A DNA stretch of 64,000 nt from a virus (lineage: Duplodnaviria > Caudoviricetes). Of the stretch, positions 1-64,000 are shown in pieces. The notes beneath the pieces are model-generated. The model was not told the DNA's origin and ran no database searches. It was given only the letters and a program-made list of their open reading frames with translations. The position numbers and the translations under genes are program-made. Location of the stretch: the IMG/VR virus record IMGVR_UViG_3300020598_000119, one strand, 5' to 3'. How positions within the stretch are numbered: position 1 is the first letter of the stretch; every line of letters starts with the position of its first letter.

Positions 1-2
1 TG

Positions 3-770
3 GAATCCCTCTGTCGAGTAATTAGCGATCCGGAGATCACAAACGTCGAGAGAGGTTCTCGCGTGGCTGCAGATATATACGCTGCCCTCCGGCTGGTCGA
101 ATCGTGGCCAGAGGAAGGTCCAACAACTTCTGACGTGGTCGAACTCTTCTCAACCGCAGATGCGTCGGCCGGACGCCTGATGCGCCCAGACATCCAGTGG
201 AGCATCGAGGAAGACTCGATGTGGATCGTAGAGCAGATAAAGGTCCTCAGCGAAAGCTGTGACCCATGGACTGCAGTGGAAACTATCCGAGCGATTTGGG
301 CTTCTGGACGCTTCCTCGGCACGTCGAGAAGGATGGCGCTTATGATCGCATCGTGGGTGATAGCCAAGGGCTTCCAGTGTCGCTGGCCAACCTATGGCCT
401 CTCCGATGAAGTGAAATCCAACCTCGACCGTTTCCGTGATGCCGCCCAGATCAGTCATCACTGGAGCATAGAGCTGACCAGCGCCTTGAGCGCCGGGTTC
501 GCTAAGGAGCGACAGAAGCTCAAGGACGCACACGCAGAGCGCGCGGCCTTATTAGCCCTGTGCCCGCCAACGAGAACTTCATCGAGCATCGAACCAGCGA
601 TCAATTTTGTGTTCGAATTCCCATCCTTTACGGCAAAGCTCTTTGCTGGACGTCTCGACATCACCCCTCGCGGGGCCAAGGTGGTGCTGGACCGACTACT
701 CGAAACCAACGTCATTGAAGTCGATGCAGGAGCAAGAAATAGGAAATTCACATGTCGCAGAGTGCTGTAA
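3..770 (+). CDS. 5'-truncated protein, Fic-like/DUF1612-type helical domain plus C-terminal winged HTH
   Basis: The frame is open from the window edge. C-terminal FTAKLFAGRLDITPRGAKVVLDRLLE..EV..GARNRKF is a wHTH of the type ending Fic-like proteins. The canonical Fic motif is degenerate (GRFLGTSRRMALM). Confidence 0.45.
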   Translation, partial: ESLCRVISDPEITNVERGSRVAADIYAALRLVESWPEEGPTTSDVVELFSTADASAGRLMRPDIQWSIEEDSMWIVEQIKVLSESCDPWTAVETIRAIWASGRFLGTSRRMALMIASWVIAKGFQCRWPTYGLSDEVKSNLDRFRDAAQISHHWSIELTSALSAGFAKERQKLKDAHAERAALLALCPPTRTSSSIEPAINFVFEFPSFTAKLFAGRLDITPRGAKVVLDRLLETNVIEVDAGARNRKFTCRRVL

Positions 771-781
771 TCAAAAAATTC

Positions 782-1033
782 ATGCAACTGACGTCCATTG
801 GCCTTCAGGCGGTGAACATTAATCTCGATGTTGTAGAAGAAGAAAACTGTGTAATCGTTAGGGATTATATCGTAGATTTCGATAATGGAATTCAGATTTT
901 CAATGCAAATTCGCCTGAGGCTCCCTTCGTAACGTTCCCTTCCGATGCCTTTTCGAGTGCTGCTTCATTTATATGCATTCAAATTGCCACAGGGATCATT
1001 ACCCGATCCATTGAGGACGCCGAAACCGCTTAA
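782..1033 (+). CDS. hypothetical protein (about 83 aa)
   Basis: ORF fills the gap between two co-oriented genes; start codon uncertain. Confidence 0.55.
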   Translation: MQLTSIGLQAVNINLDVVEEENCVIVRDYIVDFDNGIQIFNANSPEAPFVTFPSDAFSSAASFICIQIATGIITRSIEDAETA

Positions 1034-1098
1034 ACTTGAAAACGGGTATAGATCCGCACAATATTGATTATTCACACACGAAAAGAGCGCTACTACCA

Positions 1099-2055
1099 AT
1101 GCTGCCAAGGTATATCAGCCTGTCTTTGACAGCCATTTTTCTCTTTATATCGGCCTCAATTGCAACGGCTCAGAACTGGTATACCGTCCGCGATTCCGCG
1201 ATGAAACTCGCAGAGCAGGGCAGGGCACAGCAGGCATATTCTGTTGTCGCAGGTGCGGCCGCATCAGGTGAGAACCTGTTCGATAAAGAATTCGTAGCTG
1301 GATGGATCGCCTTGAGGAAACTAAACCGTCCCGACGTCGCTATTACGCACTTCTCAAAAATGGCCATGTCAACGGTCGCCATTAAAGGCGGGGAAAAGAA
1401 CGCGGCAGCGAAGGCTAAGGCGGGTTATTGGCTCGGACGCGCACTTAAGCAGAATGGAAGGACGGAAGAAGCAAAGCGCTTATTCAAAGCATCTGTAGCT
1501 TATCCCAACACCTTCTATGGACAGCTATCTGCCTCCGAAATCGGCTATAAGATTGGGTACGACCAGGTTAAGCATCTAGCTTCGTCATACCCAATCAAGA
1601 AGCTATATTGGTATGACACCCGTGTAAGAAAAGAATTTGTTCACGCGATTATCCGTGAGGAATCTCGCTTCAACCAAAACGCTCTCAGCAACAAGGCAGC
1701 CAGAGGTATGATGCAAGTTCTCGACGGAACAGCCCGTGAAGTTGGCAAAAATGCTGGCGTAAATATCGACACAAATATGATGAGAAATAATGCCGACTAC
1801 AACATTGTCGTCGGCTCTAGGTATCTCGCTGATCAGATGTCGAAATACAACAACGCCATGCTTGCCGCTGCCGCCTACAATGCAGGTCCAACCAGGCCCG
1901 ATGAATGGCTTGGACGTTTCGGAGACCCAAGGGGAGGATCGGTAGATCCTGTTGATTGGGCAGAAAGCATTCCATTCCGTGAAACACGCGATTACGTCCA
2001 GAAGGTGATCGGCTCCTATGTGACCTATCTAGCACTAGAGAGCAGGGGCAAATGA
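1099..2055 (+). CDS. soluble lytic murein transglycosylase (SLT domain) with signal peptide
   Basis: AIIREESRF (catalytic Glu), ARGMMQV, AAYNAGP and IPFRETRDYV motifs; hydrophobic N-terminus ending ATA-Q. Confidence 0.92.
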   Translation: MLPRYISLSLTAIFLFISASIATAQNWYTVRDSAMKLAEQGRAQQAYSVVAGAAASGENLFDKEFVAGWIALRKLNRPDVAITHFSKMAMSTVAIKGGEKNAAAKAKAGYWLGRALKQNGRTEEAKRLFKASVAYPNTFYGQLSASEIGYKIGYDQVKHLASSYPIKKLYWYDTRVRKEFVHAIIREESRFNQNALSNKAARGMMQVLDGTAREVGKNAGVNIDTNMMRNNADYNIVVGSRYLADQMSKYNNAMLAAAAYNAGPTRPDEWLGRFGDPRGGSVDPVDWAESIPFRETRDYVQKVIGSYVTYLALESRGK

Positions 2056-2753
2056 TTATAAAGGCACTGAGCTGGAACATCCACAAATGTGTTGGAAACG
2101 ACCAAAAACGGTGCTCAACCCGCATTCTTTCAACGATCAAGGAAATATCCCCAGACATTGCAATTCTTCAGGAGGTTGACCGAAAGGTAGGCCGCAAACG
2201 GGCGACGTTGCCCATCAATGACCTGGAACATCTTTCTGGAATGCGAGCCGTATTATCGGAAGCCTGCCCCAACCGTTCCATCGGATGGCGCGGAAATCTG
2301 CTTTTGGTGAAACCTGGCATCGTTTGTCTCAAGCAAACCAACATTTCCCTACCATCTTTAGAGCCTCGCGGGGCTGTGATCTGGGAACTAGAAAAGGATG
2401 GAATATCTTTTGACGCTATCGGCATGCACCTCGGACTTCTCGGCATCAACAGGCGAAGACAGGTAGGTGCAATTGCATCAGCCATTGCAATGAAAGCACC
2501 AATTTCAACGATAGTTGCAGGTGATTCAAATGATTGGTGGTGGAAAAGTATGGAACTTTCAGTTCTCGAAGACGTGTTGGGGAGCCAAGCTATCAAGCTC
2601 AAAACGTTCCCATCGAAAAAGCCGATTTTCGCTTTAGACAAAACACTCGCGGGACGCGGAGCACATATTGAAGACCAACAGGTGATCAGAAACATCGCCG
2701 CCTCAGATCACCTGCCATTGCTCACCGAAATTAGAATCGGCGAGGTTTCGTAA
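2052..2753 (+). CDS. endonuclease/exonuclease/phosphatase (EEP) family protein
   Basis: SWNIH, LQEVD, HL, GDSN and SDHLPL motifs; ATGA overlap with the SLT gene. Confidence 0.88.
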   Translation: MIIKALSWNIHKCVGNDQKRCSTRILSTIKEISPDIAILQEVDRKVGRKRATLPINDLEHLSGMRAVLSEACPNRSIGWRGNLLLVKPGIVCLKQTNISLPSLEPRGAVIWELEKDGISFDAIGMHLGLLGINRRRQVGAIASAIAMKAPISTIVAGDSNDWWWKSMELSVLEDVLGSQAIKLKTFPSKKPIFALDKTLAGRGAHIEDQQVIRNIAASDHLPLLTEIRIGEVS

Positions 2754-3543
2754 ACTGAACACTGGCTTGCTGAATGACAGGTTCTGGAGCTTCGACCACA
2801 GGAGACGGCACTGCCCGAACCGGACGTGCGCGCTTTGGAGCCACCTTCGGTTTTGGACTTGCAGCAGGCGCTGCATATGCGACTTCTACACCAATATCTG
2901 GATAACGCGTGGTCAGCTCATCCGTCTGAGCTGTATAAATCCTCGACGGAGCTTGAGCCTCTGAAGCGATAGCGACTGGCGTCACATCAAATTTTTCTGC
3001 AGTGATTTCACGCGGGCGCGCAGTTGGGGTAGGGGCAACGGTACTCAAGGCCAGCATCACAGGATCGGCGGGCTGCGAAGGCTGAACTGTTCGCTTCTCG
3101 CGATCCAAGGTCTTTGATTTCTGCGAACGCTGATGTTGCTGAATGCTGGCAATAAGGGTTGTAGGTTCCGCTGCAGGAGCCACTTGATTCCCGCCGACAT
3201 TAGAAGATGGCACTACACCTCTCGGCCCAACCGATGAACCTTCAAGTTTTGCCACCAATTGAGCAACTGCCTGACTAGGCTTGGCGGAGTTCATAATCTC
3301 CGCAACCTTTGTAGTTTGTGTTGGAGCGGACGGATTGCGGGTGTTGAGGCCGCCCGCGACAAGAATTCCCTTGATATCGTTCTGAACGGCAACTGATTTA
3401 GGGGCCTTGTAGATACCGCTAAAAGTCTTCACGTGTGACGATGCCGTAGTTGCCTTCTGTGTCGCAGTCGAACAGCCTGCCACAGCCACCAACGCGGCAG
3501 TCGCTAGACATGACTGAATCAATTTCATGCTACGCATTTTCAA
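2731..3543 (-). CDS. putative lipoprotein, Pro/Ala-rich C-terminus
   Basis: Basic N-terminus, hydrophobic stretch and lipobox VAGC. Confidence 0.65.
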   Translation of the reverse strand: MKMRSMKLIQSCLATAALVAVAGCSTATQKATTASSHVKTFSGIYKAPKSVAVQNDIKGILVAGGLNTRNPSAPTQTTKVAEIMNSAKPSQAVAQLVAKLEGSSVGPRGVVPSSNVGGNQVAPAAEPTTLIASIQQHQRSQKSKTLDREKRTVQPSQPADPVMLALSTVAPTPTARPREITAEKFDVTPVAIASEAQAPSRIYTAQTDELTTRYPDIGVEVAYAAPAASPKPKVAPKRARPVRAVPSPVVEAPEPVIQQASVQFTKPRRF

Positions 3544-3678
3544 TCCCGTGTGGCATTATTCTCACATATATTATTCACGATAAGCCAACGGTTCAACCCC
3601 AATTTACCTTGACTTGAGCGTAGGCAGGTAGAATCATTGAAAGAATAATGCGGCAAATTGTGTGTGAAGGAGAAAATT

Positions 3679-4092
3679 ATGAATTTTAAAGCAAAATTAT
3701 TGGCATATCACGCAATAGCCGCAGCAATTGCCGTCATTCCAATGCAGTCGGTGGCTTCTGACATCGACATCAAATACGAAAAATTTCCTCTAACCAGTCC
3801 TGAGGCTCAACAAATCTGGGCAACAGAATCCAATGACGCCACTCCTCTCGGAGAAGAAAAACCGTGGGCAATGATCGCCAAGGTGAAGGTGCCAGGGAAG
3901 AAGGACCTTGTCGTCAGTCAGCTCTTTTCATCGATGCACTGTGGCGGAATGGAATGCCCGATCAAAATTATGCAAGAGGGAAAGGTAATTAATGAAGGCA
4001 TGGCGTGCGACGCCTATGAATACCATGAGCTTTCCGACGACCATGAAGCCTTGATGGCTTGCGACGCCATTATCCCTCTTGATCTAAAATAA
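3679..4092 (+). CDS. secreted hypothetical protein with C-x4-C motif
   Basis: AAGGAG RBS, signal peptide, HCGGMECPIKI motif. Confidence 0.75.
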   Translation: MNFKAKLLAYHAIAAAIAVIPMQSVASDIDIKYEKFPLTSPEAQQIWATESNDATPLGEEKPWAMIAKVKVPGKKDLVVSQLFSSMHCGGMECPIKIMQEGKVINEGMACDAYEYHELSDDHEALMACDAIIPLDLK

Positions 4093-4103
4093 GGAGCAAG
4101 GGG

Positions 4104-5543
4104 ATGAGAATAGCCTTTGTCAGCGCGCTAGCCATATTAATATCCGCTAGCTCCCTCTATCCGGCGAGAGCTAATACCACTGGCGGCAATCAGGGCGGCG
4201 AAGAAGTGGTGTCTGAAAATAAGTGCGACTTCAATGATATTTTGGCTGGCTTCGAATCAAAAGGAGCAGGCGGATACCAAGCTGAAAACCGATATGGCTA
4301 TCTCGGTAAATATCAGATGGGCAAGTCAGCTTTGACAGATCTTGGCTACATGAAAAATGGAAGTTGGACAGGCAAGGACGGCATCTATTCGAAAGCTGAC
4401 TTCAAAAACAGTCCAGCTGTCCAAGAAAAAGCCCAAGAATCATGGAAAAGCTTGCTGGGCCAGAGAATGGCTGGTTCAAATTCTTTTCTAGGATCAAATC
4501 TTAGCTGCGGCAAACCGCTGACGCAGTCTGGAATGCTTATGGGCGCTCACCTTGTCGGCCCTGGCGGTGCCAGCGAATATCTCAAATCTGGCGGTTTCTG
4601 CGGTAAAGCGGGTCAGGTTTCACCAAGCGGCCATCGTCTTCGCTACAACACCATCGACGGAAATAACACCTGTGCTGGAAAGTACATGTGCGCCGGATCA
4701 GGTTGCGAGACCATCTCAAAGGACATGAACAAAAAAACCTGCGAGGTCGTGATGCCAATGATCGAAGCGATCTCATGCGAAAAAATGCCTGCAGGTTTGC
4801 AAAGCTTCTGCAACACCTACAAGCCATATCTCATGACGCGCTCTGAGTGCTCGGACGCAGAAAGCATGGCGGAAAAGGCAGAGAAAGGCCCGAACAAGGA
4901 ACAGTGCGAAAACCTTTCCTTCGGACCTGGCACGGGCAGCTGGTCGTTCGTTCTAGCCTGCTCATTTGGAGGTGAGTTCGTTGCCGACCAAGACGGTCAG
5001 CAGAATCCTGACGGCCCGATGTCTGATCCAGCTTGCGTTGAAAAACTTAAGGGTATGGGTGTTCAGCCGCGAGTTCTTGGTCAGTATAACTACAGCACTG
5101 GTGGCCAAAGCTGTGTCGTGGAGAACGCCGTATCGGTAAACGGTGCTGCGGTTCCATTCGGTAAATGGGTAACTATGACCTGTGACATGGCTGTTGCGCT
5201 GGAACAGTGGGGCCAAAAACTGAAGGGGCTTGGGGTGACAGGCTATACAGACGTGCAGTCATTGAGCTGCCGCCAGATGCGCACCAAGAGTGGCGTTAAG
5301 AAGAACATGTCTGAACACGGCTACGGCCGCGCAGTCGACATCCCAGGTGTCATAGTCGGTGGACGTCGCATCAGCTTTGGCATGATCCATAAGCCAGCCA
5401 CTCCTGAAGGCGCAATCATGGTACAGGCAAGGCAAATGGCTTGCGCCACTTTCCGACAGGTTCTTTCTCCGCTCTGGAGCGAGTATGCAGGTACGTATGC
5501 GCACTTCCATGTAGAGTGGGGAAAATACAGGAGTTGCAATTGA
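4104..5543 (+). CDS. secreted two-domain peptidoglycan hydrolase: lysozyme/transglycosylase-like N-domain plus extensin-like (M15 Zn-peptidase fold) C-domain
   Basis: Signal peptide; FES..GGY...N.YGYLGKYQMG lysozyme-like motif; C-terminal CR...SEHGYGRAVDI...HFHVE; Cys-rich linker. Confidence 0.72.
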   Translation: MRIAFVSALAILISASSLYPARANTTGGNQGGEEVVSENKCDFNDILAGFESKGAGGYQAENRYGYLGKYQMGKSALTDLGYMKNGSWTGKDGIYSKADFKNSPAVQEKAQESWKSLLGQRMAGSNSFLGSNLSCGKPLTQSGMLMGAHLVGPGGASEYLKSGGFCGKAGQVSPSGHRLRYNTIDGNNTCAGKYMCAGSGCETISKDMNKKTCEVVMPMIEAISCEKMPAGLQSFCNTYKPYLMTRSECSDAESMAEKAEKGPNKEQCENLSFGPGTGSWSFVLACSFGGEFVADQDGQQNPDGPMSDPACVEKLKGMGVQPRVLGQYNYSTGGQSCVVENAVSVNGAAVPFGKWVTMTCDMAVALEQWGQKLKGLGVTGYTDVQSLSCRQMRTKSGVKKNMSEHGYGRAVDIPGVIVGGRRISFGMIHKPATPEGAIMVQARQMACATFRQVLSPLWSEYAGTYAHFHVEWGKYRSCN

Positions 5544-5548
5544 TCACA

Positions 5549-6142
5549 ATGAAGAAAATACTGCTCGCTTCGGTGTTTTCATTCGTTAGCTTGTATGCTT
5601 GCGCCGAATCCGTTCCGTTGAAATTACCTGATGCCGAAGGTGAGATCGTAATCAAAGACGCCGCCGAGGCCACCAACGTTATTGGCCAAATTGAGGACGA
5701 TCCCGAGATCGAAACCCACACTGACAAATTTCTTGAACGAGGATATAAGCTACCGAACTGGATCAATAGCGGCTCACTGGTAGATAAAGTCTACGAAGAA
5801 TTAGCTGCACCCGATTACGAACAGAGGAACGGAAAGCCGAATCCTCTCGGTTTTGGCATTGAAATCGCTCAGGCATATATCACTAAACGCGGCTTCTATG
5901 ACCTAATCGTCGCCTCCAGAATGCCAGGTGATTGCAGTCCAGATGGTTGTCTATTCCAGATTTACAGCTTGATTGGACAACAATGGTTCAAACAGCTCGA
6001 ATTTCATGCTTATGATATCGCTTTTAAGGATGGGAAAGTGGAGGACGTGACACTCGTAGCGGCGATTGCCGAGGCATCGGGAAAAAGCAAAATCTTCACT
6101 TGGGATGCAGAGAAATTCGTCGAGTACGGCTCAAATAAATAG
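5549..6142 (+). CDS. secreted hypothetical protein with C-x4-C motif
   Basis: MKKILLASVFSFVSLYACA signal peptide; DCSPDGCLFQIY motif. Confidence 0.75.
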   Translation: MKKILLASVFSFVSLYACAESVPLKLPDAEGEIVIKDAAEATNVIGQIEDDPEIETHTDKFLERGYKLPNWINSGSLVDKVYEELAAPDYEQRNGKPNPLGFGIEIAQAYITKRGFYDLIVASRMPGDCSPDGCLFQIYSLIGQQWFKQLEFHAYDIAFKDGKVEDVTLVAAIAEASGKSKIFTWDAEKFVEYGSNK

Positions 6143-6260
6143 CAGAACCAGAACCTCATTACGATAAAAGGCCTGCCATAATGATTGTGGCGGGCCATTT
6201 GATTGTGCAAGTGTTGTTTGCGCAGTAATTGGCAGTGGCACACCAGCGAAAATCCTCAAC

Positions 6261-6297
6261 AAAAAAAGCCCTCGGAGATTACCTCGCCGAGGGCTTT
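6261..6297 (-). terminator. intrinsic terminator
   Basis: AAAGCCCTCGG/CCGAGGGCTTT inverted repeat with a T7 tail on the minus strand, just after the 6314 stop. Confidence 0.8.
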
Positions 6298-6313
6298 CGC
6301 ATGCAATTGAAGA

Positions 6314-7663
6314 TTATCTCTTCAGGAACGGAGGAGGGGCAAAAGGTTTACGAGGTTTTGGTGCCTCGGTCGCTTCCTTTTTTGGCTCTTCTTCAGCCTT
6401 AACAGGTTCAATGACCGTTTCCTCAACCTTTGCCGCAACAGCCGGAGTCTCGGCGGCCGGAGCATCCTCCAGGAAGTTCATATCGTCGATATTCTCGACA
6501 ACCGACACATCAGCAGAGGTGACTTCTTCCTCGCCGCTGATCGGGAAGGTTTCATCATCAGAAATGCCAACGTAATCGTCGCTCTGATATTCCTCATAGT
6601 CATCGACCATTTCGTCCTCATTGCCAGCATATTGGTCGAGGTCGTCAACGACATCCTCAACGATAGCCCCTTCCTCAGAAAAGTTTTCTGCAGCTTCCTC
6701 AATGAAGATATCTTCGGCTACAGGTGCTTCATCGGACTCGACGGTGGCCTCTACGGCAACTGGCTCTTCGATTGGGTCGACCACATCTTCATTGCCAGAG
6801 GCTTCGGGAGCGGCTTCCTCAACGACAGCCACAACTGCCTCTTCAACCAGAACTTCCTCAGCTGGAAGAACGAACTTAATTTCGGCGGCCTGGTCTTCAA
6901 CAGCCGTGATCACATTACCGAACGCGTCATATACGCTCGCGTTGAATGCATCCTGCTCTGGATCGCGAGAGATATCCGACAAAAATGCGCGGAAAAATTC
7001 GAGGTCTAGATGCGCGCCTTCCTTGGCTGCTACGCTCGAAGCAATAGCGAGCGCGTCATTCAAAATGGCCTTAACAGCCTCAACGCGGGCCGCATCAAAA
7101 TCTGCGGTCGCCTCGTCAATGAGATCCACGATCTCGGAGATTTCAGCGTCATTTCCAGCAACAGAAATCTGCTCCTGCACTTCAGCTCCACCAGCTTCTG
7201 GTTCAGGTGGGACAACAACCTCCACGGCGGCATCGGGAGCCTCTTCGACGACTGCAGGCTCAGCAGTAACAGGCTTTTCCGGCTTCGTTTCGCCAGACAG
7301 CTCCTCGGTTTCAGACGCTTCTTCGGACTTGTCCTTGCGCTTACGGCGGACAGGTTTCTCGGTTGCTGGTGCGGTCGCCGTCACGGCGTCTTCGCCAGCA
7401 ATCGCGCCAATCGCAAAAAGGGTCTGATTGATCTCTTCGATGGCCTTACGAGCCTTAGCCTTGGAGAGGCCTGCTTCTTCCATTTCAACCAGAACAGCAT
7501 CAAACGCAGCATTCATATCGGAAAGATGCGATTTTGCCTCTTCAAGGCGCTGCTTTGCCTCTTCGATGCCAGCCCTGGCATCTTCGACACCAGCCTTTGC
7601 CTTATCAACAGCAAGAGCGGCTTCACTACCCTTGCCAATAATCAGATTTCGAAGATCGGTCAT
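6314..7663 (-). CDS. hypothetical protein: N-terminal coiled coil, long acidic low-complexity region
   Basis: AGGAG RBS before ATG 7663; E/D/A/V-rich; downstream of gyrA in the same orientation. Confidence 0.8.
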   Translation of the reverse strand: MTDLRNLIIGKGSEAALAVDKAKAGVEDARAGIEEAKQRLEEAKSHLSDMNAAFDAVLVEMEEAGLSKAKARKAIEEINQTLFAIGAIAGEDAVTATAPATEKPVRRKRKDKSEEASETEELSGETKPEKPVTAEPAVVEEAPDAAVEVVVPPEPEAGGAEVQEQISVAGNDAEISEIVDLIDEATADFDAARVEAVKAILNDALAIASSVAAKEGAHLDLEFFRAFLSDISRDPEQDAFNASVYDAFGNVITAVEDQAAEIKFVLPAEEVLVEEAVVAVVEEAAPEASGNEDVVDPIEEPVAVEATVESDEAPVAEDIFIEEAAENFSEEGAIVEDVVDDLDQYAGNEDEMVDDYEEYQSDDYVGISDDETFPISGEEEVTSADVSVVENIDDMNFLEDAPAAETPAVAAKVEETVIEPVKAEEEPKKEATEAPKPRKPFAPPPFLKR

Positions 7664-7749
7664 TGTCTTTAATTGCTCCTGAATTATTCGAATTATTCTG
7701 ACAACTATTTTGGGTGACGAATTCGCATTCGTCACCCAAAAACATTTAT

Positions 7750-10503
7750 TTATTCCACATTTTCTGAGGCGTCGATTTCGACGTCAGCGTCAGCGAGTGG
7801 TGTAACCACTTCAGAGTCGTCGATTTCATCCGCACCGACCTTGGCGACGCTCACGATGCGCTGACCTTCAGGCAGATGGAACATCTTGACACCACGTGTC
7901 GCACGTCCCGTCTTACGGACATCCTTGACGCGGGTACGAATTGCCTGGCCACCGTCCGTGATCATAACGAGACCGTCGTCATCGACAACCGGGAAGCATG
8001 CAACGAGCGGGCCAGTTGCGGCGCTAACGTTTGCAGCGGCGAAGCCCTTAGCACCACGAGCGGTCGTGCGGTACCCGTAAGCAGATGAGCGCTTACCAAA
8101 GCCTTTTGCCGAGATGGTGAGCAAGAACTCTTCGTTTGCCCGCATTTCAGCCATGCGCTCATCAGACAGATCGACCGTATAGCTTTCACCAGTCTCCTGA
8201 AGATCAACCGTCGTACGACCGCCTGCAAGGTAGGCCTTCCGCTCGTCCGCCGAAGCGGGGACATGCTTCAGTACGGATGCTGCAATCACTTCGTTCCCAT
8301 TTACCAAGGTGATGGCCTTCACACCCGTACCACTGCGGCTCTTGACTTCACGAACGTCGTCAACTGGGAAGCGCACGCATTCCTTGTCGCGAGTAACTAC
8401 GATCACGTCGTCTTCGTTCGAGCAAAGCAGAACTTCAACCAAACGGCCTTCAGGGTTGCCATGCTCATCTTCAAGCTTGATGGCAATCTTGCCCGCCTTG
8501 TTGATACCCCAGAATGCCTTCGCATCATTTCGACGGATCGAACCAAAGTCAGTGACGAACACAAGGCTTTTGTTTTCCAACGCCGCTTCCTCTTCCGGCA
8601 TCGCGATAACAGCCGAAATAGTTTCGCCTTCACGGAGCGGCACGAAGTTGACCAGAGGGCGGCCCTTCGAGGACGGTGCGCCTTCAGGTAGCTTGTAAGC
8701 CTTCAAAGAATGGGCGATGCCACGGCTAGTGAAGAAAACAAGTGGGGTCTTGGTCGTGCAAATGATCGTCGACTGAACAAAGTCGTCGTCCTTCGTTTCC
8801 ATACCATTGCGGCCCTTGCCACCACGCTTCTGCTCGCGATATGCCGAAAGCTCAGTCGCCTTCACATAACCAGACCTGCTGATCGTGATAACAATGTCAC
8901 GGCGCTCGATGAGGTCTTCATCGTCGATGTCTTCAGCGTCATATGGGCTGATTGCCGTAATACGCTCCGATGAGAACTTCGCACGAACTTCCTCGAATTC
9001 ATTGCGAATTACGTCGTTCATGACGGAAACGTCGTTAAGGATCAGAATAAAACCCTGGATTTGTTGCGAAAGTTCACGGACCTTCGTCGCTACTTCATCA
9101 CGCGCAATACCCGTCAAACGGGACAGACGCATTTCGAGAATGGTATCAGCCTGAATGACAGACAGCGTGAAAACTTCACCGACCGGATTATCGGGATCAG
9201 CTTCAAGGAGCAGCTGCGCGAAATCACCAGAAGTCGGGAATTCCATTGCCATCAACCGTGCACGAGCAGTTTCGACATCTGGAGACGTCTTAATCGTGTT
9301 CACGATCTCATCAATCTTCGAAACGGCCGCGTACAATCCGAGTTGTTTGTGAAGAGCATCACGAGCCTGATTAAGTTCGAATTCAGTGCGGCGTCGAACT
9401 ACGACACGACGGAATGCGACAAATTCGTTCAGAATATCGAGAAGTGGCATTTCAAGCGGCTTACCACGGCTGTTCAGAACAGTTGCATTGTATGAAAACG
9501 AGGATACAAGACTCGTCTTCTTTTTGAGCGTGTTCAGAATGATATTCGGATCGACGTCGCGGCGAAGATCAATGGCAACGCGAAGCGGAGATACACGGTC
9601 GGCTTCGTCACGAATTTCAGTGATGCCTTCGATTTCCTTCTTATTAGCCAGTTCGGCGACACGCTCCTGGAAAGCCTTCGAGCTGTAGCCATACGGCAGT
9701 TCAGTCACGATGATCTGGGTCTTGCCATTCTTCAGCTCAACGATCTCTGCCTTGCCCGCAATGCGGATGGAGCCGCGACCCGTGCGATAGGCTTCACGGA
9801 TGCCACCAGTGCCCTGAATGGTGCCAGCCGTTGGGAAATCAGGCCCAGGAAGCACAGTCATGACTTCATCGAGTGTGGCGTTTGGATTGTCCAGAACCAT
9901 CAGACAGGCATCGAGCGTCTCACCGAGGTTGTGTGGCGGAATATTCGTCGCCATGGCAACCGCGATCCCCTGCTGGCCGTTGACTAGAAGGTTAGGGAAA
10001 CGGACAGGCAGAACCTTCGGCTCCTGCTGGCGGCCATCGTAGTTAGGCTGCCAATCAACCGTATCCTTATCAATGTCGGCAACAGCGTAGTGTGCCAAGC
10101 GTGTCATACGCGATTCCGTATAGCGCATTGCAGCCGCGCCATCGCCGTCACGAGAGCCAAAGTTACCCTGACCGTCGATCAACGGATGACGTTGCGACCA
10201 AGGTTGCGCCAGTCTGACCATCGTCTCATAAATTGCAGCATCGCCATGCGGGTGGTAATTACCCATGACGTCACCGACAATCTTTGCGGACTTATTATAC
10301 GAGCGATTTGCATGGTAACCTCCCTCGTTCATGGCATGAACGATACGGCGATGGACTGGCTTCATGCCATCACGAACGTCAGGAACTGCACGGCTCACGA
10401 TAACGCTCATTGCATAGTTCAGATAAGAACTATTCATCATGTTCTCGATTGTCACATCGAGAATGCCTGTCTTTTCGGAATTTTGTTCGATTTCCATATC
10501 CAT
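7750..10503 (-). CDS. gyrA: DNA gyrase subunit A
   Basis: VPDVRDGMKPVHRR, YHPHGD, AAMRYTE (catalytic Tyr), GyrA-box QKRGGKG and C-terminal beta-pinwheel repeats. Confidence 0.97.
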   Translation of the reverse strand: MDMEIEQNSEKTGILDVTIENMMNSSYLNYAMSVIVSRAVPDVRDGMKPVHRRIVHAMNEGGYHANRSYNKSAKIVGDVMGNYHPHGDAAIYETMVRLAQPWSQRHPLIDGQGNFGSRDGDGAAAMRYTESRMTRLAHYAVADIDKDTVDWQPNYDGRQQEPKVLPVRFPNLLVNGQQGIAVAMATNIPPHNLGETLDACLMVLDNPNATLDEVMTVLPGPDFPTAGTIQGTGGIREAYRTGRGSIRIAGKAEIVELKNGKTQIIVTELPYGYSSKAFQERVAELANKKEIEGITEIRDEADRVSPLRVAIDLRRDVDPNIILNTLKKKTSLVSSFSYNATVLNSRGKPLEMPLLDILNEFVAFRRVVVRRRTEFELNQARDALHKQLGLYAAVSKIDEIVNTIKTSPDVETARARLMAMEFPTSGDFAQLLLEADPDNPVGEVFTLSVIQADTILEMRLSRLTGIARDEVATKVRELSQQIQGFILILNDVSVMNDVIRNEFEEVRAKFSSERITAISPYDAEDIDDEDLIERRDIVITISRSGYVKATELSAYREQKRGGKGRNGMETKDDDFVQSTIICTTKTPLVFFTSRGIAHSLKAYKLPEGAPSSKGRPLVNFVPLREGETISAVIAMPEEEAALENKSLVFVTDFGSIRRNDAKAFWGINKAGKIAIKLEDEHGNPEGRLVEVLLCSNEDDVIVVTRDKECVRFPVDDVREVKSRSGTGVKAITLVNGNEVIAASVLKHVPASADERKAYLAGGRTTVDLQETGESYTVDLSDERMAEMRANEEFLLTISAKGFGKRSSAYGYRTTARGAKGFAAANVSAATGPLVACFPVVDDDGLVMITDGGQAIRTRVKDVRKTGRATRGVKMFHLPEGQRIVSVAKVGADEIDDSEVVTPLADADVEIDASENVE

Positions 10504-10540
10504 TCCTTCTATTTAATTCGTGTCCGGCACTTTCTCTCCT

Positions 10541-11143
10541 TTAAAAGAGAGAGGGCATCGGTCCAGAGCGATCTGCAGAGGCGGGGGCAGAGATCGCAAC
10601 GCGCTCGACCTCAAGATCGACAGCAACCTTGGCTGGCGTCTGTTCAACGAACTGAACACTTTCAGTGCGCAACCTTTCTGCTGCAAAACTAACAGCTTCT
10701 CCGGCCTCATGCTGCCCTGTGCCAAATTCGGCGAAATCGGGTTCTTCAATTCCCAATTCTGGGGACTTTGCGACCAACGCCTCAGCAAGAGCTGCCTCAA
10801 CAGCAGCATCAACAAGTTGGTCGACCTGTGCTTCCGTCGAGAAAAGCGGGTCAACCATCTTGAACAGCCGGGTGTTAATACGAACGTTCTGGTTCAGCGA
10901 CTTATTCATCACCTTTTCGGCAATGATTACGCCGTCTAGAACAGCAGATTCGTCTGCGTAGAACGTGGTTGCCTGCGCGTAGCCATCGAACTGACCTTTT
11001 ACGTAGATCTCTTCAGCGATGACATGACCATCGAACTTAATGCCGAGCGGCACCAAGAGCTTCTTGCAAACAATCGAGCCATTAAAGTCTTCCTTCAGAC
11101 TGATCTGTTTGTTTTGATCACGGATCATTTTTTCTAGACTCAT
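10541..11143 (-). CDS. bactofilin-like (polymer-forming cytoskeletal) protein
   Basis: Beta-helical repeats FNGSIVC/FDGHVIA/FDGYAQA/LDGVIIA followed by an acidic tail. Confidence 0.7.
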   Translation of the reverse strand: MSLEKMIRDQNKQISLKEDFNGSIVCKKLLVPLGIKFDGHVIAEEIYVKGQFDGYAQATTFYADESAVLDGVIIAEKVMNKSLNQNVRINTRLFKMVDPLFSTEAQVDQLVDAAVEAALAEALVAKSPELGIEEPDFAEFGTGQHEAGEAVSFAAERLRTESVQFVEQTPAKVAVDLEVERVAISAPASADRSGPMPSLF

Positions 11144-11179
11144 AAAAATCCCCATAAAAGGCGGCAAAAATCTGCATAA

Positions 11180-11208
11180 ATTGTATTTGGCACGTCTATT
11201 TGTGTCAA
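11180..11208 (-). promoter_or_regulatory. sigma70-type promoter for the bactofilin-gyrA operon
   Basis: TTGACA-N17-TACAAT on the minus strand. Confidence 0.75.
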
Positions 11209-11379
11209 CAATGTTGAACGAAATAAACCTTATTTAATGGAAAATTATTTGAGCGACGTCGATATTCGGAGAAACTATGAATCAGCGCTCGGAACCAGGG
11301 CATAAAAGGAGTGAAATCGACATACAAATACGACGGCAGCACAGCCTAAGTTACCTCCAGAGACTGTGCTTTAAAGCTG

Positions 11380-11727
11380 TCAGGCTATGCGGGTTGCTTT
11401 CTCGTGGTTCTTAACAGCGCCCTTCATGCTCTCAGGGTATTCCAAGACTATTTCGACCTTCTTATCCATCATTCGGGGAGATCGAACTATAATCGTCGGC
11501 CGTTCGTTATTTGGGCCTACCATATCAGCATACTTGGCTCGATACTTCTTGGCTTGGCCTTCAAGGAGGCGGCGGGCTACCCGATTGACCTGAGACAGAT
11601 CAAGTTTCTTTCCCCCGACCTCAAATCGGACCTGAATTTCCGAGTCATCAGCTTCCACCGGAACGACAGTTTCCGCAGCAACTCCGACGTCTTCATGCTC
11701 TACGTTATGGATAGCATTATCAGACAT
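11380..11727 (-). CDS. hypothetical protein (115 aa)
   Basis: AAGGA RBS, clean ORF. Confidence 0.7.
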   Translation of the reverse strand: MSDNAIHNVEHEDVGVAAETVVPVEADDSEIQVRFEVGGKKLDLSQVNRVARRLLEGQAKKYRAKYADMVGPNNERPTIIVRSPRMMDKKVEIVLEYPESMKGAVKNHEKATRIA

Positions 11728-11830
11728 GGATTTATCCTTCTTTTATTGCACATATTGATGATGAAGGATTTTCGACATCTGGCAAGCAGACCAATAACAA
11801 AATGTCAGGAAAGATGAATGTTATTCAGCG

Positions 11831-11866
11831 AAATGGCCCCTCGATTTTCACCGAGAGGCCATTTTT
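11831..11866. terminator. hairpin terminator after gyrB
   Basis: AAATGGCC.CTCG/CGAG.GGCCATTT inverted repeat. Confidence 0.65.
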
Positions 11867-11889
11867 ATAAAACTGGTGGATATTAGAGA

Positions 11890-14376
<2,487 letters not shown>

Positions 14377-14391
14377 TTAAATATCCCAGAT

Positions 14392-14420
14392 ATTGTGACG
14401 ATAATAATGTGAGGCGTCAA
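14392..14420 (-). promoter_or_regulatory. putative gyrB promoter
   Basis: TTGACG-N17-CACAAT on the minus strand. Confidence 0.6.
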
Positions 14421-14478
14421 CAATATTGCAGGAAAAATGCGGCTGCGATTTATTTAAATGAAATCGAAAAAATATCGT

Positions 14479-14507
14479 TTGACAAGTGCTAGCCGACCAT
14501 TCATAAA
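14479..14507 (+). promoter_or_regulatory. putative promoter of the leader-tRNA operon
   Basis: TTGACA-N17-CATAAA preceded by an A/T-rich UP-like tract. Confidence 0.65.
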
Positions 14508-14558
14508 GGGGACAAGCGATTGGGCGGATGCCCGTCCATTCAACTTTGAGAGAGTACA

Positions 14559-14633
14559 ATGCGCAACACGAGAACGACATGGACATGTTGGAGAACCTAC
14601 AGGGGCTTCCCTGGAGGCGGAGACGTCTGTTGA
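14559..14633 (+). CDS. leader peptide MRNTRTTWTCWRTYRGFPGGGDVC (putative attenuator of the tRNA array)
   Basis: GAGAGAG RBS. Codons 4-12 are ACG AGA ACG ACA TGG ACA TGT TGG AGA, codon 15 is AGG and codon 24 is TGT, all cognate to downstream tRNAs. Followed by a terminator. Confidence 0.85.
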   Translation: MRNTRTTWTCWRTYRGFPGGGDVC

Positions 14634-14661
14634 CTCGTTGAGCGCAGTTACCGCAACCAAG

Positions 14662-14694
14662 AAGCCTCGAATGAAAATTCGGGGCTTTTATTTT
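14662..14694 (+). terminator. attenuator terminator upstream of the first tRNA
   Basis: 11-bp stem AAGCCTCGAAT-GAAA-ATTCGGGGCTT followed by TTATTTT, 16 nt before tRNA-Trp. Confidence 0.88.
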
Positions 14695-14710
14695 GTCTGG
14701 AATTCAGTTT

Positions 14711-14785
14711 AGGGGTGTAGCCAAGTGGTTAAGGCAGCGGTCTCCAAAACCGCCATCGGGGGTTCGAGTCCCTCCACCCCTGCCA
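14711..14785 (+). tRNA. tRNA-Trp (CCA)
   Basis: AGGGGTG/CACCCCT acceptor stem, GCGGT-CTCCAAA-ACCGC anticodon arm, GGTTCGAGTCC T arm, G73, encoded CCA. Confidence 0.96.
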
Positions 14786-14797
14786 CCGAAAGATAAG

Positions 14798-14965
14798 ATG
14801 ATGGTAAATAGACTTTTGGAGTTGATGCTTGAAGGAGAAACAGATAACAGTATTCTTCAGGATGCGTGGGATAAAATGCAGGAGCAAAAGAGGCTTGCCC
14901 TAGAGGAAATTGGTCAGAGAATACAGAATGGAGAGCCTCTCACTGTTGAGTTTGACTTGGATTGA
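14798..14965 (+). CDS. small acidic hypothetical protein (55 aa) inside the tRNA array
   Basis: ORF fills the Trp-Thr spacer almost exactly; RBS is weak. Confidence 0.55.
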   Translation: MMVNRLLELMLEGETDNSILQDAWDKMQEQKRLALEEIGQRIQNGEPLTVEFDLD

Positions 14966-14978
14966 TACAAGTAATTCT

Positions 14979-15054
14979 GCCAAATTAGCTCAGTTGGTAG
15001 AGCAGCGCTTTCGTAAAGCGAAGGTCGGGAGTTCGAGTCTCTTATTTGGCACCA
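14979..15054 (+). tRNA. tRNA-Thr (CGT)
   Basis: GCCAAAT/ATTTGGC acceptor stem, CGCT-TTCGTAA-AGCG, GTTCGAGTC, CCA. Confidence 0.95.
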
Positions 15055-15056
15055 GA

Positions 15057-15166
15057 GGTCCGCTATAAAATGCGGATTCCGCGCAGCCTAATTAGTTGCG
15101 CCATGGCTTTTCGGGCGGTTGAGCCGGATAATCAACTGCCCCGCGAATATAAGCGTCGTGAGACGC
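15057..15166 (+). ncRNA. putative structured RNA (four hairpins) between two tRNA-Thr genes
   Basis: Stems TCCGC/GCGGA, GCGCAGC/GTTGCGC, GGGCGGTTGA/TCAACTGCCC and GCGTC-GTGA-GACGC. Confidence 0.45.
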
Positions 15167-15171
15167 GATGT

Positions 15172-15247
15172 GCCGTTGTAGCTCAGCTGGTAGAGCGCCT
15201 GATTTGTAATCAGGATGTCACGGGTTCGATCCCTGTCGGCGGCACCA
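15172..15247 (+). tRNA. tRNA-Thr (TGT)
   Basis: GCCGTTG/CGGCGGC acceptor stem, CCTGA-TTTGTAA-TCAGG, GGTTCGATCCC, CCA. Confidence 0.96.
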
Positions 15248-15326
15248 TAAAATCTGGCGTGCGGTTGTTAAAGGATTAAAAGCCTTTCCCCGCCAGTAGG
15301 AATAAAACTGGTAGCAATGCCAGTAC

Positions 15327-15400
15327 GGCCTGGTGGCGGAGTGGTTACGCGGCGGACTGCAAATCCGCTTACCCGAGTTCGATTCTCGGTCAGGCCTCCA
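15327..15400 (+). tRNA. tRNA-Cys (GCA)
   Basis: GGCCTGG/TCAGGCC acceptor stem, GCGGA-CTGCAAA-TCCGC, U73, CCA. Confidence 0.96.
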
Positions 15401-15430
15401 AATAAATATCTAGTGCATCTGATGCACTTT

Positions 15431-15506
15431 GGTCCCGTAGCTCAGTGGAAAGAGCAGGAGCCTTCTAAGCTCAAGGTCGTAGGTTCGAATCCTACCGGGA
15501 TCGCCA
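15431..15506 (+). tRNA. tRNA-Arg (TCT)
   Basis: GGTCCCG/CGGGATC acceptor stem, GAGC-CTTCTAA-GCTC, A20 identity base, CCA. Confidence 0.95.
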
Positions 15507-15536
15507 CCGTTCATACTTTGGGAAATCCAAAGTATT

Positions 15537-15611
15537 GTCTCCGTAGCTCAGTGGAAGAGCAATTTCCTCCTAAGAAATAGGTCGCAGGTTCGAATCCTGC
15601 CGGAGACGCCA
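15537..15611 (+). tRNA. tRNA-Arg (CCT)
   Basis: GTCTCCG/CGGAGAC acceptor stem, ATTTC-CTCCTAA-GAAAT, GGTTCGAATCC, CCA. Confidence 0.96.
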
Positions 15612-15778
15612 TCAAAATCGTGTCGTGATCGCTCATAATCTCGAAGCCATCGATGCGATCATCGAGCACAGCAAGATCAGGGCGTACGGAGCCTCTGACT
15701 ACCGCCTTAAGCTCGTTCACGATCACGAAGCAAGGCAACCCTATGACCTCGTCATTCATCAGCAGCGTTTCCTGCAGG

Positions 15779-16903
15779 TTAAGTCCCTTCTATCCAGTCG
15801 GAAAAATCTTTGACCAATGGCTCCAACAGCGGCGCGACGTCCATTTTCGAGGCCATCGATTTGTATGCAGGAACCTCCAGCAACGCACGATGGCCAACTT
15901 CTGCGCCGATCAGGTTGCCAAGAACCGCTGCAGTGGAGTCGCTATCTCCCGAATGGTTCACAGCAATTTCGAATTTTCGCTCCAAGGGCACGTCTGCAAG
16001 GGCGGCCAAAATAGCAATGGCAAGGCATTCATGTCCTACCCACCCGCCACCGAGCACCTCAACGTGTTCAGGAGCGATATCAGAGATCGGGGCGATCTTC
16101 ATTACCGAAAGAATGAGCGTTCGCATCAGGCCAGCGTTCTCTACGCCCCTAAGGTATTCCTCAAGCCCAAAGACAGCTGCCTTCAGGCTTTCCCCCTGAG
16201 CGAGCCTATTGACCAGCCAACTTAGCGCCCCAGCAGGAATATAGCCCATTGGGTGCCCATGGGTCATAGCGGCCGCCTTGGCTCCGAGCATGAAACAGTG
16301 CGCGGGATCGGAAAGATTCAGGAAACCTATGGGGGCAACCCGCATGACGCCTCCGCACCCCATGGAGTCGTTTAGCGGGCGCTCAATGGTGCCGATAGCA
16401 CCAGCCTTGCAGGCCGACAGGCAGGTCATTCCAGGTGCTCTGTTGACCCTCATCAAATGGGAATGCCCTAACCGCCCAACAGGCACCTGCGAAGGGTTAG
16501 ATTGTTGGGTTATATACCAGTCCAGATAGGCGTCACGAATACAATCCAATGAGCGCTCTGCTGTGAGGCGATCTCCCCATCGTTGATGAGCCACCAAAAG
16601 GCCCTCCGCAGTAAACATGGTCATTTGCGTGTCGTCACTAACCAGACAACGCTCCCAGGTTGGGAACACGAGTGAAATCGCACGCATAGAGACACCACTC
16701 GGGCCAAATTTTTCCCGAATGGTAGAAATGGAATCAAACTCAACAGCGTAACCAAGCGCATCACCAACCGCCCCCGCATAAAGGCAACCGTAAATCCGGT
16801 CATTCAATGAAAGAGGATGAGGTAGTGCGGCCTCATCCTGCGGAGCAACTTCAATGCTGTCATCTTTCTTGGACAGGAAGATTGATTTCAGTTTTTTGAT
16901 CAC
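15779..16903 (-). CDS. ADP-ribosylglycohydrolase (DraG/ARH family)
   Basis: GDALG..VEF, SDDTQMT, GCGGVMR, THGHP and GDSDST motifs; GGAGG RBS before GTG 16903. Confidence 0.92.
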   Translation of the reverse strand: MIKKLKSIFLSKKDDSIEVAPQDEAALPHPLSLNDRIYGCLYAGAVGDALGYAVEFDSISTIREKFGPSGVSMRAISLVFPTWERCLVSDDTQMTMFTAEGLLVAHQRWGDRLTAERSLDCIRDAYLDWYITQQSNPSQVPVGRLGHSHLMRVNRAPGMTCLSACKAGAIGTIERPLNDSMGCGGVMRVAPIGFLNLSDPAHCFMLGAKAAAMTHGHPMGYIPAGALSWLVNRLAQGESLKAAVFGLEEYLRGVENAGLMRTLILSVMKIAPISDIAPEHVEVLGGGWVGHECLAIAILAALADVPLERKFEIAVNHSGDSDSTAAVLGNLIGAEVGHRALLEVPAYKSMASKMDVAPLLEPLVKDFSDWIEGT

Positions 16904-17047
16904 GTGACGCCTCCGATCGTGCGTCAATTTTTACAGATTATTTCAGATGGATCAAATTGCTCATTGAACTATCTGAACAAATATGAGAAAGGAATTAGGT
17001 CTCCGTATTGCTGCGGCTGCTGAACCCATCAATTCTGGAGAACTATC

Positions 17048-18493
17048 ATGAAAATCACTGGCACTTTGCCTGCGAACAGTCGCGTCCGTGTTTCCGGTCA
17101 CGACGTTCACACTATCACTTCGTATAACGAGCCTGAACGACACAAGAGGCTGGCGCTTGATGATCTGTCGAATGCCATTCCGACGCATGATGCGTTTGAA
17201 CAAGCCGCAGCGGCAGTCAAAAGGATTGTGACCACACCGGACTTTCACGCTGGCAAGCCAGTTCCGGTCGGCGTAACCATGTCCATTGAAGGCGCTGCGA
17301 TGCCACATGTCATCGGCAATGACATTGGATGCGGCATGCGAATGGTCGTACTTAACGACGTCACCGAGGACGATCTGGCCGTCAGCGCGCTGGATGGCCA
17401 TTTGCGTCATGTCCATTTCCAAGGCAGTAGAAACATTGCGCTCTCTGGAAGACAGCGCCACGCAATCCTCAAGGAAGGCATCCCAGGGCTGCTGGAAGCG
17501 CTGGCCGGGGACGCGAAGGGGCTATTGGGCAACCTAGAACTAACAGCCGCGTGGAGAGACGTCAGCAGGACCTGTGATGATGGCTTCTTTCCGTCTGTAG
17601 ACATCGATAACGGCTTTCTCGAATACGGAAACCTCACTGACGGATACCGTTACGATGCCATCCTAGGCTCAATCGGTGGAGGAAATCACTTCGTCGAACT
17701 CGGTGTCATCGACAAAATCGTAGACAGCACGTTCGCTATGGCTGCTGGCGTAAAAGCTGGTGCCGTCGTCATGGTCGTTCACTCTGGCTCCCTCGATTTT
17801 GGCCAATATGTCGGCTCAACGACGAAAGGAAGAATGCGAGGACTGGCCAGACATGGCGATCAGCGCATCCTTTCTGCAGAGCACCACACAGACGAGCTAC
17901 AGCGCTTCCTCAACGGCCAAGCTAACGCGGTTAATATCGCTTTTGCAAACCGCTTTCTGATCGGCCTAGCGACCATCCATGCGGTCGAGAAGGCACTGGG
18001 GAAGCGAGTGGACGCAAGATTGATCTATGACGCTCCTCACAACGTCATCTGGTCAGATGGTAACACTTACATGCATCGAAAGGGGTCATGTCCAGCACGA
18101 GGCCAAGGCTTCCAGCATGGTTCGCCTTACGAGTGGCTCGGAGAACCCGTCATCCTGCCAGGCTCCATGGGAGACGGAACATGGCTACTAAGAGGGCTTG
18201 GCAATGAGGAGACGCTAAAGTCTGCAGCTCATGGAGCGGGACGACGCCTATCGCGCCAAGAAGCACGAGCCGAGGCCAATCATCCTGCTGACCTCCAGGT
18301 GATTACACCCATCGATCTCAATGCTCCTGAGGTGCGTTGCAGAGCGGATATCGTTCGTGAAATCGTCGGCCGATTGAAGGAAGAATCTCCTGATGCTTAT
18401 CGGCCAATCGAAAATGTTGTCGCTCCAATGGAGGACACTGGAATGGTCAACAAGGTTGCCAAAGTGCGTCCGGTCATCACCGTCAAAGGATGA
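17048..18493 (+). CDS. rtcB: RtcB family RNA 2',3'-cyclic phosphate/5'-OH ligase
   Basis: PDFHAG, NDIGCGM, GGNHFVE, HSGS, PHN, HRKG, PGSMG, SAAHGAGR and EESPDAY motifs. Confidence 0.93.
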   Translation: MKITGTLPANSRVRVSGHDVHTITSYNEPERHKRLALDDLSNAIPTHDAFEQAAAAVKRIVTTPDFHAGKPVPVGVTMSIEGAAMPHVIGNDIGCGMRMVVLNDVTEDDLAVSALDGHLRHVHFQGSRNIALSGRQRHAILKEGIPGLLEALAGDAKGLLGNLELTAAWRDVSRTCDDGFFPSVDIDNGFLEYGNLTDGYRYDAILGSIGGGNHFVELGVIDKIVDSTFAMAAGVKAGAVVMVVHSGSLDFGQYVGSTTKGRMRGLARHGDQRILSAEHHTDELQRFLNGQANAVNIAFANRFLIGLATIHAVEKALGKRVDARLIYDAPHNVIWSDGNTYMHRKGSCPARGQGFQHGSPYEWLGEPVILPGSMGDGTWLLRGLGNEETLKSAAHGAGRRLSRQEARAEANHPADLQVITPIDLNAPEVRCRADIVREIVGRLKEESPDAYRPIENVVAPMEDTGMVNKVAKVRPVITVKG

Positions 18494-18795
18494 CAACTTG
18501 TCGCACCCTTGCTCTGCCTTGAAAACATTGGATTTTCGGATTCGCGTCGAGAAAAAATCGAGCCAAAAATATACACAAAACCTGATTTATATCGAGCGAG
18601 TCCACCAATGTAGCTTTTCACGCGTGCGGACACTTCCTTTGTGACATGCGTCGGCGGGTATACCATAGATAGTATGTGAGGCCTTCGTAGGGAAAGGATA
18701 AATTGTCGAAGGAATTTATGTAGGAATAATTCATTGTGGGCAACAGATTTTGCTGCCAATAATGACTTTCCTTTCGGAATTACCCCGTATATTCT

Positions 18796-18811
18796 CAACA
18801 AGATATAGAGA
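18796..18811 (+). promoter_or_regulatory. possible NrdR box upstream of nrdH
   Basis: caaCAAGATATAGaga fits the CwAtATaTwG core; a weaker match ataCCATAGATAGtat lies at 18660-18675. Confidence 0.4.
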
Positions 18812-18948
18812 ATGCGTGATCTTTCCGAGATCATAAATTTCCCAAAAGACACGGGCACGAAAAACTTGGGTGCAAACCCTTGTTTGCAAAGCCTTTGTCT
18901 GCGAGCGCCTCAGGGTCAAAAATAAAACCAGATAGAAGGAAGAATGAA

Positions 18949-19173
18949 ATGCAAATTACCGTTTATAGCAAGCCAGCCTGCCCTCAGTGCTCCGCAACCA
19001 CCCGCGCTCTCGACAAGAAGGGGGTTGAATATGCCGTCGTCGACGTTTCGAAGGATCAGGACGCCTACGCACTCGTAACTGGTCTAGGCTATCGTCAGGC
19101 TCCAGTCGTCGTCGCTGGCGAAACCCATTGGGCTGGTTTCCGCCCGGACATGATCAGCTCGCTTGCCGCTTAA
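18949..19173 (+). CDS. nrdH: NrdH redoxin
   Basis: [12 protein letters not shown]...QAPVV...WAGFRPD. Confidence 0.95.
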
Positions 19174-19184
19174 AGGGCTGCGCG

Positions 19185-19580
19185 ATGAGTATGCTCGTTT
19201 ATTTTTCAACAAAATCCGAATATACCCATCGCTTTATTCAGAAGCTCGGTATTGAAAATTCCCGCATACCGATCAATTCGAAAGAATTCCTGATCGCTGA
19301 AAAACCTTTTGTGCTGGTCGTCCCCACCTACTGCGATACCGCAGGTAAAGGGGCCGTCCCACAACAGGTTTTGAATTTTCTGGACCATGAAGAGAATCGC
19401 AGGAATATACGCGGTGTAATTGCTGCAGGAAATACGAATTTCGGTGCTCAATATGCAATTGCAGGAAACGTGATTAAGAGGGATTATGGTGTCCCCTTCC
19501 TTTATCGTTTTGAATTGATGGGCACGACTGAGGATGTGGCCAATGTCCAGAACGGCCTCGAAAGCTTCTGGAAGCGTTAA
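19185..19580 (+). CDS. nrdI: NrdI flavodoxin-like protein
   Basis: [21 protein letters not shown] and FELMGT motifs. Confidence 0.95.
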
Positions 19581-19595
19581 GTTTAGGAGAATGTA

Positions 19596-21719
19596 ATGGC
19601 TAGTGAAAATGAAATCGATTATTTTGGCCTGAATGCGATGCTGAATCTCTTTGATGAGAACGGCAAGCTTCAGCTCGACAAAGATAAGCAGGCTGTCCGT
19701 CAATATTTCCTTGAAAATGTGAATAGAAACACTGTTTTCTTTCATAATCTAACGGAGAAGCTGGCTTATCTCATCGACAATGGATACTACGAAAAGGAAG
19801 TCTTTGAGCTTTATTCGGACAAATTCGTCCATGAGCTTTTTGATTATGCGTATTCATTCAAATATCGTTTCACGAATTTCGTTGGCGCGTATAAATTTTT
19901 CACCTCTTATGCCTTGAAGACTTTTGACGGCAAGCGCTTCCTCGAACGCTTTGAAGATCGCGTTGCGATGAACGCTCTGGCACTCGCTCGCGGTGACGAA
20001 AAGCTGGCCAAGAACCTCGTTCAGGAAATCATCACCCGCCGTTATCAGCCTGCTACGCCGACTTTTGCGAATGCTGGCAAGAAGCAGCGAGGCGAGCTGG
20101 TTTCGTGCTTCCTACTTCGTGTTGAAGACAACATGGAAGCTATTGGCCGCGCCGTGAATTCCGCTCTGCAGCTTTCAAAGCGCGGTGGCGGCGTTGCTCT
20201 AAACCTCACAAACCTGCGTGAACACATGGCTCCGATCAAGCAGATCGAAGGACAGTCCTCTGGCATCGTCCCTGTCATGAAGCTTCTGGAAGACGCCTTC
20301 TCTTACGCAAACCAGCTCGGATCACGTCAGGGCGCTGGTGCGGTTTATCTGAACGTCCACCATCCGGACATCATGAAACTGCTCGATACCAAGCGCGAGA
20401 ATGCTGACGAAAAAATCCGCATCAAGACGCTTTCGATTGGCGTGATTATTCCTGACATCACGTTCCACCTCGCGTCTCGCGATGAAGACATGTACCTCTT
20501 CTCTCCGTATGACGTCGAACGCATTTACGGCATGCCATTCTCCGATATTTCGGTCACCGACAAATATTATGAGATGGTCAATAACCCGAACATCAAAAAG
20601 TCGAAGATCAACGCGCGCAAGCTGTTTCAGGCTATTGCCGAGATTCAGTTTGAATCGGGCTATCCGTACATCATGTTCGAAGATCATGTGAACGCAGCCA
20701 ACCCAATCCACGGCAAGGTATCGATGAGCAATCTATGCTCGGAAATCCTGCAGGTCAGTGAAGCCAGCGAATTCAACAGCGATCTCTCCTATGCGAAGCT
20801 CGGCAAGGACATTTCCTGCAACCTCGGCTCGCTCAACATCGCCACGACGATGGACTCCCCTGATTTCGGTCAGACCATCGAGACGTCCATTCGTGCCCTG
20901 ACTGCCGTTTCGGACATGAGTGACATTTCTTCAGTCCCAACCGTCGAGCGCGGCAATAACGAGAGCCATGCCATCGGCCTTGGCCAGATGAACCTGCACG
21001 GCTATCTCGCTCGTGAACGCATCTTCTACGGCTCTGAAGAAGGCATCGATTTCACGAACATGTACTTCTACACCGTGACCTATCACGCCCTGCGCGCTTC
21101 AAATGCCATCGCCCGCGAACGAGGCGTAACCTTCAAGGGATTCGAGAAATCGAAATACGCTACTGGCGAATATTTCGACAAGTACACCGAGAAGGCTTGG
21201 GTTCCGACAACGGAGAAGGTCAAGGGTCTCTTCGAAAAGGCTGGCATCGCCATTCCAACGCAGGAAGATTGGCTTGCGCTGAAGAAGCTCATCATGGAGC
21301 ACGGCATTTACAACCAGAACCTTCAGGCTGTGCCGCCGACTGGTTCGATCTCCTACATCAACCATTCGACCTCTTCGATCCATCCGATTGTCTCGAAGAT
21401 CGAAATCCGCAAGGAAGGTAAGATCGGCCGCGTCTATTATCCAGCTCCGTACATCTCCGATGACAACCTCGAATATTATGAGGATGCTTATGAGATCGGG
21501 CCGGAAAAGATCATCGACACCTATGCTGCCGCTACGCAGCACGTCGACCAAGGCTTATCTCTGACGCTGTTCTTCCGTGACACAGCCACGACCCGCGACA
21601 TCAATCGCGCTCAGATCTACGCGTGGAAGAAGGGCATCAAGACCATCTACTACATCCGCATGCGCCAGGCCGCGTTGGAAGGTACGCAGATTGAAGGCTG
21701 CGTCTCTTGCGCCCTCTAA
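19596..21719 (+). CDS. nrdE: class Ib ribonucleotide reductase alpha subunit
   Basis: [34 protein letters not shown] and C-terminal CVSCAL. Confidence 0.97.
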
Positions 21720-21738
21720 GAGTTCGAAAGGAAAATAA

Positions 21739-22761
<1,023 letters not shown>

Positions 22762-22765
22762 TACC

Positions 22766-22798
22766 AAATGGCCTCGAATTTCGGGGCCATTTTCTTTT
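22766..22798 (+). terminator. intrinsic terminator after nrdF
   Basis: AAATGGCCTCGA/TCGGGGCCATTT stem plus T-rich tail. Confidence 0.8.
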
Positions 22799-22859
22799 GA
22801 ATTGTCCTTATACATTTATTGGAGAATAATTTGAATATAAGCACAATCTGAGTTGGACC

Positions 22860-23501
22860 ATGAAGTCCCCAAAGAAAGAGGGATATGTTTATATCCTTTC
22901 AAATCCAACGATGCCTGGAATCGTCAAGATCGGGAAAACAGTACGCGCACCAGAAGTTCGCCTTAAGGAGCTGAATTCTGCTACTGGCGTAGCCATACCG
23001 TTTAAGTTAGAAACTGTCGTAGAGACAAAAAACCCATCTTTGACCGAGCGGATCATTCACGAGCACCTCTCTTCCCGACGTATCAACCAGCGTCGAGAAT
23101 TTTTTGAGGTGTCGGTCAAAGATGCCACCAGAGTAGCCAAAGAGGCTGCCAAAAGAACACACAGCCGAATCTATTCCGGTCGACAACGAAATTTGAAGAA
23201 GTCAGTACACATAGCCCAGTTGATAGCTATTTTTGCGATATTCACCTGGACTGCGATGTTAAGCCCAGCACTATCAATCGTCGGAGCCATCATATGCGCA
23301 TGGTCCATGGCAACTCGAACCCCTCGAACTCTATGGGAGTTCCTCACCTTGCCATCAATTTTTGGAAGGTACTCGGCTGCCGCATTTCTCTTGCTGGCTC
23401 TATACCCACCTATAACTGGGCAAATCGATACCTCAAAATTCACGTTGCAGTCTCTGCAAAAGGAATATCAAGTCATTATTTTCATCGGCTCGCGCATCTG
23501 A
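22860..23501 (+). CDS. GIY-YIG (T5orf172-type) domain protein with C-terminal membrane segments
   Basis: GYVYIL..P.MPGIVKIGKT...R..EL..ATGV..PF...E..IH...REFF; hydrophobic C-terminal third. Confidence 0.85.
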   Translation: MKSPKKEGYVYILSNPTMPGIVKIGKTVRAPEVRLKELNSATGVAIPFKLETVVETKNPSLTERIIHEHLSSRRINQRREFFEVSVKDATRVAKEAAKRTHSRIYSGRQRNLKKSVHIAQLIAIFAIFTWTAMLSPALSIVGAIICAWSMATRTPRTLWEFLTLPSIFGRYSAAAFLLLALYPPITGQIDTSKFTLQSLQKEYQVIIFIGSRI

Positions 23502-23552
23502 TGTCCCTTGCAGATGAGTAGGGTAATGTAAAAACGAATTTGGAGGGAAGCC

Positions 23553-25253
23553 GTGAAAACACAGACTATTTACCACAACGATGGCAATATCCTTTATCAG
23601 GGTAAGACGCCCACGAGAAAGATATTTGTCCGCATGCTACTTAAAAAGGGCGCTTCCTTTGCCAATGCAAATCTGTCTGGCTTTGATCTCTCACGCACGG
23701 ATTTGTCTGGAATTAATTTCGCTGGAGCAAACCTTGATTACGCAGACCTCAGAGGAAGCATCGCAGACAAGTGTGTCTTTCGCGGAGCCAGCATGCGAGG
23801 CGTATATGCCTCGGGTATATCTGCAGTCCAGGCTGATTTTAGCGAAGCCAAACTCGCGAGATATGAGAAACGTGGCAACCTGCCAACGACGTTTCATCAT
23901 GCAACCCTAACATCCTCTAAGTGGGACGGGGCCACTGTGGAGTACGCTGAATTTAACGGTGCGACCATGTCATCCGCCTCATTTGTAGGCGCTACCGTTC
24001 GTAAAACAGACTTCTTTTCGTCCGTCCTTCATAACGTCGATTGGGTCGAAAGCAGCGTAATATCAAATAATTTCTCAAGGGCTGATATGACGCCAACAAT
24101 GTCAATTGCTGGCAAACACCTGCCTGATCGCACCTTGCGTGCGACCGTATACGGCAATTTCTTCAGGGACACAGAGATCGGCGAAGGCAATGCCCAGTTC
24201 AAAAACGATAGGTTTTGGGGCAAAGCATCAACTTATCAAATCTGGGCCGCAGCCACTATTCTCGGCGGTATCGCACTGGATGCTGCCACGTCTGGAGGAG
24301 CTACGGGCCTGTCGATGGCAGCGTCGGCGGTCGGATGGGCTGGAGGCTCACTAGTGTCAAAGATTGGTGGTGGCGCACTCGTAGTCGGCGCGAGTATGCT
24401 GTTGAAATCCAAACTGGAAGACTTCCTTAAAGACACCTATTCTGGAATTCATGCTAGGTGCAACTTGCAAATCAGAAAGGCATTTGCAGAAGCATATAAT
24501 CGCGGAAAGAACCTCGAAAGCTTAGTAGCTGTGATAGCAAGCCGCTCAACTAGCAAGCTGATAGCCAGCTACATGAAGAATGCGGAAGACACCATCTTCA
24601 ATAAAATCAAAGCGACCATACAAGGCGAGCTTGAGGTGATGATATGCGACCGAAAGTCTATGGCCGAGGCCTTGGCGAAGATGTGCGATGCCATGGTAAA
24701 TCGTGCCCCGCCAGACAGAAAAATTGTCATCACGCGCGTCGAAGACAAAGATGATAACGGACCAAAGATTTTCGTCCTCAATACGGATGGAACCACCGAA
24801 GCATTTTGGTCCCATTCAGAACACGGTGAAGCGTACGTCAAATGGGACAAAAATGGCGAAAGACTAACTGGGGATGCCAATCCACGCCTGGCGTGCAGCG
24901 ATGCCGAGAGAAACAAGGCCATGGATTTCTTCATGCGCATGATTATTCTTGATAACGATGTACCAGAATTCGACTTCAACTCTGAAACTCACACAGTCAG
25001 AGCTGGTAGGGATGGATCGGCCGTAGTTTTGAGGAGATCGGACGGACGGCTAAGCAATCCTTATGGCCCAGTAATCCTGACCCCACAAGATGAAGCAATT
25101 TATCCAAAACCGAAGCACATCGATTTGACTCAGGTTGCCGAATCCGCCCCCAGGAAAGATGACGACGAGTCCTTTGATGAGGTAAATGATAACGACAACA
25201 ATCCATGCGAAGAAGAGATAGAAGATAATTCCCCGACCGTGATGCGCATGTAA
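23553..25253 (+). CDS. pentapeptide-repeat protein with central Gly/Ala-rich hydrophobic segment
   Basis: ANLSG-FDLSR-TDLSG-INFAG-ANLDY-ADLRG repeats; GGAGG RBS before GTG. Confidence 0.85.
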   Translation: MKTQTIYHNDGNILYQGKTPTRKIFVRMLLKKGASFANANLSGFDLSRTDLSGINFAGANLDYADLRGSIADKCVFRGASMRGVYASGISAVQADFSEAKLARYEKRGNLPTTFHHATLTSSKWDGATVEYAEFNGATMSSASFVGATVRKTDFFSSVLHNVDWVESSVISNNFSRADMTPTMSIAGKHLPDRTLRATVYGNFFRDTEIGEGNAQFKNDRFWGKASTYQIWAAATILGGIALDAATSGGATGLSMAASAVGWAGGSLVSKIGGGALVVGASMLLKSKLEDFLKDTYSGIHARCNLQIRKAFAEAYNRGKNLESLVAVIASRSTSKLIASYMKNAEDTIFNKIKATIQGELEVMICDRKSMAEALAKMCDAMVNRAPPDRKIVITRVEDKDDNGPKIFVLNTDGTTEAFWSHSEHGEAYVKWDKNGERLTGDANPRLACSDAERNKAMDFFMRMIILDNDVPEFDFNSETHTVRAGRDGSAVVLRRSDGRLSNPYGPVILTPQDEAIYPKPKHIDLTQVAESAPRKDDDESFDEVNDNDNNPCEEEIEDNSPTVMRM

Positions 25254-25330
25254 ACAATGTAGAACATATTGCATTCAATCAGTCTCTGGAGCAATAATAC
25301 GCAACTTATGTCTGGTTGACTGGAGTTACC

Positions 25331-25636
25331 ATGAAGAAAGTCGATGTCGCTGCCTTTGATGAGGCCATCGCAAATGCCGACGTGGCCATAATAGATTTTT
25401 ACGCCGATTGGTGCGGGCCATGCAAACAGATGGAACCCTCACTCCAGCAAATTGATAGCGAAGCCACGGCCGAAGTCATCAAGGTCGATATCGACCAAAA
25501 TCCAGAGCTTGCTGTCCGGTTCGGTATTAAGTCCATTCCTACATTATTACTGGCGAAGGACGGAGACATAATCGACGTCAAAGTCGGCACCCAAAGCGTA
25601 AATTCCTTACGGAACTGGATTGAATCTAAACCATAG
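25331..25636 (+). CDS. trxA: thioredoxin
   Basis: DFYADWCGPCK and GIKSIPT motifs. Confidence 0.93.
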   Translation: MKKVDVAAFDEAIANADVAIIDFYADWCGPCKQMEPSLQQIDSEATAEVIKVDIDQNPELAVRFGIKSIPTLLLAKDGDIIDVKVGTQSVNSLRNWIESKP

Positions 25637-25675
25637 GACATTCGAAGCGCCGAGGTCATTCCCAGCGCTTTTTGT

Positions 25676-27154
25676 TCACCCGATTTTGCGATTGAACGCA
25701 TCAGCCAAAACCAGTCCTATAGTAATCAACTCCTGATTATGTGACGCCTTGTTGGGCACATCATTGCCAGCAATCGCATAGGCGCGTTCGAGGAGCTTAT
25801 CTGCTGCGCCCCAATCAAGCTCAACCGCAGGAATGAGACCTTCGATCATATCAACGATCATGAACGGATGATGCTCCGCTCGCGTGGAATTAACCCACGC
25901 GTCCTGAACGTCATTTGCATTGATTTCCGGAATGGCTTTTAGAACGTCATCCGACAGCGTCCCGACAATTCCAGAGATATCTGCAGGTGACAGCGTCTCC
26001 ACCCGACCTTGTCCGCCGAGATTGAAGACCATCTTCCAACGCCCGTTGGCATTGTTCACCTCAAACGACATCCCGCTCTTGAACCGCAATTTGGAGACAG
26101 CAGCTCGGAAGGCGCGATCAGCCTTCTTGCTGTTGCTGCGAGCGCGCGTCTGAGCCGCAAATGCGACGGCACCGCCGACAGGGGCAAAGGAGGGTAGAGT
26201 GTCAGGGATGGCTTCACCTTTGACCGCCAAGCCAACCAAGTAGGTAAAGAGTGGCGGAATCGCATTACCAGCCATCTTCACGCGATCCGTCTGGCTCTTT
26301 GCTGGAAATTGATAATTCAACGGGAAAGACTGCGCGGCGGCCATCTCTCTGGCCGTCAGTAGACGATATCCGCCTTTGCCATCTGGAACGACAATGCTCT
26401 CACGAGAGACTTTGGTGCAGGTTGCCGTGACGGTGCGTGCGGTCGCATCTGGAGCGTCAGGGAAAGCCATATCGTTGTAGATAGGATGGTTTTGCTTCTT
26501 CTCCCTATTAATGCGCTCCTCTTCCCATGTGAGTGACGCGCCTGGATCGTTGTCCGTAACGTTGGAGCACAAATGGCCCCAGACTGGATCGACGCCACTG
26601 GAACAGCCTTCAACGATCTCTGCTAGCGTCGGAGCGCGACGGCCGCGCAACGCGAGAAGAGCTTCACGAGGGTAGCGCCCCGCGATGCATCGACGGCGGC
26701 GCTGTGGAACGCCCCAATCCGACATGTCAAAGACATCGATTGACGTAAACAAGTCCGCGAACTCGGCAAGAGAACCGCCCTCTCTCAGTTCAGACCGGAG
26801 GATGTCTGCAAGCCGAGGAACGTTCTCCATGACCCAGTATCGAGGCTTCTTTTCTCGAATAACGCGAAGGAACGAACGAACATCCTGCATACCGTCATGA
26901 AGATCCCCGTTGCCACCCTTATTGGCATAGGAGAACTGTGTGCAGGGCGGGCTTCCTACGATCAAATCGCAGTCAGGCACGGATGTAGGGTCCATTTTTC
27001 GAATATCAATTTCAGTTTCGGAGGTCCCGAAATTCCACTCTCTCGTCCGATTGGCTACGGGCCAAATTTCAGCAGACATAACCTGCTGCATACCTGCAAG
27101 AACCAAACCAAGCGACCAGCCGCCACCACCCGCGTAAAAATCAGAAAAACGCAT
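25676..27154 (-). CDS. DNA (cytosine-5) methyltransferase, orphan in this window
   Basis: Motif I DFYAGGGG, IV GSPPC, VI MENV, VIII PQRRRR, IX REMAAAQSFP, X GNAIPP. Confidence 0.93.
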   Translation of the reverse strand: MRFSDFYAGGGGWSLGLVLAGMQQVMSAEIWPVANRTREWNFGTSETEIDIRKMDPTSVPDCDLIVGSPPCTQFSYANKGGNGDLHDGMQDVRSFLRVIREKKPRYWVMENVPRLADILRSELREGGSLAEFADLFTSIDVFDMSDWGVPQRRRRCIAGRYPREALLALRGRRAPTLAEIVEGCSSGVDPVWGHLCSNVTDNDPGASLTWEEERINREKKQNHPIYNDMAFPDAPDATARTVTATCTKVSRESIVVPDGKGGYRLLTAREMAAAQSFPLNYQFPAKSQTDRVKMAGNAIPPLFTYLVGLAVKGEAIPDTLPSFAPVGGAVAFAAQTRARSNSKKADRAFRAAVSKLRFKSGMSFEVNNANGRWKMVFNLGGQGRVETLSPADISGIVGTLSDDVLKAIPEINANDVQDAWVNSTRAEHHPFMIVDMIEGLIPAVELDWGAADKLLERAYAIAGNDVPNKASHNQELITIGLVLADAFNRKIG

Positions 27155-27277
27155 AATACCTCCATAATTAGATCTAGGAGGTCATTAATTCGAATATTTG
27201 TCCATCATTTTTCAATAAATATGCCGCATTTGACGATTTTTATCTGCCAAATTATCATTGTAAGAAAGGACCTCTCG

Positions 27278-27682
27278 ATGCTAGCTCCAATGACACGGCC
27301 GCCAAGCCGAATAAATAAAAAACAAATTGTTGCCTATCTTGAGGAAGAGTTGGCGGCGGATGCCCGTCGCCTGAGAAAGCAAAAAAACATTACCCTTCAG
27401 GAGTTCATCGCAGAGGCTGTCAACTCTGCTGCGGCGGCTCATGGACGACCGCCCTTACTGAAAGTTTCGAGAGTCCGGATCATCAATCGGAAAAGATCTA
27501 TCGCTAAAGCAAGTGAATCCAAAAGCCTTGCAAACTCACGGAATGGCAAAATCAGACTGGCTGGCTGGTTTGAGAAACGCGACGTCGAAAGAGTGGCTCG
27601 ATTCAAGAGCGAGATGGGCATCAATATCGAGCGCCTGATAGAGCAGGGCATCCATTTAATGATCGATCAGGCTTCGGAATAA
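27278..27682 (+). CDS. tandem ribbon-helix-helix-like regulator
   Basis: Two related units, KQIVAYL...ITLQEFIAEAV and IRLAGWF...INIERLIEQGI; AAGGA RBS. Confidence 0.6.
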   Translation: MLAPMTRPPSRINKKQIVAYLEEELAADARRLRKQKNITLQEFIAEAVNSAAAAHGRPPLLKVSRVRIINRKRSIAKASESKSLANSRNGKIRLAGWFEKRDVERVARFKSEMGINIERLIEQGIHLMIDQASE

Positions 27683-27742
27683 GCTTGTTGTTGATTGCCA
27701 TCCAGATGCTCATCATTATTTCGATGAACACTGGAGTATGAC

Positions 27743-28381
27743 ATGACAAAGCTTTTTGAAAAACCAGAGGACTTGGGCGAGTACCTTTTCCGTATCACAG
27801 ACAATGGCGGAGCTTCCGCTGACCGCTATACGGTCGTTTTCAGCGATGGCGATTATTTCGCTTTGTCCAGCTACCCGTCTAGTCCTGTAGGCATCTCGCA
27901 ATCTGGCGAAGATATCCATGTTAGTGGTTTGGCAAAAAGAGTCGAAGATGGTCATGAAGTAGATTTAGCCCTTGGCGATCTTGAACCTCACATCGTGCAG
28001 CACATTCTTGGACGCATCAATGAAGGCTGGCGCGAGTTCCTGGAGGCCGCAGAAAACAAAGAGCCTCATGCAGTGGCCGCCACGCGCGAGGACGCCTCCG
28101 AAAACGAAGGATTGCACAACTCAGCAGGAGACGGTCTCTACTGGACCGAGAGTGGGTTTATGGTGAAACGCGACAGTGATCCAAGCGACGATTTCGGCCC
28201 CTTCACCACCGCAAGAGAAGCCTTAATTTACACCCTCCCAACCCATTACTCCCTTTCAGGACCGGAATACCATTCAACCGTCGATGATCCGAGTTCAATG
28301 AAAAAGACCGAGGGTGCGGCAGAAAAGCTCGCTGAACTGGAAGCTAAATTGAACAATGAGGCGTCAAAGCCGTCACTTTAA
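27743..28381 (+). CDS. hypothetical protein (DNGG..ADRYTVVF motif)
   Basis: GGAG RBS, clean acidic ORF. Confidence 0.75.
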   Translation: MTKLFEKPEDLGEYLFRITDNGGASADRYTVVFSDGDYFALSSYPSSPVGISQSGEDIHVSGLAKRVEDGHEVDLALGDLEPHIVQHILGRINEGWREFLEAAENKEPHAVAATREDASENEGLHNSAGDGLYWTESGFMVKRDSDPSDDFGPFTTAREALIYTLPTHYSLSGPEYHSTVDDPSSMKKTEGAAEKLAELEAKLNNEASKPSL

Positions 28382-28390
28382 TGCTTATCC

Positions 28391-28436
28391 AAAAAAAAGA
28401 CCGCGAACGGTTCTGTGCCGTCTGACGGTCTTTTTA
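28391..28436. terminator. bidirectional terminator
   Basis: AAAAAGACCG...CGGTCTTTTT between convergent genes. Confidence 0.7.
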
Positions 28437-28443
28437 GAGTTTC

Positions 28444-29088
28444 CTACTTGCCTCGACAAATTGCCGAAGTCTTTGAATAGGCCTCATCAGTGTCGATAGA
28501 AGCATGCCTAGCATTCATTTCAGACGCGACCTTATCCAATTCACGATCAATAACGCTAGCAATCATTTGCTTTGCCTGGTCAACCACTTCATTTTGGCTA
28601 GACCCCAGAAAAGTCTTACCTGCCAATGAATTCGATACAGCCGACTTAATGCGAGAGCTTCCAGTAACGATGGCGTGCTCAATGAATGATACATGCTGCA
28701 GCTCGTGCTTGACCGTAACACGGTCGTCACAAGTTCCTTGAGCGATACCAGACGCTATATAAACCTTAATCGGGTCTTTAGCTCCAAATTGAACATTAAT
28801 ATCCCTGACAGAGCCACAAAAACGGCCTCCAGATTTGGCAACGGATGTTGATAGCTGCATTGAGTAGCTGAGGCCGCTGACAGTAAGGCCCATCATTTCC
28901 TTGTTCGTGCCAACAGATTTATTACCTAGCCGCTCAAGACGCTTGCCGTCGACCGACCGATCAATCTGGTAACCGTGATATAGCTGATCCACCTTCACCC
29001 GAGTTGCAAGTGGATCGCACGTTGCGGCTATTCCATCTGTAGAAAACATAAATGGACATAGAAGGAGGAGAAACGCTTTTCGTTCCAT
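28444..29088 (-). CDS. secreted protein with HExxH (zincin-like) motif
   Basis: Signal peptide; KHELQHV. Confidence 0.65.
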   Translation of the reverse strand: MERKAFLLLLCPFMFSTDGIAATCDPLATRVKVDQLYHGYQIDRSVDGKRLERLGNKSVGTNKEMMGLTVSGLSYSMQLSTSVAKSGGRFCGSVRDINVQFGAKDPIKVYIASGIAQGTCDDRVTVKHELQHVSFIEHAIVTGSSRIKSAVSNSLAGKTFLGSSQNEVVDQAKQMIASVIDRELDKVASEMNARHASIDTDEAYSKTSAICRGK

Positions 29089-29154
29089 AGACTTGTAACC
29101 TTAAAAAGGATATATTACATCAACATTATCCGTGAATTAAATAGGAGGTCAAAT

Positions 29155-29862
29155 ATGAGAAATTCCGGTAATCAGTACGCAGATGCATATTTCTACGATG
29201 AAGGCCTCAGGAACCATATGGTTTCCACCTACTCGCTCGTAACGCAAGGCCTGGTCGCGACTGCTCTTACCGCTACGGTCGTTGGGGGCACCAATCTGAT
29301 GGATCTTTTCGTCAGGCCAGAAGGTGGATTTACGGCCCTTGGCACGGTGGTCTCACTTGCACCACTGGCAGTCCTTCTGCTCTTCATGTTCGGCTTCGTA
29401 GGAAAAACCCTCGCCTCGACAAAGGCCGTATTTTGGACCCTGGTTCTCCTGCTCGGCCCATCCTTGGCCGTGACCGCTTGGCATTACACAGGAGCATCGG
29501 TGATTAATGCAGCACTCGCTGCCATTGCCACCTTCATGGGGGCAAGTCTCTACGGCTACACGACCAAGAAAAGCTTGGCCAGCATGGGCGCGTTCATGGT
29601 GATGGGCCTCATTGGATTGATTGCGGCTTCAATCATCAACATCTTCCTCGGCTCCTCGGCCCTAGATTTCGCTCTGTCCTGCATCGCAGTTCTTATTTTT
29701 ACGTGTCTGACTGCGTGGGAGACGCAAGAGCTGAAAGCAACTTACGGCCTGAATCTGCCAAGCGAAGAGACGGAAAAGCTGAAGTATCTCTTCGCCATCA
29801 ATCTTTACCTGAACATCATTAATCTGTTCAGGTCGATTCTCAACCTGACCGGAAGCAGGTAG
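29155..29862 (+). CDS. Bax inhibitor-1/YccA family membrane protein
   Basis: DEGLRNHM, seven hydrophobic helices, SLYGYTTKK, LTAWETQ.LK and A.NLYL..INLF. Confidence 0.9.
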   Translation: MRNSGNQYADAYFYDEGLRNHMVSTYSLVTQGLVATALTATVVGGTNLMDLFVRPEGGFTALGTVVSLAPLAVLLLFMFGFVGKTLASTKAVFWTLVLLLGPSLAVTAWHYTGASVINAALAAIATFMGASLYGYTTKKSLASMGAFMVMGLIGLIAASIINIFLGSSALDFALSCIAVLIFTCLTAWETQELKATYGLNLPSEETEKLKYLFAINLYLNIINLFRSILNLTGSR

Positions 29863-29874
29863 TTATCAGTTCCA

Positions 29875-30822
29875 TCAGTCGGTGAGATCATTTCGGAGGC
29901 GTTCATACGCCTCCTTTATTTTTGGATCGTCACCTGATGGGATTTGAATAGACACTACTGCAATCAGGTCACCTTTCTCAGTGTCATCCGTATTTTTCCG
30001 CATTCCCATATCCTTCAACCGGATGCGCCGACCTTGTGGCGTCCCTCTGGGAATGTTGAACGTATACCTTTCCCCATCAGGACCATGGACATCTTTTTTC
30101 CCACCTAACACCGCTTCCCAGACATCGAGCTTTAAATGCATCTCGATATCCCTGCCCAAAACCCTGAAACGAGGGTCAGGCTTCAAAGCGATCAGTAGCT
30201 CCAGATCCCCTACCACATTATTATCCTGATTAGAGAAGCCGTTTTCGACGACAAAGCTATCGTCTGCCAAACAACCAGCGGGAAGGTCAATAACCAGCCC
30301 TGCACCAGCCTTAGTTCCGAAACCATGGCATTCCAGGCACTTACGCCGTGTCGTCTTTCCGCTACCCTCGCAGTGCGAACAAACAATCTTGATCTGCAAT
30401 GGGCCTCTATCTTTATAGGCCGAATTCCCAGTCCCGCCACAATAGGGGCAGGCGGTCGGCTGCTTCAGTCTGACAAATCCATCTCCATGGCAGGTGTCGC
30501 AATGACCGTGTGCATCATCAATTCGGTAGTGAACTCCATTCATTGCCTCATCAATCGTCAGATGAATTACTTTTATCGAATTTACCCGTCTCGGAGACGA
30601 GCGATATGAATGGGTAGACGGCCGCTCACTTGCTGCAGGTGCTTGATCCAGATTTTCAATGAGCTTGCGGTAAGCATCGTTTAACTCCTTGAACTTCCTC
30701 TCTAGAGTTAAATCGTGTCGATTGATATCAGGGTGGCACTCCTTCGCTTTTTTGCGGAAAGCTGCCGTTATTTCTTGCTTGGAGGCACCGGGTTTTACGC
30801 CTAATATCTGGTAAGAATCCAT
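29875..30822 (-). CDS. DnaJ-family co-chaperone
   Basis: J-domain with HPD, four CxxCxGxG repeats, DnaJ C-terminal domain. Confidence 0.9.
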   Translation of the reverse strand: MDSYQILGVKPGASKQEITAAFRKKAKECHPDINRHDLTLERKFKELNDAYRKLIENLDQAPAASERPSTHSYRSSPRRVNSIKVIHLTIDEAMNGVHYRIDDAHGHCDTCHGDGFVRLKQPTACPYCGGTGNSAYKDRGPLQIKIVCSHCEGSGKTTRRKCLECHGFGTKAGAGLVIDLPAGCLADDSFVVENGFSNQDNNVVGDLELLIALKPDPRFRVLGRDIEMHLKLDVWEAVLGGKKDVHGPDGERYTFNIPRGTPQGRRIRLKDMGMRKNTDDTEKGDLIAVVSIQIPSGDDPKIKEAYERLRNDLTD

Positions 30823-30891
30823 TTTGCACCTTAAATCGACGTTGACTGTAACCGAGCCATGAGGCTATTTCGTCAACAAAGGAGTTTTCTG

Positions 30892-31605
30892 ATGAAAATG
30901 CTAACATCAGCCTTGGCTATTTCTCTAGCCCTTTCTTTGCCGAATACGTCTGTTGCAGCAGACAGCTTCACAAAGTTGTCCCCAGAAGATCGTAAGGCAA
31001 TCGTGGGGGAGGTCATTGAGTATTTTAAAACCAATCCCAAGGAACTCGTTGAAGCCATAATGGAATGGCGACAAAAGGCAGAGACAGCCGCAGTGACGCC
31101 AAAGTTCCCAACGCCAGTATCAGGAAATCAAACGGGTGATGTCACAATTTTTGAGTTTCCAGACTATGGTTGCGATGCCTGCAACACAGTTTCAAAAATA
31201 ATCGACAAGGTAGCGTCGGACGATAATGGCGTCGGTATTGTTCATCATGATCTTCCGAGAAGCGGTAACGTGATGGCCGTCCAAGCGTCGAGTGAGATAA
31301 TTGCGGCAAATGCGGCAGGCGCAGATTGGAAACACTTGAGACGGGTATTCCTAAATGAAGGAATACAACCTGAGACACGCCTGAAGGCACTTAATGACCT
31401 TGGCTTGGTGCCGCTGTCTCTCGATACCCCATCAGCAGCGCTCAATATCCGGAGCAACAACGAACTCGCCAAGAAGACAGGCCTGCAATCACAGCCTGCA
31501 ATAGTCATTGCGGTAGGCGATAAAGTCCAAGCTCTCAATGGAAACATCACCGAGATAATGGTTCTCGATGCAATAAAAGCGCTGAGAGCCGCACATTCAA
31601 AGTAA
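30892..31605 (+). CDS. DsbA/thioredoxin-fold periplasmic protein
   Basis: Signal peptide, YFKTNPKEL, EFPDYGCDAC and cis-Pro loop QP. Confidence 0.8.
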   Translation: MKMLTSALAISLALSLPNTSVAADSFTKLSPEDRKAIVGEVIEYFKTNPKELVEAIMEWRQKAETAAVTPKFPTPVSGNQTGDVTIFEFPDYGCDACNTVSKIIDKVASDDNGVGIVHHDLPRSGNVMAVQASSEIIAANAAGADWKHLRRVFLNEGIQPETRLKALNDLGLVPLSLDTPSAALNIRSNNELAKKTGLQSQPAIVIAVGDKVQALNGNITEIMVLDAIKALRAAHSK

Positions 31606-31645
31606 GACAGAAGGCTGGAATTTTGGTTCCAGCCTTCTGTCTTTT
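31604..31645. terminator. bidirectional terminator
   Basis: 17-bp perfect inverted repeat AAGACAGAAGGCTGGAA/TTCCAGCCTTCTGTCTT between convergent genes. Confidence 0.8.
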
Positions 31646-31658
31646 AGACATATCGCGG

Positions 31659-32717
31659 TTAATTTGCGTCAATCACATTCTTCTTAGGCTTAGATGCCAT
31701 ACTCCAAGCGGCATAGGCCAAGCCGCCCATATTGATCATCGACAGTCCAACGGCCAAGCTTATGTTGACGTCAGGCGTCCACCCCAGATAGCTCGCCGAC
31801 AACAGGGCAAAGCCACCAACGCACGCAGAAATTAGACCCAAACGTGCGGCCCGTTGCGCGAGCAATGCGCCAGCTACGCACAGCATGCCGACAAGTGTCA
31901 GAAGCAGGAAGCTATCGAGATACTTCATTTCTTCAAACGGCATAGATGCAATCGGGAGGTAATAACCGTACTGGTATATCAATGCGCTAAATACAAGGAA
32001 GGCGTTAGTACCCAAAACGGTACGCGTGTGGATGCTTGGCGGGTCCAGCTCTTTCACATGACCAAGCAGAGCATTGATCAGGATCATCACAACCAAGGGG
32101 GTCCCGAGTCCTGCTAAAACGGCCTTCCAGCCTGCAGGAGAAGTGTCTTCTGGTTCCCAGTTAATAGGAACGACCATATGAGCAGCAGACGACCTGAGAG
32201 TGGTGATTTCCTGGGCCATCTGTACCCATCTTGACCGCAGGTTCTGAGATGAAGGAGAGACAAAGTCGGCAATCAGGATGCAATCTGGTGTAAAGAGGGC
32301 CTCCATATGCCCCACCAGCGCATCTCCGACCTTATCAATCTTAGTCTCTTCAACGACCACCGACGCCACGGGATCATGAGGATGAACGGACTTCTCAGCC
32401 CATCGTCCTTGTGCCTTTGCCTTGCCCACCATAAAGCCAGCGAACTCATCGACCTTGGCTACGTATGCACTTCGGGATATGTTTCCAACGGGATCGGCGC
32501 GGCCGAATGAAAGACTGACAACCATACGTGGATCATCCACATGACTAAAAACCACTGATCCGTCTTTTTGTTTTTCCGGCGATTTAACTAGACGCGTGTT
32601 GAAATACGAACTCGATGCGACCACTTGGTTCACATCGAGCCTACACATCGCCTGAGCGGGAACCATCCCGAATAATATGATAAATACGCCGATTATAAAA
32701 GCCAACGAATTTTTCAT
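31659..32717 (-). CDS. membrane protein: periplasmic N-domain plus about 5 TM helices
   Basis: GGAGG RBS, signal peptide, hydrophobic C-terminal half. Confidence 0.75.
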   Translation of the reverse strand: MKNSLAFIIGVFIILFGMVPAQAMCRLDVNQVVASSSYFNTRLVKSPEKQKDGSVVFSHVDDPRMVVSLSFGRADPVGNISRSAYVAKVDEFAGFMVGKAKAQGRWAEKSVHPHDPVASVVVEETKIDKVGDALVGHMEALFTPDCILIADFVSPSSQNLRSRWVQMAQEITTLRSSAAHMVVPINWEPEDTSPAGWKAVLAGLGTPLVVMILINALLGHVKELDPPSIHTRTVLGTNAFLVFSALIYQYGYYLPIASMPFEEMKYLDSFLLLTLVGMLCVAGALLAQRAARLGLISACVGGFALLSASYLGWTPDVNISLAVGLSMINMGGLAYAAWSMASKPKKNVIDAN

Positions 32718-32858
32718 AAAAGAATTACCTCCCGATGCCACTGATGCGACAATTGTGCGCCCTCATAAATCTGAATTTATATTGAAATCTTGTTTTCAGT
32801 CTTGCGCAAGCGGCGATTTAAGCGCAATATTTTTTGCGTTTTTAGAGAAGGAAGATCA

Positions 32859-35321
32859 ATGCATTTTAAGCGACCGCCTGCAGAAGCATTCTCCTACAAA
32901 AATAAGGCTTCAGGCGTAACTTCAAAGGCGTCGACGCCGAACAATTTGGGCAATAGTCAGGGCGATCTTTTTGGTGCGGCTCCCAAACCTGCGTCGACAG
33001 GTTTTAGCCGACCGAATTCGTCCTCAGGTTTTGGCCTGAAAAAGTCTGTTCAGCCGGAGCAGTATGAGGACATCTCGTTGCCGCAAGCATCAGTCGCAAA
33101 AGCACCTGCTTCTCAACCTGTAGCTCCAGCCGAACCTACTTTGCAGGAAGTAATTGGTAGGGTTGAGCGTGTGATCTATGAGACGTCTGACGGTTACGCC
33201 GTTTATAGCGTCAAAATCGACGGTGGAAAATCTACGACCGTTGCGGTGACCAGCAACATCAAGGCCAAGCGCGGTGACCGTATTGTCGCAAAAGGACAGT
33301 GGTCTCAGTACAAGGGTAAGGAAACCTTCAAAGCTGCGATTTTCATGATGGAAATCGCGAAAGGGGCGAAAGGTGTCGTGGCCTGGCTTAAGATGGGTTC
33401 TGTTCCTGGCGTCGGCAAATCGACAGCCGAAAAGATCGCAAAGTTCTTTGGCGATGCCATTCTAGAGGCCGTTGTAGACCCGAACGAACTCGTAAAATCG
33501 GGCATTCCTATGCGTCGCGCTGAGGCAATTGCGGAAGCTTGGAACAGCAACGCAGCCCAACCTGAACTGATCGAATTTCTCGGCCGCTTCGGGCTTGGCG
33601 AAATGACTATCGGCAAGATCATCAAACGCTACGGTGCGGCAGCTCGCCGGGTGATCCAGACACGACCATGGGAACTCGCTGAGACCATCGATGGCATTGG
33701 ATTTGCCACAGCAGACGAAATTGCTCTCGATGCAGGACACGCCAAGGATAGCCCTGCTCGTCTCAATTCAGGTGTTCGCTACGCGCTTGACCAGAAGACA
33801 GGTCGAGAAGGACATTGTGGACTGACTATGGAAGCTCTCGTTGGCGAGGCGCGACGCCTGTTGCAGGTCGATGAGGCACTGATCGAGGAAGCGATCATCA
33901 CCGTCGTCAAAGAAGGCGGCATCGTCGATGACAAGGTGACAGGCCTCCTCTACACCGAAGGCCTCTACCAAGCCGAAAGCAGACTCGCAAAGCGTCTGCT
34001 GGACATGGTGAAAAGCGGACCTCGCATCCCAGAAGAACTCGCTCGCAAGGTCGTTGAAGAAGCTGTTGTCGAGCTGAAGGTCAATCGCGATGACAGCCAG
34101 GTCAACGCTGCCGTGATGGCTGTTATGAATCCAATTTCGATCATCACGGGTGGCCCAGGCACTGGTAAGTCGACAACCCAGAAAGTCATCGTCCACGCAA
34201 TCGAAAAGCTGGAGCAAGAAACCATTCTTGCCGCTCCCACTGGTCGTGCAGCAAAGCGCCTGTATGAGGCCTCAGGGCATCCGGCAAGCACCTGTCACCG
34301 CCTTCTTAGCTTTTCAGCAGACAAGGGCGGCTTCGAATACGATGCATCCAATCCGTTCCCAGAAGATCGTATCATCATCGACGAATTTTCGATGGTCGAT
34401 ATTCGGCTAGGACAAGCATTTATGGATGCCGTATCAGTGCATGCAGCCGTAACCATTGTCGGCGACGTCGACCAGCTCCCGTCCGTGGGTGCAGGTCAGG
34501 TGCTACGCGATCTGATTCAGTCCGGCGTGATCCCTGTTGCTCGCCTGCAGACGGTTCATCGTCAGTCGGGTGACAGCGGGATCGTCGTCGCGGCGGCTAA
34601 CATCAATGCTGGCGAACATCCTCTCAATGGCCGCGATGTCTTGAACGGCTTCGAGGTGTTTTCAGATACCAAGGCTGTTGGAGATCCCGAGTCATTCGCA
34701 AAAACTGTCGTGGATTTCATGTCGGTCAAAGTGAAAGAGCTTGGTTTTGATCCAATTTCGGATGTGCAGGTTCTATCGCCTATGCGCGTTGGCGATCTGG
34801 GAATTCTCGCTTTGAACCAGAAGCTCAAGGAGGCTCTAAATCCATCGAGCAACGCTAAGACCGTGGAAATTCGCAAACGTGAGTTCTCGGTCGGCGACCG
34901 TGTCATGCACCTGAAAAACGACTATGTGAAAAAGGTCTATAACGGTGAAGTAGGGACGATCCTGCGCGTCGGCAAGCGCCCGAACAAAGACAACAATGAA
35001 GAACCATATCTGGTTGTCGATTATTCAGGTTTCGAAGCCTTCTACGGCCCTGACGACATTCATGACATCGAACTGGCATGGGCCGCTACGGTCCATAAAA
35101 GTCAAGGGTGTGAATTTCCAGTCGTCATCTTCGTTTGCCCATGGGCGCACAAGCACATGCTGACACGCAACCTGATCTACACCGCCGTGACGCGCGCCAA
35201 GAAGCTCTGCATTGTTGTCGGCCACGATCAGGCTGTCTTACACTCTGTGAGAACGACCGAGGCCAACGAACGCTTTACGGGCTTGTCTGCGCGTCTAAAA
35301 GAAGGCAAACAGGTAGCCTGA
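32859..35321 (+). CDS. recD2: ATP-dependent RecD2-like helicase
   Basis: HhH motifs (PGVGKSTA, DGIGFATAD), GGPGTGKS, APTGRAA, IDEFSM, GDVDQLPSVG, TVHKSQG and YTAVTRA. Confidence 0.93.
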   Translation: MHFKRPPAEAFSYKNKASGVTSKASTPNNLGNSQGDLFGAAPKPASTGFSRPNSSSGFGLKKSVQPEQYEDISLPQASVAKAPASQPVAPAEPTLQEVIGRVERVIYETSDGYAVYSVKIDGGKSTTVAVTSNIKAKRGDRIVAKGQWSQYKGKETFKAAIFMMEIAKGAKGVVAWLKMGSVPGVGKSTAEKIAKFFGDAILEAVVDPNELVKSGIPMRRAEAIAEAWNSNAAQPELIEFLGRFGLGEMTIGKIIKRYGAAARRVIQTRPWELAETIDGIGFATADEIALDAGHAKDSPARLNSGVRYALDQKTGREGHCGLTMEALVGEARRLLQVDEALIEEAIITVVKEGGIVDDKVTGLLYTEGLYQAESRLAKRLLDMVKSGPRIPEELARKVVEEAVVELKVNRDDSQVNAAVMAVMNPISIITGGPGTGKSTTQKVIVHAIEKLEQETILAAPTGRAAKRLYEASGHPASTCHRLLSFSADKGGFEYDASNPFPEDRIIIDEFSMVDIRLGQAFMDAVSVHAAVTIVGDVDQLPSVGAGQVLRDLIQSGVIPVARLQTVHRQSGDSGIVVAAANINAGEHPLNGRDVLNGFEVFSDTKAVGDPESFAKTVVDFMSVKVKELGFDPISDVQVLSPMRVGDLGILALNQKLKEALNPSSNAKTVEIRKREFSVGDRVMHLKNDYVKKVYNGEVGTILRVGKRPNKDNNEEPYLVVDYSGFEAFYGPDDIHDIELAWAATVHKSQGCEFPVVIFVCPWAHKHMLTRNLIYTAVTRAKKLCIVVGHDQAVLHSVRTTEANERFTGLSARLKEGKQVA

Positions 35322-35376
35322 ATTCAAAAATGCAAATGACAGCGCTACAATAGATGAAATCGTGAGGTAAGGTTCC

Positions 35377-36510
35377 ATGATTCATCTATTGGATGCACCC
35401 ATTGCGCCACAGAATAAGTCTGAAAACATTGATGCGAGAAGCAGTCTTTTCGCGTCCGAAACCATTCATTCTGTCACGTCGGACGACGGACGCATCTGGG
35501 GACCATTCACCTCATTACAAGCATCTAAGAACTGGATCAAATTCTACTCGACTCATCGGCATAGGATTTTCACCGCTCGTGATCTCTACGAAGGCGCAAT
35601 TCAGGGCGATGCAATCTCACTAATATCAGCATCCGCTTTCGAATTTGGCACCCACCCCTTCACCGAGATTTATGACTTCTTAGAACGTCATGACAACGGG
35701 CGCGTCGTTCTTGATTTGCCGTCCAGCACCAAAGCTGTAGCAGCCAACACGGTTGTCTTGGTTGACAGACCCATGCCTAGTCATCGCATTCGGCACTTAC
35801 CAAGCCCGATTACCCCTCCAGAATACGCAAACATTCGCTTTGGCATAAAGATGTCCATACCCGCCAAGGATCGGGGTGAGATAGTCATCTTCGAAGACGA
35901 CAAAAACATACTCGTTGGATGGAGGCCAGACACCCGACACACGCGAGACATCAAGGTTCTAAGTCAGCACGACTTTATGGAAGCGGCTGAATCAGAAGCC
36001 AGACAGATAGCTAAACGATTTGATCCTCCGGCTCGGGGAAAGTCGAACCGTATTCGCGATTACCAGCGTGAATTAGTCTATCGGTGGGAATGGACGTTTG
36101 ATTACAAAAATGAGCAATTCAATACGATTGATGAATGTAGAGCTTACGCCGATCAGGTTTGCGAGGAGTTAGGCGTCAAGGAAGTGCCGATCAAAGCAGG
36201 GCCATCGAATTTAGAAACTCATAGCTACTTCTCTGCGACCAAAGGAATAGTGCTCGCCAGCCACATGATGAACAGTGGCACAATAATCCATGAACTCGCC
36301 CATTATGTAGTGAAATTAGATCGAAAAGTTCGTGAAGCTTCGCATGGACCGACATTTGTCGGAACACTTGCGGCTATGTACGCCAAATTCTTGGATGCCG
36401 ATCTGGATGAGGCGTTCCTGTCTGCTCGAAATCTCGGAATTGATTGCAATGAGGAAAAGGGAAGGGAGCTTTTCGAAAAGATGGAGGAAAAGTCGTCATT
36501 CAAGCCGTAG
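35377..36510 (+). CDS. hypothetical protein with C-terminal SprT-like zinc metalloprotease motif
   Basis: IIHELAH...SHGPTF. Confidence 0.7.
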   Translation: MIHLLDAPIAPQNKSENIDARSSLFASETIHSVTSDDGRIWGPFTSLQASKNWIKFYSTHRHRIFTARDLYEGAIQGDAISLISASAFEFGTHPFTEIYDFLERHDNGRVVLDLPSSTKAVAANTVVLVDRPMPSHRIRHLPSPITPPEYANIRFGIKMSIPAKDRGEIVIFEDDKNILVGWRPDTRHTRDIKVLSQHDFMEAAESEARQIAKRFDPPARGKSNRIRDYQRELVYRWEWTFDYKNEQFNTIDECRAYADQVCEELGVKEVPIKAGPSNLETHSYFSATKGIVLASHMMNSGTIIHELAHYVVKLDRKVREASHGPTFVGTLAAMYAKFLDADLDEAFLSARNLGIDCNEEKGRELFEKMEEKSSFKP

Positions 36511-36568
36511 GAGTTTAGATATATTCAAAAAGATTGACTACGATTGACGAAAGGATCGGTCAATTCAC

Positions 36569-37327
36569 ATGCATCAGAAATTCAAAACTTCAGACCATAT
36601 TACTGACTATGCAATTGGCGACGTCCACGGCTGTGTTGAGCAGCTCAGGATCGCACTCGATTGGTGCGCCGCCGACGCTTTACAAAGCGGGACCAGAGGC
36701 AGAGTGCATTTGCTTGGTGACTACGTCGACCGAGGCCCAAGCTCCAGAGAAGTCATAAACCTCTTGATTGCAGGACCTCAAGAAAGTCACATGTCCTGGC
36801 ATCCCATCAAGGGGAATCATGACGACATGTTCTCGTCTGTCTGGTTCGACCCTTCACACAATCTGGCAACAGCATGGTGGGAGCATGGTGGGCAACAAAC
36901 TCTGCAGAGTTACGGCTGGAACCCGCTCTACAACCCGATCCCAGATACCTTGGATGAGTTTGTTCCAGAGGAACATGCTGAATTCCTGCGGTCGCTTCCC
37001 ATGACGGCGGAAACTGACACGCACATCTACGTCCATGCTGGGCTAAGGCCAGGCGTCGATCTGGAGAAGCAGTCGCTCCATGACATGATGTGGATCAGAG
37101 GCGAGTTCAATCGCTCGTCTCATGACTTCGGAAAGGTCGTCGTATACGGCCACACGCCCGATAAGAAGAACCCTTGCGATTATGGGAACAGGATCGCAAT
37201 GGACAGCGGCTGTTTCGGTAGCGGCGTACTGTCGGTCGTAGCTTTCGACGATAGCGGGCGCAATCTTCGCTTCCAAACCATAACCCTTGAAAGCACGGTC
37301 GAGAACGTAGCTTCACCAAAACCCTGA
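36569..37327 (+). CDS. metallophosphoesterase (Ser/Thr protein phosphatase family)
   Basis: GDVHG, GDYVDRG, GNHD, HAG, GHTP and DSG motifs. Confidence 0.93.
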   Translation: MHQKFKTSDHITDYAIGDVHGCVEQLRIALDWCAADALQSGTRGRVHLLGDYVDRGPSSREVINLLIAGPQESHMSWHPIKGNHDDMFSSVWFDPSHNLATAWWEHGGQQTLQSYGWNPLYNPIPDTLDEFVPEEHAEFLRSLPMTAETDTHIYVHAGLRPGVDLEKQSLHDMMWIRGEFNRSSHDFGKVVVYGHTPDKKNPCDYGNRIAMDSGCFGSGVLSVVAFDDSGRNLRFQTITLESTVENVASPKP

Positions 37328-37468
37328 TAGTTTGCGAGCCTGTCAAACTGTCAGGTTGGTTGCCCCATACACCTCGGTAGCGTGCATTCCAACCATCCTA
37401 ACTCTCATCGAGAGAAAACGCAGAGTTTGTCAGTCACACAAACTGATAGTTTTGCAGACAAACAAAAA

Positions 37469-37484
37469 GTGGCCCGAAGGCCAC
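37469..37484 (-). terminator. intrinsic terminator
   Basis: GTGGCC-TTCG-GGCCAC followed by TTTT on the minus strand. Confidence 0.7.
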
Positions 37485-37508
37485 CATTCTCTTCCATGCT
37501 GGAGCCGT

Positions 37509-38441
37509 TTAGCCTGGACGGCCAAACCCACCTGGGCGACCAAACCCGCCACCCATAGGACGACCAAAGCCAGTTGGCTTTGAAGCTGGGGCAGGAGCTG
37601 GCTTAACGGATGCTTCAGGAGCCTCCTCTTCGACCGGCGCTGCAGGCTCATCATCAAGCACGTCCGACTGGCTTTCATCCAAGCCTTCCTCGGCTTCGTT
37701 ACCAGCAGGCGCGTCTTCAGCTAACGGCTCATCGTCAACCACTTCACCGAAAACGTAATCGTCTTCGTCAGCAGGTGCTTCTTGGCCAACGCCGGATACC
37801 TCAGCAACCTCCTCGTGAGCAGCCTCCTCCTTAGGGGCGTCACCAGCGAACTGCATCGCGTCTTCAACGCGGTTCATAGAAGAGAACTTCTTCAAAGCAG
37901 TCGCCTCAGGCGACGCAGAAGGCTCCTCAGCCGAAGAGACGTCGAAATCGTCCGGAATTTCATCATACCGATTGAGGCTTTCAACGATCTCCGAAACTTC
38001 ATCGATCATGTTGCAAGTACGCCCCGCTTGCGCGAGCAACTCACGATAGGCGGAACGGAAATCGCCGTCCGCTCGGAATGCCTCGGCACGATGAAAAGCA
38101 GCCAAAGAATCCTGGCGAATTTTTTGGAGTTCTAGAGCTGGGCCAAGGAGGAATTGAAACTGATCGATCTCAAATTGTCGATAAGTAAACTTCTTACCTT
38201 CCTTCTCATGCTCTCTATTTTTCCAATCACCATGAAGGTCAACGGTAACACTGCGCTCAGACAGGTCCGTAGTTGGATCGCAAATTTTATAAAGGCTTTT
38301 CAAAATATTATCGGCCGTAAACCCAAACGCAATAGCCTGGCTTTTACGGCCATTCTTATCAAAACCATTAAGAGCGATCCGAGTGCGGCCATTAGATGCA
38401 ACACTCTGACTGACTGACTTAATCTCTAGGAGTAATCGCAT
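37509..38441 (-). CDS. hypothetical protein, OB-fold-like N-domain, acidic linker, GFGRP repeats
   Basis: GGAG RBS; AIAFG..A...V.LHG.W......FEID pattern reminiscent of SSB-type OB folds. Confidence 0.7.
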   Translation of the reverse strand: MRLLLEIKSVSQSVASNGRTRIALNGFDKNGRKSQAIAFGFTADNILKSLYKICDPTTDLSERSVTVDLHGDWKNREHEKEGKKFTYRQFEIDQFQFLLGPALELQKIRQDSLAAFHRAEAFRADGDFRSAYRELLAQAGRTCNMIDEVSEIVESLNRYDEIPDDFDVSSAEEPSASPEATALKKFSSMNRVEDAMQFAGDAPKEEAAHEEVAEVSGVGQEAPADEDDYVFGEVVDDEPLAEDAPAGNEAEEGLDESQSDVLDDEPAAPVEEEAPEASVKPAPAPASKPTGFGRPMGGGFGRPGGFGRPG

Positions 38442-38617
38442 ACCCACAATCTCCATATCAAAAAATGCTCGATTTCCTTCATAGTCGTCGTTATTTTTGC
38501 AAGGAACCAGAACGCCATTTCCGATCAAAAGGTCAAAAATTCAACACAGCTATTGCGACGAGACAACTGTGGTGGTTTCATAAATTATAAGAGGTCTCTT
38601 CAGAGAGGATATTTGTC

Positions 38618-39094
38618 ATGATCAAAACCGCCACCCTGTGTGCCACTATTATTTTGGGGACGGTTTACGCGTCTGCAGCCCAACAAAGCTTTGATGATTG
38701 GTCCGTGTTTTCAGGGAACGGGGCATGCTGGGCAAGCACAATGCCACATCATAGTGAGAGTACCTTCGAAAATCGAAGCACTCCATATTTATCAATCCAG
38801 AATCATCCATCTGAGGGCGTGAGAGGCTCGATAGCCGTCACCAATGGCGGCGTTGATGCAAGCCAAATGAAGGCGGTCATTGACGTAGACGGCAAGCAAT
38901 TCGCTACTCTCACCTACGCAGAAGCTGCTTTTGTTGGAACGGGCAAACCAGAGACGAACCTTACTGCCGCCATGCTACGCGGAAAAGAGTTCAAAGTTAC
39001 TTGGACGGACAAAGACGGGAAAAGCGCCGAAGACAGATATAGCCTGACAGGGTTTTCAGCCGCAAAAAACGAAATTGACCAAAACTGCAAATAA
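38618..39094 (+). CDS. invasion-associated locus B (IalB)-like secreted protein
   Basis: Signal peptide, FDDWSVF...C, AM.RG...V, D.YSL.GFSAA...I...C. Confidence 0.75.
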   Translation: MIKTATLCATIILGTVYASAAQQSFDDWSVFSGNGACWASTMPHHSESTFENRSTPYLSIQNHPSEGVRGSIAVTNGGVDASQMKAVIDVDGKQFATLTYAEAAFVGTGKPETNLTAAMLRGKEFKVTWTDKDGKSAEDRYSLTGFSAAKNEIDQNCK

Positions 39095-39110
39095 GAAAAC
39101 CAATTTAACG

Positions 39111-39148
39111 AAAAAGGCCAGCAAGAGGACTTCTTAGCTGGCCTTTTT
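39111..39148. terminator. bidirectional terminator
   Basis: AAAAAGGCCAGC...GCTGGCCTTTTT. Confidence 0.8.
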
Positions 39149-39172
39149 GTTGTTCATTTTTGAGGAAAGCAT

Positions 39173-39790
39173 TTATTTTTCTAGGGCAGTCGAACCAGCT
39201 TTTACGAGGACCAAGAAATTCTCAGGCGAAATAAAGCCGTCAAACTTCTCACCGTTGATAAAGAAGGTCGGAGTCGATGCTACTCCATTATCAATCGCCT
39301 TCGTCATGCCGTTTACAATTTCATTGGCCAGCTCTGAATTCGAAGCGCACTTCAGCATTTCAGCTGCATCAATCCTGTCGCCAAACTTCGATTGAAGAAC
39401 TGGAACCATTTTCTTGATGTCTGGTGCCCAGACAGCAACTTGGTCGAATAGCGTGGAAACAACCTCAAATCGAATGTCTTCGGGAGCACAGGAAGCTGCA
39501 AGAGACCCAGCCAGCGCGGATTGATCGAGCGGAAGATGACGATAAATCAACTTTGCCTCTCCGGTGTCGATCAACTGCTGTTTGAAGGAAGCCATAGTTT
39601 CCTTATGAAATCGGCCGCAATGAGGACAAGTCAACGAAGCGTACTCAACGACTGTGATTGGAGCTGAAGGATTACCCACAATTATGTCGTGAGGCATTGG
39701 GGCATACGGGTCCCACTTGCTATCGACAGCCATAGCCACGGAAACAAGAGAACCAAGTGCCACCAGGACCAACAAAGCTAATTTTCGCAT
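39173..39790 (-). CDS. DsbA family protein
   Basis: Signal peptide, EYASLTCPHC and GVASTPTFFING. Confidence 0.9.
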   Translation of the reverse strand: MRKLALLVLVALGSLVSVAMAVDSKWDPYAPMPHDIIVGNPSAPITVVEYASLTCPHCGRFHKETMASFKQQLIDTGEAKLIYRHLPLDQSALAGSLAASCAPEDIRFEVVSTLFDQVAVWAPDIKKMVPVLQSKFGDRIDAAEMLKCASNSELANEIVNGMTKAIDNGVASTPTFFINGEKFDGFISPENFLVLVKAGSTALEK

Positions 39791-39791
39791 C

Positions 39792-40268
39792 TTATTCTCC
39801 TGATTTAGCGAGGCGGGCCTGCTCATTGGCAAGCTTGTCGCATCGCTCGTTAAGTTCAATTCCGATATGACCGCGAACGTGCTTCCATTTAACCTTTCGA
39901 TTGGAGACTTCGCGATCAAGACGTTGCCAGAGTTCAAGATTTTTTACTGGCTCACCGTCAGCTTTTTTCCAGCCACGACGCTTCCAGCCAAAAATCCACG
40001 ACGTCATGCCATCAACGACATACTTTGAATCCGTGCAGACAGTGACATCTACCCCCAAGGGGAGTTGAGCCAACCCTTCGGCGGCGGCAAGCATTTCCAT
40101 TCGCTGGTTGGTGGAACGTTTCTCGCGACCAGTTACGACCGCGAGTTCCTTTCCATCGGGATCAAACGCAATGGCAGCGTATCCACCTGCGCCGGGGTTC
40201 CCAAGACAGGAACCATCGGACCAGACCTGAAAACCACCTATCCCATTATTCATCCGAACCGCCGTCAT
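39792..40268 (-). CDS. rnhA: ribonuclease HI
   Basis: [30 protein letters not shown]...NE.CD.LA. Confidence 0.95.
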
Positions 40269-41322
40269 CTGACATGTCGCCAGTCAGCAGAGATTCGGAA
40301 ATTTCATCCTGCTCGCCGCGAATCTTTGCCTCGATTTCATCCGCGACTTCGGGGTTGTCACGCAGATACTGCTTGGCATTTTCACGACCCTGGCCGAGGC
40401 GCTGCGAATTATATGAGAACCACGCACCCGACTTTTCAACGAGGCCAGCCTTCAGACCGAGGTCAATGAGTTCGCCCACCTTCGACACGCCTTCGCCGTA
40501 CAGGATGTCGAACTCAACCTGCTTGAACGGAGCAGCCAGCTTGTTCTTGACGACCTTTACCTTGGTCTGGTTGCCGACGACCTCGTCGCGATCCTTGATC
40601 GAGCCAATACGGCGAATATCGAGACGAACCGATGCATAAAACTTCAGCGCGTTGCCGCCAGTCGTGGTTTCAGGAGAACCGAACATAACTCCGATCTTCA
40701 TGCGAATCTGGTTGATGAAGATGACCATACAGTTCGAACGCGAGATCGAAGCGGTGAGCTTGCGTAGCGCTTGGCTCATCAGACGCGCCTGCAGACCTGG
40801 CAAGGAATCACCCATTTCGCCTTCAATTTCAGCCTTCGGGACGAGAGCGGCAACCGAGTCGACAACAAGAACATCTACCGCACCGGAGCGCACCAGAGTG
40901 TCAGTGATTTCCAGAGCCTGTTCGCCAGTGTCGGGCTGAGAAACCAGAAGATTTTCCAGGTCAACGCCAAGCTTGCGGGCATAGATTGGATCGAGGGCAT
41001 GTTCTGCGTCAACGAATGCGCAGGTGCCGCCGTTCTTCTGGGCCTCGGCAATCGTGTGCAGCGCGAGCGTGGTCTTGCCGGAGCTTTCCGGGCCATAAAT
41101 TTCGATAATACGACCGCGAGGGAAACCACCGATACCAAGCGCGATGTCGAGCGAGAGCGAACCTGTCGACACGACTTCTGTTTCAACCTTTGAATTTGCA
41201 CCAAGGGTCATAATGGACCCCTTGCCATGCGCACGCTCGATCTGCGAGAGGGCGCTTTCAAGGCTCTTTCGACGTGCGTCGATGTCACCGCCATTTTCGA
41301 TAGAATTAAGCTTCTTTGTCAT
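40246..41322 (-). CDS. recA: recombinase RecA
   Basis: [28 protein letters not shown] and [14 protein letters not shown]; sequence style of Rhizobiaceae RecA. Confidence 0.98.
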
Positions 41323-41455
41323 TAAATGCTCCGTTGCAAGGAATATTCACAGGAATATCCATTGGGTAAAAATGTTGACACACATCAGAAAGATGCGCAA
41401 CAAAAAAGCACGAGCTATGCAGAAAATAGCCCGTGCCCATATTATTTAAACAAAA

Positions 41456-42766
41456 TTATCGACCGAATTTCGGCAGGTCGCTGCCGTACTCAGTCTCTTG
41501 ATCTTGCTTGGCCTCCAGTTTGTTCTCGAATTCAACAATATTCCCGCGACGGTCATAATGCTTCAGCGAACCGTCATCGAGAATTTCGGTATATCCTTCG
41601 ACGACACCGTGAACATTTTCGCGATCATAGCGGCCCGCAGGCATATCACTAAACTGAATCTGGGTAGCTTCGTCAAAATCCCGATCATATACAACGAACT
41701 CATTCGAAGTCTCAGCATACATACGGATGCTCAGATTGCGCGTAGATTCATAGTTTTCTTCGAGTTCATAGCCGAAATCGCCGAACGAGCTGACATTTGG
41801 ATCGCTTGTCTTTGCAGCAAATGGCTCCGGTTCCTTACGCAAGAACTGTGACAGGTCAAATTCCTGAGTGCTTTCCTGCGTTTTGCCATCAAGGGAAGCT
41901 TCGCGCGCTTGCTTCGACTTAATCTTGCTTTCGATGGTTTCGACGAGGCCCAAACCTCCGAACGCGTTAGCCAACGCATCGTGCTTTAGGCCTGAATGAA
42001 CCACCTCGGCCTTCAAGGACTCCATTTTTTTCAAGAACGGAAGACCTGGAACTCGGCGTCCATTGATCGTGCCATCATCAGTCGGGAGTATGAGTTCAAT
42101 ACCCTGCTGTTTCGCCGCCCCTACAATCTCATGCATGGTCCGGCGATCATTCTGGTCAGCAAAGACCTTGCCTACATAAGCCTGCCCCTTGGAGATGGAG
42201 TAGCCGATATTCCCGCGAGAGTTGGACAGGGACATGGACATGCCTTCCCAACTGCCGAAAGCCTTTGCTGGCTCAGCCGTGCCGATTTCGCGGCGCAGAT
42301 CCCCACGGAGCTTCTCCTCAAGCATATTCCAGTAAGACAGACGCTTGTCGACGGCAGCAGCAGGCGTAGCCGCGCTGGACTTGGTGTCCACAAGCATGTT
42401 CATAGGGCCTGGAGGCAGTTTCCAAGTTTCGAGGCGCAGGAAGCGCTCAGAAAGGTATTCCTTGAGTTCAGTGATGCTCTCTGGTTTGAACTTGTTTTCG
42501 ACGAATTCCGAAATGCGTTTGCGCGCATCCTCTATCGTGAAAAGGATCGATGATCTGGCGATTGGCTTGGCATTGGCCTTGAATTTGTCAGCAGACGCGA
42601 GGACACCGAAATTTCCAAACGGATTGTCTATCTTCTTTGTTGCTGCCATCGAAGGTGCAACGAGCGAAGTTGTCCCCATCAGGTTTTTCGTCAAGTCGGA
42701 CAGAGTGCTGGTGAGCCTCTTCAAGAACGAGGCATTTTGTGGTCGGGACATCGCCATCGTTGCCAT
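41456..42766 (-). CDS. hypothetical protein (436 aa)
   Basis: GGAGGAG RBS, long clean ORF, no motif recognised. Confidence 0.8.
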   Translation of the reverse strand: MATMAMSRPQNASFLKRLTSTLSDLTKNLMGTTSLVAPSMAATKKIDNPFGNFGVLASADKFKANAKPIARSSILFTIEDARKRISEFVENKFKPESITELKEYLSERFLRLETWKLPPGPMNMLVDTKSSAATPAAAVDKRLSYWNMLEEKLRGDLRREIGTAEPAKAFGSWEGMSMSLSNSRGNIGYSISKGQAYVGKVFADQNDRRTMHEIVGAAKQQGIELILPTDDGTINGRRVPGLPFLKKMESLKAEVVHSGLKHDALANAFGGLGLVETIESKIKSKQAREASLDGKTQESTQEFDLSQFLRKEPEPFAAKTSDPNVSSFGDFGYELEENYESTRNLSIRMYAETSNEFVVYDRDFDEATQIQFSDMPAGRYDRENVHGVVEGYTEILDDGSLKHYDRRGNIVEFENKLEAKQDQETEYGSDLPKFGR

Positions 42767-42840
42767 GTGTCGTCTCCTCCATGATCATCAATATTCAGGA
42801 GATTATGACGACCACAAAGGCAAATAACTAATGCCGGTGC

Positions 42841-43191
42841 CTAGAGGCTGTTTTCGATAGCAATATTGATGTTCCGCTCAGCTAAATATAAAGCCACTCG
42901 ACGAGCTACCGCCCAGATGTCATTAAGCGGCTCTTCAAAAAGAACATTTGTAATCTCTCGATCTGTTAAACCATCAATCGAACCGACTTTAAATGTTGTC
43001 GTAACGAGCCAAACACGAGTGTTGCCCGACAACTCTGGAGTTATCGCAATGTTCTCAGAAGGAATAAGAAGTGCCGACCCATTAATCTGGACGGCTTCAG
43101 CAGGCAAGCCGAGTACGGAACACGCAGCAGCCAGCGTTTTTTGAAACCCATTCATTGTTAAATTCTTCAAGGAAACCTCCCGAGAGCGCAT
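42841..43191 (-). CDS. hypothetical protein
   Basis: ORF; GGAGG precedes TTG at 43170, so the start is uncertain. Confidence 0.6.
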   Translation of the reverse strand: MRSREVSLKNLTMNGFQKTLAAACSVLGLPAEAVQINGSALLIPSENIAITPELSGNTRVWLVTTTFKVGSIDGLTDREITNVLFEEPLNDIWAVARRVALYLAERNINIAIENSL

Positions 43192-43313
43192 TATTAATTG
43201 CCTTCAGACTATATGATCTACGCTAGATTTGCGCCAAGCAAGAGACCGTATTCTCCTTGTGGGCCTCAGCCGATTGAATCACACTAAGTCATACTTTGAA
43301 ATGGAGAAGAAAT

Positions 43314-44246
43314 ATGCCGAGGCATCCTGAATACCAATATCTCGATCTGCTAGAAAACATTCTGGAGAATGGCGATTATCGCATGGATCGTACTGGCGTC
43401 GGCACGCGTTCTATATTCGGCGCAATGATGCGGTTTAATGTATCGGATGAAACTGTTCCGATCCTGACCACAAAGCGCGTTTATTGGAAAACGGCGGTCA
43501 AAGAAATGCTCTGGTTCCTTACTGGGCAAACCAATATCCAGCAGCTGCTCCAGCAGAACGTGAAAATTTGGTCAGATTGGCCGCTTGATAAGTACCGCAA
43601 GGCGACTGGAGAAGATATCTCCCAAGAGCAATTTGAAGAGCGCATTCTTGCCGACGATAGCTTCGCCGAAATGTGGGGCGACCTAGGCCCCGTGTATGGA
43701 AAACAGTGGCGCAAATGGAAAGGACCTGATGGCAAGGAATATGATCAGATCGCTACAATCATCGAAACACTGAAGACCAATCCTGCAAGCCGCAGAATAC
43801 TGTTTCATGGCTGGAACGTGGCCGAGCTAGATGGAATGACCCTCCCTCCATGCCATCTCCTGTATCAATTTCATGTAAGCAATAAAAAGATTGAAGATCC
43901 GAATGATGGAAAGCTTAAGTTTAGCATCTCTGCAATGCTGACAGCCAGAAGCCAAGATTTATACCTGGGAACACCGTTTAATCTGATAGGGGTTAGCGCA
44001 CTGCTACACATGATTGCCCAGCAAGCAGACATGATGCCTGGAGAAATAATCTGGTCTGGCGGCGACGTCCATCTTTACTCGAACCACGAAGACATGGCGC
44101 GAGAGTTGCTGACGCGCGAGCCTCGCCCGCTTCCCAAAATGAAATTGCTTCGTAAACCAGATTCCATCGACGGCTATCAGATCGAGGACTTCGAGGTAAC
44201 TGGTTACGATCCTCACCCCGCAATCGCAGCGCCTGTGGCGGTCTGA
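43314..44246 (+). CDS. thyA: thymidylate synthase
   Basis: DRTGVGT, LGPVYGKQWR, SRR, LPPCH, RSQD..LG.PFN and HLY.NH motifs. Confidence 0.96.
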   Translation: MPRHPEYQYLDLLENILENGDYRMDRTGVGTRSIFGAMMRFNVSDETVPILTTKRVYWKTAVKEMLWFLTGQTNIQQLLQQNVKIWSDWPLDKYRKATGEDISQEQFEERILADDSFAEMWGDLGPVYGKQWRKWKGPDGKEYDQIATIIETLKTNPASRRILFHGWNVAELDGMTLPPCHLLYQFHVSNKKIEDPNDGKLKFSISAMLTARSQDLYLGTPFNLIGVSALLHMIAQQADMMPGEIIWSGGDVHLYSNHEDMARELLTREPRPLPKMKLLRKPDSIDGYQIEDFEVTGYDPHPAIAAPVAV

Positions 44247-44247
44247 C

Positions 44248-44715
44248 ATGCACATAACATTGATCGCAGCAGCCGACGACAACTGGGGGATTGGCTTAAA
44301 TGGCCACCTCCCATGGCATCACAAGGAAGACCTCAAACACTTCCGAACGAGAACGATGGGGAAGGACCTTCTTGTCGGCCGAACCACCATGGAGACGTTG
44401 CCTCCGCTGACTGGTAGGAGAATTCACTCACTTTCGTCTCAAAACGGCGACTTCAGATCGCTTGAGGCAGCTATTTCCCATTTTAACAAGATACCCGTCG
44501 AGGAGTTTATTATCGCAGGCGGTGCCAAACTGTACGAATATTCCTTAGAATTCTGCAACTCGGCGGAAATAAGCAGGATTAATGGGATTTACGTTTGCGA
44601 TACGTTCATGCCAGACTTGCGTTCTAAGATTGGCTGGAAACTAGTCAAAATCGAAGAAAAAAACCCTAATCTAAAAATTGAATACTGGGAAAACGAATGC
44701 ATAAAATCGAAATAG
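44248..44715 (+). CDS. folA: dihydrofolate reductase
   Basis: IG.NG.LPWH..EDL..FR..T, GR.T, GGA.LY and DTF.P motifs. Confidence 0.92.
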   Translation: MHITLIAAADDNWGIGLNGHLPWHHKEDLKHFRTRTMGKDLLVGRTTMETLPPLTGRRIHSLSSQNGDFRSLEAAISHFNKIPVEEFIIAGGAKLYEYSLEFCNSAEISRINGIYVCDTFMPDLRSKIGWKLVKIEEKNPNLKIEYWENECIKSK

Positions 44716-45158
44716 AAATCAAAAATCCGTTGTTGAAGGAGCTTGACGCGTTGCCAAAGAGGGCAACTGATGGCGCTGCAGGATACGACATCCGATTTTG
44801 CGGTTCGAAGCCACTTGAACTGCGAACAGGTGATCGAGTGAAAATCCCACTTGGTTTCGCCATCCATATTGGCAATCCCAATATTGCAGCAGTTCTAATG
44901 CCACGTTCTGGTCTAGGTTCCAAGGGGCTGAGCCTTGCCAACACCATTGGCCTGATCGATTCCGATTACCAAGGTGAAATTGCGGCCGTTCTCGAATGGC
45001 ATCCTGTCGATGGAGAACCACTCATCGTCCAGCCAGGTGACCGTATCATTCAGATGGTGTTCCTCCCAATCGTTGGAACGGAACTTGCGGAAGTCGAAAA
45101 ATTTTCATCCTCCACCGAACGCGGCGAAGGCGGCTACGGCTCTACTGGAGTGAAGTAA
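44697..45158 (+). CDS. dut: dUTPase
   Basis: AGYD, PRSGLG, GLIDSDYQGE, GDRI.Q and RGEGGYGSTG motifs. Confidence 0.96.
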   Translation: MHKIEIEIKNPLLKELDALPKRATDGAAGYDIRFCGSKPLELRTGDRVKIPLGFAIHIGNPNIAAVLMPRSGLGSKGLSLANTIGLIDSDYQGEIAAVLEWHPVDGEPLIVQPGDRIIQMVFLPIVGTELAEVEKFSSSTERGEGGYGSTGVK

Positions 45159-45920
45159 TCAAGAAGTGAAATTAGCCGCGACGTCGAATTCAGAAAGCGT
45201 CGCGGCCATTTTTTGTAGGGCCGCAATCTCAATCTGCCTGACTCGCTCTCGCGTAACGCCCAAATCGGTAGATATATCTTCCAGAGTGCGCGGAGGCTCG
45301 GTTAGTTTTCTCTCGAAAATAACCTTCTGCTCTCTCGGCGTCAGGCCCGACATGGCGCGAGCAATTAGACGCTTATATTCTTCTTGAAGCGTCGAGTCGA
45401 CCATCAGGTCTTCAGGATTCGGGCGCTTATCAGCTATCTTTTCCGAATAAGTCTGTCCGGTTTCATCTACCGTCGCCTCAAGGGCTACCAGATTATTCGT
45501 CGCATTGAATGCAGCGTGAGCCTTTTCTCCTTCCAGTTTACCCATCCTGGATTCAAGGAAAGCGCGCGATGGTACATAAACTACGTTCATAGTTCTTGAT
45601 GCGGCATCCGCAACAAAATTCTCTATCCAATAAAAGCAGTATGTTGAGAACTTCACATTGTAACTGAAATCGAATTTGTCCAGAGCGCGGCAGATACCCA
45701 AGCTGCCTTCCTGCGCAAGGTCTCGCATATGCGTTTCATTTTTCGTGTAACGCGCGGCAAATGAGTAGCAAGAGCGCATATACGCCCGAACTATGCGCTC
45801 CTTGGAGCGCTCGTTTTGGTGTTGTTGCCAGTCCTTGATGAGCCTTGTTTCTTCATCGGGTTTCAACATAGGCTCCGCCAAGGCAGAATCCCGTGAATGT
45901 ACCAAAATCACTTCCTTCAA
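45159..45920 (-). CDS. sigma70-family RNA polymerase sigma factor (RpoH-like)
   Basis: Region 2 DLAQEG.LG..RALDKFD....KFSTY..YWI; region 4.2 TLEDI..DLGVTRERVRQIE. Confidence 0.9.
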   Translation of the reverse strand: MKEVILVHSRDSALAEPMLKPDEETRLIKDWQQHQNERSKERIVRAYMRSCYSFAARYTKNETHMRDLAQEGSLGICRALDKFDFSYNVKFSTYCFYWIENFVADAASRTMNVVYVPSRAFLESRMGKLEGEKAHAAFNATNNLVALEATVDETGQTYSEKIADKRPNPEDLMVDSTLQEEYKRLIARAMSGLTPREQKVIFERKLTEPPRTLEDISTDLGVTRERVRQIEIAALQKMAATLSEFDVAANFTS

Positions 45921-46021
45921 TATATTCCACCCACCATAGTGGATCGTGTCGGCTAGTTAAAAGTCAATGATTTTATTTGTTGTTGGCAATTATAAATACG
46001 TTGGCGCGATGAATTTCACCA

Positions 46022-48298
46022 TTAATCATCGTCGTAATCGTAGGTTTCATGGGTGTAATTCTGCTCGTCTTCTACGTGTTGCTCAGAATTTTCCTCAGGA
46101 ACGATTGGCTCAAGCTGCCTGACTTCATCGGCCGTCATAACCTCAAGAACGTCGCCATTCTCATCAATAGCTCCCGTTTTTCGGTTCACTCGGACGGTTC
46201 CAGCTTCTGCCGGGATTGAGAATTCATCAAATGAAACAGCCCCATCAATAGCATCAGCAACACTTCGTACTAGTGGCGCTGCACTCGAACCACCAGCTGC
46301 GCCATTATAGAGGGGACCGTGGTCATCCCTTCCAATCCATCCAACGATAACCACCTCAGGGCCGTATGCCGCAAACCATGCGTCCCGTGACTTGTTCGTA
46401 GTGCCTGTCTTGCCTGCCAATGGTTTCTTGAAGCCAGAGAAGGCCTTCTGCGCGGTACCAGCCTTGATCACGCCCTCAAGGATAGATGTCATCTTGGCGA
46501 CATCCATAGGCTCAAATGCACGCTGTCTAACGACATCCTTGCTGAGTAGAAGCTTGGCGTCCACTCGATATCCGCCATTTGCGAAAGAGGAGTAGGCGCT
46601 GGCAACTTCAAGCGGTGTCGCCTCGGCAGCACCTAGAGCCATCGCATACGAAGCATTCGCAGGCATCGTGAAACCAGCTCGGGTGGCCACATCGACTACG
46701 CGATCCATACCGAGATCGTAGAGGAGACGAACAGTCGAGAGATTGCGAGACAACTCCAGCGAGCGACGGAACGTGATCATACCCATGCCACCGGACGAAC
46801 CGCCACTCGGCCGCCAGTCTTTCATCCCAGCACCTTGATCGATTGCTATCGGGCTATCGAGTACTGGAGAGACAGCGTTATAGCCTGCTTCGATGGCCGC
46901 CATATAAACAAACGGCTTGAACACCGACCCAGTCTGGCGCTTTGCCTGTGTCGCCCTATCGAATTCGCTCGTTTCGCCGCTGAACCCGCCAGCAAGGCCA
47001 AGCACCGATCCATCACGAGGGTCCATAACGACCACAGCCCCTTGAAGCTCAGGCAACTGGACAAGCTCCAACCCCTTGCCGAGATCAGCAAGCAAGACCA
47101 CGTCGCCTTGTCTGAGAACAGCATTCGCGCGCTTCTTGGATGTTGCCCACGACAGGCTCGCACCTTTGATGGTCACCTCGCCGTTTTCCGTGGCTAATGT
47201 CGCGTCACGATCAGACTTCAATACGACAGATACGATCCAGTCCTCAGCTCCTTCAGGCTTTGCCAACTGAGGGGAAGACCAATCAATCACACCAGCATAT
47301 CCTCGCTTCAGAGGTCCACGCCAACCAGATTTGCGATCCTCAAGGACAAGGTGGCGTCGCAATTCAGCATGTGCGGCCCTCTGAACTCGCGAATTGATAG
47401 TCGAAACGACCTGCCCGCCACCTTCATAAAGTTGCTTTGCGCCACGTTCTTGCAACAACTGTCGTCGAACAGCTTCCTGTGCGTACCACATCGCTGGATC
47501 GTTCTCGGCAAGAGTAGCATCAGATTTATGGGCCGTAATCGGTGCGGAAGACGCTATCTGCTGTTCCTGAGCCGAAATGAATCCGTTCTCCTGCATCCTG
47601 CGAAGCACGTAGTTCCGGCGCTCAAGGGCACGACCAGGATTGATAAATGGATTGGCTGCACTTGGTGCTTTAGGAAGGCCTGCCAACATAGCGGCTTCCT
47701 CAATGGTCAACTCGGATAGCTCCTTTCCAAAATAGGTTTGAGCGGCCACAGCCACTCCATAGGCTCCAGCGCCGAAATAAATTTGATTGAGATAAATCTC
47801 TAAAACACGATCCTTACCGACATCGCGATCAACCTTAAGGGCGAGGATGCCTTCCTTGATTTTACGGTCAAATGTACGCTCCGATGTCAAAAGGACATTC
47901 TTGACCACTTGCTGAGTGATGGTCGAGCCGCCTTCAAGTCGAGAGTCAGGACCTGATTTCAAATTCGACAGAGTCGCGCGGGCTATTGCACTGGCATCGA
48001 CACCGTGATGCTTCCAGTAGTTGCCGTCCTCTGCCGCTATGAAAGCCGAGACAACCACATTCGGGATAGCCTTCAATGGAACGAATTTGCGATGTTCTTT
48101 GGCATGAATCCCGAGCGTCACTCCATCGCTCGATACGATGGTCGTCCCCTCAGACGGAGACCATGAAATGAGTTGTTTATGGTCTGGAAGTGTCTGCTCC
48201 ACCTGCTTGATGTAGGCTATAGAGGTTGAGCCAACCAATACAGCTCCAGTCAAGCCAAGGACAGAAATCCCTGACATGAATGTCTTTGCCAAACTCAT
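46022..48298 (-). CDS. class A penicillin-binding protein (PBP1A family)
   Basis: GT motifs AED..Y..H.G, GGSTITQQ, RKIKE, YLN.IYFG; TP motifs SVFK, SRN, KTGT. Confidence 0.93.
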   Translation of the reverse strand: MSLAKTFMSGISVLGLTGAVLVGSTSIAYIKQVEQTLPDHKQLISWSPSEGTTIVSSDGVTLGIHAKEHRKFVPLKAIPNVVVSAFIAAEDGNYWKHHGVDASAIARATLSNLKSGPDSRLEGGSTITQQVVKNVLLTSERTFDRKIKEGILALKVDRDVGKDRVLEIYLNQIYFGAGAYGVAVAAQTYFGKELSELTIEEAAMLAGLPKAPSAANPFINPGRALERRNYVLRRMQENGFISAQEQQIASSAPITAHKSDATLAENDPAMWYAQEAVRRQLLQERGAKQLYEGGGQVVSTINSRVQRAAHAELRRHLVLEDRKSGWRGPLKRGYAGVIDWSSPQLAKPEGAEDWIVSVVLKSDRDATLATENGEVTIKGASLSWATSKKRANAVLRQGDVVLLADLGKGLELVQLPELQGAVVVMDPRDGSVLGLAGGFSGETSEFDRATQAKRQTGSVFKPFVYMAAIEAGYNAVSPVLDSPIAIDQGAGMKDWRPSGGSSGGMGMITFRRSLELSRNLSTVRLLYDLGMDRVVDVATRAGFTMPANASYAMALGAAEATPLEVASAYSSFANGGYRVDAKLLLSKDVVRQRAFEPMDVAKMTSILEGVIKAGTAQKAFSGFKKPLAGKTGTTNKSRDAWFAAYGPEVVIVGWIGRDDHGPLYNGAAGGSSAAPLVRSVADAIDGAVSFDEFSIPAEAGTVRVNRKTGAIDENGDVLEVMTADEVRQLEPIVPEENSEQHVEDEQNYTHETYDYDDD

Positions 48299-48873
48299 TT
48301 CTGTCTAGCCTTCTTGTTGACGCTGAACATAGGAGGAAGGTTGGTGGCCAATGCAAACAGATAGCTCTTTGTAGGCTGCTTACCAGGCAACAGAGGAACA
48401 GGAGAGTCCTGGTAGATTTTTCCATACTCAAGAAGCGCTTTTACGGCGTCCTGCGCCACATGCCTTGACTTAGCCAAAAGCCCCCAGGCTTGACGTGCTA
48501 CGTTCGCATAATCCCGAGAAAGGCTGGCTCCTACAGTCACCATGACAACCTGGGTGGCAACCATTTCCCACTTGCAGGCCATCACATAGATGTCTTTCAT
48601 ATTGCTACCGTCAGTATTATCGAAGGCCCCTTCAAGGCGCGTATATTGATCATGTAATGCATCCAGCACCGTAGTGATTGTGTCAGGCTGAATTTTCATT
48701 GGCTGATGAGAAATCTCACGCCCCCAATGCGAGGCAGCTTTAAGAAGCAAGGCATTCGAAACAGCAAGCGCCGAGCAGCGTTCGACAGCGGACACTGAGC
48801 CGATAAAGGCTATTAACTCAGGGGCGATTACAGCAAGCGCGTCCTGCCCTTTGCTCGTCCGCAATTTGGCCAA
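48295..48873 (-). CDS. hypothetical protein (192 aa)
   Basis: AGGAG RBS before TTG; overlaps the PBP start. Confidence 0.7.
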   Translation of the reverse strand: MAKLRTSKGQDALAVIAPELIAFIGSVSAVERCSALAVSNALLLKAASHWGREISHQPMKIQPDTITTVLDALHDQYTRLEGAFDNTDGSNMKDIYVMACKWEMVATQVVMVTVGASLSRDYANVARQAWGLLAKSRHVAQDAVKALLEYGKIYQDSPVPLLPGKQPTKSYLFALATNLPPMFSVNKKARQK

Positions 48874-49000
48874 AGTCGAATTCTCCTGAAACTGTAATTC
48901 TATGATGGTTCAGCAATAGCGACTTCGCAACGAATTTTGCTTTGAAATTAATCTTTCTCAATTATTTAGGAAGGAGATTCTTAGTCGGTCACCACGTCGC

Positions 49001-49029
49001 TTGTTCGTATCTACGAAATCGGTTATAGC
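49001..49029 (+). promoter_or_regulatory. putative promoter of the second leader
   Basis: TTGTTC-N17-TATAGC; overlapped by the palindrome TTCGTA-TC-TACGAA. Confidence 0.4.
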
Positions 49030-49056
49030 TATTGAGATAAACGTTAGGAACTCAAG

Positions 49057-49110
49057 ATGTCCGTCACTTTCACAGCACTCAAACGAAAACTTTGGCACTG
49101 CGCGTCATAG
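49057..49110 (+). CDS. putative leader peptide MSVTFTALKRKLWHCAS
   Basis: AGGAA RBS; AAA CGA AAA codons; followed by a terminator and then two tRNA-Lys genes. Confidence 0.5.
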   Translation: MSVTFTALKRKLWHCAS

Positions 49111-49138
49111 CGGCAGGATATCCGTTCTCTTTGACCAG

Positions 49139-49164
49139 AGCCGCGATGTCCTCGCGGCTTTTTT
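49139..49164 (+). terminator. intrinsic terminator (possible attenuator)
   Basis: AGCCGCGA-TGTCC-TCGCGGCT plus TTTTT; no long + strand gene lies upstream to explain it. Confidence 0.8.
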
Positions 49165-49286
49165 AATGCGCAGTGCGAAACCATCCCTCGAATTCGATGG
49201 CTTTCGATGCGCTATTTTAGCGCCACGGAACTCCTTTGATTATTGCCTAACTGATTGAAATTTATATCTTTTTTCTATTTTTGTTG

Positions 49287-49315
49287 TTGACTTGGTTTTT
49301 TGGGTATGCCATATA
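49287..49315 (+). promoter_or_regulatory. putative promoter directly before tRNA-Lys
   Basis: TTGACT-N17-CATATA, similar to the rhizobial sigma70 consensus, preceded by a T-rich tract. Confidence 0.65.
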
Positions 49316-49328
49316 TAGATCATCAAAT

Positions 49329-49407
49329 GGACGCGTAGCTGAGTAGGTTTTAGCGGGGGACTTTTAATCCCCGTCTTACGTGGGTTCGAATCCCACCGCG
49401 TTCACCA
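49329..49407 (+). tRNA. tRNA-Lys (TTT), atypical body
   Basis: GGACGCG/CGCGTTC acceptor stem, GGGGA-CTTTTAA-TCCCC, 7-nt variable region, GGTTCGAATCC, CCA. Confidence 0.9.
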
Positions 49408-49411
49408 CTAC

Positions 49412-49488
49412 GGACGTATAGCTCAGTTGGTTAGAGCGGCGGTCTCTTAAACCGCAGGTCCTCGGTTCGAACCCGAGTGCGTCTTCCA
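49412..49488 (+). tRNA. tRNA-Lys (CTT), atypical body
   Basis: GGACGTA/TGCGTCT acceptor stem, GCGGT-CTCTTAA-ACCGC, GGTTCGAACCC, U73, CCA. Confidence 0.9.
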
Positions 49489-49559
49489 TTTTCCCGCCGA
49501 TTAGATTCCTGCAAATGCGTGTGAAATAATCAAAGAGAAGAATTTCTCGGAGAAAAACT

Positions 49560-50795
49560 ATGGTTGTTATTGGCGCAAACGCTGTAAACAATACGTTGTT
49601 GATGACTGCGGCCAAACCTGCCATGCAGGCAATGCGAAATGCAGCACAATCTCAAAGAGGCGAGCAAGCTCGTGAAATTGCTGCTGAGGCCAGCAAAGGC
49701 AAACTAATGTCCGGTCTTCCGATTTTCGTGACGCTCGATGAAATTGTGGGGCCTGACGAAATCAAAGGTCATCTGGTTGTTGATACCTTTGGCGTAAAAG
49801 CAGGACAGCGCATAACCCTCAAACAGGCAGACGGACATACGTCCGAGCGCAACTCACTAAAGACTGCAATTGCTGGCAACGACTGGGTCGCTCCGCTGGT
49901 CAAAGGTGACATCATTGGCTTCGAACGCGGATACGTTGAAAACAATAAAGTCATGGTGGGTGCGGTAGCAGCTCGTGTTCACGACAAGCTTTTGGGCGAA
50001 GTGCAGGTCATGACCGCAATGACTCGACCAACCAAAGCCGTCGTAAACAAGAAAGGCGCTTTGCAGTCTGGGATAATAGCTGACGGCGCAAAAGCGATGG
50101 TCGTGAATTCAGTCGAAGGCCTTCGCGCCGCTTTTGATCGGATCAGAAGTGAGCGCTGGCCTGGAGGCAACCCAGGCTTCATCATCCGTGATAACGATGG
50201 ACAGACCGACACCTTCTTTCAGACCTCAGAGAAGACAATCGATCACCTGATCGAGGATTTGATTCACGCAGACGTTGCCCCTGCTGCCGATTATTTACTC
50301 GAACTGATCCCAGCTTGGTCCCTTCCGATGGGCAAAGAACAGATCGTCAAGGACGTAAACCCTAAGAATGAAACAGGCAAGGCCGTCGTTGGAAAATTCA
50401 GCTCCCAGTACATGACAGGAAATGAACTCGGCTTTCTACCATCACTGGTGATTGTATCAATGGAAGAGGAGTGGGCATTTGGAGGCAAAACCGGAAAAAT
50501 AATTCCAGTTATCTCTTCAATGGCACCTGTCTTCAAACGTGAAGCGGTTAGTGCAGGGCGTCTTCCAACAAGCAAACGTGCGTATGGTGGAACTCCGAAC
50601 ACAATCCTGAAGCTCTATGACGACGAAGCCCTGAAGCGTATGAACTTCGAACGCATCAATCGTCGTGGCTATGAAAATCCGGAACCTTCCAGGTCCTCAT
50701 CGTCAGGTCGGAAGTACGACACGCCTTCAGGTGGTCAGAATGACGATGACGAATATGGCCGTCCATCTCCAAGAATGTCTTTCGGCCGGAGATAA
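49560..50795 (+). CDS. hypothetical protein (411 aa)
   Basis: GGAGA RBS, long clean ORF. Confidence 0.8.
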   Translation: MVVIGANAVNNTLLMTAAKPAMQAMRNAAQSQRGEQAREIAAEASKGKLMSGLPIFVTLDEIVGPDEIKGHLVVDTFGVKAGQRITLKQADGHTSERNSLKTAIAGNDWVAPLVKGDIIGFERGYVENNKVMVGAVAARVHDKLLGEVQVMTAMTRPTKAVVNKKGALQSGIIADGAKAMVVNSVEGLRAAFDRIRSERWPGGNPGFIIRDNDGQTDTFFQTSEKTIDHLIEDLIHADVAPAADYLLELIPAWSLPMGKEQIVKDVNPKNETGKAVVGKFSSQYMTGNELGFLPSLVIVSMEEEWAFGGKTGKIIPVISSMAPVFKREAVSAGRLPTSKRAYGGTPNTILKLYDDEALKRMNFERINRRGYENPEPSRSSSSGRKYDTPSGGQNDDDEYGRPSPRMSFGRR

Positions 50796-51256
50796 TGATG
50801 GAATTGAGCGACACGTCGGAAACCGAGATCGATGATTATACGACTGGCTACTGCCATGTGCTCGCTATTGCCATTCATGAGCTAACAGGCTGGGAAATGC
50901 TCGTCATCCTCGACGATGGCGAGCCGCACTGGATAGACCCCGATGACGATGCCAACTACATCGCGTCTGCATGCCACGTATTTTGCGTAGATGACGAGGG
51001 AATGGCTTGGGACATTCGAGGTCGTCGTCCATTGGCCGAAGTCAAGGATGAAATGGAGAATTGGCTTCACATCCAATCCTACTCAGAGGACACATTGAAG
51101 TCCGCTGCAGAACTGATCGAAATCTATGTGGATGATGAGTGTGATTTAGAAGTCGACCGACCGCTTGCGTCTTACTCAGCTTCCAAGCTGGAGGATGCGA
51201 AAGTCATCGCACAAAGGTTGCTCGATCAGTTCAACACAGCACCAGCATTGAAGTGA
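50795..51256 (+). CDS. hypothetical protein with papain/transglutaminase-like Cys-His-Asp pattern
   Basis: GYCHVLA.A...CHVFC...AWDIRG. Confidence 0.7.
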   Translation: MMELSDTSETEIDDYTTGYCHVLAIAIHELTGWEMLVILDDGEPHWIDPDDDANYIASACHVFCVDDEGMAWDIRGRRPLAEVKDEMENWLHIQSYSEDTLKSAAELIEIYVDDECDLEVDRPLASYSASKLEDAKVIAQRLLDQFNTAPALK

Positions 51257-51280
51257 AAGGGCGCTTGAAGCGCCCTTTTT
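51256..51280. terminator. bidirectional terminator
   Basis: AAAGGGCGC-TTGAA-GCGCCCTTTTT. Confidence 0.8.
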
Positions 51281-51284
51281 GATG

Positions 51285-51845
51285 TCACATCTTCAGCGTG
51301 GAAACCGCTTCAGGTTCAGGCTCGTTAGCCGCGACCGAAATTGGTTCCAACTGTAGCTTCAGGTAATCGCCACCGTCGTTGACATAGCGGCCGAAACTAG
51401 CTTCGTCGGCATAAAGTCCCTTGCCTACCCTATGCGCATAATCATCATCGTAGTGGGCAAGGTGTTGAGGGTTCTTTTCAGCATTTTCGTGAGTGAATTC
51501 CTTAAGCTGTGCCTTAGAAATATGAAGGGACACAGGGGGTTCTCTGCCAACGAAGCAGGCAGCCTCATTCGTTTTGCTACCACTTGCCTGCCCGTTTACC
51601 AGCCAAGTCAAATCATGTGCATGAGTGGCATAAAGAACTGATCGAGCGGTAATCACACCGTATTCACGACCTTCGAATGGTACGGCAATGACCTTCTCGC
51701 CACGGCCGCCTTTGATGCGACCTTTGAAACTAAAATGACGATCCTCCAAACGGATCGGAGCGTCGGAAATGGTAATACCAAGACCGTGATCCTCAGAGAG
51801 TTTTTCGACATATGCGCGCAGTTGCGATTGAGTGAATTTTGTCAT
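51285..51845 (-). CDS. hypothetical protein
   Basis: Clean ORF downstream of mutL. Confidence 0.7.
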   Translation of the reverse strand: MTKFTQSQLRAYVEKLSEDHGLGITISDAPIRLEDRHFSFKGRIKGGRGEKVIAVPFEGREYGVITARSVLYATHAHDLTWLVNGQASGSKTNEAACFVGREPPVSLHISKAQLKEFTHENAEKNPQHLAHYDDDYAHRVGKGLYADEASFGRYVNDGGDYLKLQLEPISVAANEPEPEAVSTLKM

Positions 51846-51899
51846 TTGAATATTCCAAGTTTTCAATCAGATTGAGCGCTGAAGTCGCAACCAACAAGC

Positions 51900-53537
51900 C
51901 TATCCTCTAGCAAAGAGCTTAGCGATATCCTCATTTTTCAAAAACGCGACGGTAGGCCTGCCATGGTTGCAGTATGAAGCATTGGGGGTCGCCTCGATTT
52001 CACGGAGCAACAGATCAGCTCGTTCCGGTGTCAGATCATCACCAGCCTTGATCGCCGCCTTACAGGCCGCTGTAGCCAACTTCTCCCACAGCGCCTCTTT
52101 CAAAGCGCCAGCGCCAACACCATCGACCGCACAGCGAACGACCAGAGTGACAAGCGACTTCGGCGAGACATCGGCTAGGACACTTGGCACCGAGATCAGT
52201 TGGACAATGTCTCCAACGACGCGTGTCTTGAAGCCAAGTTCACCGTACACCTCAGCCGCTTCATCAACACAGGCTGCATCCGAGAATGAGACATTCATTG
52301 AGACAGGCTCTGGATAGACGAACGCAGGGATCGTGATGCCATCCATGTGCTGCTTCAAACGCTCCAGAATGACCCGCTCATGGGCGGCATGCTGGTCAAT
52401 GATGACAATGCCATCTGCGGTCTCGGATATCAGCCACGAGCCATTCGTCTGGCCAACAAACTGTCCGAGCGGCAGACGACGGCGATCATCAACTCCAATG
52501 TCGTTCTCTGTGGCAAGCGTACGAGCGAGATCGGGAAGAGAGACTGGCGAACGCAGTCCGGAATGATCGAGCGCGTGCTCAACTGCCTGTCTCACGGCCG
52601 CCGCCACATCGCTCGGTCGCATGAAACGCACCTCAGCCTTCCGTGGGTGAACATTGATGTCGACCAGGCTGGAAGGAAGGGTGATGGCAATGTAGGCCTG
52701 CGGGTGCCTTCCAGGGCCGATCAAGGAGGCATAGGCGGCCTGAACAGCAGCCTTCAGCATCTTGTCGGCAACAGGGCGTCCGTTTACTGAGAGACGAATG
52801 CCGGATGCGTCAGAGCGCGCAGCAGTAGGGATGCAGGTGACACCGTCGATACGCATATCACCGACCTGATGAGCCACTTCAATACCGTTCCCTTGGAAAT
52901 CCTTGCCCAGAACGTCAGCGCAGCGATCCTTGATGCTCTCACGTGCCTGATAGCGCCCCTCGGTGCCATTGACCGTAAAACGGAAGTCGACATTCGGAAA
53001 ACAGAGCGCAGTCGCTGCCAAAACCTCTCGAATGGCGGCCGCCTCGGTCTTTGCCGATTTCTGGAATTTCTGTCGAGCTGGATGCCGTGCAAAGAGATCT
53101 GAGACCTCCACAATTGTACCGTATTGCCCAGCTGAAGGTCGTGGGCCTTGCAGAACTCCATGACGGCTTGTCATCACAAATGCGCAGTCCATATCGGCCG
53201 TTCGAGAGATAATCGCGACATCTGCCACCGTGGCAATGGAAGGCAAAGCTTCTCCACGATAGCCCAACGTCGAAACTTTCAGGATGTCGTCATCCGTCAG
53301 TTTAGATGTTGCATGCCGATGCATCGAAAGGGCCAAATCCTCCACATCCATGCCGCGACCATTATCAAGCACCTTGATATGTTCAAGCGCTGGTCCACGA
53401 ACCGAGACCGTGACCGATTTAGCGCCAGCATCGACAGCATTCTCAACGAGTTCTTTAACGACAGAAGCTGATCTCTCGACAACCTCGCCAGCAGCAATTC
53501 TGGATGAGATGTGAGGCTGCAAAACTCTTATTTTCAT
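51900..53537 (-). CDS. mutL: DNA mismatch repair endonuclease MutL
   Basis: IAAGEVVER..SVVKELVENA.DAGA, GYRGEAL, DINVHP.K.EV, DQHAAHE, ACK and CNHGRP motifs. Confidence 0.95.
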   Translation of the reverse strand: MKIRVLQPHISSRIAAGEVVERSASVVKELVENAVDAGAKSVTVSVRGPALEHIKVLDNGRGMDVEDLALSMHRHATSKLTDDDILKVSTLGYRGEALPSIATVADVAIISRTADMDCAFVMTSRHGVLQGPRPSAGQYGTIVEVSDLFARHPARQKFQKSAKTEAAAIREVLAATALCFPNVDFRFTVNGTEGRYQARESIKDRCADVLGKDFQGNGIEVAHQVGDMRIDGVTCIPTAARSDASGIRLSVNGRPVADKMLKAAVQAAYASLIGPGRHPQAYIAITLPSSLVDINVHPRKAEVRFMRPSDVAAAVRQAVEHALDHSGLRSPVSLPDLARTLATENDIGVDDRRRLPLGQFVGQTNGSWLISETADGIVIIDQHAAHERVILERLKQHMDGITIPAFVYPEPVSMNVSFSDAACVDEAAEVYGELGFKTRVVGDIVQLISVPSVLADVSPKSLVTLVVRCAVDGVGAGALKEALWEKLATAACKAAIKAGDDLTPERADLLLREIEATPNASYCNHGRPTVAFLKNEDIAKLFARG

Positions 53538-53968
53538 TAGGTGACCGGAAGCTTCGTGCAGTGGTCCTCAAACATCTTGAGCGATTTTATTACATCACGA
53601 GGAGCTACGCCCTTGGCAACGCAGGCCTCTTTAATTGCAACAACAAGCGCTCGTCCCCGATCCGTGCAGACAACGATAGCGTTTCGCTTATCCGAAGGAT
53701 CTTGACGACGTTCGATAAAACCACCGTCCTGCAGTGACTTTAGGGCGTAAGAAGCGTTCGAACCGACATAGTGACCACGTTTGACCAGATCATTCACGCG
53801 AGCTTCATTTTCACCAACCGAAACCAAGAAAAGCAGGTTGGTAATCGACATAGTGTCGGCTGCATGCGCGATTAGAATTGGCTTGGAAAAATCCGCAAAG
53901 ACACGCAAGCCGCGATCCATGGCAATCGCAACTTCCGACCAGTCAAATGGCTGTCTATTGTCGGACAT
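53537..53968 (-). CDS. MarR-family regulator (LdtR-like)
   Basis: RGHYVGSNASYALKSL...G.I.R.....DKR resembles the rhizobial LdtR recognition segment. Confidence 0.75.
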   Translation of the reverse strand: MSDNRQPFDWSEVAIAMDRGLRVFADFSKPILIAHAADTMSITNLLFLVSVGENEARVNDLVKRGHYVGSNASYALKSLQDGGFIERRQDPSDKRNAIVVCTDRGRALVVAIKEACVAKGVAPRDVIKSLKMFEDHCTKLPVT

Positions 53969-54175
53969 TCATGATCCTTAATTCGACATCTTCACAATTA
54001 GGATCAAAGAAACAAACGGGATTGGCAACCGCCGGTGCCGGATTTACTTATAAATAAGCCGAATTTCGACCTTTCAATCCCGATGGTTTTGTCAGGGCAA
54101 TCCAAAAAAGCGAAACCCTGAGAGCAGCGTTTCAAGCACGCCTGTCTCAGGGGCCTATCTATTTCACGGCTGTCC

Positions 54176-56143
54176 TCACCCGAAGATATCTACATAATCG
54201 TCTTCGAACCCGAAGGCGAATGACTGAGAATTTCTGCTTACCACACCAATCTTTTGCTGCTCACAAAAAGGTGCAATCAGATACTCGAAATTCGACTGCT
54301 GGAGAAAAACTCCTTTAAAACCAGTAGTAGGTTTGGTGATTTCAAGAATTTTTCTCGGGCGCGTCACAGCGACATAAAGTACGCGCTTTTCTTCCTCGAT
54401 TTCCTCGTAACCATTGGCGTAAGCCGATGGCATGTGGCCCTGAATAAAGGACGGAATATAAACGACGTCCCATTCCAGACCCTTCGCAGAATGCACAGTT
54501 GAAATGGTCACAGGGTTTTCTTCCTGCATTTCCCCTGTAATTTCCCGCTTTTTATCAATCGAATAATCGAGCGACATAGTCGAGAGGAAGCTATCAAGGC
54601 TTTCTTGGCCTTCGGCGAGGCCGATTACGGCATTGATGTCGCTCTTGCGACTGCTCCAGTCGTCATAGCGAAGCTTGAACAGGTCCTCAACGACAGCCAT
54701 AGCGCGTTCGAGTATTTCGACAGGTGGGCCGCCCGCTGCCAAAATCCGATATGCTTCCGAAATGGGGCCTGCATCTGGGCTTTTCTTGCACATATCCATG
54801 ATGATTTCGCACGGATCACCGAGGAATGATTCCGAAACTGCGTCAGCAATCTTGTTGTAAACCTGAGACGCCTTTTTCTCGCCGACTGTGCGGGCCATCA
54901 TCAGCACGCGAAGCCATGCGGGTTCATCCAACGGGTTGGCGGCACAACGAGCCATGCAAAGCATGTCCTTAATGTGAGCCGCATCATTGATCTTGATACC
55001 GCCAGAGACCTTATATGGAATGCGACGTCGAACCAGTTCAGCTTCAATGTGTCGAGCCGTATTCATCGACCTAACAAGGATCGCCTGCTCCCCGAGGTCG
55101 ACACCATCGTCCTTACGGTCGAGGATTTTGTCAGCGATGTATTTTGCCTCGGTCTCATAATCCACGACCTGAGTCATGATAGGAGTTTCACCGACAGCGC
55201 CTGGAGCTGGAAGCAGTTCACGATCAAAGCGCTCGCGCATGTCGCGGTCGACAGCGTTTGCAATCGAAAGGATTTCTTCCGTCGAGCGATAATTCGTGTT
55301 CAGCTTAATCGTCGTCGCATGTGGCCAACGCTCAATGAACTCAAACATCGTGCGAGGAGCAGCACCTCGGAATGCATAGATCGACTGCGCAGGATCACCA
55401 ACGACCATGACGTTCGGGTTATCGCCACCGAGCTTCGCCACGATAGAGCACTGGATAGCATTCGAATCCTGATCTTCATCGACCAGAACATACCTGAAGC
55501 GTTTGCGCACAGCCTCTCCGATGGCCGGATGGTCCATCATGTTGTCCCACGCAACCAGCAGGTCGTCGTAATCCAGAAGTCCGCGCGTGCGCTTGTAAGT
55601 CTTGTACTCGTCCGCACACTTCTGGAAGAAGTCGACGGCATAGGAAAATTCGGGGAAGCGGTCGTGGACCACATCGTCCAGCTGGCGCTTCGTATTGACC
55701 GAGAACGAATGAGCTTTTGCTAGGGCCGACCCCTTCGGCATGTTCTCATCCTTACCACCAAGAGAGACGGCGATTTTCTTGAAAGCCGACGTCACATCGT
55801 CTGGATCAAGGAAGGTAGGCTTTTCAGGCAGACGGAACATGCGATGGTTTTCAAGAACCAGCCTGTGCGCAATCGAGTGATACGTGCCGCCAACGACGTC
55901 AACCGCTGCTGGTGTGATCCGCTTAGCGCGATCCAGCATGTTCTTGGCCGCAAAACGTGTAAAGGTCAGAAGCAAAATCGAGGAAGGCTCGATGCCCGCC
56001 TCGACAAGTGCCGCAACACGGCGAGACAAGACCGTGGTCTTGCCCGAACCTGCGCCAGCAACAACGAGATATGCGCCGTCAACCGCTTCGGCCGCCTGGC
56101 GCTGTTCCTTGTTCAGACCCTGAAGGATGTTCTCTCTGCCCAT
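54176..56143 (-). CDS. UvrD/Rep-family helicase
   Basis: AGAGSGKT, TFT..AA, VDE.QD, VGDP.QSIY.FRGA, NYRS, TVHSAKGLEW and YVAVTR motifs. Confidence 0.95.
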   Translation of the reverse strand: MGRENILQGLNKEQRQAAEAVDGAYLVVAGAGSGKTTVLSRRVAALVEAGIEPSSILLLTFTRFAAKNMLDRAKRITPAAVDVVGGTYHSIAHRLVLENHRMFRLPEKPTFLDPDDVTSAFKKIAVSLGGKDENMPKGSALAKAHSFSVNTKRQLDDVVHDRFPEFSYAVDFFQKCADEYKTYKRTRGLLDYDDLLVAWDNMMDHPAIGEAVRKRFRYVLVDEDQDSNAIQCSIVAKLGGDNPNVMVVGDPAQSIYAFRGAAPRTMFEFIERWPHATTIKLNTNYRSTEEILSIANAVDRDMRERFDRELLPAPGAVGETPIMTQVVDYETEAKYIADKILDRKDDGVDLGEQAILVRSMNTARHIEAELVRRRIPYKVSGGIKINDAAHIKDMLCMARCAANPLDEPAWLRVLMMARTVGEKKASQVYNKIADAVSESFLGDPCEIIMDMCKKSPDAGPISEAYRILAAGGPPVEILERAMAVVEDLFKLRYDDWSSRKSDINAVIGLAEGQESLDSFLSTMSLDYSIDKKREITGEMQEENPVTISTVHSAKGLEWDVVYIPSFIQGHMPSAYANGYEEIEEEKRVLYVAVTRPRKILEITKPTTGFKGVFLQQSNFEYLIAPFCEQQKIGVVSRNSQSFAFGFEDDYVDIFG

Positions 56144-56146
56144 AGA

Positions 56147-56974
56147 TTACCCCGTTACTGCTAGTGCAAACTTTCGTTCCGCGATCACTGGCTCGGCACC
56201 ATCGACGAGGACATCTGCAAGGTTTTCGATCAACGACAAATTCGGAAGCTGAACCTGTTCAACACTGGACCGCTCGATTGGACCAGTCGGACGATGTTTC
56301 TCAGGGATGCGAGCCAGCTCTTCGGCTGTCAGTTCTCTCATCACCTTCACGCGCCTTACGAAAGCGCCGCGCCGGAAATCTTCAGGGAAACCATCAAATT
56401 CCAACCCGCGAGCGGACATCATCTCGCGCTGTTCACGGGATGAACGCCCACTAAGTTCGTTGGGCGAACAGACCGAACGGGCTGCCATGCTGACAGCATT
56501 ACGACGAGCATCCAGCTCACGCCAAAGGATCGCCTTGGCAGCCAAATCAAGTGTCGGAAAAGCGATAGCGCGACCGTCAAATGAGGGCAAACGATCACCA
56601 ATCAGGTCAGGGAACAGTTCAAGGCCCTTCATGAGGAAGTGAGCCGTCACATGCGCAGCAAAGCGACTGGCCAACTTCTCGTACCGACCACTGCAAGGCA
56701 GTTCCTGATCTGGACTATAAAGCAGGAAGCTCATTTCATCTGATTGTGTGTAGCCGATCCGGCAGTTGAATTCCTCAACCGTAGACTTCGTTGCGTAGAT
56801 CATCGCCGCTGAAATACGCGCGTCAAATGGCTTCACCGCATTCCGCGTGAACTTCGAAAAAGAAGCTCCGTCGACACGCACAACCATCGGCTCGCCAATG
56901 TTGGCTGCGCGAGCAGAATTCAATTTCTCATATGCCTTGATCTCATCACCAAGGACGTCGTCTACCTTGCTCAT
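56147..56974 (-). CDS. Thg1-like protein (tRNA-His guanylyltransferase / 3'-5' polymerase family)
   Basis: VVRVDG.SFSKFT...KPFD, GYTQSDE, FDGR, WRELDA.RN and RG.F motifs. Confidence 0.92.
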   Translation of the reverse strand: MSKVDDVLGDEIKAYEKLNSARAANIGEPMVVRVDGASFSKFTRNAVKPFDARISAAMIYATKSTVEEFNCRIGYTQSDEMSFLLYSPDQELPCSGRYEKLASRFAAHVTAHFLMKGLELFPDLIGDRLPSFDGRAIAFPTLDLAAKAILWRELDARRNAVSMAARSVCSPNELSGRSSREQREMMSARGLEFDGFPEDFRRGAFVRRVKVMRELTAEELARIPEKHRPTGPIERSSVEQVQLPNLSLIENLADVLVDGAEPVIAERKFALAVTG

Positions 56975-57128
56975 CACAATCTCCAAACACGGGCCAGGAA
57001 GACCCGTCATAAGCTTTTATTAAATCCCTCGAAAAAATAAAATTGTCAACTTAATTGAGCTTGGTTTCTTGCGTTAAAATTCATAATTATTATCAGGCAA
57101 AAAATACGAAAAAAGCGAATGAAAGAAA

Positions 57129-59495
57129 ATGAGAAAGCTGATTATAACTCGTGGCCAGCCTGGTTCTGGCAAATCCCACGCCCTGAAGGCAATCGGAATG
57201 GAACAATGGACCCTGTCTGCCGACAATATTCGGTCGACAATCGCCGCCCCATTTCTGACGAGTGATGGTCAGATGATCGTCAATCAAGAGGTCTCAAGCC
57301 GCGCTTTCATGATGCTCAATCAATTCGCAGCCGAACGCATGTCGCGAGGCGAAACGCTAGCGATTGACTCGACTCTCATCGAGCGCTCGAACTTGAAGAA
57401 TTTGGCAGAGATGGCGAAGCCTCATCGCTATGAAATCGCCGTGCTCGACATGTCGACCATCCCGCTTGAGTTGACGCTCAAGCAAAACAGCGAGCGGCAG
57501 GAGATCAATCGAGTTTCTGAATTCAAAATTCGCGAGATGCATGCAAAACTATTGGAAGCTGGTATTCGAGATGATGTCGATGACGTCACCATCATTTATG
57601 GCAAGGAAGACGGTAGCCACATTGCTGAGCTGGATGCGTGGCTGCGTGAGCCTGTTCATGACTTCAGCGACCGCTACAAAGGCGTAATTCACATTGGCGA
57701 TCTTCAAGGCTGCTTCACCGTTCTCGCGGGAGAGGGCGGCCCGCTGGCGAATGGATTTGACGACGACTACAAGTATGTCTTTGTAGGCGACCTGCTTGAT
57801 CGTGGCATTGAAAACGGCCAGGTGATGCGCTGGTTCGTCGACAATGCTCTCCACAGGGAAAACGTCACCCTTCTCTGGGGTAATCACGAAGACCATCTCG
57901 ACCGCTGGGCGCGTGGTGAAGATGCCACAAGCGGTGAATTCGCCCTCAGAACGCTTCCGCAGCTTATCAAAGCAGGGATTACTCCTGCAGACGCTGAAGC
58001 CGTCTGTCAGAAGGCTAAGGAATTTCTCCAGTACAATTTTAAGGGTGCTGAGGTTCTCGTTACCCACGCTGGCTTAAGCACATTCCCAGATAAGCCTCAT
58101 CTAATTTCGCTGTATCAATACTCCCATGGCACGGGCTATTGGGAAGATCCGATTGATGAGCAGTTCGAGCGCAACAGCAAGAGAGGCTTCCAAGTTCACG
58201 GACACCGCAATCACGGCAACGTCGATATTGCGGCGACCGAACACTCGTTCAATCTCGAAGACTCAGTCGAACACGGCGGCAATCTGCGAATTTGCACTCT
58301 CGATGGCAATGGCTGGAGCACCAGTGCATTCCGCAACTATGTCTATCGCCCGCTCAAGGAGCGCCTGGCTCTCGAAACCCAGATCACCGAAGTCAGAAAG
58401 GCCCAACGTAAAATGCTGCCTCATTGGATTATCAAGCCTGACGGCAAGTCGACGGAAATGGATGCAAGCCTCCTGAAGTCTATGCACGAGCATGAAGGCG
58501 TTCGTGAAAAGTCGAGCGAACTTTTCCCGCACATATATTCGCTTAATTTCACTAAAAAAGTTTTTTACGACCGTTCATGGGATGATGTTGTCGTGAAGGC
58601 TCGTGGCCTGTTTATTGAACGAGAGACAAACAAAATCGTTTCTCGTGGCTATGAAAAATTTTGGAATGTGGGAGAACGTGAAGAAACTGAACTCACTAAT
58701 CTCGCAAAGAACATGCAATTCCCGATCAGGCTTTACGTGAAATACAATGGCTTCCTTGGAAATATGGGGTACGACGAAAAAACCGACAGTCTCTTCATCG
58801 CCTCAAAATCTATGCCAGAGGGAAAATTTGCAGATTTCTTTAGAGATATTGTCGCACAACAGCTAACCAGCGTTCAGCAGGAAAAAATACGTCGATATCT
58901 TCGCGACACTGAATCGTCGATGACTTGGGAGGTTATTGATCCAGTAAATGACCCACACATGATCGAATATAACGAACCGAAAATAGTTCTGCTCGACATT
59001 ATTCGACGTTCTGCGAATTTTGAGAAAGCAAGCTTTGATGTGGTTGAAGCCGTTGGCCGGAAATTCGGTATCGAAACGAAGAAACTGGCGATGACGTTCC
59101 AGAATGCCGCTGCCTTTGCTGGCTGGTACAGGAAGGCGACCACCGACATGAACTACCGCGTCGGCGGGGAACATGTGGAAGGCTTGGTGATCGAAGACGC
59201 CGCTGGGTATATGACGAAGGTCAAACTGCCATTCTACGCGTTCTGGAAGCAGATGCGTGGCGTGAAGGATCGTATCGTTGCATCCCGCGAAAAAGGGACG
59301 GAATTCACGTGGTCGCATACGCGGAAACCAGACGGTGGGCAGCCTGATGATACTGAGATCGGGCTTGCTCATAGCTTCCGTGATTGGTGTCTGACGCAGG
59401 ACAGCGACACATTGAAGGCCGATATCATTACTCTTCGCAAGGCTTACGAAGCACATCTGGAATTCGGCCAGGACCTATCTGGCCCTTCGCTCTAA
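57129..59495 (+). CDS. polynucleotide kinase / metallophosphatase / T4 Rnl1-like RNA ligase fusion
   Basis: RGQPGSGKS P-loop and SAD; GDLQG, GDLLDRG, GNHE, HAG, GH; ligase ARGLF, KFWN, KYNG, EGLV, KVK. Confidence 0.9.
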   Translation: MRKLIITRGQPGSGKSHALKAIGMEQWTLSADNIRSTIAAPFLTSDGQMIVNQEVSSRAFMMLNQFAAERMSRGETLAIDSTLIERSNLKNLAEMAKPHRYEIAVLDMSTIPLELTLKQNSERQEINRVSEFKIREMHAKLLEAGIRDDVDDVTIIYGKEDGSHIAELDAWLREPVHDFSDRYKGVIHIGDLQGCFTVLAGEGGPLANGFDDDYKYVFVGDLLDRGIENGQVMRWFVDNALHRENVTLLWGNHEDHLDRWARGEDATSGEFALRTLPQLIKAGITPADAEAVCQKAKEFLQYNFKGAEVLVTHAGLSTFPDKPHLISLYQYSHGTGYWEDPIDEQFERNSKRGFQVHGHRNHGNVDIAATEHSFNLEDSVEHGGNLRICTLDGNGWSTSAFRNYVYRPLKERLALETQITEVRKAQRKMLPHWIIKPDGKSTEMDASLLKSMHEHEGVREKSSELFPHIYSLNFTKKVFYDRSWDDVVVKARGLFIERETNKIVSRGYEKFWNVGEREETELTNLAKNMQFPIRLYVKYNGFLGNMGYDEKTDSLFIASKSMPEGKFADFFRDIVAQQLTSVQQEKIRRYLRDTESSMTWEVIDPVNDPHMIEYNEPKIVLLDIIRRSANFEKASFDVVEAVGRKFGIETKKLAMTFQNAAAFAGWYRKATTDMNYRVGGEHVEGLVIEDAAGYMTKVKLPFYAFWKQMRGVKDRIVASREKGTEFTWSHTRKPDGGQPDDTEIGLAHSFRDWCLTQDSDTLKADIITLRKAYEAHLEFGQDLSGPSL

Positions 59496-59529
59496 TTAAA
59501 GGCGGCGGTGTCACACGGATAGGAAGCAG

Positions 59530-60000
59530 ATGGATTTTAGTAGTTGGAATATGCGACGCAGGCTGATCGACAAAGATTTTCGTGCGGATTTGGAGGCCAC
59601 CATTGAATGTGGGCCATTCGATGGTGGCTGCGTTATCGTTGCGCAGGCTCTAAAGGCAGTCATTGGCGGCGAAATTGTCGGTCTGGTAGACAAGGACGAT
59701 GCAGTTGGTCATGCTGTCATTCTATTGGATGGAAAGCTTTGGGACTACGATGGCCCGATGCCGCCAGTGGCATTTATCGCGCGCTTCAATCGCCTTGAAG
59801 CTCCATGGAAATGCGTCGGATACCGGACGTTTCATGAAAATGATCTTGAATTAGCCTATCGCGATGACGAACTAGTCCGACGCTTGGTTAAATTATTTCG
59901 TCGAATGATGCCAGATTTGGCAAGGCAAAAAGTACAGTCATCCACTCTCGATGAAGAGTCACAACACACCGTTTACACGCCCAGGCTTGGGCCATCGTAA
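59530..60000 (+). CDS. hypothetical protein with papain/transglutaminase-like Cys-His-Asp pattern
   Basis: GGCVIVA.AL...GHAVI...LWDYDG. Confidence 0.7.
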   Translation: MDFSSWNMRRRLIDKDFRADLEATIECGPFDGGCVIVAQALKAVIGGEIVGLVDKDDAVGHAVILLDGKLWDYDGPMPPVAFIARFNRLEAPWKCVGYRTFHENDLELAYRDDELVRRLVKLFRRMMPDLARQKVQSSTLDEESQHTVYTPRLGPS

Positions 60001-60153
60001 TGTTCACCCGTTTAATAATACGAATGAACTCGAATCATTTCGCTAGGTCGCCAAGACCACATCTATTGTTGATGTTGAAAACACCCATCTTTTGGATGCC
60101 GGTGGCGAACTGTTGTATGTTCGCAACGAATATTCAAACAAAGGCTTCATATC

Positions 60154-62124
60154 ATGCTTAAATCGATACTAGCTGCAGCACTCATTTCGACGTCACTGAG
60201 TTCAGTTGCATACGCTGACACGAAAGGCCCCATCCGATCCGTAACTCTCTCTTCGGGAGGTCTCGCAGAAATTCACAGAACGGCCTCCATCAAGGATGAT
60301 GGAAAAATCCTCATTGAAGTTCCCCTTGATCAGGTCGACGACATTTTGAAAAGCCTGATCGTGAAGGACAGGGAGGGGACCGTGAAGGGGATTTCTCTCG
60401 CTGGTCCACAGCCAGTCGAAGAAACATTCCGGACACTACCGTTCTCAGCTGGAGACCTGCAGAGCCTTCCACAGTTGCTCTCCAACCTTCAGGGAGCCAA
60501 GGTGTCTGTCACATCATCCGGCCAGGCGCTTCAAGGCAAAGTTCTTGGTGTGTCCTCAAAGCAGAGTGAGGAACGAGGCGTTCAATATGTTCTCAGCTTG
60601 CTGACCACGACAGGAAAGTTGACCAGCATGCCGCTGGATAGTTCGACAGAAGTCACCATAGAAGACCCAGACATTCAGGCCAAAATCGCTGCCGCAGTTG
60701 ATGCAGCAGGGAAGAGGAAGTCAGACGGTTCACGCGTTATTGCCATCGAAATGGGTGGCAAAGGCAACCGTGACATCGATGTTTCCTACGTCGTCTCGGC
60801 CCCTGTTTGGAAAACGGCATATCGAGTGGTGGTCGAGGACGACAAGAAGGCTCGCATTCAGTCCTGGGCCATACTTGAAAACGCCAGCGGTGAAGACTGG
60901 AAGGACGTCTCGATCACCCTGTCGTCAGGCGCTCCTGTAACACTCAAACAGCGTCTCCACCAACGTATCTGGAAAGATCGCGCCGATGTCGCCATCAGCA
61001 CAGCAGCAAACGCAGCCCCAAGGATGGATCGAGGTGAACTAGCGAGGCGTAATAGCGCCAGCATAGGTGCAAAAGCGGCGATGGCCCCGATGCCGACCAT
61101 GCAAGCGGCCGGAGCAATGGCCTTTGGTGCTGAAGTCGCAAGCTATGATATGGCGAAGGCCGAAGTCTCCGATGCGGTCGAAAACGACATCTCGACCTCG
61201 TTCACCATCAAAGGATCGCACGATGTCACGAACGGCGACACGCTTTCAGTACCTATCATTGACCAGGACGTCGATGCAGAAGTCGTGTCCGTTTACACGC
61301 TACATCAGTCGTCGGAAAATCCCGTCGCTGCTATCAGTTTCAAGAACTCGACGGGCGCTGGTCTGCCAGCGGGCATCCTAACAGTCTATGACAAGCACAA
61401 CGGCTATGTGGGCGATGCACAACTGCCCAGCCTTGCTCCTGATGAAACCAGGTTTGCAAGCTTTGCCACCGACAAGAAAGTGACTGTCACCCCCGACGCG
61501 AAGAACGGTCGAACCATCCGATCCATCAAAGTCGTCGACGGAGTGATCACGACGTCAGGCGTCATGAGAAATTCGACCACTTACACAATCTCAACGGCAC
61601 CAGATGCAGAACGAGCCGTAATCATCGAGCATCCGAAATTGAACGGCTGGAAGTTCATTTCAGACGCCAACGTGACTGAAACGACGACCCATTATCGCAT
61701 AAAAGTCAAAGCGCCAGCAGGAGAGCGCACAACAGTCAACGTCGTGGATGAGATGCCCCTCGACGAGAGCTACACTGTCGGCGACATCAACTCCTCGATG
61801 ATTGCGATGTGGGCCAACGACACCACTGACGAAACTTTGAAGGCAAAGCTCGAAGAATTAGCTGACCTCAAACAGAAGCAGATGACCGCTCAGTTTAGAG
61901 TAGAGGACCTAAACAGACAGATCGACCTCGTCTACAAGCAGCAGGACCGCATTCGCCAAAACCTGTCAGCAGTGCCGACAACAAGCGACATACATAAGAA
62001 GTATCTCCAGGCCTTGGAAGATTCAGAGGTCGCCCTCAAGAAACTCGAAGCGGACTCAGAGGAGAGCATACAGACATTAAATCGCTGGAAGGCAACAGTA
62101 GATGACGTCGTGAGAACCTTATGA
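60154..62124 (+). CDS. secreted DUF4139-like protein
   Basis: Signal peptide, VTLSSGGLA, DDILKSL, VSY...APVWK..YR, EN.SGEDW.DV...L.SG.P; coiled-coil end. Confidence 0.78.
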   Translation: MLKSILAAALISTSLSSVAYADTKGPIRSVTLSSGGLAEIHRTASIKDDGKILIEVPLDQVDDILKSLIVKDREGTVKGISLAGPQPVEETFRTLPFSAGDLQSLPQLLSNLQGAKVSVTSSGQALQGKVLGVSSKQSEERGVQYVLSLLTTTGKLTSMPLDSSTEVTIEDPDIQAKIAAAVDAAGKRKSDGSRVIAIEMGGKGNRDIDVSYVVSAPVWKTAYRVVVEDDKKARIQSWAILENASGEDWKDVSITLSSGAPVTLKQRLHQRIWKDRADVAISTAANAAPRMDRGELARRNSASIGAKAAMAPMPTMQAAGAMAFGAEVASYDMAKAEVSDAVENDISTSFTIKGSHDVTNGDTLSVPIIDQDVDAEVVSVYTLHQSSENPVAAISFKNSTGAGLPAGILTVYDKHNGYVGDAQLPSLAPDETRFASFATDKKVTVTPDAKNGRTIRSIKVVDGVITTSGVMRNSTTYTISTAPDAERAVIIEHPKLNGWKFISDANVTETTTHYRIKVKAPAGERTTVNVVDEMPLDESYTVGDINSSMIAMWANDTTDETLKAKLEELADLKQKQMTAQFRVEDLNRQIDLVYKQQDRIRQNLSAVPTTSDIHKKYLQALEDSEVALKKLEADSEESIQTLNRWKATVDDVVRTL

Positions 62125-62245
62125 ATTGATGCTTGCGTGCCAGCAAACCAATATGAAGGCATGACCAAAGGAGTGTTGTGTCTTCATTATTGAGCCGAGC
62201 AACAGAAAACCCGTATCGCTACACAACATTCCTCTGTCTCTACTG

Positions 62246-62755
62246 ATGGAGCCAGAAAACGCGTCTAGCCATGAGGAGGAGATGCTGAAGCTTGCTCTGT
62301 GTGGAAAGACCTGGAACGGCAAAGCCCTTCACAATCCGCTCGAACTACTCAGAAAGCACGCCAATCGGACCTTTAAAATGCGGCACAGGTTCAATGTTTC
62401 CTCAGAAAGTGGATACGTCTGGATCAGCCCAAAAGAGCCGGATGAAGAAGGGATTATCGCCATCTATGAAAAGGGATCTAGAGCATTTGTCGGTGGCATC
62501 AGCAAGAATTGGATCGCTGTTGACGAAGCGCACCACGGAGCTGGCCTCGGAGCCGAATTATTCATTCGAGCGTTCGACGCGATGATCAAACATCCAGATA
62601 CCATGAACGTAGGGCACAAGCTGACAAAAGCGGGTCGTGCATGCCTTATGAAGGCTCACAAGATCGCGATACAACGCGCTATCGACAGCGGCCTCGAAGT
62701 ACCAGGCGAAGTCCTCGTAGATTACCCAGAATTCACCGTTAGCCCATCAATTTGA
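62246..62755 (+). CDS. GNAT-like acetyltransferase fold protein
   Basis: IAVDEAHHGAGLGAEL resembles acetyl-CoA motif A; LT.AG follows. Confidence 0.6.
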   Translation: MEPENASSHEEEMLKLALCGKTWNGKALHNPLELLRKHANRTFKMRHRFNVSSESGYVWISPKEPDEEGIIAIYEKGSRAFVGGISKNWIAVDEAHHGAGLGAELFIRAFDAMIKHPDTMNVGHKLTKAGRACLMKAHKIAIQRAIDSGLEVPGEVLVDYPEFTVSPSI

Positions 62756-64000
62756 CTCGCGGTCTGGACGCGGAGTCGGAACGGGTATGTTCTCCAAGGT
62801 GATGTTTTCGGCTTCCATGGCCGCCTGTTCAACCACAGGTGCGATTGCAGCCTTTGCAATCTTAGTGTTCTCGTAAAGGACTGGAGCAGGCAGGTGGGAC
62901 ACTATGAGGTTCCAAGGGCCTATCGAACCAAGACCACGGCCAAGCTTCGAAAATTCCGGCTGTATCGCTATTGCGCCGTGCATCAGATGAGCAACTGGGG
63001 CACCGCTCTTTATCTGAGCGAAAGCGGCGTTCGAGGTGACTACGTTGCCAGACATGCCCATGAATATGAAGGCACTAGCCATGACTGAGAAACCGAGGGC
63101 GTGGCGAACACCAGTGTTTATGAACTGAAGCTTCGTCCGGCCAGCCAAAATCTGTATGAGATAGGTCGAGAACTTATATATGTGCAACATCGCGCCAGCT
63201 ATCGAAAGCAGGATTGCCATCACCGGAACTTGGATCATTTTCACTGCATTGGTCCCGAGCTTCTCGAACTCGTTGCCATTCGCGAACTGCGTGGCAGGGG
63301 CATCAAACGCACGAGCAAAAATGTCGGCATTACTGGAAGCAAGCGGCTCATAGACCAGCTTTGAAAAATCTGCATCGGACATCGTATCGCCCAGAGGGAT
63401 GGATGACTTCGGAAGCTTGAACACCGAGCGAAGCTTGTTGTGAACGGCGGGATGGCTGAAGAATTCCTCAAACCCGAGGTCGGGGTCTATGACAGAACCA
63501 AACTGTTCTCGTATGCCCTTATCAAAAGATGCCCTAACTTCGACCTTGTACTTCTTGCCGAATTCATGGGCGAACACATCGCGATCAAGCGGGTTCTGCT
63601 TGTTCGTAAAGTGCAGGCCGTGTTTGCGGAATTCAGTACGAGCAACCTCAGCCTTCTTTTCCTTGTCATACCAGTACCACAAGCCATTCGCCTTCTTCCG
63701 AGCAGCGTCTTCGAACTTGCTTACGGCCCTGTTGGCTTCGCGGTTCAATTCCTGAAGAGCTTCGTGATACTTGCCAACAGCAACTTGGTACTGAGCATAT
63801 ATCTCTTTAGATACGGTGCGGCTCTCAGTGGAGAATTGCTTGCGGCCGTCCTCTAGGCTGCCAAGCGCACGATAAGCTTCCTCACGTATCATGTCCTTAC
63901 GAGCGACGTTCGACATTTCAAACAGCTCGTCAGCGGATGCTCCAAGCGAAGGTATTGCAGACACAAACGTAAGCCAGTCACTAGTGTCGGTCATAGCGAT
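62747..64000 (-). CDS. membrane-associated hypothetical protein, probably 5'-truncated
   Basis: The frame is open to the window edge; two hydrophobic segments; ends PVPTPRP. Confidence 0.7.
   Translation of the reverse strand: MAMTDTSDWLTFVSAIPSLGASADELFEMSNVARKDMIREEAYRALGSLEDGRKQFSTESRTVSKEIYAQYQVAVGKYHEALQELNREANRAVSKFEDAARKKANGLWYWYDKEKKAEVARTEFRKHGLHFTNKQNPLDRDVFAHEFGKKYKVEVRASFDKGIREQFGSVIDPDLGFEEFFSHPAVHNKLRSVFKLPKSSIPLGDTMSDADFSKLVYEPLASSNADIFARAFDAPATQFANGNEFEKLGTNAVKMIQVPVMAILLSIAGAMLHIYKFSTYLIQILAGRTKLQFINTGVRHALGFSVMASAFIFMGMSGNVVTSNAAFAQIKSGAPVAHLMHGAIAIQPEFSKLGRGLGSIGPWNLIVSHLPAPVLYENTKIAKAAIAPVVEQAAMEAENITLENIPVPTPRPDRESN

Follow-up and report, generated by a model that had tools for sequence, protein, structure and literature searches.

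A candidate leader-peptide attenuator preceding a tRNA gene array on a Hyphomicrobiales megaplasmid

The leader locus and the tRNA array

In the stretch of DNA analyzed here (64,000 nucleotides, hereafter the window), six tRNA genes are arranged in tandem within 900 nt, duplicating host specificities and lying off the host chromosome. The initial annotation had placed a promoter, a ribosome-binding site, a 24-codon open reading frame (ORF), and an intrinsic terminator in front of them. Sequence inspection, ARAGORN, Rfam, and folding located each of these elements, as well as all six tRNA genes, at the positions then given. The features of the locus are as follows:

14479-14507, + strand: predicted promoter, read in the sequence (-35 TTGACA at 14479-14484, 17-nt spacer, -10 CATAAA at 14502-14507)
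14548-14554, + strand: weak Shine-Dalgarno-like GAGAGAG, 5 nt upstream of the ATG
14559-14633, + strand: leader ORF, 24 codons and TGA, MRNTRTTWTCWRTYRGFPGGGDVC
14560-14645, + strand: hairpin 1:2, from the minimum free energy (MFE) fold of the leader transcript, in silico only
14568-14594, + strand: putative regulatory run ACG AGA ACG ACA TGG ACA TGT TGG AGA, codons 4-12, nine of nine read by the array
14601-14608, + strand: predicted antiterminator strand GGGGCUUC, pairing with GAAGCCUC at 14661-14668 in the terminator 5' arm
14660-14694, + strand: intrinsic terminator, 13-bp stem (14660-14672/14677-14689), GAAA loop, and U-run to 14694
14711-14785, + strand: tRNA-Trp (CCA), ARAGORN and Rfam
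14798-14965, + strand: 55-codon ORF within the array, meaning not assigned
14979-15054, + strand: tRNA-Thr (CGT), ARAGORN and Rfam
15172-15247, + strand: tRNA-Thr (TGT), ARAGORN and Rfam
15327-15400, + strand: tRNA-Cys (GCA), ARAGORN and Rfam
15431-15506, + strand: tRNA-Arg (TCT), ARAGORN and Rfam
15537-15611, + strand: tRNA-Arg (CCT), ARAGORN and Rfam

The leader promoter was omitted by a sigma-70 scan because its -10 hexamer ends in A. The terminator hairpin (14660-14689) has a calculated folding energy of -18.4 kcal/mol, and its U-run ends 16 nt before tRNA-Trp. Neither sequence reading nor the scan found a promoter in this gap, which is too short to accommodate one.

The array tRNAs scored 62-71 bits with Rfam models. 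A cmscan of positions 13000-17000 (E <= 1) returned only these six tRNAs and sub-threshold chance matches lying on them; the leader and riboswitch families of Rfam (Trp, Thr, His, and Leu leaders; T-box) gave no match in the same interval. The nearest genome retains the 55-codon ORF of the array in altered form; at the same position in one relative (L074) there is a small ORF, to which it showed no similarity. The last gene, tRNA-Arg (CCT), belongs to the array in the window copy only; neither the nearest genome nor any of the relatives examined has it there. On plasmid pRlX5 of Rhizobium leguminosarum TP16, Arg-CCT is found instead in the Lys block, the leader of which contains an AGG codon.

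Codon content of the leaders

In the long ORFs of the element, 5.2% of codons belong to the seven that the array reads. In the leader these seven make up 11 of 23, including nine in a row, in agreement with the initial count. The match had been proposed to exceed chance on a crude uniform-codon estimate, and it does so on the element's own background as well: the probability of at least 11 of 23 is 5.7e-9. A hypothesis made after seeing the sequence deserves suspicion, since short ORFs are ubiquitous and one of them might simply happen to precede a terminator and an array to which it is unrelated. Nevertheless, the expected number of runs of nine or more across all six frames of the window is only about 3.6e-7, and in an unbiased six-frame scan this run came out as the longest, followed by one of 5. 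The same arrangement recurs at three further blocks and on a second replicon, and nine relatives keep the feature, which leaves coincidence as an extremely improbable explanation. A Lys leader in the window, with two Lys codons, was not significant by the run statistic. Pattern searches of the sister genome turned up no Trp leader ahead of trpS.

We extended the six-frame run scan to 240 kb of the sister replicon of the nearest genome (G001:C2), in which the locus is 95% identical. For four blocks of tRNA genes, the longest run of each codon set fell in a short ORF that is followed by a terminator and lies upstream of the block carrying the matching tRNAs. The cognate run reached 9 codons for the Trp/Thr/Cys/Arg block (the run described above; next longest 5), 13 for the Leu/Pro/His/Tyr block (next 8), 15 for the Ser/Gln block (next 7), and 16 for the Asn/Val/Gly/Ala/Met/Ile/Thr block (next 14). 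In a leader-by-array enrichment matrix, the true pairing ranked first among 5040 permutations. The marker proteins of pRlX5 and the element share about 49% identity; on this plasmid, too, the longest runs of four codon sets were found in the cognate leaders. A more distant relative, the megaplasmid of M. extorquens AM1, carries six tRNA genes, among which an Ala/Val/Ala trio had no evident codon-matched leader. Four other blocks of the replicon have a second, strong promoter-like motif between the attenuator and the tRNAs, so attenuation is not the sole control of those blocks.

The homologous gyrB-tRNA loci, whose collection the initial annotation had proposed as a check, were retrieved via a protein database and comprise nine relatives: eight loci with a gyrB 63-81% identical to that of the element, and pRlX5. 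All nine keep the Trp/Thr/Thr/Cys/Arg array, a TTGAC -35 element, a codon-matched leader, and a terminator, although these relatives are kin and counts across them overstate independence. Each leader contains at least one each of ACG, ACA, AGA, TGG, and TGY; in the nearest genome the leader ORF is identical. In all eight homologous loci, TTGAC lies 59-80 nt upstream of the leader ATG and is followed after 17 nt by a hexamer resembling a -10 element. Most relatives have a purine-rich stretch at the Shine-Dalgarno position (weak in L077 and L078), and every one has a GC-rich hairpin with a U-run at the terminator position, diverged in sequence. Other searches were less productive. A search of genome contigs with the element's gyrB returned just ordinary cellular gyrB (at most 56% identity), in 202 genomes of the host genus the element's gyrB was present in the nearest genome only, and searching 41 relatives at the DNA level yielded nothing beyond host tRNA genes. 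A 208-residue gyrB neighbor was tried as a family marker and rejected as too diverged (17-56% identity).

Conservation of this kind might also be expected of a functional small peptide, or of a small RNA with its own terminator, in which case the tRNAs would come from leaky read-through or another source, and the codon match would follow incidentally from the composition of the peptide. A T-C-W-R core is indeed common to most homologous leaders, and G-x-P-G-G-G in the 3' half is also partly kept. However, the order of codons varies among these leaders and one TGG is replaced by TGC, still a codon of the set, which indicates that the codon set is conserved rather than the peptide. The leaders of the other blocks differ wholly in composition, each fitting its own tRNAs. 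Synonymous choice follows the array anticodons too: in the homologous leaders, Thr is encoded by ACR in 30 of 36 cases and Arg by AGR in 17 of 26 (versus a background of 14%), so that the leaders before the Trp/Thr/Cys/Arg array are matched at the level of isoacceptors. Correspondingly, the leader of a block with Thr-GGT has ACC, and that of a block with Arg-ACG/CCG has CGN. Together with the lack of space for another promoter ahead of tRNA-Trp, these points make a peptide or small-RNA function very improbable.

Folding of the leader transcript and the proposed switch

In the MFE fold, hairpin 1:2 forms between the regulatory codons and a segment that spans the 3' end of the ORF and its immediate downstream sequence; with no ribosome stalled, this pairing would sequester the antiterminator strand. 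At equilibrium the terminator had a probability of 0.95 whatever the ribosome position. A switch would thus have to be kinetic, as in trp. Because the equilibrium fold gave the terminator at every ribosome position, we folded the nascent transcript instead, cut ahead of the terminator 3' arm and with a 30-nt ribosome footprint masked. Under this model, the pairing of 14601-14608 with 14661-14668 formed only with the ribosomal A site at codons 2-11. The leaders of the Leu/Pro/His/Tyr block and of the large block showed the same ribosome-position profile, and the relatives had a similar profile of antiterminator stabilization, two of them forming the antiterminator even without a ribosome. Duplexes between cognate strands and arms were stronger on average than non-cognate ones, with z-scores against shuffled sequences of just 0 to -3. 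Overall, the modeling gives no more than moderate support to the predicted antiterminator.

The same model bears on which tRNAs might be sensed. The initial annotation had all six species represented in the leader. Codons for Thr, Trp, Cys, and Arg (AGA) do lie in the predicted sensing zone, whereas AGG (codon 15, for Arg-CCT) and the last TGT fall outside it. Since AGG is located within the antiterminator strand itself, and a stall there gave no read-through in the model, sensing of tRNA-Arg (CCT) is doubtful.

The parallel blocks, pRlX5, and the nine relatives, together with the modeled antiterminator, support the original proposal of a codon-matched leader and terminator gating tRNA genes. 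We consider it likely that the locus is a leader-peptide (ribosome-mediated) transcription attenuator with tRNA genes as the regulated genes, and synthesis of the tRNAs probably requires ribosomes to slow on the leader codons. Transcription would begin at the 14479-14507 promoter and a ribosome would translate the 24-codon leader. With the nine codons for Thr (ACG/ACA), Trp (TGG), Cys (TGT), and Arg (AGA) read fast, the ribosome would cover or pass GGGGCUUC, the terminator hairpin (14660-14689) would fold, and the transcript would end at the U-run before tRNA-Trp. If charged tRNA were scarce for any one of these codons, slow decoding would stall the ribosome on segment 1, leaving GGGGCUUC free to pair with the terminator 5' arm and allowing polymerase to enter the array. 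The array would then raise the supply of exactly the limiting tRNAs, which would make the loop self-limiting. With four or five tRNA species as inputs, the leader would in effect act as an OR gate. The anatomy of the locus, the codon statistics, and the conservation, both within a replicon and across replicons, are directly observed; that the leader is translated, which way the switch works, and what triggers it physiologically are inferred.

The opposite polarity was also considered, with efficient leader translation needed for read-through and the array made when tRNAs are plentiful, as transcription-translation coupling is generally able to suppress terminators. We regard this as very improbable. 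Between the stop codon and the terminator 5' arm lie 26 nt (13-35 nt in the relatives), which keeps a terminating ribosome from reaching the terminator; the modeled antiterminator forms only upon a stall at early codons; and positive feedback on tRNA supply would have no evident use.

The carrier replicon and the role of the array

The carrier is a Hyphomicrobiales megaplasmid family in culturable rhizobia. The sister contig of the nearest genome is 1.19 Mb long, with a G+C content of 0.48-0.53 versus 0.64-0.66 in host contigs, and the 240 kb examined contain 45 tRNAs in blocks. We found neither RepC (of the repABC type), nor a Pfam match for an HK97-type capsid, nor a 16S rRNA gene on this contig, and the marker protein had no match in the phage collection; these searches thus mark the replicon neither as a phage nor as a cell. 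Its relatives are recorded as plasmids in PLSDB. The family includes pRlX5, a complete plasmid recorded as circular and giving 57 tRNA matches, and one contig from an isolate of Sinorhizobium meliloti.

What the attenuator is for is a separate question. It might be real and serve defense, providing replacement tRNAs when tRNA-targeting toxins or anticodon nucleases strike, alongside the adjoining RNA-repair genes. RtcB and an ADP-ribosylglycohydrolase are encoded directly downstream of the array (15779-18493), and a Pnkp-type kinase/phosphatase/RNA-ligase fusion lies at 57129-59495. A whole tRNA set is present on the replicon, split into separately gated blocks. Furthermore, pRlX5 keeps the system at a G+C content close to the usual level of R. 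leguminosarum (~61%), so correction of codon usage is insufficient as a reason. On the other hand, nothing links the locus to a nuclease. The leader would respond to how fast its codons are decoded by all tRNAs present, those of the host among them, and any slow decoding would therefore trigger it, including that caused by amino-acid starvation. By a rough estimate, the element uses ACA and AGA two to four times as often as host DNA does, which would also fit a plain role in supply and demand. We therefore hold a defensive purpose to be possible and rather unlikely.

The proposed design recurs at the other blocks of the roughly 1.2-Mb megaplasmid, which jointly cover all 20 amino acids. In its broadest form, the idea is of a complete and modular stand-by decoding set of ~7 blocks for 20 amino acids, each with its own hungry-codon attenuator, which together with RtcB and the Pnkp-type protein would constitute a counter-measure against toxins. 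The blocks would be silent until released one at a time, as the matching host tRNAs are destroyed or fall short. We put this forward only tentatively, as the less likely case.

The preferred reading, a ribosome-mediated attenuator acting on tRNA genes, has clear counterparts. Leader peptides regulate the amino-acid operons of enterobacteria, such as thrL (Thr and Ile codons), ilvL of ilvGMEDA (Ile/Leu/Val), trpL, hisL, leuL, and pheL. The locus shares with them a promoter, a short ORF, a run of codons for multiple amino acids, and an intrinsic terminator, and its predicted pairings resemble their alternative 1:2, 2:3, and 3:4 structures; in those operons slow decoding leads to read-through, as it would here. 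It differs from them in several ways. Their regulated genes encode biosynthetic enzymes, whereas here they are tRNA genes, whose product would act on the very quantity being sensed. The codon set is specific to isoacceptors (ACR rather than ACY, AGR rather than CGN), neither sequence nor Rfam models relate the locus to those leaders, and the carrier is a megaplasmid of Hyphomicrobiales. The pheST attenuator of Escherichia coli (pheM) and the T-box riboswitches of Firmicutes likewise tie the translation apparatus to tRNA charging. However, pheM controls the synthetase for a single amino acid rather than tRNA genes, and T-boxes bind uncharged tRNA directly with no ORF, unlike the present locus with its leader ORF and no T-box match.

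A parallel in gene content is the trn operon of Anabaena sp. PCC 7120, a long tRNA array located on a megaplasmid; it is silent under standard conditions, turned on under translational stress, and controlled by the protein repressor TrcR (PMC8421152, PMC10272220). Like the array described here, it is accessory and plasmid-borne; it differs in forming one long operon, where the present tRNAs are divided into blocks by amino acid, and a leader peptide with matching codons is not described for it. The initial annotation knew of no example of the present arrangement, and our literature search likewise found no published account of such control of tRNA genes.

Because the family occurs in cultured R. 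leguminosarum TP16 and in an S. meliloti isolate, the proposal is testable by ordinary genetics. To our knowledge, the targets in every textbook case of leader-peptide attenuation are enzymes for the synthesis or charging of amino acids. In the present locus the tRNA genes themselves appear to be the target of such a device, giving direct negative feedback on decoding capacity that would distinguish single isoacceptors and recur at each block of the whole tRNA set. The leaders could also serve as natural in vivo reporters of the decoding rate of chosen codons. For the replicons that carry them, such attenuators offer a candidate answer to how plasmid and phage tRNA arrays may avoid being a burden and yet stay available.

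Leader and tRNA array

The region upstream of the tRNA genes reads as the initial annotation had described it (promoter, ribosome-binding site, 24-codon ORF, terminator and six tRNAs), as judged from the sequence, ARAGORN, Rfam and folding.

Elements of the leader-array locus
14479-14507, promoter-like pair (TTGACA, 17-nt spacer, CATAAA)
Between this pair and the leader ORF, purine-rich ribosome-binding site
14559-14633, leader ORF of 24 codons, MRNTRTTWTCWRTYRGFPGGGDVC
14660-14689, GC-rich 13-bp terminator hairpin (-18.4 kcal/mol), with a U-run up to 14694
From 16 nt past the U-run, six tRNA genes: Trp-CCA, Thr-CGT, Thr-TGT, Cys-GCA, Arg-TCT, Arg-CCT (ARAGORN; Rfam 62-71 bits)

In Rfam the leader matched none of the known leader RNAs or riboswitches, and no second promoter lies between terminator and tRNAs, unlike in four other tRNA blocks of the element. 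A 55-codon ORF (14798-14965), kept in the sister genome G001, separates tRNA-Trp from tRNA-Thr(CGT); the relative L074 has a 52-codon ORF at the equivalent position, with no detectable similarity between the two. The G001 locus is 95% identical to that of the window, with an identical leader. Its array end is missing tRNA-Arg(CCT), and its tRNA-Thr(TGT)/tRNA-Cys gap has an insertion of ~80 nt resembling a tRNA 3' half (2388-2470 of the G001 locus, L001, on contig C2, versus 15248-15326 of the window); arrays thus gain and lose members among close relatives.

With ordinary wobble, seven codons (TGG, ACG, ACA, TGC, TGT, AGA and AGG) are readable by the array; they make up 5.2% of codons in the element's long ORFs and 11 of the 23 in the leader (P = 5.7e-9), including nine in a row. 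Across all six frames of the window, chance would give 3.6e-7 runs of nine, and an unbiased scan of these frames ranked the leader run as the longest, followed by one of five. The codon match claimed in the initial annotation is therefore well beyond chance.

Carrier replicon, relatives and other tRNA blocks

The window is part of a ~1.2-Mb replicon with a G+C of 0.50, against 0.65 for its host. On C2, the 1.19-Mb contig of G001, G+C is 0.48-0.53 throughout versus 0.64-0.66 on host contigs, and no 16S rRNA gene, RepC or HK97-capsid Pfam match was found there. The replicon encodes gyrA/gyrB, RNR, RecA, MutL, UvrD, PBP1A and a full tRNA set of its own; the window itself holds gyrA, class Ib ribonucleotide reductase, RecA, MutL, UvrD and PBP1A, along with ADP-ribosylglycohydrolase, RtcB and a Pnkp-type RNA-repair fusion. 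A search with a marker protein situated between two tRNA blocks found members in cultured bacteria, and the carrier is a megaplasmid family: it includes the circular plasmid pRlX5 of Rhizobium leguminosarum TP16 (NZ_CP140867.1, 1.32 Mb), a contig of a Sinorhizobium meliloti isolate and, more distantly, Bosea plasmids and the Methylorubrum extorquens AM1 megaplasmid, which carries no more than six tRNA genes and shows no evident leader. Further relatives are metagenome contigs of 200-823 kb (G+C 0.48-0.67).

The element's gyrB, whose transcription diverges from that of the array, shares only 55-59% identity with that of the host genus; relatives of graded similarity occur in metagenomes and assemblies. 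We compared eight loci (seven distinct, L076 repeating L075) whose gyrB is 63-81% identical. At all eight, the array Trp, Thr-CGT, Thr-TGT, Cys, Arg-TCT adjoins gyrB, a TTGAC -35 hexamer lies 59-80 nt upstream of the leader ATG, a short ORF contains at least one each of ACG, ACA, AGA, TGG and TGY, and a GC-rich hairpin with a U-run, changed in sequence in both arms, lies directly 5' of tRNA-Trp. tRNA-Arg(CCT) belongs to the array only in the window's copy. Leader peptides vary (e.g. MNLTVRTWTCWRTCR.., MSIRDTIRTTWWCAR.., MFRTACTTWCWRTCR..), and one leader TGG is exchanged for TGC, also an array-read codon; it is therefore the codon set and not the exact peptide that is preserved. In the eight leaders together, ACR accounts for 30/36 Thr codons. 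AGR accounts for 17/26 Arg codons, versus 14% in the background. P values overstate independence because the leaders are kin.

Within 240 kb of C2, 45 tRNA genes lie in blocks that jointly cover all 20 amino acids. For four blocks, the longest run of the block's own codons in these 240 kb (six frames) falls in a short ORF just upstream of the same block, with a strong terminator 3' of each.

Codon runs in leaders of the sister replicon
Leu/Pro/His/Tyr block: ..LPHLPHLLPLPYL.., longest run 13, next longest 8
Ser/Gln block: MFAQSSQQQSSQSSSSSSN.., longest run 15, next longest 7
Trp/Thr/Cys/Arg block (the array studied here): TRTTWTCWR, longest run 9, next longest 5
Asn/Val/Gly/Ala/Met/Ile/Thr block: ..AIAINTINVTANMAGG.., longest run 16, next longest 14

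The true leader-block assignment gave the highest enrichment among 5040 permutations (seven leaders by seven codon sets), with the Phe/Arg, Glu/Asp and Lys leaders weaker on such measures. The split reaches down to isoacceptors: the Trp/Thr/Cys/Arg leader has ACG/ACA and AGA/AGG, that of the Thr-GGT block ACC, and that of the Arg-ACG/CCG block CGT, CGG and CGA. The whole design is repeated on pRlX5 (57 tRNA matches), including MSRTTTTTWTCWRHPRG.. and a terminator 5' of Trp/Thr/Thr/Cys/Arg, and for four codon sets the longest runs in 101 kb of this plasmid are again in the cognate leaders.

In four blocks a conserved strong promoter-like motif (tttttgttgTTGAC) lies between terminator and tRNAs, so attenuation is not the sole control there. 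Sites of the form aaataatta..tttttgttgTTGAC.. occur at about 936.2, 1034.0, 1055.2 and 1063.7 kb of C2 and at 49270-49315 of the window. Cognate codons also abound in second small ORFs between terminator and motif (MRRRRRKKARF.., MPEGDDDSDERE.., MDDDGNGAAVT..). The window also holds a second, weaker cassette.

Lys cassette, 49057-49488
49057-49110, short leader ORF, MSVTFTALKRKLWHCAS, containing AAA-CGA-AAA
49139-49165, terminator
49287-49315, strong promoter-like site (TTGACT-17-CATATA)
After this site, tRNA-Lys(TTT) and tRNA-Lys(CTT)

The pRlX5 homologue of this leader is MIERTLNRLKRKTVHRGCCG. On that plasmid the Lys block has gained tRNA-Arg(CCT) and its leader contains an AGG codon, one isolated hint of co-variation between leader and array.

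Attenuation model

We read the locus as a leader-peptide transcription attenuator, in which slow decoding of array-read codons would cause read-through into the tRNA genes. For the free leader, folding predicts a long hairpin between segment 1, which holds the regulatory codons, and segment 2, the 3' part of the ORF; the terminator (3:4) is separate. Nascent transcripts were folded as cut before the terminator 3' arm, with a 30-nt ribosome footprint masked. In these predictions the pairing of GGGGCUUC (14601-14608) with GAAGCCUC (14661-14668), in the terminator 5' arm, requires an A site at codons 2-11; a ribosome at codon 12 onward covers the 14601-14608 strand, which the 1:2 hairpin sequesters when no ribosome is present. 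Leaders of the relatives and of the Leu/Pro/His/Tyr and large blocks gave the same profile, a stall on regulatory codons strongly stabilising 5'-arm pairing, with a later drop. The stop codon lies 13-35 nt short of the terminator arm, which is thus out of the terminating ribosome's reach. At equilibrium the terminator always wins (probability 0.95), so the decision must be kinetic, as in trp attenuation. Cognate strand/arm duplexes are stronger on average than swapped ones (permutation about 0.003, among related sequences), with z-scores against shuffles of only 0 to -3.

The earlier proposal that loss of any of the six tRNA species would trigger release agrees with the folding in part. Folding predicts that an A site at codons 2-11 frees the antiterminator. 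The AGG at codon 15 lies outside this range and inside the antiterminator strand, the last TGT is near the stop, and the model predicts no read-through from a stall at either; sensing of tRNA-Arg(CCT) is therefore doubtful.

Precedents and possible roles

The proposed mechanism is textbook attenuation; what appears new is the class of regulated gene, tRNA genes, and the direct feedback loop. A full-text literature search turned up no description of tRNA genes under leader-peptide attenuation. Among accessory tRNA arrays with conditional expression, the nearest published case is the Anabaena trn operon, which the repressor TrcR controls (PMC8421152, PMC10272220).

The leader would sense the speed at which its codons are decoded by the total pool, host tRNAs included. 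One possible role of the array is to match supply to demand: by a rough estimate, the element uses ACA and AGA two to four times as often as host DNA does. The usual G+C of R. leguminosarum is ~61%, and pRlX5 keeps the leader-array system though its own G+C is close to this value, which makes codon-usage correction an insufficient explanation.

RNA-repair and associated genes
15779-18493, ADP-ribosylglycohydrolase and RtcB, mutually divergent, directly downstream of the array
57129-59495, Pnkp-like fusion of 788 residues with kinase (AAA_33), phosphoesterase and T4-type RNA ligase domains

The nearby RtcB, ADP-ribosylglycohydrolase and Pnkp-type genes would fit a role in surviving tRNA damage.

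Follow-up and report, generated by a model that had tools for sequence, protein, structure and literature searches.

A probable leader-peptide transcription attenuator ahead of a tRNA gene array on a Rhizobiales accessory replicon

In the stretch of DNA analysed here (64,000 nt, referred to as the window), an array of six tRNA genes is probably gated by a transcription attenuator of the ribosome-mediated (leader-peptide) type, with the segment 14596-14694 as its decision module. A hairpin (H), an antiterminator (AT) and an intrinsic terminator (T) compete within this module. The pairings exist, the computed equilibrium preference among them flips with the position of the ribosome, and the layout is kept in 15 relatives. 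The leader is presumably translated, the choice between AT and T would be made kinetically, and read-through into the array is expected to rise when the cognate charged tRNAs are scarce.

Leader, terminator and tRNA array

The leader lies upstream of the tRNA array (Table 1), in a gap of 350 nt that separates the array from a divergent gyrB, identified with Pfam on the minus strand at 11890-14361. Genes for gyrA, bactofilin, ADP-ribosylglycohydrolase, RtcB and NrdEF are found in the neighbourhood, that for RtcB 1.4 kb past the array. Transcription is predicted to start near 14514. The hairpin in the 5′-UTR might be an RNA stabiliser or a processing signal. Relatives of group A (ten leaders, described below) carry hairpins of different sequence at this site, for example AGCGC-AUG-GCGCU, CGGC-N5-GCCG and UCGGGGCA-UGG-UGCUCCGA.

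The elements expected of an attenuator are found in this gap. The leader ORF is short, and GAGAGAG, a putative ribosome-binding site, lies 5-11 nt upstream. Ten consecutive Thr, Arg, Trp and Cys codons (14568-14597) form the control run; nine of the ten match anticodons of the array exactly, the readers being Thr-CGT, Arg-TCT, Thr-TGT, Trp-CCA and Cys-GCA. An intrinsic terminator follows the leader ORF and precedes tRNA-Trp, the first gene of the array. Its 5′ arm (14660-14672), GAAA loop (14673-14676) and 3′ arm (14677-14689) are followed by the U-tract, and 14661-14668 is the segment common to T and AT. The AT strand that shares the 5′ arm of T is predicted to be exposed only when a ribosome stalls on the control codons. 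The terminator ends 16 nt before tRNA-Trp, a gap that leaves no room for a second promoter ahead of this gene.

Table 1. Features of the leader, the candidate attenuator and the tRNA array in the window
Feature	Position	Strand	Description or basis
Promoter-like site	14479-14507	+	TTGACA 14479-14484, 17-nt spacer, CATAAA 14502-14507
5′-UTR hairpin	14518-14541	+	14521-14527 with 14532-14538, loop ATGC; MFE and centroid folds
Leader ORF, 24 codons	14559-14633	+	MRNTRTTWTCWRTYRGFPGGGDVC; Shine-Dalgarno-like GAGAGAG 14548-14554
Long lower stem, H at tip	14560-14564/14642-14646 and 14568-14572/14634-14638	+	MFE fold
Control codons 4-12	14568-14594	+	ACG AGA ACG ACA TGG ACA TGT TGG AGA; anticodon match
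Hairpin H (putative anti-antiterminator)	14596-14617	+	Own fold, mask folding, RNAalifold consensus
Putative antiterminator AT, 5′ strand (segment 2)	14602-14609	+	GGGGCTTC; partner of 14661-14668
Intrinsic terminator T	14660-14694	+	13 pairs 14660-14689, then TTTTATTTT to 14694
tRNA array, six genes	14711-15611	+	ARAGORN; Rfam tRNA model, 62-71 bits
tRNA Trp-CCA	14711-14785	+	
tRNA Thr-CGT	14979-15054	+	
tRNA Thr-TGT	15172-15247	+	
tRNA Cys-GCA	15327-15400	+	
tRNA Arg-TCT	15431-15506	+	
tRNA Arg-CCT	15537-15611	+	

The array of the window has Arg-CCT as its sixth gene; all 13 complete orthologous arrays end at Arg(TCT). Between tRNA-Trp and tRNA-Thr(CGT) lies a 55-codon ORF (14798-14965, MMVNRLLELMLEGETD...), which would be a small protein gene within the tRNA array. 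Two relatives (L036 and L037) have weakly similar ORFs of 52-54 codons at the same spot. A second leader (49058-49166, MSVTFTALKRKLWHCAS, with AAA CGA AAA) and a terminator (49288-49316) are found before two tRNA-Lys genes elsewhere in the window. About 160 nt and a further promoter-like site, TTGACT-N17-CATATA, intervene between this second terminator and tRNA-Lys, so that the attenuator there may not be the sole route to the tRNA-Lys genes.

Pairings of the decision segment and ribosome position

Hairpin H had been proposed in an earlier interpretation of this DNA made without database searches (the sequence-only reading), and it is present as CCT-A-CAGGG-GCTT-CCCTG-G-AGG. It is formed of 5+3 pairs with bulges at A14599 and G14614, and its energy is -10.9 kcal/mol when folded alone. 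The same reading placed within H a near-copy of the terminator 3′ arm, and GGGGCTTC indeed equals GGGGCTTT (14681-14688) at 7 of 8 positions. Its proposed pairing with GAAGCCTC (14661-14668) is likewise found, over 8 bp including one G-U. In an RNAduplex comparison across the whole leader, 14602-14609 was the best partner for the terminator 5′ arm (-13.8 kcal/mol); the same duplex in 500 dinucleotide shuffles gave -9.1 +/- 1.9 kcal/mol, and 1% of the shuffles were equally good. AT spans only the lower 8 of the 13 terminator pairs, and the 4-5 loop-proximal terminator nucleotides outside it are a possible toehold for displacement.

Two further pairings were proposed by the earlier reading. GAGGC (14614-14618) is complementary to GCCTC (14664-14668), but a functional pairing is not supported; the complementarity is no more than chance, since it amounts to 5 bp and its probability is 0.00 in every ensemble. 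The stem formed by TGCGC and ACGAG (14560-14564, 14568-14572) with CTCGT and GCGCA (14634-14638, 14642-14646) exists, but it is not conserved. The MFE fold that contains it has -68.6 kcal/mol (z = -3.95), and its probability in the RNA without a ribosome is 0.98, so that the start codon is predicted to be buried when the RNA is untranslated. The stem does not appear in the consensus fold of 10 relatives. Its sequence is identical in the closest relative (L036), and therefore no covariation bears on it. The lower stem is probably specific to the lineage of the window.

The AGG codon at 14601-14603 sits within both H and the AT strand, and a stall at AGG would therefore block AT. AGG is kept in group A relatives within CAGGGG, and Arg-CCT occurs in none of the 13 complete arrays. 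For these two reasons AGG is probably a structural and not a sensing codon, and its match with the sixth tRNA of the window may be a coincidence.

The folding of the leader under a translating ribosome was computed with a mask extending from -15 to +12 of the A site, on an RNA ending at 14676, so that the terminator 3′ arm was not yet present. When codons 4-11 (ACG AGA ACG ACA TGG ACA TGT TGG) occupied the A site, the probability of AT was 0.97-0.99 and that of H 0.00-0.02. The probability of AT fell to 0.56 with the A site on codon 12 and to 0.00 on codons 13-22. In the RNA without a ribosome it was 0.01, and H had a probability of 0.92. MFE structures agree with these values, and the codon boundary shifts by at most one codon when the edge of the footprint is varied from A+9 to A+15. 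H is thus predicted by the masked folds to lock 14602-14609 unless a ribosome abuts it. The sequence-only reading held that a ribosome stalled in the control codons frees the AT strand, which agrees with the masked folds, and that a ribosome reaching the stop codon covers it, which does not. With the stop codon in the A site the ribosome covers ~14616-14643; 14602-14609 is covered while codons 13-22 are decoded, and at the stop it lies behind the ribosome, where H refolds with a probability of 0.55-0.62.

As a second measure, it was calculated how much free energy it costs to free the terminator 5′ arm (the freeing cost) when ribosome-spanning pairs are forbidden. Mean occupancy of the 5′ arm was discarded as a measure, as weak spacer pairings score high in it. 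In the window the cost stays at 7-10 kcal/mol as far as codon 11 (TGG) and is 6 at AGA and 0-1 at ACC and TAC; without a ribosome it is 2.0 kcal/mol. E. coli trpL, taken from a RefSeq genome and run through the same script, served as positive control. With the ribosome at GGT-TGG-TGG-CGC its cost was 8-9 kcal/mol, against 0 at the stop codon and 0.2 without a ribosome. The method therefore recovers a textbook attenuator. On these modelled costs, the antiterminator of the window is predicted to be as strong as that of trp.

In the full-length RNA at equilibrium T wins under every mask, with a probability of 0.99, and the switch must therefore be kinetic. Dominance of the terminator under all masks had been named in advance by the sequence-only reading as an outcome that would speak against it. 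Such dominance does hold at equilibrium, but it does not refute a kinetic switch, because trpL shows it as well (terminator 0.96, also when a ribosome occupies the Trp codons).

The following course of events is proposed. A ribosome stalled on the Thr, Arg, Trp and Cys control codons would have its leading edge just short of 14602, and a stall on the last of these codons would melt the 5′ side of H. GGGGCUUC would then be left free as the terminator 5′ arm emerges, AT would form and T would be blocked, and RNA polymerase would continue into tRNA-Trp and the rest of the array. Under fast decoding, the ribosome would cover 14602-14609 (A site on codons 13-22) or pass it, upon which H would refold; the 5′ arm would stay free, T would form and transcription would stop at ~14694. 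When the leader is not translated, H and the lower stem of this window would hold 14602-14609, and T would form.

A wider reading is offered more tentatively. Giant accessory replicons of Rhizobiales might carry a codon-resolved tRNA homeostat, in which the array is transcribed in proportion to the slow decoding of its own codons, and which may top up tRNAs that are scarce in the host or lost to damage. A ribosome at the last Trp codon would melt the conserved hairpin, and the freed strand would go to the terminator arm; the conserved hairpin may in addition be a pause signal that synchronises polymerase and ribosome. Genes for RtcB and ADP-ribosylglycohydrolase adjoin the array.

Conservation of the layout among relatives

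Orthologous leaders adjoining a plasmid-type gyrB were gathered from contigs with GyrB homologues, from plasmid pRlX5 and from a motif scan of metagenomes, and 15 were obtained. Homologues of the adjacent GyrB form a series from 96 to 57% identity, on contigs of up to 823 kb, and the closest named relative of the locus found is the Rhizobium leguminosarum plasmid pRlX5 (1.32 Mb). The metagenome scan with a 10-residue GyrB motif gave 120 loci; the array was present in 5 only, 3 of them new. The family motif takes the place at which chromosomal alphaproteobacterial GyrB has HHMVYEVVDN.

Other searches returned few or no relatives. In blastn of leader and array against 61 related genomes, a 100% identical copy was found in G001 only, and the rest matched the tRNA-Trp part; the same query against phage records and against plasmid records gave matches to tRNA only. 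Viral contigs contained GyrB relatives at 42-49% identity only and no match to an exact 21-nt leader pattern. The matches listed in a GyrB search of genome contigs were chromosomal gyrB at no more than 56% identity, with no family member among them. Two further gyrB loci were considered and set aside: that of Bosea pANAM02 is without a tRNA array, and that of Rhizobium sp. NLR16a p3 has the surroundings of an ordinary housekeeping gene.

The element family (window 7750-22761; loci L037-L059) has gyrB, a bactofilin gene and gyrA in common. Many of the related elements add genes for a DNA methylase, thioredoxin, pentapeptide-repeat and T5orf172 proteins. The family is found on contigs of 250-823 kb and on pRlX5.

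All 15 relative leaders have the same synteny. In 16/16 leaders a promoter-like sequence, TTGAC[ATG]-N16-18-[CT]A..., lies upstream of the leader ATG, with 22-51 nt between its end and the ATG. The leader ORF of every relative has 21-28 codons and is rich in ACG, ACA, TGG, TGT/TGC and AGA, with runs of 5-11 control codons; a hairpin directly after the last control codon, the stop codon and a strong terminator are present in each. The 13 arrays that are complete on the fetched contig encode Trp, Thr (one or two genes), Cys and Arg-TCT, and those of L036, L174 and L234, cut by the contig, end at Cys. At two loci (L045 and L058) a Na+/H+ exchanger gene is inserted between gyrB and the leader. As this insertion leaves the leader-terminator-tRNA unit intact, the attenuator travels with the array and not with gyrB.

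The RNAalifold consensus of the ten group A leaders contains exactly two helices, H and T. The sequence-only reading had suggested covariation across homologs as a check. For T (10 relatives) it was found clearly, both partners having changed in 6 of 12 pairs, and none of 500 shuffles reaches the score. In H the core CAGGG/CCCUG is invariant; the outer pair (columns 47-63) varies, being C-G in L053, A-U in L056 and G-C in L174 and L248, and 19 of 500 shuffles reach the score. Covariation of H in group A is thus thin, limited to one outer pair, because its core does not vary. In group B, the place of H in the ORF is taken by a hairpin (ACAUCC/GGGUGU) that is unrelated to it in sequence.

The G-rich codons had been read as an RNA element, and the relatives bear this out: the peptide past the control run varies (RGFPGGG, RGSPEG, RGSLGGG, RGPEGGG, RGSLVAAG, HPVGC, HPGGC) and the hairpin is kept, from which it follows that the constraint is on the RNA and not on the peptide. 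In group A, a TG-TTG motif 10-14 nt past H (window 14626-14632; alignment columns 73-79) is almost invariant despite differing frames and stops. U14628/G14629 together with G14619 fit the G-10/Y-1/G+1 pause consensus, 11 nt after H, and H may double as a polymerase pause hairpin.

The position of AT relative to the control codons was the same throughout. The segment that pairs best with the terminator 5′ arm was located, in 16/16 leaders, at ORF positions +32 to +79; it closely follows the control codons and shares nucleotides with the local hairpin. The freeing cost peaks at the last TGG in 15/16 leaders and at the adjacent TGC in one, and sequestration of the 5′ arm collapses within 2-4 codons after the peak in all 16. 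The contrast, obtained by subtracting the cost for a ribosome four codons further along or at the stop from that for a stall at the last TGG, was +5 to +15 kcal/mol in 16/16 leaders. When the intervening sequence was shuffled 120 times, none of the shuffles matched the contrast in 12 leaders, and at most 2 did so in the other 4. The relatives share ancestry, and these counts are not independent trials.

The AT pairs themselves differ between lineages: GGGGCUUC/GAAGCCUC, GGGUUCC/GGGACCC, GGGGGUC/GGCCCCU, CCGACGGGGU/GCCCCGUCGG, CCGGUCGGG/CCCGACCGG and CCGGUGGG/CCCACCGG. The register of the pairing also shifts from one relative to another. Consensus folds of the truncated RNA recovered the AT helix within each of two group A subgroups; such a fold across all of group A gave nothing useful. 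The AT duplex alone was no better than shuffles in L039, L041, L059, L037, L056, L045 and L058 (p = 0.19-0.84). A matrix of cognate against non-cognate duplexes, computed as a covariation test of AT, had no diagonal signal, the G-rich leaders pairing with any C-rich arm. The evidence for AT is therefore positional and architectural and not one of pairwise covariation, since its duplex energy is unremarkable in about half of the relatives and swapped arms pair equally well. In group B and in L174, AT is favoured even without a ribosome (freeing cost 5-14 kcal/mol), and because of this the rule that an untranslated leader terminates is not general.

Alternative explanations and comparison with known systems

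H might be kept for pausing the polymerase or slowing the ribosome, with the AT complementarity a by-product of G-rich and C-rich sequence and the true antiterminator elsewhere or absent. The cross-matrix without cognate specificity and the relatives whose AT duplexes do no better than shuffles are what this explanation leads one to expect, as is the invariant core of H in group A; TG-TTG, kept 10-14 nt past H across frames, suits a hairpin-dependent pause. We nevertheless consider it unlikely, because none of the 16 leaders contains a better partner for the 5′ arm, 120 shuffles per leader equalled the position-specific contrast twice at most, and the different hairpin of group B again complements its own arm (8-11 bp perfect in L043, L058 and L052). 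Pausing and anti-antitermination are, besides, compatible roles for one hairpin. It is improbable that nothing is sensed at all, the promoter, short ORF and terminator making a small RNA or micro-protein and the tRNAs being reached by constitutive leaky read-through. Dominance of the terminator at equilibrium is in keeping with such an arrangement; ten consecutive codons read by array species, nine of them exactly, are not, and the 15 relatives keep these runs as the peptide varies. The gap of only 16 nt between terminator and tRNA-Trp and a switch geometry the same as that of trpL also argue against it.

The remaining two explanations place the control in other pairings. That the main control is the stem 14560-14572/14634-14646, which would hide the start codon and regulate leader translation or act as a classic 1:2 pairing with H just its tip, is very unlikely in spite of a probability of 0.98 in untranslated RNA and a z of -3.95 for the fold: the consensus of 10 relatives does not recover it, the post-stop segment of the relatives forms a small hairpin of its own, and group B is without such sequestration. 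The 5 bp between GAGGC (14614-14618) and GCCTC (14664-14668) exist, and the GAGGC strand is uncovered with the A site on codons 11-12, so that a ribosome covering the 5′ arm of H could be imagined to free it as the working antiterminator. With a pairing probability of 0.00 under every mask, and arms without GCCUC in L041, L053 and L056, we give this explanation hardly any weight. An attenuator built on H, AT and T remains the preferred reading.

The regulation of bacterial tRNA genes is usually assigned to their promoters, through growth rate, the stringent response or repressors such as TrcR. Leader-peptide attenuation is a textbook readout of charged tRNA, known for amino-acid and synthetase operons. 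Here such a device appears to act back on the tRNA genes themselves, with the resolution of single anticodons, and its architecture is kept in 16 leaders from isolates and metagenomes. If true, tRNA supply would be regulated by a new logic, nature would provide a compact sensor for the speed at which chosen codons are decoded, and there would be a hint of the way in which very large mobile replicons fit their translation to foreign hosts. Full-text literature searches, incomplete in coverage and leaving absence unproven, returned no report of leader-peptide attenuation of tRNA genes. A cmscan of 13800-15800 against Rfam at E <= 1 gave tRNAs and sub-threshold noise only, with no Thr, Trp, His or Leu leader and no T-box.

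The trpL, thrL and ilvL attenuators have, like the window, a short ORF, a run of regulatory codons and an intrinsic terminator before the first gene. In trpL-type systems, as here, the antiterminator strand lies just past the control codons and shares the 5′ arm of T, and an upstream hairpin competes with it. The thrL and ilvL leaders mix codons for several amino acids, and so does the leader of the window. The differences from the trpL type are that the gated genes are tRNAs and not biosynthetic enzymes, that the codons match the array by anticodon (ACG with Thr-CGT, ACA with Thr-TGT, AGA with Arg-TCT), and that the antiterminator strand is part of the ORF, 22 nt ahead of the stop codon, and of a local hairpin of its own. 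Unlike the enterobacterial attenuators, that of the window (50.6% G+C) belongs to an accessory replicon of Rhizobiales. In E. coli pheST (pheM leader) an aminoacyl-tRNA synthetase operon is attenuated through Phe codons, so that there too a leader-peptide attenuator precedes a gene of the translation apparatus. The product in the window is the decoding tRNA itself, and the loop therefore closes on tRNA supply.

T-boxes resemble the window in that transcription is attenuated according to the state of the tRNA pool, by terminator and antiterminator helices that compete. Uncharged tRNA is bound by the T-box RNA itself, with no need for translation, whereas the window has a leader ORF in place of a specifier loop. 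The trn operon of Anabaena sp. PCC 7120 is a megaplasmid-borne tRNA array that is supernumerary and has spread horizontally; it is induced by translational stress and co-regulated with rtcB (PMC8421152). Among accessory tRNA arrays it is the best studied. The window has an RtcB gene 1.4 kb past its array. Control of the Anabaena operon is at the promoter, whose direct repeats are bound by the repressor TrcR, and neither attenuation nor a leader peptide is mentioned for it (PMC8421152, PMC10272220). The device of the window would be a known mechanism, multivalent leader-peptide attenuation as in trpL and thrL, applied to targets of a new kind, tRNA genes.
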